Of a DNA stretch of 63,969 bases, positions 1 to 63,969 are shown piece by piece. The stretch is from contig CM059432.1 of assembly GCA_030390025.1 (NCBI GenBank), forward strand, positions 17,300,032-17,364,000, written 5' to 3'. The first letter of the stretch is position 1; each line of letters starts with the position of its first letter. The notes beneath the pieces were generated by a model. The model had not been told where the DNA came from. It saw only the letters and a list, made by a program, of their open reading frames with translations, and made no database searches. The position numbers and the translations under genes are program-made. The stretch is from Squalus acanthias. Taxonomy: Eukaryota.

Positions 1-64
1 CCCCTCCACCCTCCCCCTCCACCCTCTCCCCTCCCCCTCCACCCTCTCCCCTCCCCCTCCTCCC
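1..64. repeat. C-rich low-complexity tandem repeat (CCCCTCC-type units)
   Basis: Repeated ccctccccctccaccctct units seen directly; G4-prone on the minus strand. Confidence 0.85.
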
Positions 65-69
65 TTTAT

Positions 70-290
70 GTTGGCCAGGATACTAGGAGAAGTGCTGGCA
101 TGTCTTTGAATAGTACCATAGGATCACTTCAATAAACAGATATGGCCTCTGCTTAACATCTCATCCAGAAAAACAAACAGACAGCACCTCTTAAAAATAC
201 AGCTCAGGTTTTGTGCTCAATTCCTGGAACGGATTGAACCCACAACCTTCATCCCTCAAAGGCAAGAGCATATCAAGTGAACCAAACTGA
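70..290 (-). mobile_element. Degraded Deu-domain tRNA-derived SINE fragment
   Basis: ttaacatctcatcc...acagcacctc...ttttgtgctcaa...tgaacccacaaccttc resembles the better-preserved SINE copies at 31982-32184 and 16595-16812. Confidence 0.5.
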
Positions 291-1239
291 GATTTATAAT
301 CAGAAGCTCTTTAATTTATGCACACCCCCAAAAACATCGGAGCTGAATTCAAGATCAGCTCCCCACTCCACTTATCATTTTAGTGACCACTGACTGAATT
401 CAATTATCGTGCTCTTTCTCTCAATGCCATCATCAAATTATTAAGATTCCAAGGGAGTCCAGAGAGAAGTTCCAACAGCCCAATAAGTAAATGTCTCCTA
501 CAGTGCACTCCTGTTAACTGCAGAATTACTGTCGTACAAAAACGTATTCCTTGTTGAGTGTATACACTCAAGAGGAGTAAGAGATCCACAGCAACTTCAT
601 AGTACAGAAATTGCAGTCATTATTTTAGAAAATGGAGCTTTTAATTCAAAATGATAAGAAAGTTTAAGGTTAATTTAAGTGTTTATTGTTCCCCATTGTT
701 TTTCCTTATATCCTGGAAATTCTGTGAGCGATGTTATCATATGAACACCTAACACAAATTATTTCAAACTGCCTCCAATAAAATAGTGGTGAGAGAAGTT
801 TGATACATTAAGTGTTCATTCGGTAGCAGCACTCATTTCCAGGCTAACAGTTTTTTTTCCTCACGTGCCTATGTCGAAATTTATTTAACCTTCTCACTTG
901 CAGATTCAGCTGCATTGATACGATATTAATTTTGAAAGAGCTAATCATTGACAAAATGGCCCTGAAGTTGCAGTCGGTATAATGGCAAACTGTCAGAGTT
1001 CAAATCATTCCGCCTTTGAAACTGACCGCAACTTCGGGATTGCGAGATCCTTGTGTGGCGCGTACTTCGGGGCCAGCAGCGGATGCCTTCGCTTCGCTGC
1101 TAACCACAAAGTCAATGCCAACATTTTTAACTCCAGGGCAAAGTTTTGACTGCATTGTGGTCAGTGTTATTAAAGTCATAATCCTGTTAAATCTGCAGGA
1201 TCAAACAACTGTTTAAGTAGTGCACTGTGCTTAAACAAA

Positions 1240-4200
1240 AGGGCATTCTGGAGGGGGAGGGTGAACAGCCAGTTGTCGTGGTGCATATAGGTACCAACGA
1301 CATAGGTAAAAAACGGGATGAGGTCCTAAAAGCTGAATATAGGGAGTTAGGAGGTAAATTAAAAATTAGGACCTCAAAGGTAGTAATCCCAGGATTGCTA
1401 CCAGTGCCACGTGCTAGTCAGAGTAGAAATAGAAGGATATTTCAGATGAATACGTGGCTAGAGGAATGGTGCAAGGGGGAGGGATTCAAATTCTTGGGAC
1501 ATTGGAACCGGTTCTGGGGGAGGTGGGACGAGTACAAACTGGACGGTTTGCACCTGGGCGGGACCGGGACCGATGTCCTAGGGGGAGTGTTTGCTAGTGC
1601 TGTTGGGGAGGGTTAAACTAAAATGGCAGGGGGTTGGGAACCTGTGCAGGGAGACAGAGGAAAGGGAAGCAAGGATAGAAACAAAAGACAGGAAGGAGAA
1701 AAGCAAAAGTGGAAGGCAGAGAAATCAAGGGTGTAAATCAAAGAGGGCTACAGTAAATAATAATTCTAAAAGGACTAAGAGTGTCAAAAAAACAAGCCTG
1801 GAGGCTTTGTGTCTTAATGCGAGGAGCATTCGTAATAAGGTGAATGAATTAGCTGCGCAAATAGATGTAAACGGATATGATATAATTGGGATTATGGAGA
1901 CATGGCTCCAGGGTGACCAAGGCTGGGAATTCAACATCTAGGGGTATTCAATATTCGGGAAGGACAGGCAAAAAGGAAAAGGAGGTGGGGTAGCATTGCT
2001 GGTTAAAGAGGAGATTAACACAATAGTAAGGAAGGATATTAGCTCTGATGATGTGGAATCTGTATGGGTAGAGCTGAGAAATACCTAGGGGCAGAAAAAG
2101 TTAGTGGGAGTTGTATACAGACCCCCAAAAAGTAATGCTGAGGTTGGGGATGGCATTAAACGGGAAATTAGAGACGCGTGCAATAAGGGCACAGCAGTTA
2201 TCATGGGTGACTTTAATCTACATATAGATTGGGCTAACCAAATTAGTAACAATACTGTGGAAGAGGAATTCCTAGAGTGTATACGGGATGGTTTCCTGGA
2301 CCAATATGTCGAGGAACCAACTAGAGATCAGGCCATCTTAGATTGGGTATTATGTAATGAGAAAGGATTAATTAGCAATCTTGTTGTGCGAGGCCCCTTG
2401 GGGAGGAGCGATCATAATATGATAGAATTCTTCATTAAGATGGAGAGTGAAGTAGTTGACTCCAAGACTAGGGTCCTGAATTTAAATAAAGGAAACTACG
2501 ATGGTATGAGGCGCGAGTTGGCTAGGATGGATTGGGGAGCATTACTTAAAGGGTTGATGAAGGATAGGCAATGGCAAACATTTAAAGATCGCATAGATGA
2601 ACTACAGAATTTGTTCATCCCTGTTTGGCGTAAAAATAAAACAAAAAAGGTGACTCAACTGTGGCTAACAAGGGAAATTAGGGATAGCATAAGATCCAAG
2701 GAGAGGACATATAAATTGGCCAGAAAAAGCAGCAAACCTGAGGATTGGGAGCAGTTTAGGATTCAGCAAAGGAGGACAAAGGGATTAATTAAGAGGGGGA
2801 AAATAGAATATAAGAGTAAGCTTTCAGGGAACATAAAAACTGACTGTAAAAGCTTCTATAGATAGAAAAGATAGAAGAGAAAAAGATTGGTGAAGTCAAG
2901 CGTAGGTCCCTTGCAGTCAGAATCAGGGGAATTTATAATGGGGAACAAAGAAATGGCAGACCAATTAAATACATACTTTAGTTCTGTCTTCACAAAGGAG
3001 GACACAAATAACCTCCCAGAGATGTTGGGGAACATAGAGTCGAATGAGAGGGAGGAATTGAAGGAAATCAGTGGTAGAGAAAAAACAGGGAATTATAGAC
3101 CGGTAAGCCTGACATCGGTAGTGGGGAAATTGCTAGAGTCCATTATATAAGATGTAATAGCAGAGCACTTGGAAAACAGTGACAGGATCGGACAAAGTCA
3201 ACATGGATTTACAAAAGGTAAATCATGCTTGACTAATCTACTGGAATTTTTTGAGGATGTAACTGGTAGAACAGATAAGGGAGAACCAGTGGATGTGGTG
3301 TATTTGGACTTTCAGAAAGCTTTCGATAAGGTCCTGCATAAGAGATTAGCGTGCAAAGTTAAAGCACATGGGATTGGGCGTAAGGTACTGACTTGGATAG
3401 AGAACTGGTTGGCAGACAGGAAGCAAAGAGTTGGAATAAATGGGTCTTTTTCCGAGTGGCAGGCAGTGACTAGTGGGGTACCGCAGGGATCGGTGCTAGG
3501 ACCCCAGCTATTCACAATATATATAAATGATCTAGACGAGGGAACTAGATGTAATATCTCCAAGTTTGCAGACGACACAAAGCTGGATGGGCGTGTGTGC
3601 TGTGAGGAGGATGCAGAGAAACTCCAGTATGATTTGGACAGGTTGGGTGATTGGGCAGATGCATGACAGATGCAGTATAATGTGGATAAATGCGAGGTTA
3701 TCCACTTTGGTGGCAAAAACAGGAAGACAGATTATTATCTGAACGGCAATAGATTGGGAAAAGGGGAAGTGCAACGAGACCTGGGTGTCCTTGTGCACCA
3801 GTCGTTGAAGGTAAACATGCAGGTGCAGCAGGCGGTTAAGAAGGCAAATGGTATGTTGGCAAGGAGCAAGGATGTCTTGCTGCAATTGTACAGGGCCTTG
3901 GTGAGACCACACCTTGAGTATTGTGTGTAGTTTTGGTCGCCTTATCTGAGGAAGGATGTTCTTGCCATGGAGGGAGTGCAGCGAAGATTCACCAGACTGA
4001 TACCTGGGATGGCAGGAATGACGTATGAAGAGAGATTGGGTCGATTAGGCTTATATTCGCTAGAGTTTAAAAGAATGAGAGGGGATCCCATTGAAACTTA
4101 TAACATTCTAACAGGATTGGACAGACTAGATGCAGGAAGGATGTTCCCGATGGCGGGGGAGTCCAGAACCAGAGGTCACAGTCTAAAGATAAGGGGTAAG

Positions 4201-4470
4201 CCATTTAGGACTGAGATGAGGAGGAATTTCTTCACCCAGAGAGTGGTGAAACTGTGGAATTCTCTACCACAGAAGGCAGTTGAGGCCAATTCATTAAATA
4301 TATTCAAGAAGGAGATAGATATATTTCTTAAGGTTAAAGGGATCAAGGGATATGGGGAGAAAGCAGGGACAGGATACTGAATTTGGATGATCAACTATGA
4401 TCTCATTAAATGGCGGAACAGGCTCGAGGGGCCGAATGGCCTACTCCTGCTCCTATCTTCTATGTTTCTA
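1240..4470 (+). mobile_element. CR1 LINE (family A), 5'-truncated: ORF1 SGNH-esterase C-half plus APE endonuclease-RT ORF2, pseudogenised
   Basis: VVHIGTND...DGLHL esterase motifs; NARSIRNK, YRPP, MGDFN, SDH (APE); QGSVLGP, KFADD (RT); stop codons; ~0.2 kb internal deletion at ~3071; 3' tail ttctatgtttcta. Confidence 0.95.
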
Positions 4471-4779
4471 AATGAACAGGAGTGTTCCCAGCCCATGTGA
4501 GCATGTGATTGCCACATATTATGTTGAATGCATCATTATGAATTCATCAGATGCTAAACAGATCCTCACACTTGTGCTGAAGCGTGTCTATTTTTACAAA
4601 TTACAAAAATTTGTGTGGTTTCTTTCCTCCCCTCCTGAAGGAACTGACTCGTGCTGGGGGAAGTTGGCACGGTGCCAGTCACTCTCTAGAACCTTCTCAA
4701 ATGGCAATTTTTTTTGTTATGAAACTAGACAGTGAGTATCAGCAACCTTTTCAAACATGGGGGGTGGGTGGGGGGAATG

Positions 4780-4965
4780 ATATCACAGCTGTGCCGAATC
4801 CTGTCCTCACCTATTGTCCACACCCACTTTAGCAGGAGTAAATGAATAGCAGTCAGGAGCAGGAATCCTAGCTAATTCTTGAGGCCAAATGTAGCGCCCT
4901 AGAGCTGTGCCAACTGAGATCAGCTAACTCCGCACAGTCCAGGGATTAAACCTGGGAGCTTCCTC
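4780..4965 (-). mobile_element. Old tRNA-derived SINE fragment
   Basis: Minus strand cccaggtttaatccctgg (B-box-like) followed by gagttagctgatctcag. Confidence 0.4.
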
Positions 4966-5005
4966 GTTTATATATTTTAGCTCCAACCTAAAGAAAGAAC
5001 TTGCA

Positions 5006-8000
5006 TTTAGGGAGCTAGGTTGGAAGCTGAGAGCCAGTACAAACCATGTTGTAATTTCTGGTTTGTTGCCGGTGCCACGTGCTAGCGAGTTGAGGAACAG
5101 GGAGAGAGTGCAGATAAACACGTGGCTGCAGGGATGGTGTAGGGGGGAGGGTTTCAGTTATGTGGATAATTGGAGCACATTCTGGGGAAGGTGGGACCTG
5201 TACAAACAGGACGGTTTGCACCTGAACCAGAGGGGCACCAATATCCTGGGAGGGAAATTTGCTACGGCTCTTCGGGGGGGGTTTAAACTAATTTGTCAGG
5301 GGGATGGGAAAAAGGGCTGTAGTCCACGAGCCAGTGGTGAGTGTAGGGAGGTACTGAGGAGGGTATCAAGGTCGCGGGAATGTACCGGCAGACAGGAAGA
5401 TGGCTTGAAGTGTGTCTACTTCAATGCAAGGAGCATCCGGAATAAGGTAGGAGAACTTGGAGCGTGGATTGGTACTTGGGACTACGATGTGGTGGCCATT
5501 ACGGAGACATGGTTAGAACAGGGACAGGAATGGTTGTTGGAAGTTCCGGGGTATAGATGTTTCAGTAAGAGTAGGGAAGGTGGTAAGAAAGGTGGAGGAG
5601 TAGCATTGTTAATCAAGGATAGTTCAACAGCGGCAGAAAGGCAGTTCGAGGGGGATCTGCCGTCTGAGGTAATATGGGCTGAAGTTAGAAATAGGAAAGG
5701 AGCGGTCACGTTGTTAGGAGTTTTCTACAGGCCCCCAAATAGTAATAGAGATGTGGAGGAAGAAATTGCAAAGCAGATTATGAATAGGTGTGGAGGTCAC
5801 AGAGTAGTTGTCATGGGTGACTTCAACTTTCCAAATATTGATTGGAACCTTTATAGGTCAAACAGTTCGGATGGGATAGTTTTTGCACAGTGTGTGCAGG
5901 AGGGTTTCCTGACACAATATGTGGATAGGCCGACAAGAGGTGGGGCCACGTTGGATTTGGTACTGGGTAATGAACCGGGCCAAGTGTTTGATTTGTATGT
6001 GGGAGAGCACTTTGGAGATAGTGACCACAATTCGGTAACTTTCACTATTGCAATGGAGAGGGATAGGGCCATACGGCAGGGCAGGGTTTATAATTGGGGG
6101 AGGGGTAATTATGATGCGATTAGGCAAGAATTAGGGAGTATAAGATGGGAACAGAAACTATCAGGGAAAGGCACAAACGAAAAGTGGAGCTTTTTCATGG
6201 AGCAATTACTGCGTGTCCTTGATAGGTATGTCCCTGTCAGGCAGGGAGGAAATGGCCGAGTGAGAGAACCATGGTTCACAAAAGAGGTTGAATGTCTAGT
6301 CAAGAGGAAAAAGGAAGCGTATGTAAGGATGAGAAAACAAGGTTCAGTTGGGTCGATTGAGGGGTACAAGGTAGCAAGGAATGAGCTAAAAAAAGAGCTT
6401 AGGAGAGCTAGGAGGGGGCATGAGAAGTCCTTGGCGGGTCGGATCAAGAAAAACCCCAAGGCTTTTTACTCTTATGTGAGAAATAAAAGAATGACCAGGG
6501 TGAAGGTAGGGCCGGTCAAGGACAGTAGTGGGAACTTGTGCATGGAGTCAGAAGAGATAGGAGAGGTGATGAATGAATACTTTTCGTCAGTGTTCACCGA
6601 GGAGAGGGGCCATGTTCTTGAGGATGAGAGTGTGATAAAGGTGGATAGGCTGGAGGTGGTAGATGTTCTGAGGGAAGATGTTTTAGCAATTTTGAAGAAC
6701 CTGAGGGTCGATAAGTCCCCTGGGCCAGATGGGATATATCCTAGGATTCTTTGGGAGGCAAGGGAGGAGATTGCAGAGCCTCTGGCTTTGATCTTTGGGT
6801 CCTCACTGTCCACGGGGATGGTGCCAGAGGACTGGAGAGTGGCGAATGTTGTTCCTCTCTTCAAGAAAGGAAATAGGAATTACCCTGGTAATTATAGGCC
6901 GGTTAGTCTTACTTCGGTGGTTGGTAAGATAATGGAAAAGGTCCTGAGGGATAGGATTTATGACCATTTGGAAAGGGGCAACTTAATCAGGGATAGTCAA
7001 CACGGATTCGTGAAGGGTAAGTCTTGCCTAACAAATTTGATTGAATTCTTTGAGGAGGTAACTAAGTGTGTAGATGAAGGTAGAGCAGTTGATGTCGTAT
7101 ACATGGATTTTAGTAAGGCGTTTGATAAGGTTCCCCATAGTCGTCTCATGAAGAAAGTAAGGAGTTGTGGGATAGAGGGAAATTTGGCCGATTGGATAAG
7201 TAACTGGCTATCTCATAGAAGGCAGAGGGTGGTGGTGGATGGAACATTTTCGGACTGGAGACCAGTTACCAGCGGTGTGCCACAGGGGTCGGTGCTGGGT
7301 CCTCTGCTGTTTGTGATTTTTATCAATGACTTGGAGGAGGGGACTGAAGGGTGGATCAGTAAATTTGCTGATGACACCAAGATTGGTGGAGTAGTGGATG
7401 AGGTGGAGGGCAGTTGTAGGCTGCAAAGAGACATTGATAGGATGCAGAGCTGGGCCGAAAAATGGCAGATGGAATTTAACCCTGATAAGTGCGAGGTGAT
7501 TCATTTTGGTAGGGCAAATTTGAATAAGGATTACAGGGTCAACGGCAGGGTTCTGAGGAACGTGGAGGAGCAGAGGGATCTGGGGGTTCATATCCACAGA
7601 TCTCTGAAGGTTGCCACTCAAGTGGATAGAGCAGTAAAGAAGGCCTATGGTGTGTTGGCGTTTATTAACAGAGGGTTTGAGTTTAAGAACCGTGAGGTTA
7701 TGCTGCAACTGTACAGAACCTTGGTGAGACCACATTTGGAATATTGTGTGCAGTTCTGGTCACCTCACTATAGGAAGGACGTGGAAGCATTGGAAAGAGT
7801 GCAAAGGAGATTTACCAGGATGCTGCCTGGTTTGGGGGGGAGGTCTTATGAGGAAAGATTGAGGGAGTTGGGGCTTTTCTCTTTAGAGCGGAGGAGGATG
7901 AGAGGCGACTTAATAGAGGTTTATAAGATGATGAGGGGGATAGATAGAGTGGATGTTCAGAGACTATTTCCTCGGGTAGAGGCAGCTGTTACAAGGGGGC

Positions 8001-8272
8001 ATAACTATAAGGTGCATGGGGGGAGATATAGAAGGGATGTCCGAGGTAGATTCTTTACTCAGAGAGTGGTTGGGGTGTGGAATGGACTGCCTGCTGTGAT
8101 AGTGGAGTCGGACACTTTAGGAACTTTCAAGCGGTTATTGGATAAGCACATGGAGCACACCAGAGTGATAGGGAGTGTGATAGCTTGATCTTGGTCTCGG
8201 ACAATGCTCGGCACAACATCGAGGGCCGAAGGGCCTGTACTGTGCTGTACTGTTCTATGTATCTATGTATCT
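5006..8272 (+). mobile_element. CR1 LINE (family B), young, 5'-truncated inside ORF1, inserted into a SINE/L2-type tail
   Basis: Intact coding region; 3' tail ttctatgtatctatg; flanks rejoin as aaagaacttgcatt|tatagcaccttgcacaacctcag. Confidence 0.95.
5063..8188 (+). CDS. CR1 ORF1 esterase C-terminus fused in frame to an intact ORF2 (APE endonuclease + reverse transcriptase), 1041 aa open frame with no native AUG start
   Basis: DGLHLN (ORF1), then GGFKLICQG linker, FNARSIRNK, ITETW, YRPP, MGDFN, SDHN, KSPGPDG, QHGF, DFSKAFD, QGSVLGP, KFADD; no stops. Confidence 0.9.
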   Translation: MLPVPRASELRNRERVQINTWLQGWCRGEGFSYVDNWSTFWGRWDLYKQDGLHLNQRGTNILGGKFATALRGGFKLICQGDGKKGCSPRASGECREVLRRVSRSRECTGRQEDGLKCVYFNARSIRNKVGELGAWIGTWDYDVVAITETWLEQGQEWLLEVPGYRCFSKSREGGKKGGGVALLIKDSSTAAERQFEGDLPSEVIWAEVRNRKGAVTLLGVFYRPPNSNRDVEEEIAKQIMNRCGGHRVVVMGDFNFPNIDWNLYRSNSSDGIVFAQCVQEGFLTQYVDRPTRGGATLDLVLGNEPGQVFDLYVGEHFGDSDHNSVTFTIAMERDRAIRQGRVYNWGRGNYDAIRQELGSIRWEQKLSGKGTNEKWSFFMEQLLRVLDRYVPVRQGGNGRVREPWFTKEVECLVKRKKEAYVRMRKQGSVGSIEGYKVARNELKKELRRARRGHEKSLAGRIKKNPKAFYSYVRNKRMTRVKVGPVKDSSGNLCMESEEIGEVMNEYFSSVFTEERGHVLEDESVIKVDRLEVVDVLREDVLAILKNLRVDKSPGPDGIYPRILWEAREEIAEPLALIFGSSLSTGMVPEDWRVANVVPLFKKGNRNYPGNYRPVSLTSVVGKIMEKVLRDRIYDHLERGNLIRDSQHGFVKGKSCLTNLIEFFEEVTKCVDEGRAVDVVYMDFSKAFDKVPHSRLMKKVRSCGIEGNLADWISNWLSHRRQRVVVDGTFSDWRPVTSGVPQGSVLGPLLFVIFINDLEEGTEGWISKFADDTKIGGVVDEVEGSCRLQRDIDRMQSWAEKWQMEFNPDKCEVIHFGRANLNKDYRVNGRVLRNVEEQRDLGVHIHRSLKVATQVDRAVKKAYGVLAFINRGFEFKNREVMLQLYRTLVRPHLEYCVQFWSPHYRKDVEALERVQRRFTRMLPGLGGRSYEERLRELGLFSLERRRMRGDLIEVYKMMRGIDRVDVQRLFPRVEAAVTRGHNYKVHGGRYRRDVRGRFFTQRVVGVWNGLPAVIVESDTLGTFKRLLDKHMEHTRVIGSVIA

Positions 8273-9199
8273 GTATAGCACCTTGCACAACCTCAGCAAG
8301 TGCTTTACAGACAATGTAGTACTTTAGAAGTGTCGTCACTGTTGAGTCAATGCGCTTACCAATTGACCCATAAGTGGCGCTCCAACAGCCTTTATATCGG
8401 TATGCTTAATACAACATTGATTACTGTGCCTTTTTATTAGCTTTTTTGACCTGCCATGCTTTCTAGAAGAAGGGAATTTCCACCCCATCTGCTGTAGTCC
8501 GAGAAATACCCTTGTACTGTAATTACATATTTAGTTTATATCAGCTGGTGAACAGTTCTTTCATCATGATGTTATTTTTTTGAAAATGCTGATGACTAGC
8601 TACCATTTATGAAGTGCATGTTTGCAAAGAACACAGAGGCAGGAATCGAAAATGAATACTGTGGATTACTACAGCTCTTTTACTGACACAGCATTATACA
8701 TAGCCACACTTCCGAGGGATCAGATTTCTAGTTGTGGGTGGTTGAGAACTGTAATGGAGAAATTGCTTGGAATAATCCAATTTTCAATGATCTGTTAAGA
8801 GGTCCCTAACTGCCAAAATGGATGATCGGAGTCACAAAGAAAAGAAAAGGGGAAAATAAAAGGTTTTAAAGTAATTTTTAAATTTAGAAAAATAGATTTG
8901 TTTAGATTAGGCAGAGAAAAAGCAGAAACAAAACCTATAGGGATTAGGAACAGCGAAAAATACTGAATTAGAAAAGACCATTATGGTCCAATTGGATGCT
9001 CCCAGAGTCTGAGCCATATCATATCCTACAATTCCTCTCTCACTCTCTTCAAATTTTTCTCTTGGTGCTTCTCCAACTCTCTCGTGAATTTGCTGATTTA
9101 AATCAGCCCACACTGCTTCACTTAGTAGCCCATTACAGACATTCATCACCTTCTGCTTAAAGAGGCAAGGATGTGAGAATGAGAAGAAGGATCAATAGG

Positions 9200-9440
9200 C
9201 AGTGGGTAAGTTATACAGTTTTCTTGGTTAGACTGCACCTTGAATACTGTGTTCAGTTATAATCACATGCCCTGTATGTAGCACAGAGAAGGAAGGACAA
9301 GGCGGCTGATCAATAGCGGTAGTGGACTGAATTGTGAGGAAAGGTTAGAAAATATTGGACTGTTCAGTCTTAATAGAAAGTGAATGAGAGGGAATTATTT
9401 CAAGTTATACCACGACTTCAAGATATAGATGCAAACTGAT
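9200..9440 (+). mobile_element. Highly degraded CR1 ORF2 3' fragment
   Basis: ttggttagactgcaccttgaatactgtgttcagtt resembles the LVRPHLEYCVQF-coding region of other copies. Confidence 0.55.
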
Positions 9441-10550
9441 AAATGGCAGGTTCAGGACTTACGTTCGGAAACATTTCGCATAAAGAGAGGTTAATACCTC
9501 ATCTCTCCCGAAAAGAAACAAGAAAAAGAGTGAAGCAGAAAAGAGACAGGCAGAGGAGTAGAAGAGAAGAGAAAGAGAAACAGAAGGAAAAGAGAGAGGT
9601 AGAGAAGTGGCAAAATGAAGACAACAGAGGTAGGTAAGAGGGAGACTATATGCTCTGATTTACTAAAATGCTTATCAAGTTGAGAGATGTCAGTGTGAAA
9701 AATTGTGTCTTTTTTGACCTTATGCACTCAAGCCAGCATCAGGACTTCCAGGTCAGATATAGGACAGCCAGATGTAAATAATGTACTGAGACTCGATCTG
9801 AGAAGAGTATTTCCTACTCCACTAGTTTCTATGCAAGTGAGACTGCCAGTTTTGAGACCTCCGATCTCAGAAGGTCCAGGTGTAAGATGTAATGCCAGCT
9901 TCTTCAGGTGCCACTCAAAATGGATGTCCTTTGGTCACAACTAGTCTGAGACTTCTTTTGTAGGCATGGACCGAGGTCTTTATTTTTTGGAAAGTCTAGG
10001 AAATCCTGGGGCATTGTAAAGGGAGGCAGATACCTGACATGGTGGGTCTCCTCCCACATTTTGTCACAGGCTGTTGTAGTTCTATACTCTCTATTGTTAA
10101 AGCACAAACCAGTCTAATGCCACAATGCATGGCCAGATTATACAGGAGACAGCACATGATGGAAATTTTACATACCTCATTGGGAGGGGGTGTGGGGAGG
10201 GGTTAGATTGCATTCAGTCCAGGCAATAGAATCAAACTTTGGACAGATCAATGGCATTTTTGATCATCAACCTCATAGTCAGCTGCTTTGGACCTGTGTT
10301 ATTCGGGATTTTGTAGATCACTTAATGTCATCACTTGCCATGTGACTTGATGTCATATCAGTGATCATCCAGAAATCAGCCATAAGAGTCCATCATTACT
10401 CTTGAATAATTGGATCAGAGCAATTAGCTTAGAATGAATGACTGAGTAGCTGGCATAAATTTGTGGAATTACATTTTGTACTTGACAAATACCTCCGTGT
10501 GCATTGAAAAGACTCCTTGGGGTAGAAATTAGTATGTGTCGCATCCAATT

Positions 10551-10590
10551 TATAGGCACAAAATCAGGGTTATAGGCACAAAATCAGGGT
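10551..10590. repeat. Perfect 20-bp tandem duplication
   Basis: tataggcacaaaatcagggt x2. Confidence 0.95.
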
Positions 10591-11636
10591 TGGGGGACCA
10601 ATTTTGGATGGCGGTATTCCGTGCATGATCCCCCCAGAAATGCTGACAAATTGGCAGCCGGCAATTTCTGTGCCCAGGCACCTGCCTAAAACAGGCATTA
10701 TGCCCCTTGATTATGCTAATCTAGAGCCTATTGCCTATTTCAGGACCCTAGTGCAAAATTGGGCAAAAACTGAGTGGAGCATGAGAGATTATTGGAGTCA
10801 TTGAGGGAAGCGCATAGCAGTCTCCAACTCATGGTGGCTAGTGTCACACCATGCATGTGGAAAGTGTTCATGCTAGGCATCTGCCCCTCGTCCCCTTGGA
10901 ACGAGGGGCAGATCCAAGGCCATCTGCAGCACAGCCCTTAATGCAGAGGCCATTGCACCAATCTCTCCTGAATACTCAGATTGCAGACATACAGGCCTTG
11001 GGCTGCAATGTTATCTCCTCCCTTAATGACTCCAATAATCTCTCATGCTCAGAAGACATTGTTCTTTTAAAAGCTAGGCCCCAGAGAACAGATTCCTTGA
11101 CCTCATTGCTGTGGAGGGGGAGTGACCTCGGCCCCCTGCAAGGTGCTTCCTGTTCCTCGTCTTCCACTTCCAGCTGCTCCTGTCGTGTGCTCTGTGTATC
11201 ACCTGGTGAGCTGTCCTCCATCTGACTATCTAAATTCCCCAGTGTTGATGGATCTGTGCCGTTACTTGGGAGTGTGAGAAGTAGTGATGCAGTGTCAGCT
11301 TTGTGACTGCTTCTGGGAGAGACCTGCTGGTTCTTCTTCTGCTATATCTATAGAGGCAGAAAGAAGCTACTGTTCGGAAAAGGAACTCAGAATAATTTAG
11401 TATAGAACTGCCCTGGGCAAGCAGCTGACGTGGTGCTCCATTTGTTGTCAGCTTGTGTGTTCGTGCTTGAAGGAGGATCAACGATAATTTGTAGAAAATG
11501 TCTTTCCCATACAAAGCCTGAGCATGAACATGCCTTCCTGTTTTCCTCAAATGTGTATTGCCATAGGAAACCTTCCAGTTGCAGCTTTCTCCCTTCTATT
11601 GTACACAAACTTCTACTACAACAGAAGAAGCAGAAT

Positions 11637-12373
11637 TAAATGGTGAGAGATTGGGAAATGTTGGTGTTCAGAGGGACCTGGGTGTCTTTGTACATGAATC
11701 ACTGAAAGTTAACATGCAGGTACAGCAAACAATTAGGAAATCAAATGGTATGTTGGCCTTTATTACAAGAGGATTTGAGTATGAGTAAAGACGTCTTACT
11801 GCAATTATATAGGACCCTGGTGAGACCACACCTGGAGTATTGTGTACAGTTTTGATCTCCTTACCTAAGAGGGAGTGCAACAAAGGTTCACCAGACTGGT
11901 TCCTGGGATGGGGGGATTGTCCTATGAGGACAGATTAAGTAGACTAGGCCTATATTCTCTAGAGTTTAGAAGAATGAGAGGCGATCTCATTGAAATATAC
12001 AAAATTCTTACAGGGCTTGACAGGGTAGATGCAGGGAGGATGTTTCCCCTGGCTGGGGAGTCTAGAACCAGGGGTCACAGTCTCAGAATAAGGGGTCGAC
12101 CATTTAGGACTGAGATGAGGAGAAATTTCTTCACTCAGAGGGTGGTGAATCTTTGGAATTCTCTACCCCAGAGGGCTGTGGAGGCTCAGTCGTTGAGTAT
12201 ATTCAAGACACAGATCGATAGATTTTTGAATATTAAGGGAATCAAGGGATATGGGGATAGTTCAGGAAAGTGGAGATGAGGTAGAAGATCAGCCATGATC
12301 TTATTGAATGGTAGAGCAAGCTCAAAGGGCCAAATGGCCAACTCCTGCTCCTATTTCTTATGTTCTTATGTTA
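11637..12373 (+). mobile_element. CR1 LINE 3' fragment
   Basis: QRDLGV...RRMRGDLIE...RNFFTQRVV; tail ttcttatgttcttatg. Confidence 0.93.
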
Positions 12374-14559
12374 TGTAAAGAAGGTACCAATGTGGGCAGA
12401 AATCTGTTATAACCCCATGTATGAAAGTTAACCCCTGCAGGATAATGAAGACAGACATGTACTGCATGCAGGAGGTTGTAACAGAAGTTATGTTAGTAGC
12501 TTCTTAAGGCCTGTTTGTGCTGAAGGAAGATTAAGGGAGGTGGTGGAAAAGGCATATCGGAGGTTATGGACAACCCATGGCTGGTAGAGAGATTCTTTAT
12601 AAGTGTTCTCGTGATGTAGGCAGTCTGGCAAGGCTGCATTTCTTTCCCGTATCTAGTTGCTCTGGGAAGGTGATTGTTTATTCTATATGTTATATGGCTT
12701 GCTAGGCTGCTTCAGAGGGCAACCAGGTTTAATTCTCAAAGAATGAAAGGAGGTGCTAGATCAAGTTTCTCAAAGTTAATGGAGATCAAGAAAGAAGACC
12801 AAGTAACTACCTACCTTGCTCCCCTTGTGAGATCATTGAATTTCTTGCAGTACTGCAGTCAGGTCCTCTACACAGTGCTGCAGCCACTTATTGAGTGGGC
12901 CACCTGCTAGCATGCTTTTTGTGCCACAGCCTTTCGCACCTTACAGCCATGGGAAAGAAAGAGGACTTCCCTCCTTTCCTGCACTTCCTGCAATAACATT
13001 TCTATTGTGTTCCATTCAAAGCAGGGTGCCCTGCTTCTTTCTGAAGTACTGCCAGACACAACAACCCATTTCCCAATTCAGGACAATAAATGCTGACGCA
13101 CCAATATCTCCAAATGCAGCTAGAGAAAGGAATAAAACTGCAGAAAAAACAACACTGCGGGAATGGAAAAAAACAACCCTGGAAAAAAAGCCACCCCAGC
13201 ACAGAATCACTTCCCTTTTAAGTTGCTACAGGCCTTCAGGACCTATTGCAACACAGCAACTTCCTCAGGTGACAGGGTGTGTGCTCAATGGAAGCAACAC
13301 AAGTGCCCAGCACATGCCCACTCCATGCAAATGAGCTCGACCCCCCAAAGACTGAGTGAATTGCTGATCCCACTGGCAGAGTGCACTTCTGGTGCGCTGT
13401 GTTGGTCATGTGGTGAGGCACAACCCCCACCCACCTCCCCGGGAAACCAGACCACTACTGTTTATAGATTTGGCTACAGACACTATTTGTTATAAAACTC
13501 ATTAGTTGTTTTACTAAAACTGCAACTAAATTAGAAAAGGAAAGGACATTAATTTTACACTTTATTCTAAGAATTATATACTGAGAATATGCCATATATC
13601 TCCAGGTTTCATTTACTGCAAGACCTCATTTTACAGTGTTAGAGGAGATATCCTTTGTGAGACCTAACAAGAGTAGACAGTCAAAGACAGAATTGGCTTA
13701 AATCCTCAGAGCTTGTTGTGTACTTATGTCACACTAGATTTGGGGGGGGAGGTTTGAACAGTTGAAAAGTTGAACCAAAACCTGTAGGTATGAACGAGTT
13801 TGTTGTGTGAAAGAGTGTTGCAAACAACCTTACCAGGCTATTAGTGAAGGTGAGCACAATGAAACAACTAGTGACAGGTTGATATCATGGCCTCAGACGT
13901 TACAACAGCCCATACGATTTATCAACTTGGCGATATTAATGAAGAAAATCTGCACATTGCAAAACCCCATTTTGCAGCTACTATAAGGGGTGATTTTCCA
14001 CTCCAATACACCTATGATGCATGTGTGCACCAGGCAGAGGGGAGTAGGCAGTGGGGGCGGAAATCCCGATATTGGGGAGGGAGCAGGGGAGTGTGTTTGC
14101 GGTGGCGGGGGGACCCGGAAATGCCGGGAATGTGGAGGTCCTGCCAAATTTAACGGCGGGACCTCGTTATCATTTTGTAACTCCATTTCCACCACCCCGG
14201 CAGCTGGCCGGAAAGCTTGCGGTAGAAGGCCGCATTTGGGGACGGTCCCCGGGAACCGACAAACATAGTGTGTTGGTGTTTGGACCAGCAATCGGGAGGG
14301 AGGGGGGATCCAGGAATCATCACAGGCTTGGAGGGGCAGGGGTTGCGGGGTGTCATCCGATTACGGCAGATGATTTGCTTGAGGAGTCAGGGGTAGCACA
14401 CCTGCTCCTCCTGGCCCAGAAGCAGTGCTATAAGAAGCACTTACTTGCTGGATCTGCTCCTGCCTCACCTTAGCTGCTGGGTTTCCCGATCTTTTTTCCC
14501 TTTCGCCGACATGGACTCAATGGGCCGAATGGCCTCTTTCTGTGCTGTTATGATTCTAT

Positions 14560-15195
14560 GGCCTGAAACTTCGGTTGCTTTGCAAAGCAACTAGCGCCTG
14601 TGCGCGGCACCGCCATCGCCTCCCGCGAAATTCAGCGGGAAGTTAGCAGTGGCGGTAACCGTTAGCGCCCGGTGGCGCTGCGCCGCCGACGATGATGTTA
14701 TCACTGTGCGCAGCGCCCACTGACTTACCGCCAGAAGCTATGTCCGACGGGGTCAGGGGGGCTTACCTGCGGCCGGGGCGGCGCTAATTAAAGGCGAGGT
14801 GCCAGGCGGGCATTTTTGTTGCTGGCCGCCTGCCAGCACCTGCCCCCCGTTGCCGTCCCCGGCCTCCTGACCAGCCCCCTCCGCGGTGTGCCAGCTGCGC
14901 TCCGTCAGCCCGGCACTTCTCTAGAGTGCCGGGTTCATTTGCCGGCACTCCGATCCCTGGTGGCCCAGCTGGGCCCCGGGTTGCGCTGCGCTAGGCCCCT
15001 CCCTTTTAAGAAGGGGAGGAAGGCCTGCAGTACCGCGGCACGACGTGCCGCAGCGCCCGATATTCCCTCGCAGCGCCCCAAGAGGGAGGCAGGGCAATTC
15101 TCGTAGCGCCCCGCTTCCCTCTTGGGGCGCGACCGATGAATTTCGGCCGCAGGGGCGCTAATATTTTTGGGGTGCTGGAAACCTGGCCAGCCAGC
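14560..15195. mobile_element. GC/CpG-rich Harbinger-derived MITE (same family as 43119-43827 and 58919-59535)
   Basis: Collinear similarity (gcgggaagttagcagtggcggta, gatgatgttatc, gccgcctgccagcacctgccc, ggcccctccc) to the other copies. Confidence 0.75.
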
Positions 15196-16187
15196 GTTAA
15201 ATTTAAGTCGCTGCCAAAATATCAGGAACAGAGCCTCATTTACATATTATAATTACGGACCTGCCTCTCAAGAGCAGGTTACTCGGGCGCCCCGAAACCC
15301 ACCGCTGTTCAAACGGAAGCAGGCGCGTTCGTGGCGGGCTGGGGGCAGGTTTCGCACATTTGTCGATTTAAATCCCATCCCACCCCCCGACCCACTCCTG
15401 CCTATCGTTTGAGGGGTGGAGCTGGTGGTTAACAGGACACCAGAAATGTGACGGGAGCAAACTGCCAGGTAGCTTGCAACTGAGAAGCACTGGAGACACA
15501 TGATGCTGGATAGATGTAGAATTGCCTTGAGAGATAGCTCCTTCATCTGTGCCTACTCTAACATGCCCTTGCTGCGAGGTGTTCCACAGCATGTCCTACC
15601 ATCGTGTAAGAGCAGACTGCATGGCTACAATGAATCACCGCATCAGGCACTCTTCAGACGATTCACTAGCATGGTGAATCCAGACAGAATAGCCACATAA
15701 ACATTGGATCCCAAGAACTCTATAACATCAATTATGACATTCCCAGAGATCGCGCAGCTGTGCTTAGGATCTCTGGTAAGCTAGATTCCACTGCAGGAGG
15801 TGCCAATGCCAAGGGCTCCAGGATGGAACACCGTTCTGTGAATTAGTCAAACACCACTGCACATACACAGTTAGTGAACTCCTCCCTATTATCCATCACA
15901 GTCTCGAAGAACTCAGTAAACCGATGGTGATCAGAAAGCAGCATTCTTTTGTATGCAGGTCCAGGATGACACCAACCCTGGAACTTGTCAATGTGGAATG
16001 GGCTCATACTGATAGTATGGCCAACGTTATCCTGCTCCTCTGCTGCCACTTGCACTTACTCCTCACATGCTATAAATTTCACTTAGGCATTCTAACCCAA
16101 ACTCTAAATCCCTGAAGTGGGTTTTCCTAGGCTGATGTTTGCAGCAGGTGAATTGCCACTGTAGGTTGTGAGGTGGAAGCCCCCACA

Positions 16188-16425
16188 TCACAGAATCACA
16201 GAATCCCCACAATGCAGATAGAGGCCATTTCGGCCCATCGAGCCAAATCAACCTAACCCGCACATCTTTGGACTGTGGGAGGAAACCGGAGCACCCGGAG
16301 GAAACCCACGCAGACACGGGGAGAATGTGTAAACTCCACACAGACAGTCACCCGAGGCCGGATTCGAACCCGGGTCCCTGGCGCTGTGAGGCAACAGTGC
16401 TAACCACTATGCCACCGTGTTGCCC
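16188..16425 (-). mobile_element. HE1-type V-SINE (tRNA head, V domain, CR1/HER1-derived tail), internally deleted
   Basis: Minus-strand A/B boxes (gtggcatagtggttagc...gggttcgaatcc), V-domain gtctgcgtgggtttcctccgggtgctccggtttcctcccacagtccaaagatgtgc, tail attctgtgattctgtg. Confidence 0.85.
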
Positions 16426-16594
16426 ACATGCTCAGCCCTGCAAGGTAGTGCTTCTCAAGTCATACCTAGGGCAACACAATAGGAAGAAACGTTTATTGAT
16501 ATCAGCAACACACTCGTGTAATACTTTTCGCTATTCAACAAATGATGTTGTGGTGCCTGCTAAATTATCTTGATAAATGAATAGAGGCAAGACG

Positions 16595-16812
16595 GTGTCA
16601 GCTGTGGCTCAGTGGGTAGCACTCTTGCCTGTGAGTAAGAAGGTTGTGGGTTCATAGTCCCGCTCCAGAATCTTCAGCCCAAAGATCTAGGCTGACACTT
16701 AGTACAGTACTGAGGGAGTGCTGCACTGTCGGAGGTGCTGTCTTTCAGATGAGATGTTAAACCGAGGCCCCATCTGCCCTCTCAGGTGGACGTAAAAGAT
16801 CCCATGACACTC
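16595..16812 (+). mobile_element. Deu-domain SINE (SacSINE1-like), 5' part
   Basis: A box gtggctcagtgg; core gagggagtgctgcactgtcggaggtgc...gagatgttaaaccgaggcccc...gtaaaagatcccatg. Confidence 0.8.
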
Positions 16813-16929
16813 AGAGAGGGCATGAGGACAAATGGGAGAGAAGCTTGAGAAAGACATGGGAGGTTTGGTTTGGAGAGTAAGGGCAAGGGGAGAAGCAGTT
16901 GAATGCATAGTCTCAATTTTAGAGACAAG

Positions 16930-17390
16930 GGCCCAGATATTAACGGGGAAGTGGGAAGGATGTGAGAGAGCCCGTTAGTGGGCCAAGAACTTGGCAAGAT
17001 CGGGGCGTGGAAGCTCTGCTGATCTTAATGGCAGGGTCTCATTTAAATAAATCAGTGCAAACTCCCACCCGATAGCTGGCCAGATTGACTGGCCGTTGGG
17101 CGGGAGCAGTAACTAGCAGGAGCAGGCCACGGCGGGCGATGTGGGAACGGTCCCCAGCAGTTAGTAGGGGGTAGGCTCGGGCCGCGATCGGGGCGTGGGG
17201 GAGAGTTTCAGAGATCGGCGGGGGGTGGGTAGTGGTTGGTGGAGAGTGTTCGAGATCGGAGCTGTGATAGGGAGGGGGGCAGAGATTCAGAGATTGGGGC
17301 CACGATTGCAGGGTGTGGGGGGCGGGGGGGGAGGAAAGAGTTTCAGAGATCGGAGCTGCAATGGTGGGGGGGGGGTGCGGGGTGCGTTTC
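16930..17390. mobile_element. Probable MITE remnant with G-rich internal repeats (tttcagagatcgg units)
   Basis: ggcccagatatt terminus similar to other MITE ends; repeated gagatcgg units with G-tracts. Confidence 0.4.
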
Positions 17391-17394
17391 AGAG

Positions 17395-17492
17395 AACAAC
17401 GGGTAGATGAAGTTAAGGTATAGATCAGCCTTGGTCGAACTGATTGGCAGAACAGGCTCGAGGGGCTGAATGGCCCACTCCTGTTCCTATGA
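17395..17492 (+). mobile_element. CR1 3' UTR fragment
   Basis: gaacaggctcgaggggctgaatggcccactcctgttcctatg. Confidence 0.8.
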
Positions 17493-17692
17493 ATGTGGCA
17501 AAGCTATCAATTATATGTTGCATCTTGAGTATGTGGCCTGCTGAGGTATGGGTATGAGATCCTATGAAAGAGCTGCAAATGTTCTATCAGGGGAGGGCTT
17601 GCCATGGACAAGCACTAAACGTGGAACAAGTTGACAGGCAACACTTTGTGGCGCAATCCTTGGCCTTTGACCTGGTAAGTGGCACTGCTTAC

Positions 17693-17900
17693 CTTGCCAC
17701 ATTCCTTAAAGTGTTCCGTCTTTTCCTGCTTCTGTTCCCAGGTCCTGCAGCTATTGTACAGAGCGCTGAGTCTGGCCTTCATCTCCTGACGGGTACGGTG
17801 CAATACTGCACTTTGGGGAAGATCCCCTGGAGTGTTAAACAGGGCAACACTTCTTGCACCCAATTCATGCAGCAGTGTGCCCACTTTGTTAGCCATCAAA
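17693..17900 (-). pseudogene. Myb/SANT-like (Myb_DNA-bind_5-type) DNA-binding exon relic, probably from a Harbinger partner ORF
   Basis: LLHELGARSVALF...RQEMKARLSALYNSCRTWEQKQEKTEHFK fits the trihelix pattern; ends at a canonical donor AAG|GTAAGC. Confidence 0.5.
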
Positions 17901-18361
17901 CGGGAAGGGGGTTGAATGCTTGCTGCTTATCACATGCCCACAGACTTTATTTTATGCCTCCACAGTAGGTTTCCTTTCAGTTCACTTTTGCCCACATCCC
18001 TGGCTGACAAATATTTAAAATCCATTTTGATCATTAAAAAAGGGTGGAACAATATCTACTCTCATATCCAGCCATTTACCTGTAAGTGGCTCATTTTGTT
18101 TAAATTTGAGCTGAGAGCCAGATTCCCCATGTCTCCAAATAGGTTAGCTTCCAACACAAGGCCAAACCTGCTTGCAGTGCTCATGCTAATTATTCAATTG
18201 AGCTGACCCCTGAAGATTGTGAGCAGTCAGCTCAATGTGCTTTTGACTAGCTTTGTGTTGTGCTACCAGCTAGCCATTCAGGCTCCACTTCACCGAGACT
18301 GAAAAAAACGCATCCCTTATATCTTCTGCAGCAACATGTTAAAATATTTTGCATTGGCTAT

Positions 18362-18782
18362 TAGAACATAAGAACATAAGAAATAGGAGCAGGAGTAGGC
18401 CATTTGTCCCCTCATGGCTGATCTGATCTTGGGCTCAGCTCCATTTCCCTGCCTGCTCCCCATAACCCATCACTCCCTTATTGTTCAAAAATCTGTCTAT
18501 CTTCACCTTAAATATATTCAATGACCCAGCCTCCACAGCTCTCTGGGGCAGAGAATTCCACAGATTTACGACCCTCTGAGAAAAGAAATTCCTCCTCATC
18601 TCAGTTTTAAATGGGCGACCCCTTATTCTGAAACTATGCCCCCTAGTTCTAGATTGCCCCATGAGGGGAAACATCTTCTCTGCATCTACCTTGTCGAGCC
18701 CCCTCAGTATCTTATATGTTTCAATAAAATCACCTCTCATTCTTCTAAACTCCAATGAGTATAGGCACAACCTGCTCAACCT
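18362..18782 (-). mobile_element. CR1 LINE 3' fragment
   Basis: ORF 18435-18779 matches the CR1 C-terminus; agaacataagaacataag tail. Confidence 0.93.
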
Positions 18783-19471
18783 ATTATTTAAAACTTTTTA
18801 ATATTAAACAATAACAGCAGATTTAATTGTGGTACAATGAGGTTAGTGACAAAATGCTTTGCTGATAATCTCACCATGCCCACCACGGTTTTTATGCACA
18901 CTTTACCTTGACATTGATGCCCCTTTTGTTAGGCTGAAGGGATATTTACTAGTCCTAGCCCCTTTAGGGCTACCTCAGATCAGACGTATTTCTCAGACGT
19001 TCACTTTCAACTAAAGTTTGAGGTAGCCGAATCCCAAAGGCGCTTAATTGGGTCTAAAGGTGCGAGCTGTCTCTCCCTAAAGGAAAGGAACAACCCGAGA
19101 ATGTTACCGTCCTCCAGATAGCGCTTTTAATAAGTTTAGCTAGACTGTAACGTCCCGGATATTATAAGGGTCTGGAGATCTCCCCCAGAGTGGCATTGAG
19201 TTTCCTGCCAGGCCAACCTTGGGGAGAAGGTGGTCGGAGCCAGAAGAGGCCCAAAGTCTTTGAAAACATTTTTAATGTCCTTGTGGGGCTAGGAGGAGCG
19301 GGAGTGCTCCGGGTCCCACAAGGAAATCTTAGGCCACCCCTCATTCACTCCGATCGCGAGTCCCCGCCAGTTACCTGGTTTCAGCGGCTGGCCTCCAGGC
19401 GATGCGATCTTCCTGCTGACTTCCCGCCCGGAAACAGTGGGAAGTTGGCTGGCAGGAATTAAATAAGGCCC

Positions 19472-20899
19472 TGTAAAGTTTTGCAATTATCGCGATTCGA
19501 AATAACAAGATAGAAGCAGATTCGTTTGATCAGTTTATTTAAACGAAATGCTGTCATGATATAAAGGACACAGAAGCCTGTAAAATGGCCGCCGAGCATT
19601 GTGGCAGAAGCTTCCAGAATACAGTGGGCAGACAAGATGGCGTTCGAATAAATATTTCAGTATAAGATTGGATAATACTCGGCAAACATTGATAAAGACA
19701 GGATGCAACCTGTTTGCATTTGTGACAATAGTAAAGATATAAGTGCTGGAATCGTTTTCCATGCACAAGTAAGGACCATTGTACTGGGCAATCGAAGGCC
19801 CATCCAGACACAGCAATACACATATCAGTATTCGAGGAGGCCCCAAAACCAGTCAGGGAGACTCCTAGCCGGTTCGACAATGGGGAAAACATTAACGGAT
19901 AGTTGGCCAGTTTCAGGTGCTACCAATACCCATTAAAGGAAAGAATCGCCCCATGCTGGGAGTTTTGTGCACCAGTATTACACAAAGGACAAACATTAAG
20001 ATTTGAGCGGGAGATAAGGGAACATAGCACTATAACTATAGTGACCAAATGTCCATCGGGGGCTTATTCTCTGGATTCGACTCTTATCTCTGCGGACGCT
20101 TGACTCGGGCTGAACTCTTGTTTTTATTCTCTTATCTGGCTGAGGACTGCTGAACTTTTATTCGCTTGCCGCTTCATGGACTCGCTCTGCTGGACGAGCA
20201 GCCTTCTGTTTTTTCTCTGGACTCTGTTGACTATGTTGGGTGGGGCTCAAACGGAACGAGTCGCCTCGACGAAGGCCAGTGACCGGGTGCACCATCCCGA
20301 GAGTCGGTAAACGGTGTTTCGACCCGAAGGCCCGAAGAAGACGAGACGAGATGAGAAGAAGAGGAGAAGAAGTGGTGTACAGAGAACCCTCCAAACACGT
20401 GACAGTCAGGTGCTGCAGCGAAACGAGCCGAGTGCCTTACTTTAAAATCCTCCGAAGTATCACGAGTGGTGAGCATGTTTCCCGATCCTACAAATCTAGA
20501 TTAGTGTAGGTATTGATAGGGGAGGGTGGTTTTATTAAGGATAAGTATAATGTGTTCCCCTTTTTACGATGTGCCGTGCGTTCCTCATTACCCTAGACCA
20601 AGTTTTATGAATGTATGTATACTTGTACTGTCATTAATTTGTGCCTATGACATGTACTTCATGATTTTGGATGTTATGCAATAAAGATTTCCATTTCGGA
20701 CTATTCAACCGGGTCTATTTGAGTTTTCTCTGCATTACTGCTCTCGCACCTAAGTCCAGTGTTAGAACCGTAAGGGCGAGTGGGTCGAACCACTCACAGG
20801 TGCTTATTGCAACAAGGCTGGCCGGAGACCAGAGCAGGCAATAGTATTAGGCAACGAAGGCCTAACCCCGCACAAGCACCTATGACCGAACCCCTTACA
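19472..20899. mobile_element. Solo LTR (1428 bp), inserted into a MITE
   Basis: TGTAA...TTACA termini; 4-bp TSD GCCC (19468-19471 / 20900-20903); AATAAA near 20680; homologous to 61713-63377 in opposite orientation. Confidence 0.85.
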
Positions 20900-21624
20900 G
20901 CCCAGGAGTTAAGACAACCTGGGCCTCATTTCTGGAGGAGCAGGTGAGTTTTTTTTACTCGCAACCACCGAAAACTGGGCCAGAGTTAAAATCAGGCTGA
21001 GGCTTGTGTCCTTGTGGTGAATAATACGGCAGAGAATGTTGAGCAGATTTTTTTTTTCTTTCAGTTGTGAAAAAAATTGACCCAAAGTGGCTCCCCACCC
21101 ACCCGTCCACTAAAACGGAAAAGAAATTCAGTACTCAGAAGTTCACTGAAAAGTCATTAACTGTTCTGGATGAATATGTATGTAAATTATGTCAGAGTAG
21201 TACTGCATTAATGACTCCTTCCATTGTGTCGCTCAGACTTTGATTTAATTTTGCACAGAATTCGGAAATGCAGTTCAGCACTTTTCCACAAAGCCCTCTT
21301 ACAATATCGGCCCTAAATTCATTGGTACATTCTCCAAATGTGCAAAGTGATCTCAGGACAAGTTAAACAGTTTAATTTTTGCTATCCTTTCCTCAGGGAA
21401 CAACAAATAATTTCAGTGGTGACCCGATTATATCATTTTTGTGATCGTGGGCACTAATAATTTCAGCTGTGTTCAGCAGAGCATCCCACCGCTACCCGCA
21501 CCATTCTCGGAGAAATTGCAACTATATTCAGACTGTACCGTCCCTCCTGTTTTACATTTCATTTTATTAATTCTTGCATATCTACTTACCATACTGAGTG
21601 CTAAGTGATTTGAATGAAAAGAAA

Positions 21625-21810
21625 AATTGCAAACGCTGGAGATAAAATGCAAAATGCAGAGCAGGTCACTCACCATCTGAAAGAGAAAGATAAATGAATG
21701 TTTCAGATGAGATCCTTTATCAGATAGATCAAAAGGTTCCCCCTCAGAACCATAACCTGTCTCTCTCTTCCTGTCCGGCTCTGCACTTCCAGCATTTTGT
21801 GTTTTATTAC
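21625..21810. mobile_element. Degraded Penelope terminal-repeat fragments in inverted arrangement
   Basis: First half resembles 30028-30162; second half (ttccagcattttgtgttttta) is its reverse complement. Confidence 0.45.
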
Positions 21811-22664
21811 TGAGTAATCTAAGTGACTTTGTAAGCATTGTGAAAAATAAAGCGCCCTTAATTTCTATCATCTCAAGACTCGTTTTGTACAGCGCTGTCT
21901 TGCCGGACCCTCCACTTTCACCGACAACTGATCCAAAATGCTGGCGTACATCCTCGCTTGCATAATAGCCTGTACCACCATCTTGGTGGTACTTGTCATG
22001 CTCCAGAGGCTCCCCCGGTGCTCCAGCGATTTAAGACTCTTGAATTCAACTTCAACAAATGCCGCTTCGGAAGACTGCTTGTCGACTGTTCCCGCCATGA
22101 TTTGCTGGGTGGGTTTAGGAAATTACGTTTCAGTCACGCGCGGACACCAATTTCGCAAAAGGCTCCTGATTCAGGCGGAGGTTCCTTATGAACACATTTT
22201 AGCGATGCCTATGCTTGTTTCAGGTGACCACCAAGGGCGCCTATCAAGCGCTCGAACCAGCGTGGCGTTGGATGCTCTTCTGGCGGCCAGACATCGCGCT
22301 GCAAAATGCCTATTTGTGACACCCATTTTTGGACTGGAAAACCTGCAAATCGCATACCAATTTCCACCCCAGGAAATCCAAAGAATCTTTGGATTGAGCA
22401 GCTATCTGCATCAGTTTCCTCCAAAGTTGCCAGATGGAACAGACAGGAAGCTTCATGTACCTGACAATAGATACAAAGCTATACCAATATTGATATATCT
22501 CCCTCCTCACTTCATCAAGAATTTAATTTATTTTTTTGCCTTTCCCAGGAGATTACAAGACTGCTGGTGGGTGGGAGCACTGAGGTCATGATGCTTAATT
22601 GCAACATGGGGCAGGATCGATGAACCAGCTGGTGGTCTCCTGGCCGTCATTTTTGTACGTTTGT

Positions 22665-22935
22665 ATATAACACTGACTAGCAACCCAGAGGGCATGAGTT
22701 CAAATCCCACCATGGCAAGTTGTGAAAATGAATTCAATAAATCAGGTAATTTTGGTCTGGCACCAGAAAAAAATGACCATGAAAAGTCATTTCAAATGCC
22801 GTAAAAGCCCAGCTGGTTCGCTAATGTCATTTGGGGAAGGGAACCTGAGCCCCCTACCCAGTCTGGCCAACATCCAACTCCAGTCCTTCATTACGTGGTT
22901 GATTGTTAATACCCTCAGGGCAACTCGGCGCTATT
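22665..22935 (+). mobile_element. tRNA-derived SINE (same family as 31240-31570)
   Basis: B box gagttcaaatccc; body ctggttcgctaatgtc...ggaagggaacctg. Confidence 0.6.
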
Positions 22936-23009
22936 AAAATTACCAAATGCACTCCTAGCTAAAGCACGTGTCCGACATGGATGCTTACCTCACCCTTCTT
23001 GACTGGTAC

Positions 23010-23230
23010 AATACAACAACTTGCATTTATATAGCACCTTTAATGTAGTAAAACATCCCAAGGTGCTTCACAAGACCGTTATCAAACAAAATTTGACACC
23101 GAGCTACTTAAGGAGATATTAGGACAGCTTGGTCAAAGAAGTAGGTTTTAGGGAGCATCTTAAAGGAGGAGAGAGTCGTAGGGAGGCAGAGAGGTTCAGG
23201 GAGGGTATTCCAGAGCTTGGGGCTCGAATG
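23010..23230 (-). mobile_element. L2-type LINE 3' end
   Basis: aacaacttgcatttatatagcacc tail; PKLWNTLPEPL...SSFKMLPKTYFF C-terminal motif. Confidence 0.7.
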
Positions 23231-23561
23231 CACCAGTGAGATACGGCCTCCTTCTGTGCTGTAAATTTCAAGGATTCTATGATTCAAGGCCAACAAGCAA
23301 TGCGAAAAAGAAGCTATGCCACAGAAAAGTTAAACAGTCCAGTTCTATAGTAAAGATACCAAAGGGCTTTATAAGTTCAGAGAAGAAGTTGCCCAGAATT
23401 CAGACAACAGGAAAAGGGAAATGGATGCCACCACAAGCACAACAGCAAGTGGATGTAAAACCCTGCAATATAATAACTGAAGGTATCTGGGAGGACCTGG
23501 AGACATCTGCCGAAAACAGAACCATCATTAGTGGACAGAACCCAGAGTCCAGTTACATGCT

Positions 23562-24275
23562 TCATAGAAACACAGAAATTTACAGTACCGGCTGAAAAAG
23601 AGCTATCCAGCCTCATCCCACTTTCCAGCTCTTGGTCCGTAGCCTTGTAGGTTACGGCACTTCAAGTACATATCCAAGTACTTTTTAAATGTCATGAGCG
23701 TTTCTGCCTCTACCACCCTTTCAGGCAGTGAGTTCCAGACCCCCACCACCCTCTGGGTGAAAACATTTCTCCTCAACTCCCCTCTAATCCTTCTACCAAT
23801 TACTTTAAATCTATACCCCCTGGTTATTGACCTCTCTGCAAGGGGAAATAGGTCCTTCCTATCCACTCTATCTAGGCCCCTCATAATGTTATACACCTCA
23901 ATTAAGTCTCCCATCAGCCTCCTCTGTTCCGCAGAAAACAACCCCAGCCTATCCAATCTTTCCTCATAGCTAAAATTCTTCAGTCCTGGTAACATCCTCA
24001 TAAATCTCCTCTTTACCTTCTCCAGTGCAATCACATCTTTCCTGTAATGTGGGGACTAGAACTGTACACAGAGTATTCTAGCTGTGACCGAACTAATGTT
24101 TTATACAGTTCTAGCATAACCTCCCTGCTCTTATATTCTGTGCCTCGGCTAATAAAGGAAAGTATCCCGTCTGCCTTCTTAACCACCTTATCTAGCTGTC
24201 CTGCTACCTTCAGGGATCTGTGGACATGCACTCCAAGGTCCCTCTGTTACTCTACACTTCTCAGTATCCTACCAT
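23562..24275 (-). mobile_element. CR1 LINE 3' fragment (family shared with 52472-53223)
   Basis: ORFs 23603-24034 and 24031-24231. Confidence 0.92.
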
Positions 24276-24281
24276 AATATA

Positions 24282-25250
24282 TAAGAACATAAGACGTAGG
24301 AGCAGGAGTAGGTCATTTGGCACCTCGAGCCTGCACCGCCATTCAATAAGATCATGGCTGATCTGATCTTGACCTCAACTCCACTTCCCTGCCCGCTCCC
24401 CATAACCCTTGACTCCCTTACCATTCAAAAATCTGTCTATCTCCACCTTAAATATATTCAATGACCCAGCCTCCTCAGCTCTCTGGGGAAGAGAATTCTA
24501 AAGATTCACGACCCTCTGAGAGAAGAAATTCCTCCACATTTCCGTTTTAAATGGGTGCCCCCTTATTCTGAAATTATGCCCCCTAGTTCTAGATTCCCCC
24601 ACAAGGGGAAACATCCTCTCTGCATCTACCCTGTCGAGCCCCTTCAGAATCTTATATGTTTCAATAAGATCCCCTCTCATTCTTCTAAACTCCATTGAGT
24701 ATAGGCCCAACCTGCTCAACCTTTCTTCATAAGACAATCCCTTCATCTCTGGAATCATCCTCATGAACCTTCTCTGAACTGCCTGCAATGCAAGTATATC
24801 CTTCCTTAAATAAGGAGACCAAAACTGTACGCAGTACTCCAGGTGTGGTCTCACCAACGCCCTGTACAGTTGTAACAGGACTTCCCTACTTTTATACTCC
24901 ACTCCCTTTGCAATAAAGGCCAACATTCCATTTGCCTTCCTAATTACTTGCTGTACCTGCTTGCTAACTTTTTGTGATTCATGTACAAGGACACCCAGAT
25001 CCCTCTGTACCTCAGCATTTTGTAATATCTCCCCATTTAAATAATAATTCGCTTTTTTATTTTTCCTACCAAAGTGGATAACCTCGCATTTTCCCACATT
25101 ATACTCCGTCTGCCAGATTTTTGCCCACTCACTTAGCCTATCTATATCCCTTTGGAGATTCTTTGCGTCCTCCACACAATTTGCCTTCCCACCTATCTTT
25201 GTATCGTCAGCAAATTTTAGCTACATTACACTCGGTCCCTTCATCCAATT
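24282..25250 (-). mobile_element. CR1 LINE 3' fragment
   Basis: ORF 24498-25175 is the RT C-terminus; aagaacataag tail. Confidence 0.93.
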
Positions 25251-25514
25251 CATAACACAAGTGGAGCTAGCCATTCAATAAAGATTAAACAGACAAAGTC
25301 ATAACAACAATTCACAATAGAAAGTAAAACTGTGGCCGATAATAAACTAAATGGTGAGCTGGAACTTTGGATGTAAAAGGCTCCCTCCCAGCAACACTAC
25401 ATATAACAAGTCCACCACCCTAGCTACAAGGAATGATACAACTGTGTAAAAAACACATAATAATGATCTTATCTATTGGCGATTTTGTTTGAACTGTTAA
25501 TACTGGAATTGTTA

Positions 25515-27637
25515 ACATAGAAGCACAGAAGATAGGAGCAGGAGTAGGCCATTCGGCCCCTCGAGCCTGCTCCGCCATTCGATGAGATCATGGCTGATCA
25601 TCCAAACTCAGTACCCTGTACCTGCCTTCTCCCCATATCCCTTGATACCTTTAGCTTTAAGAAATATATCTAACTCATTCTTGAATATATTTAATGACTT
25701 GGCCTCAACTACCTTCTGTGGTAGAGAATTCCACAGGTTCACCACTCTCTGGGTGAAGAAATTCTTCCTCATTTCTGTCCTAAATGGCTTACCCCTTATC
25801 CTTAGACTATGACCCCTGGTTCTGGACTCTCCGACCATCGGGAACATTCTTCCTGCATCTAGTTTGTCCAGACCTGTCAGAATTTTATATGTTTCGATGA
25901 GATCCCCTCTCATTCTTCTATACTCCAGTGAGTATAAGCCCAATCGACCCAATCTCTCCTCATATGTCATTCCTGCCATCCCAGGTATCAGCCTTGTGAA
26001 TCTTCGCTGAACTCCTTCCATGGCAAGAACATCCTTCCTCAGATAAGGCGACCAAAACTGCACACAGTACTCAAGGTGTGGTCTCACCAAGGCCCTGTAC
26101 AACTGCAACAGGACATCCCTGTTCCTATACTCAAACCCTTTCGCTATGAAGGCCAACATACCATTTGCCTTCTTCACCGCCTGCTGCACCTGCATGCTTA
26201 CCTTCAGCGACTGGTGCACAAGGACACCCAGGTCTCGTTGCACTTCCCCTTCTCCCAATCTATTGCCATTCAGATAATAGTCTGCCTTTCTGTTTTTGAC
26301 ACCAAAGTGGATAACCTCGCATTTATCCACGTTATATTGCATCTGCCACGCTTCTGCCCACTCACCCAACCTGTCCAAATCATCCTGGAGTTTCTCGGTA
26401 TCCTCGCAGCACACACACCCACCCAGCTTTGTGTCATCTGCAAACTTGGAGATATTAAATTTAGTTCCCTTATCTAGATCATTAATGTATATTGTGAATA
26501 GCTGGGGTCCAAGGACCGATCCCTGCGGTACCCCACTAGTCACTGCCTGCCACTCGGAAAAAGACCCATTAATTCCTACTCTCTGCTTTCTGTCCGCCAA
26601 CCAGTTCTCTATCCAAGTCAATACCTTGCCCCCAGTCCCATGTGCCTTAACTTTACATGCTAATCTCTTATGCGGGACCTTATCGAAAGCCTTTTGAACG
26701 TCAAAATACACCACATCTACTGGTTCTCCCTTATCTATTTTCCCAGTTACATCCTCAAAAAATTCCAGTAGATTAGTCAAGCACAATTTACCTTTTGTAA
26801 ATCCATGTTGACTTTGTCCGATCCTGTCACTGTTTTTCAAGTGCTCAGCTATTACATCCTTTATAATGGACTCTAGCATTTTCCCCACTACCGATGTCAG
26901 GCTTACCGGTCTGTAATTCCCCGCTTTCTCTCTACCACCCTTTTTGAATAGTGGGGTAACATTAGCTACCCTCCAATCCATGGGTACAGTTCCAGATTCC
27001 ATCGAATGTTGGAAGATGATCAGCAAGGCATCAATATTTCTAGGGCCACTTCCTTAAGTACCCTAGCATGTAGATTATCATGCCCTGGGGATTTATCGGC
27101 CTTCAATCCCGTCAATTTTCCTAACACCATTTCCCTGCAAATACTGATTTCTTTCAGTTCCTCCCTTTCATCAGACCGTATGTTCTCCAACATCTGTGGG
27201 AGGTTATTTGTGTCCTCCTTTGTGAAGACAGAACCAAAATATGCATTTAATTGGTCTGCCATTTCTTTGTTCCCCATTATAACTTGCCCCGCTTCTGACT
27301 GCAAGGGACCTACACTTGATTTCACTAATCTTTTTCTCTTCACATATGTATAAAAGCTCTTACAGTCAGTTTTTATGTTCCCTGCAAGCTTACTTTCATA
27401 TTCTATTTTCCCCTTCTTAATTAATCCCTTTGTCCTCCTTTGTTGAATCCTAAACTGCTCCCAATCCTCAGGGTTACCGCTTTTTCTGGCCAATTTATAT
27501 GCCCTCTCCTTGGATCTTATGCTATCCCTAATTTCCCTTGTTAGCCACGGTTGAGTCACCCTTTTTGTTTTATTCTTATGCCACACTGGGATGAACAAAT
27601 TCTGTAGTTCATCCATGCAGTCTTTGAATGTTTGCCA
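25515..27637 (-). mobile_element. CR1 LINE (family A) 3' 2.1 kb; RT with one frameshift near 27020
   Basis: ORFs 25608-27026 and 27020-27616 with full RT motifs. Confidence 0.95.
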
Positions 27638-28251
27638 GGTGTTATAATTAATATAAATTTTAATATTGATGATGGAGTTCTTAATTAAAAGTTCATTTAC
27701 TTTAGAGGAGAGAAATCTATGAATATTGGTCTACTTTGCACCCATAGTCAGGTACAGGAAGCATCCTGACTGTTCCCTCCACTTTGGAGGTTTTTGTATG
27801 ATTTAGTTGCATGTAGTTAGTTAAAATGGCTAAGCAATGAAGATCAGCTTTTAAGCTCTAATGTCTTTTTTAGAATGTTACTGACTGAACTTAATAACGA
27901 CTGTTAGATTGTGCAGAATTCATTTTAGATATCTGTAAAATTGAGGGGGGTGCACCTTCCAACAGGTGCTTTTTAAAACTTATTCTCAGGATGTTGGTGT
28001 GCTGGTAAGACCTCATTTATTTCCCAACTATGGTTGTCCTGAGAGGCTGGTGTAGGCATAATAATGCAAGATCAGCTTATTTAAATGTGTTAATGGTGCT
28101 CACGGTGCTTGATGCAACTGGGAGTGCCATGGGAGTTAGGGGCAATAATGTCAGGTGCTGGAAGCTGGAATGCCAAGTGCCAGAGGCACTTTAGTGATTG
28201 CCTACTTATCCTGTGATAAGTAGATTGGAGTGCGCAACATTGATCAACAAA

Positions 28252-30027
28252 AGCGAGTTGAGGAACAGGGAGAGAGTGCAGATAAACACGTGGCTGCAGG
28301 GATGGTGTAGGGGGGAGGGTTTCAGTTATGTGGATAATTGGAGCGCATTCTGGGGAAGGTGGGACCTGTACAAACAGGACGGTTTGCACCTGAACCAGAG
28401 GGGCACCAATATCCTGGGTTGGAAATTTGCTACGGCTCTTCGGGGGGGTTTAAACTAATTTGTCAGGGGGGTGGGAAAAAGGGCTGTAGTCCAGGAGCCA
28501 GTGGTGAGTGTAGGGAGGTACTGAGGAGGGTATCAAGGTCGCAGGAATGTACCGGCAGACAGGAAGGTGGCTTGAAGTGTGTCTACTTCAATGCAAGGAG
28601 CATCCGGAATAAGGTAGGAGAACTTGGAGCGTGGATTGGTACTTGGAACTACGATGTGGTGGCCATTACGGAGACATGGTTAGAACAGGGACAGGAATGG
28701 TTGTTGGAAGTTCCGGGGTATAGATGTTTCAGTAAGAGTAGGGAAGTTGGTAAGAAAGGTGGAGGAGTAGCATTGTTAATCAAGGATTGCCTAACAAATT
28801 TGATTGAATTCTTTGAGGAGGTAACTAAGTGTGTAGATGAAGGTAGAGCAGTTGATGTCGTATACATGGATTTTAGTAAGGCGTTTGATAAGGTTCCCCA
28901 TGGTCGGCTCATGAAGAAAGTAAGGAGTTGTGGGATAGAGGGAAATTTGGCCGATTGGATAAGTAACTGGCTATCTCATAGAAGGCAGAGGGTGGTGGTG
29001 GATGGAACATTTTCGGACTGGAGACCAGTTACCAGCGGTGTGCCACAGGGGTCGGTGCTGGGTCCTCTGCTGTTTGTGATTTTTATCAATGACTTGGAGG
29101 AGGGGACTGAAGGGTGGATCAGTAAATTTGCTGATGACACCAAGATTGGTGGAGTAGTGGATGAGGTGGAGGGCTGTTGTAAGCTGCAAAGAGACATTGA
29201 TAGGATGCTGAGCTGGGCCGAAAAATGGCAGATGGAATTTAACCCTGATAAGTGCGAGGTGATTCATTTTGGTAGGGCAAATTTGAATAAGGATTACAGG
29301 GTCAACGGCAGGGTTCTGAGGAACGTGGAGGAACAGAGAGATCTGGGGGTTCATATCCACAGATCTCTGAAGGTTGCCACTCAAGTGGATAGAGCAGTAA
29401 AGAAGGCCTATGGTGTGTTAGCGTTTATTAACAAGGGGTTTGAGTTTAAGAACCGTGAGGTTATGCTACAACTGTACAGGACCTTAGTGAGACCACATTT
29501 GGAATATTGTGTGCAGTTCTGGTCACCTCACTATAGGAAGGACGTGGAAGCATTGGAAAGAGTGCAAAGGAGATTTACCAGGATGCTGCCTGGTTTGGGG
29601 GGGAGGTCTTATGAGGAAAGATTGAGGGAGTTAGGGCTTTTCTCTTTAGAGCGGAGGAGGATGAGAGGCGACTTAATAGAGGTTTATAAGATGATGAGGG
29701 GGATAGATAGAGTGGATGTTCAGAGACTATTTCCTCGGGTGGAGGTAGCTGTTACAAGGGGGCATAACTATAAGGTGCATGGGGGGAGATATAGAAGGGA
29801 TGTCCGAGGTAGATTCTTTACTCAGAGTGGTTGGGGTGTGGAATGGACTGCCTGCTGTGATAGTGGAGTTGGACACTTTAGGAACTTTCAAGCGGTTATT
29901 GGATAAGCACATGGAGCACACCAGAATGATAGGGAGTGGGATAGCTTGATCTTGGTTTCGGACAATGCTCGGCACAACATCGAGGGCCGAAGGGCCTGTA
30001 CTGTGCTGTACTGTTCTATGTTCTATG
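28252..30027 (+). mobile_element. CR1 LINE (family B) copy with native ORF1 stop and a ~1.4 kb in-frame internal deletion
   Basis: Near-identical to 5083-8260; junction atcaaggat|tgcctaac joins the equivalents of 5620 and 7025. Confidence 0.95.
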
Positions 30028-30162
30028 TAAAAGCAAAATACTGTGGATGCTGGAAATTGGAAATAAAAACAGAAAATGCTGAACACACTCAGCAGGTCAG
30101 GCAGCATCTGTGGAGTGAGAAACAGAGTTAACGTTTCAGGTCGATGACCCTTCGTCAGAACT
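30028..30162 (-). mobile_element. Penelope-like element terminal repeat fragment
   Basis: Minus strand: hammerhead core, then ctccacagatgctgcctgacctgctgagt...cagcattttctgtttttatttc, typical of vertebrate PLE termini. Confidence 0.75.
30126..30162 (-). ncRNA. Minimal type I hammerhead ribozyme (Penelope-associated)
   Basis: AGTT CTGACGA a GGGTC atc GACCT GAAAC GTT AACT: conserved CUGANGA/GAAA core, stem I AGUU/AACU, stem II hairpin, palindromic AACGUU stem III. Confidence 0.75.
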
Positions 30163-31114
30163 TGATTGGCCATTGGAGGCCAAAGAAGAAAAAAAAACAC
30201 AGACAGAAGACTGGCCCTTTTGGAAGGAAAGAACCATCCTGCAGGTCAAAAGTTCCTTTTTGGTGCGGGATCCTCTTATTTACATAAAAGCTTCATGCAT
30301 AGGCTCTGAGCTCCATAGGCAATCTGAGTGCGCATTGCAGTGTGTCAGCTAAATGACAAATGACGCACTCAGCAGGCCATAGGCTTCAGCACACATAATG
30401 CGGGGAGTCGGCTGATATGCACTTAGTACTAGAGGTGACAAGCATCGCAAATATCCCACTATGTAGGAACCTGTAGGCATCCCAAAATCCACCTGAGCAC
30501 CACCCTCCCATCACTGTCACCATCCAAACAACTATTGCACCACCCCTACACTCCTGGATTTCGGAAGCCCTCTCCCATTAATTCCATGCCGTAGTTCCGG
30601 TGGGATTCTCGCTGAAGAGGGATGTGGCCACAGAACCATAGATGTTTACAGCACAGGAGGAAATTCAGCCCATCATGTCTGTGCCAGCTCTTTGTTAAAA
30701 CAATTCAAAACTAATTCCACTGCACTTCTCTCGCTCTCTCCATAGCTTTCACTGCTTCAACTATATATCCAATTTTCCCTTATAAGGTGCAATGATCTCT
30801 GTGTCAACCTTTCACTTCCTGTGGCAAAGCATTCTATGCTCTAACAAATTCCTGCATGAATAATTTCTCCTAATCTTAGAAGCTTAAAATAACCAGGACA
30901 AGTTAGAGGGAGGATCTCCATTCTATCAATTCCATTCCACTTGCTCATCTGCAAATGGCAGACGGTCAGAGGAGCCATTTGAAACAGATAAGGAGGTCTG
31001 TCAGCTGCCAATGAGTGAAAACAAAACTGTAGGCAGCACCATATTTACATAACACCTGATCACATCTCTCAGAAACATCCCAAAGTGCTTCACATAGAAT
31101 AAATTACTTCTTTT

Positions 31115-31570
31115 TTTATTGCCCATCCCTAATTGCCCTTGAGAAGGTGGTAGTGAGCCACCTTCTGTGAACCACTGCCGTCCGTGTGGTGAAGGTACTC
31201 CCACAGTGCTGACTTTTTCCAAAGCAGTTTGGTACAACTGAGTGGCTTGTTAGGCCATTTCAGAGGGCAGTTAAGAGTCAACCACATTGCTGTGGGTGGG
31301 GAGTCACATATCGGCTGCTGGACTGGGTAAGGATGGCAGGTTTCTTTCCCTAAAGGACATTAGTGAACCAGTTGGGTTTTTATGACAATCCAATAGTTTC
31401 ATGGTCACCAATACTAGCATTTTTTAATTCCAGATTTATTTAATTAACTGAATTTATAATTCCCCCAGCTGCCATGGTGGGACTTGAACTCACATCTCTG
31501 CAGATTACTAATCCAGGCCTCTGGATTACTACTCCAGTAACATAACCGCTATACTACCATACCCCATACC
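31115..31570 (-). mobile_element. LINE 3' tail (as at 59535) plus adjoining tRNA-derived SINE
   Basis: attgcccatccctaattgcccttgagaaggtgg tail; ccatggtgggacttgaactc B box on minus strand. Confidence 0.6.
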
Positions 31571-31789
31571 GTTACATTGTTGTTATACAGATAAATGTGG
31601 GAGCCATTTATTGTACAGCAAAGTCCCACAAACAATAATAAGATGAATGACCAGTCTGGTTTTTTTCTATGATATCTTTCAAATACACCTGAACCACCAG
31701 AACAAGTATACATAGGCAGGTGAGCAGAATGGGCAGACAGGTATCAGATGCAATGTAATGTGGAGAAGTGTGTGGTAAAACAAGGAATA

Positions 31790-31981
31790 GGACATTCTCC
31801 CAGCATCCATCCTATCAAGCCCTGTAATAATTTTGTATGCTTCAATGAGATCCCCCCTCATTCTTCTGAATTCAAGAGAATACAGGCCTAGTTTACTCAA
31901 TCTCTTCTCATACGACAGTCCCGCCATCCCAGGAATCAATCTCGTGAACCTTCGTTGCACTCCCTCTATGGCAAGTATATC
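31790..31981 (-). mobile_element. CR1 internal fragment
   Basis: QRRFTRLIPGMAGLSYE...RRMRGDLIE. Confidence 0.85.
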
Positions 31982-32184
31982 CTGCCATGGGATCTTTTAC
32001 GCCCACCTGAAAGAGCAGACGGGGCCTCGGTTTAACGTCTCATCCAAAAGACGGCACTTCCGCCAGCGCAGTACTCCTTCAGTACTGCACTAGATTTTTG
32101 TGCTCTAGTCCCTGGAGTGGGACTTGAACCCACAATTACTTCTGACTCAGAGGCAATGGTGCTACCCACTGAGCCACAGCTGAC
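31982..32184 (-). mobile_element. Deu-domain SINE (SacSINE1-like), 5' part
   Basis: Reverse complement of the 16595-16812 SINE. Confidence 0.8.
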
Positions 32185-32189
32185 ATATT

Positions 32190-32941
32190 GGGCCAGAAAT
32201 TCGGCTCTCTGGCTTCCCGCGGGTGCAAGGATCGCGCGCGTACTTACCTAGCGCGCCTGCTGTTGTGCTTCGGGCCCGTGTGGAATTCGGCTCCTGGGCC
32301 TCCTGCAGCTGCCGGCGCGCAGTGCTTGCGTATCCCAGGGGCGCAGTTAGTTCGAAGCATCCCCTGGGATCATGTGGGCCATGGAGAGCCAATCGGAGCA
32401 GGGAATCTCCATTCATAGATTTTGACAGGAAGACCTGTCAAATCTATGAATAGAGATCGGCCCCAAAACCTCACTAAAACTTCAAATAAATTAAAAAAAA
32501 CATCACATTTTTAAAATAACTATAAATTACATAAATTAACTACTTTAAACAAAAATTTAAATTAATTACACTTTTTAATGGTGCTAAAAATAAACTTACC
32601 TTTCTTTAAAGTATGTAAAAAAGATAAACCTGTCGAAAAAATGTTTAAATTATACTTAATTCACCACTTACCTTGTTAAAAGCAGGCCTTGCGCCTCCTT
32701 TTTTCCTGCGCAGCTTCTCCGTACTTACCCTCACAGAGAAACCTGAAAAAAATAATGAAGTTCGCTGCGTGCGCGCTGCCTCTCCAGCGTACGCGTTCGA
32801 CCTCTGAACCCCTTCCTTCAGGGGAATGGAAGTTCCGGTTTCCAGCGCATGCACAGTGCATGCGCGAAACCGGCACTTTCGTTGGGTCTACGGGTGAGTA
32901 CACAGCGCGTACTCACCCGTGGAGACCCGAATTTCTAGCCC
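32190..32941. mobile_element. Non-autonomous DNA transposon (Harbinger-type MITE), CpG-rich arms with AT-rich core
   Basis: TIRs GGGCCAGAAATTCGG / CCGAATTTCTAGCCC; ATT on both sides (3-bp TSD); related copy at 55710-56449. Confidence 0.8.
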
Positions 32942-33459
32942 ATTAATATCTGGGCCAAAGATATGACTGTGCAGGAACAGGATATCAAAACAGCTGCAGA
33001 TACAAATTTCAGCAGCCACAAAATGACAGGTCCCTTTAAAGCAGCTGCACCCTTTAAAGCCCAATCTGGTCAGAATTCCTTCCTATCATGGGCATGCACT
33101 CAATCACATGCTGCCACCTATTCCTTGTGCATACCCACCGAAGGCTTCGGAGCTCTGACAGGAAATTGGGATGTACAGTTCAAGATTCAAACAGAGTCCA
33201 CTTAGAGTGCGCCCCACTCACACAATGCTTTGGGAATACCCTGAGAGGAAAATTGGCTGAATTATGTATTTTAGTATTATTTACATCAATGGTTTCCAAA
33301 CCTTTCTGTGTGGGGGAAATCCCTGTAAACATTGACACACTCCTGGGGGGCCTCCATCCTAACTTTTGCTGGATAGTGTCAGATATCGCAAAAACAATAG
33401 TGGCATCATTGCGGACAAAGTTTTTTTTAAATTGCGTCTGTAAGTAATATTTTTACCTC

Positions 33460-34002
33460 GTGTCTGTCATGGAGTCTATGCTTGGTGACATCCAATCTCA
33501 GTCTGCTCTCATGCAGTCTCAGCTTGATGCCACGCAAGCTCTGACTGCTGCCGTCATGGCTGGGTCTACCACCGTCGACTGGGGCTTTCACGGTGTCTCA
33601 ACAGGCCAGCAATCTGTGCTCCAACAGATTGCTAGGGAGGCTGAGGTGCTGCCCTGGGGGAATGACAGTGGGTCAGTGGAGCAGGGATCTGCTGTCCTCT
33701 CTCAGGATAACAGTATTCCTGCTCCCACCACTGCCACTCCGCCATTGCCCTTGTCGCTGCCTGCCATCCAGCCAGCCCAGACTGCTGCCACCCATGCTGA
33801 GGTTGTGCAGTCTACAGTCGGGCCTTCCAGGTCCAGAGCTGGTCGAGGGCGTCCTGCAAGGCCATATGAAGTCTCCCGCATGGACACTCAGCAGCCTTCC
33901 ACCAGCCCTGCTGTAGCCATTGGGCCAACACTTCATAGGAGCACTAGAGTAGGCAAAGGCACAGTAACAACAGGCACTAAGGGATTGCACAAGGGTGAAT
34001 AG
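33460..34002 (+). pseudogene. Probable C-terminal exon of the Harbinger accessory (Myb-like) ORF, convergent with the transposase
   Basis: Low-complexity S/A/P/Q-rich 180-aa frame ending tail-to-tail with the transposase across an AT-rich spacer, the typical Harbinger layout. Confidence 0.45.
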
Positions 34003-34164
34003 TTAATATTTTTGTTGTAAATATGTGTTCACTGATTTTTGATAAATTTATTAATTCAGTTTGAATTCTTTTGTTGTGTGTCTCATTTCAGCTTTGCTCT
34101 GTGATATGGCCTGCGACAGGGATGGAATGATGGGGATGTGGTGAGGAACGGGGATCTGGGGTTT

Positions 34165-35361
34165 AATTCATTGGAACCGCAGTCTGATGAGGCGGTCACA
34201 GACTGCCGTTCCGGAAGGCCGATTGAGTGGCTGCCTCCTCCCTCGCTCCTGTTCCTCCTCCTCGTCCTCCTCGTCTTCCTCTTTCCTTGTCCTCCTCCTC
34301 CTCCTATCCCTCTTCCTCCTCCTGAGGTGGTCCTGCAATCCCTGGTGGCAAGGGCTGGGCCCTCATGATGGCCAAGTTGTGGAGCATGCAGCAGACCACC
34401 ACAAAATGGGACACCCGCTCAGCCGAGTACTGGAGGCCTCCTCCCGAGTGGTCAAGGCCTCGGAACCGTTGCTTCAGCAGGCCGATGGTCTGCTCGATGA
34501 TGTTCCTGGTGGCAGCATGGCTCTCATTATATGAGTGCTGGGCAGGAGTGTTGGGGTTGCGGAGGGGAGTCATGAGCAGGTGGAGAGCGAATAGCCCTTG
34601 TCTCCAATCAACCAGCCGCGAGCTTGATGTCATGGCTGGAAGAGTGCTGGCACACCAGTCTGGCGCAGGATGAAGGCATCGTGGGCATTGACATTGAGGA
34701 TTAGCTGTCTGTGGTCGCACACCAACTGCACATTAAGTGAGTGATAGCCTTTGCGGTTATGGAAGATCTCAGGATTGTTATGCGGTGCCCGCAAAGCCAC
34801 GTGGGTGCAGTCAATGGCGCCCAGCACCATGGGGAATCCCACTATCCTGGCAAAGCCACATGCACGCTTATCCTGCTTCTCTCTGGTGATGGGGAAGGAA
34901 ATGTAGTCCCTTCTCCTACTGTAGAGAGCCTCTGTGACCTCCTGGATCCAGCGATGGACGGCGAACTACGAGATGTTAGCTATGTCTCCTGGTGCAGACT
35001 GGAAGGATCAGCTGGTGAAAAAATTGAGCGCGACGGTGACCTTGACTGCCACTGAGAGAGCCGTGGTAGCCGTGGTCGCCCTGATCTGAGGCTGGAGGTC
35101 TGGTTGCAGAAGGTGACAGAGTTCTGTGACCACCTCCTTGATGAAGCGGAGCCTTCTAATACACTGCTCCTCGCTTAATTGGAGGTAGGAGAAATGCTCT
35201 CGGAATACCCTCGGAGGGTAAAGCCTCCTGTTGAGAGCCCTGATGGCCCTCCTCCTCCCTCTGGTCACATGTTCCAGTCTTTCTCGCTGCCTCCACTCCC
35301 TCCACCATAGATCCTGGAGGGTGAGGTCAACTGCCAGTACAGCTCCCATTAATGTAACCAA
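34165..35361 (-). pseudogene. PIF/Harbinger DDE transposase (HARBI1-like), frameshifted
   Basis: LSEEQCIRRLRF; GFPMVLGAIDCTHV; NRKGYHSLNVQLVCD; HDAFIL; NESHAATRNIIEQTIGLLKQRFRGL; CCMLHNLA; acidic tail. Confidence 0.92.
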
Positions 35362-35839
35362 GTGTAGCAGTTTGATTTTTTAAAGAATAAATGTAGCTAC
35401 CTTTTAGTTGCCACAACACTCCTGATACTAAATAACGTTGAATTACAGAATGAGACTGTTGGACTATGTGAAACTGACAAGAAAGCACTGAAACTCCACT
35501 AACCTACAGCTGCAATTCATTACTGATGATCCATTTAAATAACGTCCCTGGAGCTGGCTTCCTGGTGTTTTACACCAGCTCTCCCTGTCACTGTTTCCTC
35601 TGGGCACTAAAGTAGGTGGCGACAATCAATTTCGCAGATTGGGCGGCCAGTGAGCGTTGCACACTCACTCACATCACGATCCACCTGGCATTGAGGCTCC
35701 CGGCGATAACTGTTAGTGCCGGCACTGTGGGGGCTGGGATTTGGCGTGTGCCGTTGGATTCGCCTTGCCCCAGCGATAATGCTCTGGCGCTAACGGGAGG
35801 CGCTAAGGTACCGAATTTCCCCCCCCCCCATTACGCTTA

Positions 35840-37868
35840 TACTCCAATCCTTTTGTAATAAAGGCTCACATACCATTTGCTTTCCTAATTGCTCGCTGTA
35901 CCTGCATGTTAACTTTCAGTGATTCGTGTACAAGGACACCCAGGTCCCTCTGAACACCAACATTTCCCAATCTCTCTCCATTTAAAAAATACTCTGCTTT
36001 TCTATTTTTCCTACCAAAGTGGATAACTTCACATTTCTCCACATTATATTCCATCTGCCATGTTCTTGCCCATTCACTTAACCTGTCTATATCCCTATGC
36101 AGCCTTTTTGCAACCTCCTCACAACTTACTTTCCCACTTAGCTTTGTATCACCAGTAAACATGGATACATTATACTCAGTCCCCTCAACTAAGTCATTGA
36201 TATAGATTGTAAATAGCTGAGGCCCAAGCACTGATCCTTCTGGTACCCCACTAGTTACAGCCTGCCAACCCAAAAATGACCCGTTTATTCCTACTCTCTG
36301 TTTTCTGTCCGTTCACCAATCCTTAATCCATGCTAGTATATTACCCTCAATCCCATGAGCCCTAATTTTGTGTAATAACCTCTTGTGCGACACCTTATCA
36401 AATGCTTTCAGAAAATCCAAATACACCACATCCATTGGTTCCCGCTTATCTACCATGCTAGTTACAACCTCAAAAAACTCCATTAGATTTTGAAACACGA
36501 TTTCCCTTTCATAAATCCGTGTTGATGCTGTCGAATCATATTATGATTTTCTAAAGGCCCTGTTCCCACATCCCTAATAATGGATTATAGCATTTTCCCT
36601 ACTACTGATGACAGGCTAACTGGTCTATAGTTCCCTGCTTTCTCTCTCCCTCCTTTCTTTAATAGCGGGGTTACATTTGCTACCTTCCAATCTGCTGGGA
36701 CCGTTCTGGAATCTAGGGAATTCTGCACGATCAAAACCAATGCACCCACGATCTCTGTAGCCACGTCTTTTAAAACCCGAGGATGTAGGCCATCAGGTCC
36801 AGGAGATTTGTTGGCTTTTAGTCCTATTAATTTCTCCAGTACTATTTCTTCACAACTGCTAATGTCTTTAAGTTCCTCATTCTCTCTAGACCCTTGGTTC
36901 CCCACTATTTCTGGAATGTTTTTTGTGTCTTTTTTCGTGAAACAAAGTATTTGTTTAATGTCTCTGCCATTTCCTTATTCCCCATCATAATTTCTCCTGT
37001 CTCTGCCTGAAAGGGACCCATGTTTGCTTTTGCTAATCTCTTCTCTTTTTACATACGTATAAAAGCTTTTACAATCTGTTTTTATGTCTCTTGCTAATTT
37101 ACTCTCATATTCTATTTTTCACTCTCTTTATCAAGTTCTTGGTCCTCCTTTGCTGAATTCTAAAATCCTCCCAGTCCTCAGGCTTACTACTCTTTTTGGC
37201 AACATTATAAGACTCTTCCTTTAATCTAATACTATCTTTAACTTCTCTTGTTAGCCATGGTTGGACCATTTTTCCCGTGGTGTTTTTATTCCTTAAGGGA
37301 ATGTATTTTCTTGTGAATTATGAATTATTTCTTTAAATGTTTGCCATTGCTTATCTACTATCATATATTTAATCTAGTTTCCCAACCTATTTTAGCCAAC
37401 TTGCCTCTCATACCTACATAGTTTGCTTTGTTTAGATTTAAGACTCTAGTTTAGGACTTAACTAAATCACTCTCAAACTCAACATAACATTCTATCATAT
37501 TATGATCACTGCTCCACAGAAGCTCCTTTACTACAAGGTTATTAATGAACCCTGTCTCTTTGCAAAATGCTAGATCTAAAATAGCCTGTTCTCTAGTTGG
37601 TTCCTCGACATACTGATCAAGAAAACTATCTTGAATGCATTCCATGAACTCGTCCTCTGCATTTTTTTTATTCGTTCCTGGGATGTGGGCGTCGCTGGCA
37701 AAACCAGCATTTATTGCCCATCCCTAATTGCCCTTGGGAAGGTGGTGGTGAGCCACCTTCTTGAACCGCTGCAGTGCATGTGGTGAAGGCACTCCCACAG
37801 TGTTGTTAGTGAGGGGAGTTACTGCAATTTGGTTTGCCCAGTCTATATGAAAATTAAAGTCCCCATTA
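35840..37868 (-). mobile_element. Older CR1 ORF2 fragment, interrupted at ~37660-37820 by another LINE tail
   Basis: ORFs 35866-36273, 36313-36498, 36585-36905 and 37451-37645 with APE/RT motifs. Confidence 0.9.
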
Positions 37869-38469
37869 ACAAGCCTTTAATTGGCATTCTCATCAGTCAG
37901 CATGAAAATAATGCCAACTCATTAATGCAAGTAAGTTATTTCTTGCAGGACGGAAAACTTGGATCAGCACCAAAAATGGCAATTGACTATGCTGATGTTT
38001 TTCTCCTGGTTCTTCACATCTTTTAATGCCAACCTCCACTGACACTGGCAGTGGAATCATGCCGCCAGAACTCAAGGTATGAATCCATCTCCTGTCCTGT
38101 CCATATCCTGCCTTTTGTCTGATTTTATATTTGAAAAAAAGATCAAAACCCTAAATGTGAACCCTGAAGGATGAAAAATTGGTAACAGAGGTGAAGAGGC
38201 GGCTCTCGCACTCATCCTAGTAGCCAAATTCAGGAATCACCCCCTTTCTTGATTAGTGGCAGTAAATGCAGTTGAGATCCAAGTGTAGAAGGGGATAGAA
38301 TACTTTAAAGGCGTGACTATTATACTCAACCAAAGCAAAAAAACCTTTGTACCAAAACATTGAAATCTTTGTATATCACAAACTGGTAAGAGTTCATTTG
38401 TATTTACAACCAAAGTGTAAAATATTTTGGTAAGGTCCTTAATATTATCCAATGTATATGGTTTCTCAC

Positions 38470-39310
38470 AGATTCATAGATTCATAGAAAATTACAGCAC
38501 AGAGGAGGCCATTCGGCCCGTCGTGCCTGTGCTGGCTCTTTGAAAGAGAAGTTGTGCTCAGTCCCACATCCCCGCTTTTTGTCCGTAACCCTGCATGTTG
38601 CTCATCCTCAAGTAAGTGCCCAACTTTGTTTTAAAACTATTCATGGAATCAGCTTCCACCATCTTTTCAGGTAGAGCATTCCAGATCCCGACAACACTCT
38701 GAGTAAAAAAATTTCTCCTCATCTTCCCTCTAGATCTTTTTCCAATGATTTTGAATCTATGACCTATAGTTATTGACCCACTCGCCAGAGGGAATATTGT
38801 TTCCCTATTTACTCTATCAAAGCCTCTCATCATCTTGAAAACCTCTATTAAGTCACCTCTTTACTCTACTCCTCGAGTGCCAGGCTGTTTTCCCGGCACC
38901 CCGCTCCCCGGGAGGGCTCTGGTGCGCACAGCACTAGGCCCCTCCCCTTTAACCAGGGAAGGAGGACTGCAATGACACGGCACTACATGCTGCCGTGCGT
39001 GGCGCAGTTGCACATAGCACTGCGAAATTCACTGGTAGCGCCCCAAGAAGGAGGGGGAGCGCTTTCCAGTAGTGCCCCGGTGACGTAGTGCCCCAAATTG
39101 TTCCCCCCATATATACAACATCTACTGCACCACCTTGATCAACCTTCTCTGTTACCTTGTCAAAGAATTCAATCAAGTTCATCAGACGATTTACCTTTAA
39201 CAAATCCATGCTGGCTCTCCATGATTAACCCATCCCTTTCCAAATGAAAGTTTATTTTGTCCCTGATAATGGTTTCCAATAACTTCCCCACCACTGACTG
39301 GCCTGTAGTT
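38470..39310 (-). mobile_element. CR1 fragments interrupted by a MITE piece (~38875-39110)
   Basis: ORF 38558-38833; SQHGFVKGKS fragment; the MITE piece matches the 43490-43827 region. Confidence 0.8.
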
Positions 39311-40413
39311 TCATAAGAACATAAGAAATAGGAGCAGGAGTAGACCATTCGGCCCCTCGAGCCTGCCCCGCCATTCAATAAGATCATGGCTGATCTGATC
39401 TTGGCCTCAACTCCACTTTCCCGCCTGTTCCCCATAACCCTTGACTCCCCTATAGCTCAAATATTTGTCTATCTCTGCCTTGAATATATTCACTGACTCA
39501 GCCTCCACAGCTCTCTGGGGTAGAGAATTCCAAAGATTCACGACCCTCTGAAAGAAGAAATTCCTCCTCATCTCTGTCTTAAATGGGTGACCCCTTATTC
39601 TGAAACTATGCCCCCAAGTTCTAGATTCCCCCACGAGGGGAAACATCCTCTCAGCATCTACCCTGTCAAGCCCCCTCAGAATCTTATATGTTTCAATAAG
39701 ATCCCCTCTCATTCTTCTAAACTCCAATGAGTATAGGCCCAACCTGCTCAACCTTTCCTCAAAAGACAACCCTTTCATCTCAGGAATCAACCTAGTGAAC
39801 CTTCTTTGAACTGCCTCCAATGCAAGTATATCCCTCCTTAAATAAGGAGACCAAAACTGTACGCAGTACTCCAAGTGTGGTCTCTCCAACAGTTGTAGCA
39901 AGACTTTTATACTCCATCCCCACTTGCAATAAAGGCCAACATTCCATTTGCCTTCCTAATTACTTGTTGTACCTGCATGCAAACTTTTTGTGTTTCATGT
40001 ACGAGGACACCCAGATCCTTCTGTACCGCAGCATTCTGTAGTCTCTCTCCATTTAAATAATATTTTGCTTTTCTATTCTTCCTACCAAAGTGGATAACCT
40101 CACATTTTCCCACATTATACTCCATCTGTCAAATTTTTGCCCACTCACTTAATCCCTTTGCAAACTATTTGTACTCCTCACAACTTGCTTTCCCATCTAT
40201 CTTTGTATCGTCAGCAAATTTGGCTACAGTACACTTGATCCCTTCATCCAATTCATTAATATAGATTGTAAATAGTTGAGGCCCCAGCACTGATCCCTGT
40301 GGCACCCCACTAGTTACAGTTTGTCAACCTGAAAATTACCCATTTATCCCAACTCTCTGTTTTCTGTTAGTTAGCCAATCCTCTATCCATGCTAATATAT
40401 TACCCCCAACACA
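39311..40413 (-). mobile_element. CR1 LINE 3' fragment
   Basis: ORFs 39407-39901 and 39907-40125; cataagaacataag tail. Confidence 0.92.
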
Positions 40414-40415
40414 TT

Positions 40416-40790
40416 GGGGGGAAAATTCAGTTGGTTGCGCCTCCCGTTAGCGCCTTAAGAGGACGCTAATGGGGCGCAAAGCAACTAGCACCCGGGCGCG
40501 GCGATGTTTGCGCCGCTCGCGAAATTAACTAGACATTTTGCGGCGGCACTAAACACTACTGCCACGATCTCCTGCACCGGCAGATCGTGACGTCAGTCGA
40601 GTGCGCAACGCCCCGGTAGCGCCCTGGAGCGGATATTGAGTGGCGTCCCCTGTCTTACCGCCTGCCGCTAGCAACGACAGGTTGAGGGGAGAGTTTTGGA
40701 GTCAGGAAGGGACTGGGGGAGCGCTATTTAAAGGCGACCGCTTCCTGCCTTTTTTTGTTGGTGACATTTTTGAACCACGCATTCTGAGAG
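40416..40790. mobile_element. Harbinger terminus/MITE fragment
   Basis: ggggggaaaattcagttggttgcgcctcccgttagcgcc matches the Harbinger end at ~35800. Confidence 0.7.
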
Positions 40791-41024
40791 AGAGAGAGAC
40801 TTCTGGAGAGATTCAACGCTGTGTGAAGGAGTTTTGGGTACTGAGCAGCACTTTGCAGTTTCATTTTGATTTGCCCTTCCTTGTATCGATTTAGAAGAGA
40901 TTGTGGGGGCTGCACTCTGAGCTCTTTCCCTGGTTCTCTCCATTGTTCTTTCCAGCAGATTTGATGTACAGGTCTCTCCAGGCCGAGATTCAAGGCTGCA
41001 ATGAGCAGGATGTGGATGGAAATG

Positions 41025-42340
41025 TAATGGCTATCAGATCATACCAATTTATTTCTATTTGTGCCATCAATTCATCTATCTTGTTACGAATGCTGCGTGC
41101 ATCCAGATACAGAGCCTTTAATTCTGTCTTTTTACCATTTTTCCCTACTCTGACCCTATTTGATGGTGCACTCTTATGTTTGTATGCTCTGTCCCTTCCT
41201 GTCACACTCTGGTTATCGCTACCCTGCACTATTGCCTTGTCCTTTCTCTTCAACTTTCTAAATTTCACCTCACCTGAACCTTCCCCCCACTATTTCGTTT
41301 AAGAACATAAGAACATAAGAAATAGGAGCAGGAGTAGGCCAATCGGCCCTTCGAGCCTGCTCCGCCATTCAATAAGATCATGGCTGATCTGATCCTCACC
41401 TCAAATCTAAAGAACACAAGAAGTAGGAGCAGGACCTGGCCACTCAGCTCTATCTACAGTCCTAGTTATTCGATTCGCCAGGACACTGGTCCCAGCATGG
41501 TTCAAGTGAAGCCCGTCCCAACGGAACAGCTCCCTCTTTTCCCAGTACGGTTGCCAGTGCCCCATGAATCGAAACCCATTTCTCCCACACCAATCTTTGA
41601 GCTACGCATTCAACTCTCTGATCTTATTGACCCTATGCCAATTCGCTCGTGGCTCAGGTTGTAATCCAGAGATTATTACCTTTGTGGTTCTGTTTTTTAA
41701 ATTTAGCCTCTAGCTGCTCATACTCCCTCAGCAGAACCTCTTTATTAGTCTTACCTATGTCGTTCATACCTACGTGGTCCACGACAACTGGATCCTCCCC
41801 TTCCCACTCCAAGTTACTCTCCAACCCCGAGGAGATGTCCTTAACCCTGGCACCGGGTAGGCAACACAGCCTTCGGGACTCACGCTCTCGGCTGCAGAGA
41901 ACAGTATCTATCCCCTAACTATACTGTCCCCTACCACTACTACATTCCTTTTTGCTTCCCCAACTTGAATGGTCCCCTGTACCATGGTGCTGTGGTCAGC
42001 TTGCTCATCCTCCCTGCAGTCCCTGCTCTCATCCACAGAGGCTGCAAGAACATCGTACCTGTTGGACAAGTGCAAGGGCTGAGGCTCCTCCAATGCTACC
42101 TTCTGGATCCCCATACCTGCCTCACTCGTAGTCACACCCTCCTGTCCCTGACCACGGCCCAAATTTGAAGTATTTAACCTAAGGGGTGTGACTGCCTCCT
42201 GGAACAAAGTGCCCAGGTAACCCTCCCCCTCCCTGATGCATCGCAGTGTCTGAAGCTCGGACTCCAGCTCATCAACTCTGAGCCGAAGTTCCTCGAGCTG
42301 CAAACACTTACTGCAGATGTGGTTGCTGTGGATCAGACCC
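41025..42340 (-). mobile_element. CR1 (family C) 5' region: ORF1 zinc finger/leucine zipper + esterase and start of ORF2, with a short CR1 tail inserted at the ORF junction (~41301-41447)
   Basis: CSKCLQLEELRLRVDELESEL; VVVVGDSIVRG; GLHLNHAG; LYLDARSIRNK. Confidence 0.88.
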
Positions 42341-43118
42341 AATTTTTCCCCCTTATGGTTCAATTCAATGTTGCCTGCTAATCTTTTCTCGTAACCTCTC
42401 TTTGCCTCCTGTACTAACTTTTTCAATTCCCTCCTGTACGTTCCATAATCTTCCTGGTTATTAACTGAATCTTGCTCCTGGCATTTGTCATAAGCTTCCT
42501 TTTTCTGTTTTATTTTAACTTTTAATTCTTCCTCTTAAGATATTTATTCTCAAGATATTTATTTATCGGATTCAAATGTGACCGTGTTTTTGCCTCTAGA
42601 ACTTGGGTTTGAATCGGAGCTAAGCGATGAGATTAAACAATTTCTTCTCTCTAATGGTTGTTATAGGTCCTAAGCACGATAATTTTAGTAAACTGCAGTT
42701 ATTTCCCAGTGCACAAAAGTTTATTCATATATTACACAAAGCTGCCTTCCTATTCAGCACAACTGATACTAACTGGGTAGTTAAATTGAGAAAAACCACA
42801 GTATAGGAAGTAAAACTAGTGCATTGATGCAGCATAGGATATTTATCTATGGTTGATATAAATCTTTATTGCACTGTGTCCATATCATATTTGATCTAAA
42901 AGTACTCATTCTTGCCCTTGGGTGCAAAATGGGAAAATTGTCCAATTTATAGCTCGGTCATCTCTGTTTGATGAGTATAAATAGATGTAATCACAAGGCT
43001 GTGAAAAATCAATGGATTTCTGTTTTTGTCACATAGGAACATCATTACTGTCCACCGATGTTGTCATAGTCACCTACAGGCCCTCACTCACATTTCTAAA
43101 TAAGCTGTATGACATCAA

Positions 43119-43827
43119 GGGGGAAAAATTGGGTTGCTTTGCGCCTCCCGTTAGCACCCGAGGGGGGCGCTAACGGGGCGCAAAGCACCTACAGTCCGGG
43201 TGCGGCACCGCTAACGCCTCCCACGAAATTCAGCGAGAGGTTAGTGGCGGCGGTAGTCGGTAGCGCCCCGCGGCGCTGCGCCTCTGCCGATGATGTCATC
43301 GCCGTGCGCAGCGCCCCGCTCGCGCCCCGGCTGCAAACTTCGCTCGCGCCCCCTGACCTACCGCCGGACGCTATGTCCAACAGGGTCAGGGTGCTGGGCT
43401 GCCTTTTTTTTTGGGCCGCCTGCCAGCACCTGCCCCCTCTCGCCTCCTCCTGCGGGATGCCGGCCGCGATCGGTCAGCCCGGCACTCCTCTTGAGTGCCA
43501 GGCTCTTTTGCTGGCACCCCGCTCCCCGGTGGTCCAGCAGGGCCTCGGTGCGTGCTGCGCTAAGCCCCTCCCTTTTAATCAGTGGAGGGAGGCCTGAAAT
43601 ACCGCGGCGCTACATGCCAACGCGCGCGCCTCTGTTACATGTAGTGCCACGATATTGAATGGTAGCGCCCCAAGAGGGAGGGGGAGCGCTTCAGGTTGCG
43701 CCCCACCTCCTGCTTGGGGCGCTACCATTCAATTTCCGGCGCGGGGGCGCTAACTTTTTCGGGGCGCTAAAAGTAGCACCCCGGCAAAGTTGGCGCCCCA
43801 AAGGGGGCACGACCCAATTTTACCCCC
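43119..43827. mobile_element. Complete GC-rich Harbinger-derived MITE
   Basis: TIRs GGGGGAAAAATTGGGT / ACCCAATTTTACCCCC; many subterminal GCGCCCC/GGGGCGC motifs. Confidence 0.82.
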
Positions 43828-45869
43828 CGAGGCAAAGGACTAACTGAACACTTCAAATCCTGGATCAGAACTTTTTTTTTCAGTTTTTAGTCAGTTATAA
43901 CTCTAGGAGCTATCTAACAATTCATTAATCCAACAATCATTTCTTCCTAGTTAGTACCCTGTTAGTTATTAATCTTTGGTACACCATCTGAATTTTCCAA
44001 CATAGATTATGTTATGGGGCAATTCAGTGGCCTTAGCTGTATCTCAGCAACCAGCAGAGCTGGACTTGTGAAAATAAAGTCAACGTGATTCCCAGCAACT
44101 GAATAACGATTGAAGTCAAAGTAACGCTTAGCTTCTTCATTAATGCGTTTGCGCTGTCTTTTCCAAGATGTCATGTGCGAATAAAAGTTCAAAACAGCCA
44201 TAGATGAGCTTGATGTTCATACTAACATGTCAAGCCTGGCTGCTCTGTAAAAGCACTCCTGACTGCTTCTTTGGTTTTGATGATGTGGAGTAGTTTTCCA
44301 TTCTCTACCAGTCTATTAGTAAGTGTGGCACTTTCTGCACCAGATCCAAAGGTGTTAGAAGGAAGTTTATCATCTTGTTTTTCTCTTACGTCTTCTCAAT
44401 AATCTTCTGTTTCAATAGTATTGTTGCCTCTTCCTGGCCTATCTGAATTCTCGCTATCAGCCCATGAACTTGTGAGTGATAAGAGAAGAAAGGGTAGTCA
44501 TGTCAAGCCAGAAGAGCAGCACTCAAAACAAAATTGCCTAGATTTTGAGTAGCGCAAGATGGGCAAGTCATTAACCCAAAGATGTTGTTCAGCTACACCG
44601 CACCCATGTTGTGTTGAAAACTTTCACTAGATTGCTGGTTCAGGGTCTTCCTTTCCTTTGGATATTTTTTGGTCATTAAGCAGAGAAATCATTGAGCAGA
44701 TGAAAAAAGAATATGTTTGTAGAAGTTATTTCGGACTCTAGACGCTAAGAGCCCCTACTTGGTATGCAAAAAGTTAAACTGTTAGAATATTAGGAACGTG
44801 GGGATGGACATGGTTGATGATTGATGTACAGATAATTCTATGTAAGCACATGAGATGACAGCCTTACCCCATTAAATTACATAATTGACTCCAAGTTCAT
44901 GACTGTTGTTTTCAATGTAAATAGAAATATCATTTGAATGTGGTGGAAATAAAAATATTAAACAGGACCTATGGTCTGTAGTTCCTGGAATGTCCTTGCA
45001 ATATATTGGTGCAGTACAGGATGCCAGCACATTCAAACCTGCAAGAGTCCATATCCAAAACGTTTTACTGGGAAACAAATGTCATTCAAACACTGGCACA
45101 CTAGCAAGGCAACAGCTATTGCCCATCCCTAATTGCCCTGAGGGCATTAAAGAGATGAAATTGTTCTTGGGCAGTCGCACAAAACCGGCGCGAGTGAATC
45201 GGAAGTCAGTTTAACGCCGTGCCCGATTGACTTCAGTGGAAAAGAAAATCGGGTGGGCTGTATTGTAAAATAGGCGGCCTGTTCACCATCGCCCAGTTTG
45301 CGTTACTGCCCGCAGCCAATTTCAACCCCTAAGAGTCAAGCATGTAGACGGATAAAAGGAAAATTTTCGATATGTTGAGCAAGGCTAAAGGAAGACAAAA
45401 CAGCAGGAATATATCCTAGGGATTCTGAGGGAGATGGGGAAAGTGATGATCCAATTGGCCAGTTGAAAACCCAAATGTCAATTTTTTTTCCCTTTCTTTT
45501 TAGATTAGACATCCATCAATTGTGAAGTATAACAGTGCTCGAAATTAACAAAGTGAATTTTAATGTAAAAGTTCAAAGTTTTCCAGGATACTATTCCCTT
45601 ACATACCCCACCATAACCCCCTCCCCTCCCCAGAAAGGTGCCAACAATTTTATGCCTTGAACATTTGAAGGCTTTCATGTACTCAAGTTTTTTCCCTCTA
45701 ATGAAAGTGAAGGAATGCTGCACGTACAAACAATTTAAGTCACAAATCCGTATAGCTATTTGTCTCTGCATGTCAAGGCCATTCTTGAGTTGTCAGCAGT
45801 TCTGGGATCTGTGTCAGTTTTCTTTTGGATCTTTTTGTCAGCGTTCGCTAGGTTTCTAGGTTAGCATGT

Positions 45870-46410
45870 CCTCGATTGTAACTCCCCCCCTGTCCGGCAG
45901 AAACCAGACGGGGTACGGGGGGAGGGGGAAGTTAAAATGGAGTGTAGACTTACCCACTCCTTTCCCGTCCTGATCTAACCGACTGCAAATTTAAATTGCA
46001 GGTCGGCAAGACACCCACCTGAAGCTGGTGAGATCCTCTGTAAATATTGGGCTCTAATGAAGACATCGGGGCTCGATCTGCGATTTTAACTTGAGGCCTC
46101 AGCGGGGGAGCAGTGGTTGCTTCCTCGCCAGGCCAAACCCATTGGCAACAGGAGCCAGGGCCAGGAGAGGACCAGTAAGGTAAGTTATTTTTTTTTTAGT
46201 CTCCTTGTGGACTAGGAGGACCAGGAGTGCTCCAGGCCCCACAAGGAAACCTTGGGCCTTCCCTGCTCCAGGATACGCCCCTTCATCCTGACAGCGTTCC
46301 CCTCTCCCCCCAGCTCCTATCTACTTACCTTAGTGCCAGGGACCGTTCCCCCTGGTCCCGGCAGCTGCCTCCAACCGGCACGATTTTAACGGCTGGGCAG
46401 TTTTGGTTGG
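45870..46410. mobile_element. MITE-like element related to 19165-19471 / 20904-21000
   Basis: Shared ccttgtgg..ctaggagga....ggagtgctcc....cccacaaggaaa segment. Confidence 0.5.
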
Positions 46411-46827
46411 GGAAAGATAAAAAAGTAGAAAGACTTGCATTTATATCGTGCCTTTCACGACCTCAGGATGTCCCATAGCACTTTGCTGGCAATGAAGTAC
46501 TCGTTGAAGTGTAGTCACTGTTGTAATGTAGAACATACACAGAACATAAGAACATAAGACGCAGGAGCAGGAGTAGGTCATTTGGCCCCTCGAGCCTGCT
46601 CCGCCATTCAATAAGATCATGGCTGATCTGATCTTGGCCTCAACTCCACTTCCCTGCCCGCTCCCCATAACGCCTTGACTCCCTTACCTTTCCAAAAATC
46701 TGTCTAGCTCCACCTTAAATATATTCAATGACCCAGCCTCCACAGCTCTCTGGGGAAGAGAATTCCAAAGATTCACGACCCTCTGAGAGAAGAAATTCCT
46801 CCGCATTTCCGATTTAAAAGGGTGGCC

Positions 46828-47060
46828 TGTGGCGGATCGCCACCTAAATGGGCGCAATCCACTTTTCCGTCCGTGGACAATAAATCGGGCACCTTGCCTT
46901 TAAGGCGCATGCTGCCTTTAAGGCAGGAAAAAAGGAGTGGGCGTGGCCTCTGGGTTTTTGCAGAGAAATGTTAGCAGCCATTTTACCAGAGATGTGATTA
47001 AAAGCTATGTGTTCCACATATTGACTCGGCCTCAATTCGTGGTTCGCGGCAGCCACAACA
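46828..47060 (+). repeat. 5' LTR
   Basis: Direct repeat of 49561-49793, 5 mismatches by manual comparison. Confidence 0.95.
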
Positions 47061-47061
47061 T

Positions 47062-47074
47062 TGGTGACCCCGTC
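47062..47074 (+). other. Primer-binding site complementary to the tRNA-Trp 3' end
   Basis: TGGTGACCCCG immediately after the 5' LTR. Confidence 0.85.
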
Positions 47075-47100
47075 GCTCAGAACGTATTCCGAGCACTGCA

Positions 47101-49540
47101 ATGGCGGACACGAACGCAGTTTCCGTGTAACTGCCGGAGTTTTGGGAAAACCAGCCCGAAGCCTGGTTTCTCCAAGCTGAGTCCCGATTCCGGCTGCAAC
47201 GCATCACCACAGATGGGACGAAGTACGACTACCTCGTCACATCACTCGGTAGCTCCACAGTTACGAAGGTCTGGACAGCGCTGCAGAACCCACCAGAGGG
47301 GAACAAGTATGCACATCTTAAGGCCGCGCTCTTTAAAAAATTTATGGCCTCGACATACCAGCGAAACTGCCACCTCCTCGACTTTCCAGGCCTCACCGTC
47401 AGACCTCCTCTCCCACATGCTCTCCCTCACCGACGAGAGCCCACCCGGATGCCTCTTCCGCACGCTGTTCATCCGCCAGCTACCTCTCAGCATCCGCCCA
47501 GCGATCGTGGCGTCCGGCCTCATGGACCTGGAAGCCCTGGCCGATGAGGCCGACAAGCTGCTGTCCGCTCACTCCAGCCGCGACGTCACTCCGGACCTGG
47601 CAGCCACTGCCTGGGCGCGCCCCTCACCGGCCACCACGCGGCCACAAGGCCCAGCCACCGGGCTCACGGGGCCTTCGCGCCCCACTAACCCGGGCCACTG
47701 TTACTACCACGCACGGTTCGGCGCCAGGGCACAACGGTGCACACCTCCCTGCACTTTCAAGTCTGCCCCCGTACCAGACCCCGCGATGGCCGTGGACCAC
47801 GCGGGCTCCCTGCTGTACGTCACGGATGACAAAACCGGCCGCCGGTTCCTGTGCGACACTGGAGCTCAGCACAGCATCATCCTGGCCTCCTCCCTCGACA
47901 TCCAAAAGGGCAAACGAGGACCGGCGCTGGCTGCTGCTAACGGCTCGGACATATGGATGTACGGCACCCGCACAGTCACCCTCGACCTCGCTGGTCGCCG
48001 CTACCGATGGGAGTTCATCACTGCCAAGGTGCTCTCCCCTCTCATCGGCGTGGATTTTCTGTGCGCCCACGGCCTACTGGTAGACATCCCTCGACACCGC
48101 CTCATGGACATGAACACCATGTCCCCCATCCTGGGCGCCATGGCCCCCCATCAACCCGCCGACATGGCGTCACAGTGCCACGCCCGGGCCACGGATGACT
48201 ACTCGGCACTCCTGGCCGAATTCCCGGCCCTTACCATTCCGACCTTCTCCGCGGAGGCCGCCAAACACGGGGTGGAACACTTCATCCCCACCACAGGCCC
48301 CCCAGTGTACGCCCACGCCCGCAGGCTGGACCCGGCCAAACTGGAGATCGCGCGAACCGAGTTTGCCACCATGGAACAGCTTGGCATCATCCGCCGCTCC
48401 AACAGTCCCTGGGCCTCCCCACTCCACATCGCCCCCAAACCAGGCGGAGGTTGGTGCCCCTGCGGGGATTACCGCCGCCTCAACGACGCCACCACCCCTC
48501 ATCGGTACCCCGTGCCGCACATCCAGGACTTCTCGGCTAGACTGGCCGGCTGCTCAGTCTTTTCCAAGGTCGACCTGGTGCGCGGCTACCACCAAGTCCC
48601 CGTCCACCCCGCGGACGTCCCCAAGACGGCCGTAATCACCCCCTTCGGCCTTTTCGAGTTCCTGCGGATACCCTTCGGCCTCAAAAACGCGGCCCAGGCA
48701 TTCCAACGACTCATGGACTCGGTCCTTCGGGACCTGAAGTTCCTGTTCGTCTACCTGGATGACATCCTGGTAGCCAGTTCCTCCAAGCAGGAACACCTCG
48801 AACACCTTCGCATCCTGTTCGGGCGCCTCAGCGACCACGGGCTCATCCTCAGCACAGCCAAATGCCAGTTCGGCCTGGACAAGATCGACTTCCTCGACCA
48901 CAATCACGTGGACATTGTCAGGCTCCTGCCGCCGTCGCAAGGCCACACGCACTTGCTGACGATCGTTGACCGCACCACGCGCTGGCCCGAGGCAATTCCA
49001 CTGACCTCTACCACCACCGCCGACATCGCCAGAGCCTTCGTCAGCACCTGGGTCTCATGGTTCGGCATCCCCTCTGACATGACGTCGGACAGAGGTCCGC
49101 AATTTACCTCTGAACTCTGGACCGCCGTCGCACGCAATCTCGGGGTGACCATTCACCGCACCACAGCGTACCACCCCCAAGCCAACGGACTGTGTGAGCG
49201 GTGCCACAGATCCTTGAAGGCATCTCTTCAAGCCAGCCTCCAGGACGGCGCCTGGACCGACCGACTCCCGTGGGTCCTCCTCGGCCTGCGTACCGCGGTT
49301 AAAGAAGACCTCCACGCATCGGCAGCAGAGCTCGTGTACGGCCAGCCACTGCGCGTACCCGGCGAGTTCCTGCCCACCGCCACGACACCCTGGTCAGCCG
49401 ACCAGCAACGTGGCCGACCTGCCCTCAAGCCAGTTCACCCGGCTGCTCCACGCCCGGCTGTTCCACGTCCACCGGCGTCCTACAAGAGCCGCTCCGGCTG
49501 GCCCATCAGACCGCCGCACCATCTCGTCCACACCTCCTAA
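47101..49540 (+). pseudogene. gag-pol: Gag (early stop, frameshift), protease, RT, integrase core; RNase H and integrase zinc finger deleted
   Basis: LPEFWENQPEAWFLQAE; FLCDTGA; SPWASP, DYRRLN, PFGLKNA, YLDD; HVDIV...TIVDRTTRWPEA, SDRGPQF, HPQANGLCER. Confidence 0.92.
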
Positions 49541-49560
49541 GCAGATTCTGGGGGGAGCTG

Positions 49561-49793
49561 TGTGGCGGATTGCCACCTAAACGGGCGCAATCCACTTTTC
49601 CGTCTGTGGACAATAAATCGGGCACCTTGCCTTTAAGGCGCATGCTGCCTTTAAGGCAGGAAAAAAGGAGTGGGCGTGGCCTCTGGGTTTTTGCAGAGAA
49701 ATGTTAGCAGCCATTTTACCAGAGATGTGATTAAAAGCCATGTGTTCCACATATTGACTCGGCCTCAATTCGTGCTTCGCGGCAGCCACAACA
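49561..49793 (+). repeat. 3' LTR
   Basis: Preceded by the polypurine tract ggggggag; followed by TSD GGCC. Confidence 0.95.
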
Positions 49794-49921
49794 GGCCCCT
49801 TATTCTGAAATTATGCCCCCTAGTTCTAGATTCCCCCATGAGGGGAAACATCCTCTCTGCATCTACCCTGTCAAGCCCCTTCAGAATCTTATATGTTTCA
49901 ATAAGATCCCCTCTCATTCTT

Positions 49922-50327
49922 GAATGAGAGGGGATCTCATTGAAACTTATAAAATTCTAACAGGACTAGACAGACTAGATGCAGGAAGGCTGTTCCCGAT
50001 GGCGGGGGGAGTCCAGAACCAGGGGTCACAGTCTAAGGATAAGGGGTAAGCCATTTAGGACTGAGATGAGGAGGAATTTCTTCACCCAGAGGGTGGTGAA
50101 TCTGTGGAATTCTCTACCACAGAAGGCAGTTGAGGCCAATTCATTAAATATATTCAAGAAGGAGTTAGATATATTTCTTAAGGCTAAAGGGATCAAGGGA
50201 TATGGGGAGAAAGCAGGGACAGGGTACTGAATTTGGATGATCAGCCATGATCTCATTAAATGGCGGAAACAGGCTCGAGGGGCCGAATGGCCTACTCCTG
50301 CTCCTATCTTCTATGTTTCTATGTTTC
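49922..50327 (+). mobile_element. CR1 family A 3' end inserted antisense into another CR1
   Basis: Nearly identical to 4072-4470; tail ttctatgtttctatgtttcta. Confidence 0.93.
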
Positions 50328-51709
50328 TAAACTCCAATGAGTATAGGCCCAACCTGCTCAACCTTTCTTCATAAGACAACCCCTTCATCTCCGGAATCAA
50401 CCTCGTGAACCTTCTCTGAACTGCCTCCTTTGCAAGTATATCCTTCCTTAAATAAGGAGACCAAAACTGTACGCAGTACTGCGGGTGTGGTCTCACCAAC
50501 ACCCTGGACAGTTGTGACAGGACTTCCCTACATTTATACTCCATTCCCTTTGCAATAAAGGCCAACACTCCATTTGCCTTCCTAATTACTTGCTGTACCT
50601 GCATACTAACCTTTTGTGATTCATGCAGGATTCATGTTAGGATTTGGAATGCACTACCTGATATGGTGGTGGATACAGATTCCAATGTAGGGAAACGCGG
50701 AAGCCAATTTGCGCACAGCAAACTCCCACAAACAACGAGATAAATGACCAGATCATCTGTTTTAGTGATGTTGGTTGTAGGGTAAATAGTGGCCAGGACA
50801 TCAGGGAAAACTCCTCTGCTCTTCTTCGAAATAGTGCCGTGGAAAGTCGGTAAGCGGCATGCAAATGAGGCCCGGCCATTAAAATCGGATGAGCCTGCCT
50901 GTTGCTGATCCTCGACAGGCACTCCACTCGCTTTGCTGCATTCCTGCCCGGGCGGGTAATGATCGAGGCCACAGTGTCTGCTACCTCCGTACAGGTTTGT
51001 CTTTTTGGGTGGCTGTTGGCGGTTCGGCACGTGGCTTATTTGATAAACAAAGCGAATTGCCTGCTTTTGCTTCCACTGCAAATGTGTCGCACATTCCATC
51101 TGAGCATCATGTGGGCAGGGAGGGCAGGATGTTTTGGGGATATTCTATTCTTTCACATTTACTGACATATACACTTTCAGGTCTGAACCCAATGGCTGAG
51201 GTCATGTTTCTAATCTCAGAGCGTTCTGTCGGCAAGGTTCCAACTGAAAAGCAAGTGAGGTGAAAGGTGTCAGATCTGCAAATCAGAACAGCTAGTCAGG
51301 TGATTCCATTAGTTTGTGCAATTTACTAACCATTAAGGTTTTCAATTCCCACATCGACAGGGCTACTATTTTATTTATGCCATTTATTAGATCATAGTAC
51401 ACTTCCTCTGAATATAGTGTTATAGATCTTGAGATATTCATATTTGAATATCATCATATCTAAGCCATTACATAGGCATTATGATAAAAGCAAAATTATT
51501 ACAAGAATGGAAGGTGTAGTTTTATAAAAATACTTTTTTTTGATATGTTATCAGTCTATAGTTTTGGGAGTATGGGATGGGGGGAGCGGAGAGTCCTATG
51601 TTTTGGCAGTACTGCGGAGAGGAACCTGGGATTTAGAAGAACTGGAAGTTGGAATGTGGGATGCGGGTCACTGGTGGATTCCTGTGGTCTGACAGCAGTG
51701 AGAGGAGGA

Positions 51710-51930
51710 ATCATAGAATAGTACAGCACAGAAGAAAGCCATTCGGCCCATTGAGTCTGTGCTGGCTTTTTCGAAGAGCAATCCAGTTAATGGCCCACTT
51801 CCCCGGCTCTTTCCCCATATCCCTGCAATTTCTTTTCTCCTTCCAGTATTTATCCAATTCCCTTTTGAAGGCTACTATTGAATCGGTTTCCACCACCTTA
51901 TCAGGTAGTGCATTCCAAATCCTAACCACC
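51710..51930 (-). mobile_element. CR1 3' end fragment
   Basis: VVRIWNALPDKVVETDS...FKRELD; atcatagaat tail. Confidence 0.8.
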
Positions 51931-52471
51931 ATTAATAAACATACAGCATCAACTCTCTGGTCAGGGTGGCGACAGAGCACGGGGAAAAATTTGGGTGGTA
52001 AGGCCTAAAGCTACCTCACCACTCCGACAGAGATTCCCTTCCCTCCCACCCCTCCCCTCCTGCCAGGACTGCCATTGGCCATTCTTTCCCTACCTGCCAC
52101 AAGCAAATGCCATGGGGGTGCAGGTCCAGGTCCTTGGAGAGTTTTTTACTCTCATCCTCCCCACTTACCACCCCATCCCAGGGCCACCTCGTGGAAGATG
52201 GTGGTAGGCCCCAAAAAACAGCCGCTTTTCCTTCCAAGTCAGGCCCAGCACTTACCTGTTGAAGGCCTCAGTTTCTGACAAGACCTTCCGTGGGAGCCTT
52301 GATATCATCTTGCGAGTGCTTCTGCCCCTTTACTGCCCCTCACAACCTCTTCTGATGCTGCAGTGGTGTCTCACCACCGGGATTTTCCAGCCTCACATTG
52401 GTGAGCTTTCTCTTCGCAGTGGGAATCCCACACTGCCCACTTCAATGGGAGACAGAGAGACCGACATTGAG

Positions 52472-53223
52472 AACATAGAATCATAGAAAGTTACAGCACG
52501 GAAGGAGGCCACTTCGGCCCATCGTGTCCATGCCAGCCAACAAAGAGCTATCCAGCCTAATCCCACTTCCCAGCTCTTGGTCCATAGCTCTGCAGGTTAG
52601 AGCATCCCAAGTGCACATCCAAGTACTTTTTAAATGTGGTTAGGGTTCCTGCCTCTACCACCCTTTCAGGCAGTGAGTTCCAGACCCCCACAACCCTCTG
52701 GGTGAAGAAATTTCCCCTCAAATCCCCTTTAAACCTTCCACCAATTATTTTAAATCTTTGCCCCCTGGTTTTTGACCCCTCTGCTAAGGGAAATAGGTCC
52801 TTTCTATCCACTTTATCTAGGCCCCTCATAATTTTATACACCTCAATAAGGGCTCCCCTCAGCCTCCTCTGTTCCAAGGAAAACAGACCCAGCCTATCCA
52901 GTCTTTCCTCATAGCTAAGCTTCTCTACTCCCGGCAACATCCTTGTAAATCTCCTCTGTACCCTCTCTAGTGCAATCACATCTTTCCTGTAATGTGGTGA
53001 CCAGAACTGCACGCAGTACTCTAGCTGAGGCCTAACTAATGTTTTATACAGTTGAAGCATAACCCCCCTGCTCTTGTATTCTATGCCACGGCTAATAAAG
53101 GCAAGCATTCCATATGCCTTCTTAACCACCTTATCTACCTGGTCTGCTACCTTCAGGGATCTGTGGACATGCACTCCAAGGTCCCTTTGTTCCTCTACAC
53201 TACTCAGTGTCCTACCATTTAAT
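52472..53223 (-). mobile_element. CR1 LINE 3' fragment
   Basis: ORF 52557-53246. Confidence 0.93.
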
Positions 53224-53639
53224 GAACAGCCCCAGAACAGGCTCAAGAGCAGTCAGAAAATGTTTGTTTTTTTGGGGCGGAGTGGTGGTGAGCTGGAGAA
53301 CGCAACGTTCGAAAAAAAAAAATCAACTGGTGGGCCAGGGCTGCACAGCCAACGTGCGGGACTGGGGACAAGTACAGCCAGTGGCTGACCAATTGTAGCT
53401 GTAGAGGTGGCCTGTGGGTGAAGGCAGGGACCTGGGATAACAAGAGCGATCAATGATGGGGAGCATTGGCAACCAAGAGCAAGTCCCCAGCAGACAGCTG
53501 CAACAGGCTACACAGGGCAGAAAATAAGAGTCAGCTATGTGAAACGGCTGGGGTGGTGGTGGGAGTATAAGCCGAGCGGACCTCCGGAGTATTCAATGGA
53601 AAAAATGTGGGGATGGAGAGATTAAAACCTAGAGAGAGA

Positions 53640-53767
53640 GGGAAGATATTAGAAGGATATGGTGATAGGGTTAGATGATGTAGGGTGGGAGGAGGCTCGT
53701 GTGGAGCATGAACACCGGCATAGACCAGTTGGGCTGAATATCGTGTTACTGTGCTGTAAATTCTATG
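53640..53767 (+). mobile_element. CR1 3' UTR fragment
   Basis: aaggatatgg...gaccagttgggctgaat...ctgtgctgtaaattctatgt. Confidence 0.6.
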
Positions 53768-53965
53768 TAAAAAAAACATTAAAATACCGAAATATCAATC
53801 CCAATAATTTAAAAGTAAGTTAAAAAAAACTCACTTGCCTTGTTCGTGAACACAGCTTCTGACCACCGCAAACAAACCATTAACATGGAGGTGGCAGTGC
53901 CAAAGGTGGGTCTCCCTGCACTGGGAGTTCTCACCTCTACTCCTACTCAGGTCCCCTCCCTCACC

Positions 53966-55232
53966 TCTTGATGACTGTTTCGGTGCCGTTTCCTGCTCTC
54001 ACCCTGAACTAGATAATTTCATTCACTTTGCTTCCAATTTCCACCCTTCCCTCACCTTCACATGGTCCATCTCCGGATCTTCCCTTCCCTTCCTCGACTT
54101 CTCTGTCCCCATTTCTGGACTACACGTCCTCCCACTCCGCTTCCTGTAAGGACTCTATCCCATTCTCCCAGTTTCTCCGTCTCCATCACATCTGCTCTGA
54201 CGATGCCACCTTCCATACTAGTGCTTCCGATATGTCTTCCTTTTCCCTCAACTGAGGATTCCCCTCTACCGTGGTTGACATGGCCCTCGACCGTGTCCGT
54301 TCCATTTCCCGCACTACTGCTCTCACCCCTTCCCCTCCCTCCCAGAACCACAATAGGGTTCCCCTTGTCCTCACCTTTCACCCCACCAGCCTCCACATTC
54401 ACCGGATCATCCTCTGCCATTTCCGTCACCTCCAGCGTGATCTCACCACCAAACGCATCTTTCCCGCCGTTCCCCTTTCAGCATTCCGAAGGGACCGCTC
54501 CCTCCGCAATGCCCTGGTCCACTCCTCCATCACCCCCAACACTCCCTCCCCTACCCACGGCACCTTCCCGTGCAAGCGCAGGAGATGCAACACATGCCCT
54601 TTTACCTCCTCTCTTTCCATTGTCCAGGGCCCCAAACACTCCTTCCAGGTGAAACAGTGATTTACTTGTACTTCTTGCAATTTATTATACTGTATTTGCT
54701 GCTCACGATGCGGCCTCCTCTACACTGGGGAGACCAAACGCAGATTGGGTGACCGCTTTGCGGAACACCTCCGTTTAGTCCGTAAGGGTGACCCTGAGCT
54801 TCCAGTCGCCTGTATCTTTAATTCTCCGCTCCACTCCCACTCTGGCCTCTCTGTCCTTGGCCTCTTACACTGTTCCAACGAAGCTCAATGTAAGTTCAAG
54901 GAACAGCACCTCATCTTTTGATTAGGAACTTTACAGCCTTCTGGACTTAACATCAAGTTCAACAGTTTCAGATCATAACCTCTGCCCCTATTTTTTCAGA
55001 TGGCAGCTGTTGATGGTTCTGCCATTCGCATTTACACCTCTTTTAGACCCATCTTTTGTTTCTTTACTTGTCCATTACCATCTCCTTTTGCTTTGTACTA
55101 TCATCCCTTTTGTCATTTAAACACTCCTGCCTTCCACCCTATCACAGACCGTCCCTTTTGTTCTTTCCTCCCCTCCCTCCTTTCCCTGCCCCTGCACTTG
55201 CTTAAAAACCTGTTACATCTCTAACTTTTTCC
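53966..55232 (+). mobile_element. Penelope-like element 3' part: RT C-terminus + GIY-YIG endonuclease, degraded
   Basis: DDCFGA; FHPSLTFTWS..LPFLD; RVPLVLTFHP; CKRRRCNTC; LLYCICCSRCGLLYTGETKRRLGDRFAEH. Confidence 0.9.
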
Positions 55233-55344
55233 AATTTTGTTTTAAACTGACACAGGGGGACACAATCTGCAGCTTTCCAGGCTGCCGAGAGTTCACCGGC
55301 ATTTGCAGACAATGAAAGCGATAAGATTTTAAATGAAAGCCTCG

Positions 55345-55706
55345 ATTTAAAAATGATCATCCTTGTTTTCAAATCCCTCCATGCCCTCGCCCCTCCCTAT
55401 CTCTGTAATCTCCTCCAGCCCTACAATCCCCGAGATCTCTGCGCTCCGCCAATTCTGGCCTCTTGAGCATCCCCGATTTCAATCGCTCCACCATTGACAG
55501 GCAAGGCCCTAAGCTATGGAATTCCCTGCCTCTCTCCGCCTCTCTACCTCTCTTTCCTCCTTTAAGATGCTCCTCTTTGACCAAGCTTTTGGTCACCTGC
55601 CCTAATATCTGCTTATGTGGCTCGGTGTCAAATTTTATTTGATAACGCTCCTCTGAAGCGGGTTGGGTGTTTTACTGTGTTAATGGCACTATATCAATGC
55701 AAGTAT
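55345..55706 (+). mobile_element. L2-type LINE 3' end
   Basis: ggccctaagctatggaattccctgcct...tcctcctttaagatgctc...tttgaccaagcttt; tail gcactatatcaatgcaagt. Confidence 0.7.
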
Positions 55707-55709
55707 ATT

Positions 55710-56449
55710 GGCCCAAAAATTCGTGAGGGAGCCTTCGTGCGAGGGTATGCCTTCCCCGCGATCTCTCACTGCGCGCTGGCTTTTTCAGTCCGAGCTCGCA
55801 CGAACTTGATGTTCTGGACAGCAGCTGTGCAAGGCTTCCGTATCCCACAGGCGTAGTTAATTCGTGCGAGCTGTGGGATCACGTGACTCAGTTAGAGCCA
55901 ATGGCAGCACACCATCTTCATTCATAGCTTTCACATAAGTGCTGTGAAAGCTATGAATCTATACCCCCCCAAAAGAACAGCTAAACCTCAATTAAATTTA
56001 AAAAAAACCATCACATTAATAAAATAAGTATAGTTAAATAAATTAACCATTTTAAACAAAAAATTAAATTTTTGAAAAAATTTAAAATCTTTTAAAAAGT
56101 TATAAAAATAAACTTACCTTTCTTTAAAGTCTCTAAAAAAGATATACCTGTTAAAAAAAATTCAAAATAATACTTAATTAACTACTTACCTTGTTAAAAG
56201 AGGGTCTTACTCCTCCTTTCTTTATGTGTAAAATCTTCCATACTTACCTGCGCGTCCAAAGCACGAAGTGCACAGCGTGCGCGCAGCCTGTAGCGCGCAC
56301 GCGGTTCACCTAGGAACCGCCCCCTTTTGAATTCACCAAGTGCCGGTTTTCAGCGCATGCGCAGTGCATGCAGAAAACCGGCAATTGGAGACAGAATACG
56401 CGAGAGTACACAGTGCGTACTCTCGCGTAGCGGCACTAATTTTTGGGCC
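55710..56449. mobile_element. Harbinger-type MITE, diverged relative of 32190-32941
   Basis: TIRs GGCCCAAAAATT / AATTTTTGGGCC; collinear AT-rich core. Confidence 0.8.
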
Positions 56450-57353
56450 AATGTTTTAAAAGGAAGTAATTGCTGAAACAGTAATGTTGTCTGGCAGGTT
56501 GGTGCTCCAGGCACTAATACAAGTCTGTCCACATATGCCACAAAAACAACGATAAATGCCTTCAGCTACACTTTGTTGTGCAATTCCTCAATTAAAATCC
56601 ATACTAATCTCTTGCTATGGTTCTGGATTATTCGACACAAGTTCACATAATTCTCAGTACAATGTACAAATCAAGCGTTGGGCATTTACTGAAACCATTG
56701 TGTGTCCTGTGAATGCTTTGATATGGTGCATCCCCTTTGTGCTTGTGGTTTGCTTGCAACAACATGTGACACCTAACCGACTAGTTCTCCTAAGTATTTC
56801 CATGTTGGAAGGAGTAAATTTGTTGGCTAGGCTGCAGGGTTACATCGATATCCTGCTGGGATTCCAGGCACTAACCCTTCTTGTGGTGTGTCTCACATTC
56901 CTAAGTCGACCATTGTGGCTGGCGCGTCCTGTTCATATCTACTGTCGTTCTGACACATCTACAATCACTTGCTCAGTGTTGCTTGAGGCACGGGAGGTGA
57001 CTTATGATTTGAGCTTACTTCGGATATTTTATCCTCTTGCTCGACACAAAAGTCTGTTTCTTACGCAAACCCTGAACTGAAAGGTTATCTCCTCCTTTGA
57101 ACTGAAAGGTTATTTCATGTGTAAAGTACTCTGGGTTGGCAGGTTGCAGGGGGAACACTGAACTCTTTTTTACCATTAAGGTATGCACTAGAAATACTAT
57201 GGCCGCGATCTTACCTGAAGAGGCGCGTCCGGGGCGGGACTGCTGCCTTCCGGGTTGTAGTCCCGCCCCCAGTGACGTCCAACGCACAGACGTTATTTTG
57301 CGTCAATTGGCCTTGTTAAGCCCGCCCTGCGGGCTTGCCGGCCAATTAAGAGA

Positions 57354-57625
57354 AAGAACATAAGAACATATGAAATAGAAGCAGGGGTAGGCTATTCGGC
57401 CCCTCGAGCCTGCTCCGCCATTCAATGAGACCATGGCTGATCTTTTACCTCAACTCCATTCACTGGCCCTATCACCATATCCCTTGATGCCTTTACTAGT
57501 CAGAAATCTATCGACTTCTGTTTTGAATATACCCAATGACTGAGCCTCCACAGCCCTCTGGGGTAGAGAATTCCAAAGATTCACCACCCTCTGTGTGAAG
57601 AAATTTCATCTCATCTCAGTCCTGA
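57354..57625 (-). mobile_element. CR1 3' end inserted in a GC-rich MITE-like element (~57190-58325)
   Basis: aagaacataagaacat tail and CR1 3' UTR. Confidence 0.85.
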
Positions 57626-58918
57626 GAAAGCCGGTCATCTGCCGGTTTTCTTAAAGGGGACACGCTCATTTTTGTTTGACAGATGGTTTTTCAGCGTTTG
57701 ACAGCATTGAGGTGCTGCAAACACTGCCAATCACTGTACAAAGGTGAGCCCTTGCGCCTAGGCTCTCCAGAGACTCTCTCCTTAGGATAAAACAGATGGC
57801 AGCGGCAGGTGAGGTTACAGAAGCGATCTGTTACTGGTGAGAGAGGTTCTCCCAATGAGCTGGGACTACACAAACACTTCAAACCTCATTACCTACAGAA
57901 AAGTCTAAAAACATTAAAAATGATTTTCCCAGCATTTCCTTACCTCTGAAACTCACCAGTGTACCATTGGATCCTTCACACCACTTCTGCAGCTGTCATC
58001 AATGCAGAGACATTACAGTAGACTCACAACACGCCACACTTACCTGGCGTGGAGTCCGGACGTCGGGAAGCCTGCAGTCGACCTGGCAAAATTGGAAAAA
58101 GCCTCTTAACTGCCTGTTAACTACCTGTTAACAAACAGTTAAGTGACTATAATCCTCTTCCCGCCGCTAGGAGTCGAGTCCCTGCGCAAATCGGGGACCC
58201 GACTCCCGGGAAAATTGATTGGAGGCGGGTTGGAAGCGGGTTTGGGACCCGCTGCCAATATTTTTGATTTTGCCAGCAGTCCCACCTCCAAACCCGCCCC
58301 CTGAGCGCCAGCAAAATCAAGCCCTCTGTGATCCTACCGCCTACTGCTGATCTGATTAATGGCAAATACCATGCTCACAGGCCAAAAGGTAAATTTTCCA
58401 CTGCTCCGTGCTTGGGGGTTCAAGTTTCCCCAGTCGCTGGGCAGAGGGCAGAGGATCAAAGAATTATTTCATCAAGACTTGGGCCCTCATGAGCTGCCCC
58501 AGCATTTCGCAGGGCTTCTCCAGCAAGCATTAATGGGCTTGCACCTTGGGTAGGCACATGTCCAGCAAAGCTACTTTAATGAGGTGAAAGGGTCTGTGGG
58601 GGTTTCCGTAGGCAGGCCAACGACAATAATGGTGAGTGCCAGCCAGGATGATCGGAGGCGCTCAGACCAATCTCCAGCAGCAGCCAAACGGTCCTGATCT
58701 CAGATGCGTGGAGCATAGTTTCAGGCCTGAGAGGCCTTCAGCTACACTAGGATTTCCTGCCTGATTCTTAGGCGCATGGCCAACCCAGGGCTCAGGCCTG
58801 TGTCTGGAGTTTGGCCCGGAGAGGAAAAATAGGGGCAGCTGCTTCCTCACCATCGCTGTACCTGTCTGGCAGCCAATGGACACCCATAGAGTAAAATATC
58901 CCTTCATAAGAAATCTAA

Positions 58919-59533
58919 GGGGCAAAATTCGGTTGCTTTGCACCTCCCTGACGGGGCACAAAGCAACTAGTGCCCGGGCGCGGTGCCGCTAATGCCTCCC
59001 GCGAAATCCAGCGGGAGGTTAGTGGCGGCGGTAACCGGTAGCGCCCCGCGGTGCTGCGCCTTCGGCGATGATGTCATCACGGTGCACAGCACCCCGCTCG
59101 CGCCCCGGACGCCAACTTGGGTTGCGCCCCCTGACGTACCGCCGGACGCTATGTCCGACAGGGTCAGGGGGTGTACATGCGGCCGGGCGGCGATATTTAA
59201 AGGGGAGTGCCGGGCGGCCATTTTTTTTGTGGGCCGCCTGCCAGCACCTGCCCTCCTCCCGTGGGGTGCCGGCCGCGATCCGTCAGCCCTGCACTCCTCT
59301 TGAGTGCTGGGCTCTTTTGCCGGCACCCTGCTCCCTGGTGGCCCAGCAGGGCCCTGGTTTGCGCTGCGCAAGGCCCCTCCCCTTATTAAAGGGGAGGGAG
59401 GCCTGCAGTACCGCGGCGCTACACGCCGGCGCTGCGGCACGTAGCACTGCGATATTGAACTGGAGCGCCCCAAGAGGGAGGGGGAGCGCTTCCAGTAGCG
59501 CCCCGCCTCTTGCTTGGGGCGCTCCCATTCAAT
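58919..59533. mobile_element. GC-rich Harbinger-derived MITE, right end truncated
   Basis: Collinear with 43119-43735. Confidence 0.8.
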
Positions 59534-62500
59534 TTTTTTTTATATTCGCTTATGAGATCTGGGCGTCTCTGGTAAGGCCAGCATATATTGCCCATCCCCA
59601 ATTGCTCTTGAGAAGGTGGTGGTGAGCTGCCTTCTTGAACCGCTGCAGTCCATGTGGTGAAGGTGCTCCCACAGTGCTGTTAGGTAGGGAGTTCCAGGAT
59701 TTTGATCCAGCGACGATGAAGGATCGGCGATATACTTCTAAGTCAGGATGGTGTGTGACTTGGAGGGGAACTTGGAGGTGGTGGTGTTCCCATGCGCCTG
59801 CTGCCCTTGTCCTTCTAGGTGGAAGAGGTCACGGGTTTGGGAGGTGCTGCTGAAGAAGCCTTGGCGAGTTACTGCAGTGCATCTTGTAGATGGTACACAC
59901 TGCAGCCACAGTACGCCGGTGGTGGAGAGAGAGAGTGTTTAAGGTGGTGGATGGGGTCCCAATCAAACGGGCTGCTTTGTCCTAGATGGTGTCGAGCTTC
60001 TTGAGTGTTGTTGGAGCTGCACTCATCCAGGCAATTGGAGAGTATTCCATCACACTCCTTACTTGTGCCTTGTAAATGGTGGAAAGGCTTTGGGGAGTCA
60101 GGAGGTGAGGCACTCAGCGCAGAATACCTAGCCTCTGATCTGCTCTTGTTGCCACAGTATTTATGTGGCTGGTCCAGTTCAGTTTCTGGTCAATGGTGAC
60201 CCCCAAGATGTTGATGGTGGGGGATTCGGCGATGGTAATTTCGTTGAATGTCAAGGGGAGGTGGTTAGACTCTCACTTGTTGGAGATAGTCATTGCCTGG
60301 CACTTCTGTGGCGCGACTGTTACCTGCCACTTATCAGCCCAAGCCTGAACGTCATCCAGGTCTTGTTGCATACGGGCATGGACTGCTTCATTATCTGAGG
60401 AGTTGTGAATGGCTCTGAACACTGTGCAGTCATCAGCGAACATCCCCATTTCTGACCTTATGTTGGAGGGAAGGTCATTGATGAAGCAGCTGAAGATGGT
60501 TGGACCTAGGACACTGCCCTGAGGAACTCCTGCAGTGATGTCCTGGGGCTGTGATGATTGACCTTCAACCACCACAACCATCTTCCTTTGTGCTAGGTAT
60601 GACTCCAGCCAGTGGAGCATTTTCCCCCTGATTCCCATTGATTTCAGTTTTACTAGGGCTCCTTGATGCCAGACTCGGTCAAATGCTGCCTTGATGTCAA
60701 GGGCAGTCACTCTCACCTCACCTCTGGAATTCAGCTCCTTTGTCCATGTTTGGACCAAGGCTGTAATGAAGTCGGGAGCCGAGTGGTCTTGGCAGAACCC
60801 AAACTGGGCATCAGTGAGCAGGTGCCGCTTGATAGCACTGTCGATGACACCTTCCATCACTTTGCTGATGATTGAGAGTAAACTGATGGGGTGATAATTG
60901 GCCAGGTTGGATTTGTCCTGCTTTCTGTGGACAGGACATACCTGAGCAGTTTTCCACCTTGTCGGATAGATGCCAGTGTTGTAGCTGTACTGGAACAGCT
61001 TGGCTAGTCCTGGAGCACAAGTCTTCAGCACAATAGCCGGGGCCCATAGCCTTTGCTGTATCCAGTGCACTCAGCCGTTTCTTGATATCACGTGGAGTGA
61101 ATCGAATTGGCTGAAGACTGGCTTCTGTGATGGTGGGGACCTCAGGAGTAGGCCGATATGGATCATCCACTCGGCACTTCTGGCTGCAAACGCTTCAGCC
61201 TTGTCTTTTGCACTCACGTGCTGGGCTCCACCATCATTGAGGATGGGAATATTCATGGAGCCTCCTTCTGTTAGTTGTTTAATGGTCCACCATCTTTCAC
61301 GACTGGATGTGGCAGGACTGCAGAGCTTTGATCTGATTGGTTGATTGTCAGATTGCTTAGCCCTGTCTATAGCATGCTGCTTCTGCTTTTTAGCATGCAT
61401 GTAGTCCTGTGTTGCAGCTTCCCCAGGTTGGCACCTCATTTTTAGGTACACCAGGTGCTGCTCCTGGCATGCTCTTCTACACTCCTTATTGAACCAGGAT
61501 TGGTCCCATGGTAATGGTAGAGTGAGGGATCTGCCGAGTTTACAGATTGTGGTGGAATACAATTCTGCTGCTGCTGATATGCCCACAGCGCCTCATGGAT
61601 GCCCAGTTTAGAGCTGCTAGATCTGTTCTGAATCTATTCCATTTAGCACGGTGGTAGTGTCACACAACACGATGGAGGGTGTCCTCAGTGTGAAGACGGG
61701 ACTGTGCGGTGGTGTAAGGGGTTTTGTGTCGTGCTTGTATCGTGCTGGTGCGGGGTTAGGCCTTCGTTGTCTAATACTATTGCTTGCTCTAGTCTCCGGC
61801 CAGCCTTGTTGCAATAAGCACCTGTGAGTGGTTCGACCCACTCGCCCTTACGGTTCTAACACTGGACTTAGGTGCGAGAGCAGCAATGCAGAGAAAAACT
61901 CAAATAGACCCGGTTGAATAGTACGAAATGGAAATCTTTATTGCATAGCATCTAAAATCATGAAGTACATGTCATAGGCACAAATTAACGATAGTACAAG
62001 TATACATACATTCATAAAGCTTGGTCTATGGTAATGAAGAACGCACGGCACATTGTAAAAAGGGGAACACATTATACTTTATCCTTAATAAAACCACCCT
62101 CCCCTATCAATACCTACACTACGTCTAGATTTGTAGGATCGGGAAACATGCTCACCACTCGTGATACTTCGGAGAATTTTAAAGTGAGGCGCTCGGCTCG
62201 CTTCGCTGCAGCGCCTGACCGTTACGTGTTTTGAGGGGTCTCTGTACCCCACTTGTTTACTTTCGCTGCTGCTGCAAGCAGGCTGGGCTCCCCGTTGTCA
62301 TGAAGAACTCGACAGTGCTCGGGCCCGGTTCGAAGAAGAGTCTTCCTGTGTCCGACACCGGTTGCCGGTAGAATTCAAAGAAGAGTCTTTGACCAGTTCG
62401 TGCAGTAACCTGTAGAGTTCAAAAATGATCTATATATTTTCGGGCGCGGTCGGGGTTTACTGACCGCGGCGGCACGTGGATTCTTCTTCTTCTCTTCTCA

Positions 62501-63462
62501 TCTCGTCTCGTCTCGTTTCTTCGGGCCTTCGGGTCCAGAACACCGTTTACCGACGCTCGGGATGGTGCACCCGGTTACCGGCCTTCGTCGAGGCGACTCG
62601 TTCCGTTTGAGCCCCACCCAACATAGTCAACAGAGTCCAGAGAGAAACAGAAGGCTGCTCGTCCAGCAGAGCGATCCCCGAGGATCAGAATAGGAGGATA
62701 AAAGTTCAGCAGTCATCAGCGAGATAAGAGTCATAAGAGAGCGATGGACATTTGTTGTCTATAGTTATAGTGCTGTGTTCCCTTATCTCCCGCTCAAATC
62801 TTAATGTTTGTCCTTTGTGAAATATTGGCGCTCAAAACTCCCAGCATGGGGTGATTCTTGTCTTTAACGGGTTTTGGTAGCACCTGAGACTGGCCAACTA
62901 CCCGTTAATGTTTTCCCCATTGTTGAACTGGCTCGGAGCCTCCCTGGCTGGGTTTTGGGGGCCCCCGAATACTTGTTTAATCACCCGAGAATGGCTCTCT
63001 CATTGTAGAGCCGTGGGGGTATTTGCGTATTGATGTGTCTGGATGGGCCTTTGATTGCCCAGTACAATGGTCCTTACTTGTGCATGGAAAACGATTCCAG
63101 CACTCATATCTTTTGCTATTGTCACAAATGCAAACAGGTTGCATCCTGTCTTTATCAGTGTTTGCTGAGTATTATCCAATCTTATACTGAAATGTATATT
63201 CTAACGCCATCTTGTCTGCCCACTGAAATTCTGGAAGCTTCTGCCACGATGCATGGCGGCCATTTTACAGGCTTCTGTGTCCTTTTTAATCATGGCAGCA
63301 TTTCGTTTAAATAAACTGATCAAACGAATCTGCTTCTATCTCGTTATTTCGAATCGCGATAATTGCGAAACTTTACAGTGGTCACTGCTACCAATGCTGC
63401 CACGGACAGATGCGACTGGTAGATTGGTAAGGACGAGGTCAAGTAGGTTTTTCCCTCGTGTT
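59534..63462 (-). mobile_element. Non-LTR retrotransposon of the CR1/L2 group, distinct from the HER1-like CR1s, interrupted by a solo LTR
   Basis: RT ORF 60273-61070 (YHPISLLS, QFGF, DIKAAFDRVWH, QGSVLGP, FADD); APE remnant PTRGKNLLDLVLTN...SDH after the LTR. Confidence 0.85.
61713..63377. mobile_element. Solo LTR (1665 bp), inverted relative to 19472-20899
   Basis: TGTAA...TTACA termini; 4-bp TSD GTGG (61709-61712 / 63378-63381). Confidence 0.87.
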
Positions 63463-63464
63463 GG

Positions 63465-63969
63465 TATGAGGCACGAATTGGGTAGGATTGATTGGGGAAT
63501 GTCACTCAAAGGGTTGATGGTGGATAGGCAATGGCAAACATTCAAAGACTGCATGGATGAACTACAGAATTTGTTCATCCCAGTGTGGCATAAGAATAAA
63601 ACAAAAAGGGTGACTCAACCGTGGCTAACAAGGGAAATTAGGGATAGCATGAGATCCAAGGAGAGGGCATATAAATTGGCCAGAAAAAGCGGTAACCCTG
63701 AGGATTGGGAGCAGTTTAGGATTCAACAAAGGAGGACAAAGGGATTAATTAAGAAGGGGAAAATAGAATATGAAAGTAAGCTTTCAGGGAACATAAAAAC
63801 TGACTGTAAGAGCTTTTATAGATATGTGAAGAGAAAAAGATTAGTGAAATCAAGTGTAGGTCCCTTGCAGTCAGAAGCGGGGGAAGTTATAATGGGGAAC
63901 AAAGAAATGGCAGACCAATTAAATGCATATTTTGGTTCTGTCTTCACAAAGGAGGACACAAATAACCTC
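63465..63969 (+). mobile_element. CR1 family A ORF2 internal segment running off the window end
   Basis: Near-identical to the reverse complement of ~27200-27637. Confidence 0.92.

Follow-up and report, generated by a model that had tools for sequence, protein, structure and literature searches.

A CR1 copy with overlapping ORF1 and ORF2

The window, the whole 63,969-nt stretch of Squalus acanthias DNA that we analyzed, contains a CR1-type LINE copy with the following features.

28252-30029 (+): CR1-type LINE copy
28252..28458 (+): 3' remnant of a family B ORF1, 5'-truncated, read from the sequence (end of the SGNH/GDSL esterase, ...DGLHLN...ALRGGLN*)
28446..28452 (+): G_GGT_TTA, a further X_XXY_YYZ heptamer read from the sequence, one codon 5' of T_TTA_AAC
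28449..28455 (+): slippery heptamer T_TTA_AAC in the register of ORF1 codons GGT TTA AAC, from sequence and conservation
28456..28458 (+): ORF1 stop TAA, 23 codons past the esterase His; reads Leu in the -1 frame
28456..28465 (+): 10-nt spacer, the stop plus 7 nt
28466..28475 (+): conserved linear G-rich block GGGGG-NN-GGG, a candidate stimulator
28338..29906 (+): -1 frame, ORF2, with linker, start of the APE endonuclease, internal deletion near 28787 and RT; non-functional copy
28590..28679 (+): endonuclease motifs NARS (from 28590) and ITETW (from 28665), 5' of any in-frame ATG
29990..30029 (+): 3' end; short repeats of the TTCTATG type, without poly(A)

As the initial annotation had proposed, T_TTA_AAC stands in the X_XXY_YYZ register directly before the ORF1 stop, and the -1 frame that begins FKLICQ is ORF2, which is open and continues to NARS and ITETW. 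A run of seven G (28442-28448) directly precedes the heptamer. The G-rich block had been placed about 8 nt downstream; that spacing holds for CAG, whereas the G5 run itself starts after 10 nt, at 28466. The upstream heptamer G_GGT_TTA is restricted to families A, B, D, and G and is not conserved.

The copy is dead, with a truncated ORF1, a 1.4-kb ORF2 deletion (28787 joins the equivalents of 5620 and 7024 in a second family B copy at 4.9-8.3 kb), and a late frameshift. Searches of the 3.7-Gb genome for family members showed that intact family B elements encode a 308-aa ORF1 with CxxC motifs, a coiled coil, and a GDSL esterase, followed by a -1 frame of 968 codons that encodes APE and RT. Pfam PF13472 (SGNH/GDSL esterase) scored above cut-off in ORF1 of the intact family B member L036 and of L143, and ORF2 was matched by the profiles PF03372 (APE endonuclease) and PF00078 (RT). 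Named ORF1 homologs of the element are from sharks and rays, and a short tandem repeat replaces poly(A) at the 3' end, as in CR1. We take the element to be a CR1 from its ORF1 homologs and general features rather than from an RT phylogeny against L2. Two CR1-type ORF1 proteins are labelled Pseudomonas aeruginosa (P0006) and Protopolystoma xenopodis (P0079), likely through vertebrate host contamination.

Three further ORF1/ORF2 junctions are present in the window.

5272..5312 (+): second family B junction; with G8 not G7, ORF2 and the ORF1 remnant share one frame (4928-8188)
1604..1645 (+): family A junction, short of one heptamer T here; TTTAAAC TAA is the family norm
41280..41460 (-): family C-like junction broken by an inserted CR1 3'-end fragment, which adjoins the TTTAAAC position

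The inserted fragment sits exactly in the C-like junction. Dense truncated CR1-like fragments of several families occupy both strands at 1221-4478, 25510-27637, 35836-40409, and elsewhere. The window also contains an LTR retrotransposon-like element (46828-49793) with 233-bp LTRs that are 97.9% alike and TG...CA ends; its 872-codon frame has gag-, protease-, RT-, and integrase-like stretches, labelled by eye.

The heptamer is conserved in place at the end of ORF1

TTTAAAC occurs 14 times in the window against 10.65 expected, a count no higher than chance would give. The non-random feature is its place. We compared 17 lineage representatives, nine from the S. acanthias genome and eight bird-type loci from metagenomes, excluding L191 for its damaged stop. 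TTA, AAC, and a stop were each found in 17/17 (TTA AAC TAR invariant), although the lineages are related and these are not 17 independent events. All three stops (TAA, TAG, and TGA) are used, depending on the lineage. The sole representative without the preceding T is L248, an old copy near family H, with C_TTA_AAC. Among 3248 other upstream in-frame positions of the 17 representatives, an in-frame X_XXY_YYZ was found at 13 and TTTAAAC at none.

A broader set of 182 ORF1 ends was gathered from loci found with junction-excluding queries and from 40 random 10-kb stretches, with a few loci counted twice. Exact TTTAAACTAR was found in 158 (127 in register, 15 fused, 16 in another frame); 21 others had one substitution, one had an indel, and two lacked it. 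The random stretches contributed three ORF1 ends. Family C was gathered with a protein query. Further families agree on the heptamer, and in one extra set 13 of 15 loci show it where expected or one codon-block away (in one of these it ends in AAA; of the other two loci, an insertion interrupts one and the other is unclear). Nine of 25 metagenome loci reach the junction; all nine have T TTA AAC, followed by TAG in eight. These loci are bird-type, the ORF1 end of L178 being identical to that of a penguin protein. No non-shark DNA relatives were found in viral contigs or in the genome contigs searched with alignment A1, and frog, reptile, and teleost groups are represented by protein ends only.

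The proposal that the heptamer would be kept in register across CR1 families was thus borne out where the last 24 ORF1 codons average 41% amino-acid identity across the 17 representatives. In 16/17 the codon before Leu (Gly, Ala, Asp, Thr, Ser, or Cys) has T at its wobble position, against a third-position T content of 22-23% in these elements. TTA makes up 3/25 of the Leu codons in family B ORF1 and 6/100 in one bird-type ORF2. Synonymous sites are therefore conserved across divergent lineages, as expected of a -1 frameshift site, and the constraint at the ORF1 end appears to act on nucleotides, not on protein. We interpret the junction, from its conservation, as a real and deeply conserved recoding-type signal.

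ORF2 has an open -1 frame and a variable start codon

Between the ORF1 stop and the first in-frame AUG or endonuclease motif, the -1 frame has no stops in 440 codons, and the other frames have 35 and 41. Given this open frame, the -1 frame appears to be translated from the junction onward. An open linker would also be expected if ORF2 were a separate protein, made by termination-reinitiation at or just past the ORF1 stop from an AUG or any other codon, with the conserved block serving reinitiation. Passages of PMC3708506 and PMC2881922 describe reinitiation in L1 and SART1, so far the answers to how a LINE translates ORF2 from a bicistronic RNA.

Start codons in the junctions differ by lineage. 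In four of the eight bird-type loci an in-frame AUG lies near the stop (TAG NN ATG), 2-5 nt past the stop start, and in family F (L338-L357) 10/20 copies have UAAUG in the ORF2 frame, both of which would suit reinitiation. The other 10 family F copies have TAA or TGA followed by AGT, without UAAUG, and most of them have no Met before the endonuclease motif. Family F consists of two sister sublineages that differ at the junction, one with UAAUG and one with no AUG. Elsewhere UAAUG was found in two C-like copies and was absent from the other lineages, so a conserved SART1-type stop-start is not present. The first in-frame AUG is at codon 16 in family C, 19 in E, 22 in L178, and 57 in D. Families A, B, G, and H have no in-frame AUG before the endonuclease motif, and their first AUG past the stop is out of frame; in family B the first in-frame Met is codon 166 past the slip site, with NARS at codon 47. 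The initial observation that ORF2 lacks an AUG before the endonuclease thus applies to these four families, but not to several others.

A conserved upstream AUG for ORF2, which the initial annotation had counted as evidence against frameshifting, was not found: the start codon varies while the heptamer stays. Reinitiation leaves the fixed wobble T, TTA, and AAC 5' of the stop unexplained, and it has no AUG to use, or one out of frame, in A, B, G, and H and in the sister half of family F. Passages of PMC1965478 report that L1 ORF2 tolerates loss of its AUG, so a missing AUG alone proves little. We also looked for upstream UGGGA. It is absent in six of the eight bird-type loci, and in shark families it mostly derives from Trp-Asp codons. 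UGGGA is the calicivirus-type reinitiation motif. Altogether we consider reinitiation an unlikely general route to ORF2, although it could coexist with frameshifting in lineages that have an AUG.

ORF1 protein ends and a possible protein constraint

The heptamer might instead be kept for the proteins, without any slip, if the C-terminal Leu-Asn of ORF1p and an F-K-L-x-x-x-G-x-G motif in the ORF2 linker fixed the nucleotides through their overlap. In alignment A1 neither L305 nor N306 varies, and dual coding is able to fix wobble positions. However, the -1-frame F-K precedes the ORF1 stop and would be translated solely if ribosomes enter the -1 frame there, and the remaining linker, 39 to 95 codons long, has no common sequence among lineages. 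We therefore regard this explanation as very improbable.

The ORF1 proteins themselves were surveyed for their ends. LN ends 61/106 ORF1 homologs (sharks, rays, frogs, and penguin among those named), most others being fragments. The residue before LN can have a T-ending codon in 60/61, versus 28/61 one position earlier, and E, Q, K, M, or W precedes LN in 1/61, versus 33/61 one place earlier. The C-terminus is covered by 113 of the 150 cluster representatives; of these 113, 51 have LN at the expected place, 36 have other ends nearby, 25 are extended, and one is cut.

Distant esterase ORF1 proteins without names end in Q-G-N (17/34 further proteins, protein only), an ending that is compatible with another slippery heptamer and also counts against the protein explanation. 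Q-G-N ends were seen among P0203, P0204, P0216, P0217, P0224, P0243, and P0297-P0314, others ending in K-N, L-N, or S-N. The Q-G-N ends would fit G_GGA_AAC, which we regard as a lead, and the set as a whole is compatible with G_GGA_AAC or A_AAA_AAC. Our searches found no DNA encoding the Q-G-N group; its nearest endonuclease-bearing locus, L373, has a -1 overlap and no slippery heptamer at the stop. At this locus (L373:584-2629), on a contig in a Sedimenticola MAG, an esterase-like ORF overlaps an APE endonuclease that lies in the -1 frame; it is probably a contaminating LINE of the host.

Length changes in the G-run and fused copies

The family B copy at 4928-8188 (+) has an uninterrupted ORF2, and its extra G (G8) fuses the ORF1 remnant to ORF2. 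It had been described as full-length, which is not the case, as ORF1 is cut at about 5006 in addition to the extra G. Thirty family B loci were selected on the endonuclease start, and the junction was present in 22: 20 with G7, one with G8, and one truncated at the junction. G7 is the family B norm.

G8 and G9 copies are scattered over a tree of 48 family B copies (a sample partly chosen with a G8 query), with eight changes as the fewest and at least three forced, and therefore reflect repeated homopolymer slips. Fused G8 copies as a single amplifying subfamily are unsupported, as this scatter gives no sign of an amplifying clade. Fused frames of 1238-1290 codons were also found in family G, where 12/12 fetched copies have one extra base before the heptamer. 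A search for longer naturally fused proteins gave two matches, neither of them informative.

G-run indels are frequent in families B, D, and G, and in some shark families CTAAY..CAG looks like a cramped splice acceptor, so ORF2 might be reached at the RNA level by splicing, by a subgenomic RNA, or by a base added when the polymerase slips on the G-run or T3A3. However, families C, E, and H and the bird-type loci lack a long G-run upstream, the AG of the acceptor-like motif varies and is too near the branch-like motif, and assembled contigs of three other sequencing runs, whose RNA origin is a guess, cross the family B junction with no gap or joint. We give this route hardly any weight.

A conserved linear G-rich block follows the junction

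Downstream of the heptamer, G is present in 15-16 of 16 representatives at +10..+14 (GGGGG-NN-GGG, after exactly 10 nt). The G-run of C-like families starts 2 nt earlier and covers the same positions. A conserved linear motif is thus present at the 9-11 nt spacing of arterivirus-type sites (PMC4937337). Contigs of another organism contain further CR1 families that match family B through the G block; the matching ends right after it, where summed alignment depth drops from some 6000-7500 to below 300.

Neither ViennaRNA nor a simple stem search revealed a conserved stem-loop or pseudoknot-like stem 5-9 nt downstream. Folding z ranged from -2.9 to +1.9, with family A alone below -1, and a search for a long-range duplex partner of the junction found none. 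A two-tier G-quadruplex is the lowest-energy fold in 6/16 representatives, family B not among them. The suggestion that the block is a stimulatory element thus stands as far as its conservation and fixed spacing go; the block forms no conserved stem or pseudoknot and so is not a classic structural stimulator. By analogy, it may be a protein-bound element. According to passages of PMC5009743, natural stimulators of the G-rich linear or G-quadruplex kind were anticipated in 2016, but none was known.

Proposed frameshift mechanism

The register, the synonymous-site conservation, and the open -1 frame support the original suggestion of an ORF1-ORF2 polyprotein, and ORF2 is quite probably reached by a -1 ribosomal frameshift at U_UUA_AAC. 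Termination would be the usual outcome and yield the 308-aa esterase ORF1p. A minority of ribosomes would slip back one base, with tRNA-Leu and tRNA-Asn moving from UUA AAC to UUU AAA and CUA read next, giving ...G-G-L-N-L-I-C-Q... and, in family B, a predicted fusion of about 1274 aa (308 + 968 - 2). The result would be a fixed ORF1p:ORF2p ratio, like that of Gag and Gag-Pol. The pause would likely come from the adjacent stop and the linear G5-NN-GGG block, which probably binds a protein or folds into a weak two-tier G-quadruplex instead of forming a pseudoknot.

Tandem slippage on U_UUA_AAC retains Leu-Asn. The expected main junction is thus G-G-L-N-L-I-C-Q (L-N|L-I) and not the GGLKLICQ or GGFKLICQ named initially. 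Genomic G8 fused copies encode G-G-F-K-L-I-C-Q, so such a peptide cannot prove frameshifting.

Against frameshifting we count the in-frame AUGs near the stop in several lineages, the lack of a conserved structure, and C_TTA_AAC in L248. Fused copies also recur without an amplifying clade, giving no sign that fusion is useful.

A wider version of the frameshift reading is possible, and we hold it with more doubt than confidence. Vertebrate CR1s from cartilaginous fish to birds would make a Gag-Pol-like fusion by -1 frameshifting, aided by a linear G motif 10 nt downstream that is bound by a protein (a host G-run binder or ORF1p) or forms a G-quadruplex, with no pseudoknot, and the mechanism would extend to distant esterase-ORF1 elements with G_GGA_AAC. 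According to the abstract of PMC13343379, CR1 dominates among the retrotransposons of most vertebrates. If frameshifting is true, these elements gain a retrovirus-like fusion and ratio control from a 30-nt signal. The N-terminus of CR1 ORF2p would be redefined, with the esterase joined to EN-RT, and ORF annotation corrected.

Comparison with known systems

The elements resemble CR1 subgroup 7 with its type IVB ORF1 (zinc finger/leucine zipper plus esterase), as described in passages of PMC4120745: both have CxxC motifs, a coiled coil, a GDSL esterase, APE and RT, and a 3' microsatellite tail. The passages of that paper and of the 2026 CR1 survey PMC13343379 contain no frameshift route (no match for "frameshift"), and CR1 has no match in the first 300,000 of 449,034 characters of the recoding text PMC5009743. 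The passages of the literature searched, including PMC5006619, gave no report of a CR1 frameshift; an earlier proposal is possible in the early chicken and turtle CR1 papers, supplements, or Repbase notes.

SART1 (UAAUG) and L1 (reinitiation) are likewise LINEs with a bicistronic RNA in which translation of ORF2 is coupled to that of ORF1, and UAAUG is also found in half of family F. In CR1, however, the AUG is not conserved and the slippery heptamer is conserved instead. Dictyostelium TRE5-A and TRE3-A, which are APE-type LINEs like CR1 but belong to another clade with another ORF1 type, require a -1 frameshift for ORF2, as stated in a review figure legend (PMC5911963); the term "frameshift" has no match in PMC3159450.

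U_UUA_AAC belongs to the heptamers on which mammalian ribosomes shift most readily, and coronavirus 1a/1b and retroviral -1 frameshifting share with CR1 this heptamer, its register, and a replicase in the -1 frame, according to passages of PMC5009743. CR1 differs from them in that neither a hairpin nor a pseudoknot is conserved 5-9 nt downstream and the stop comes directly after the heptamer. The layout resembles that of the arterivirus PRRSV. Its nsp2 -2/-1 frameshifting, stimulated by nsp1beta and PCBP, relies on a linear motif that is set off by a 10-nt spacer and has no obvious RNA structure, as described in passages of PMC4937337. Although the CR1 heptamer differs, its motif is G-rich and not C-rich, and its binding protein is hypothetical, both junctions combine a linear motif and a 10-nt spacer with no evident RNA structure.
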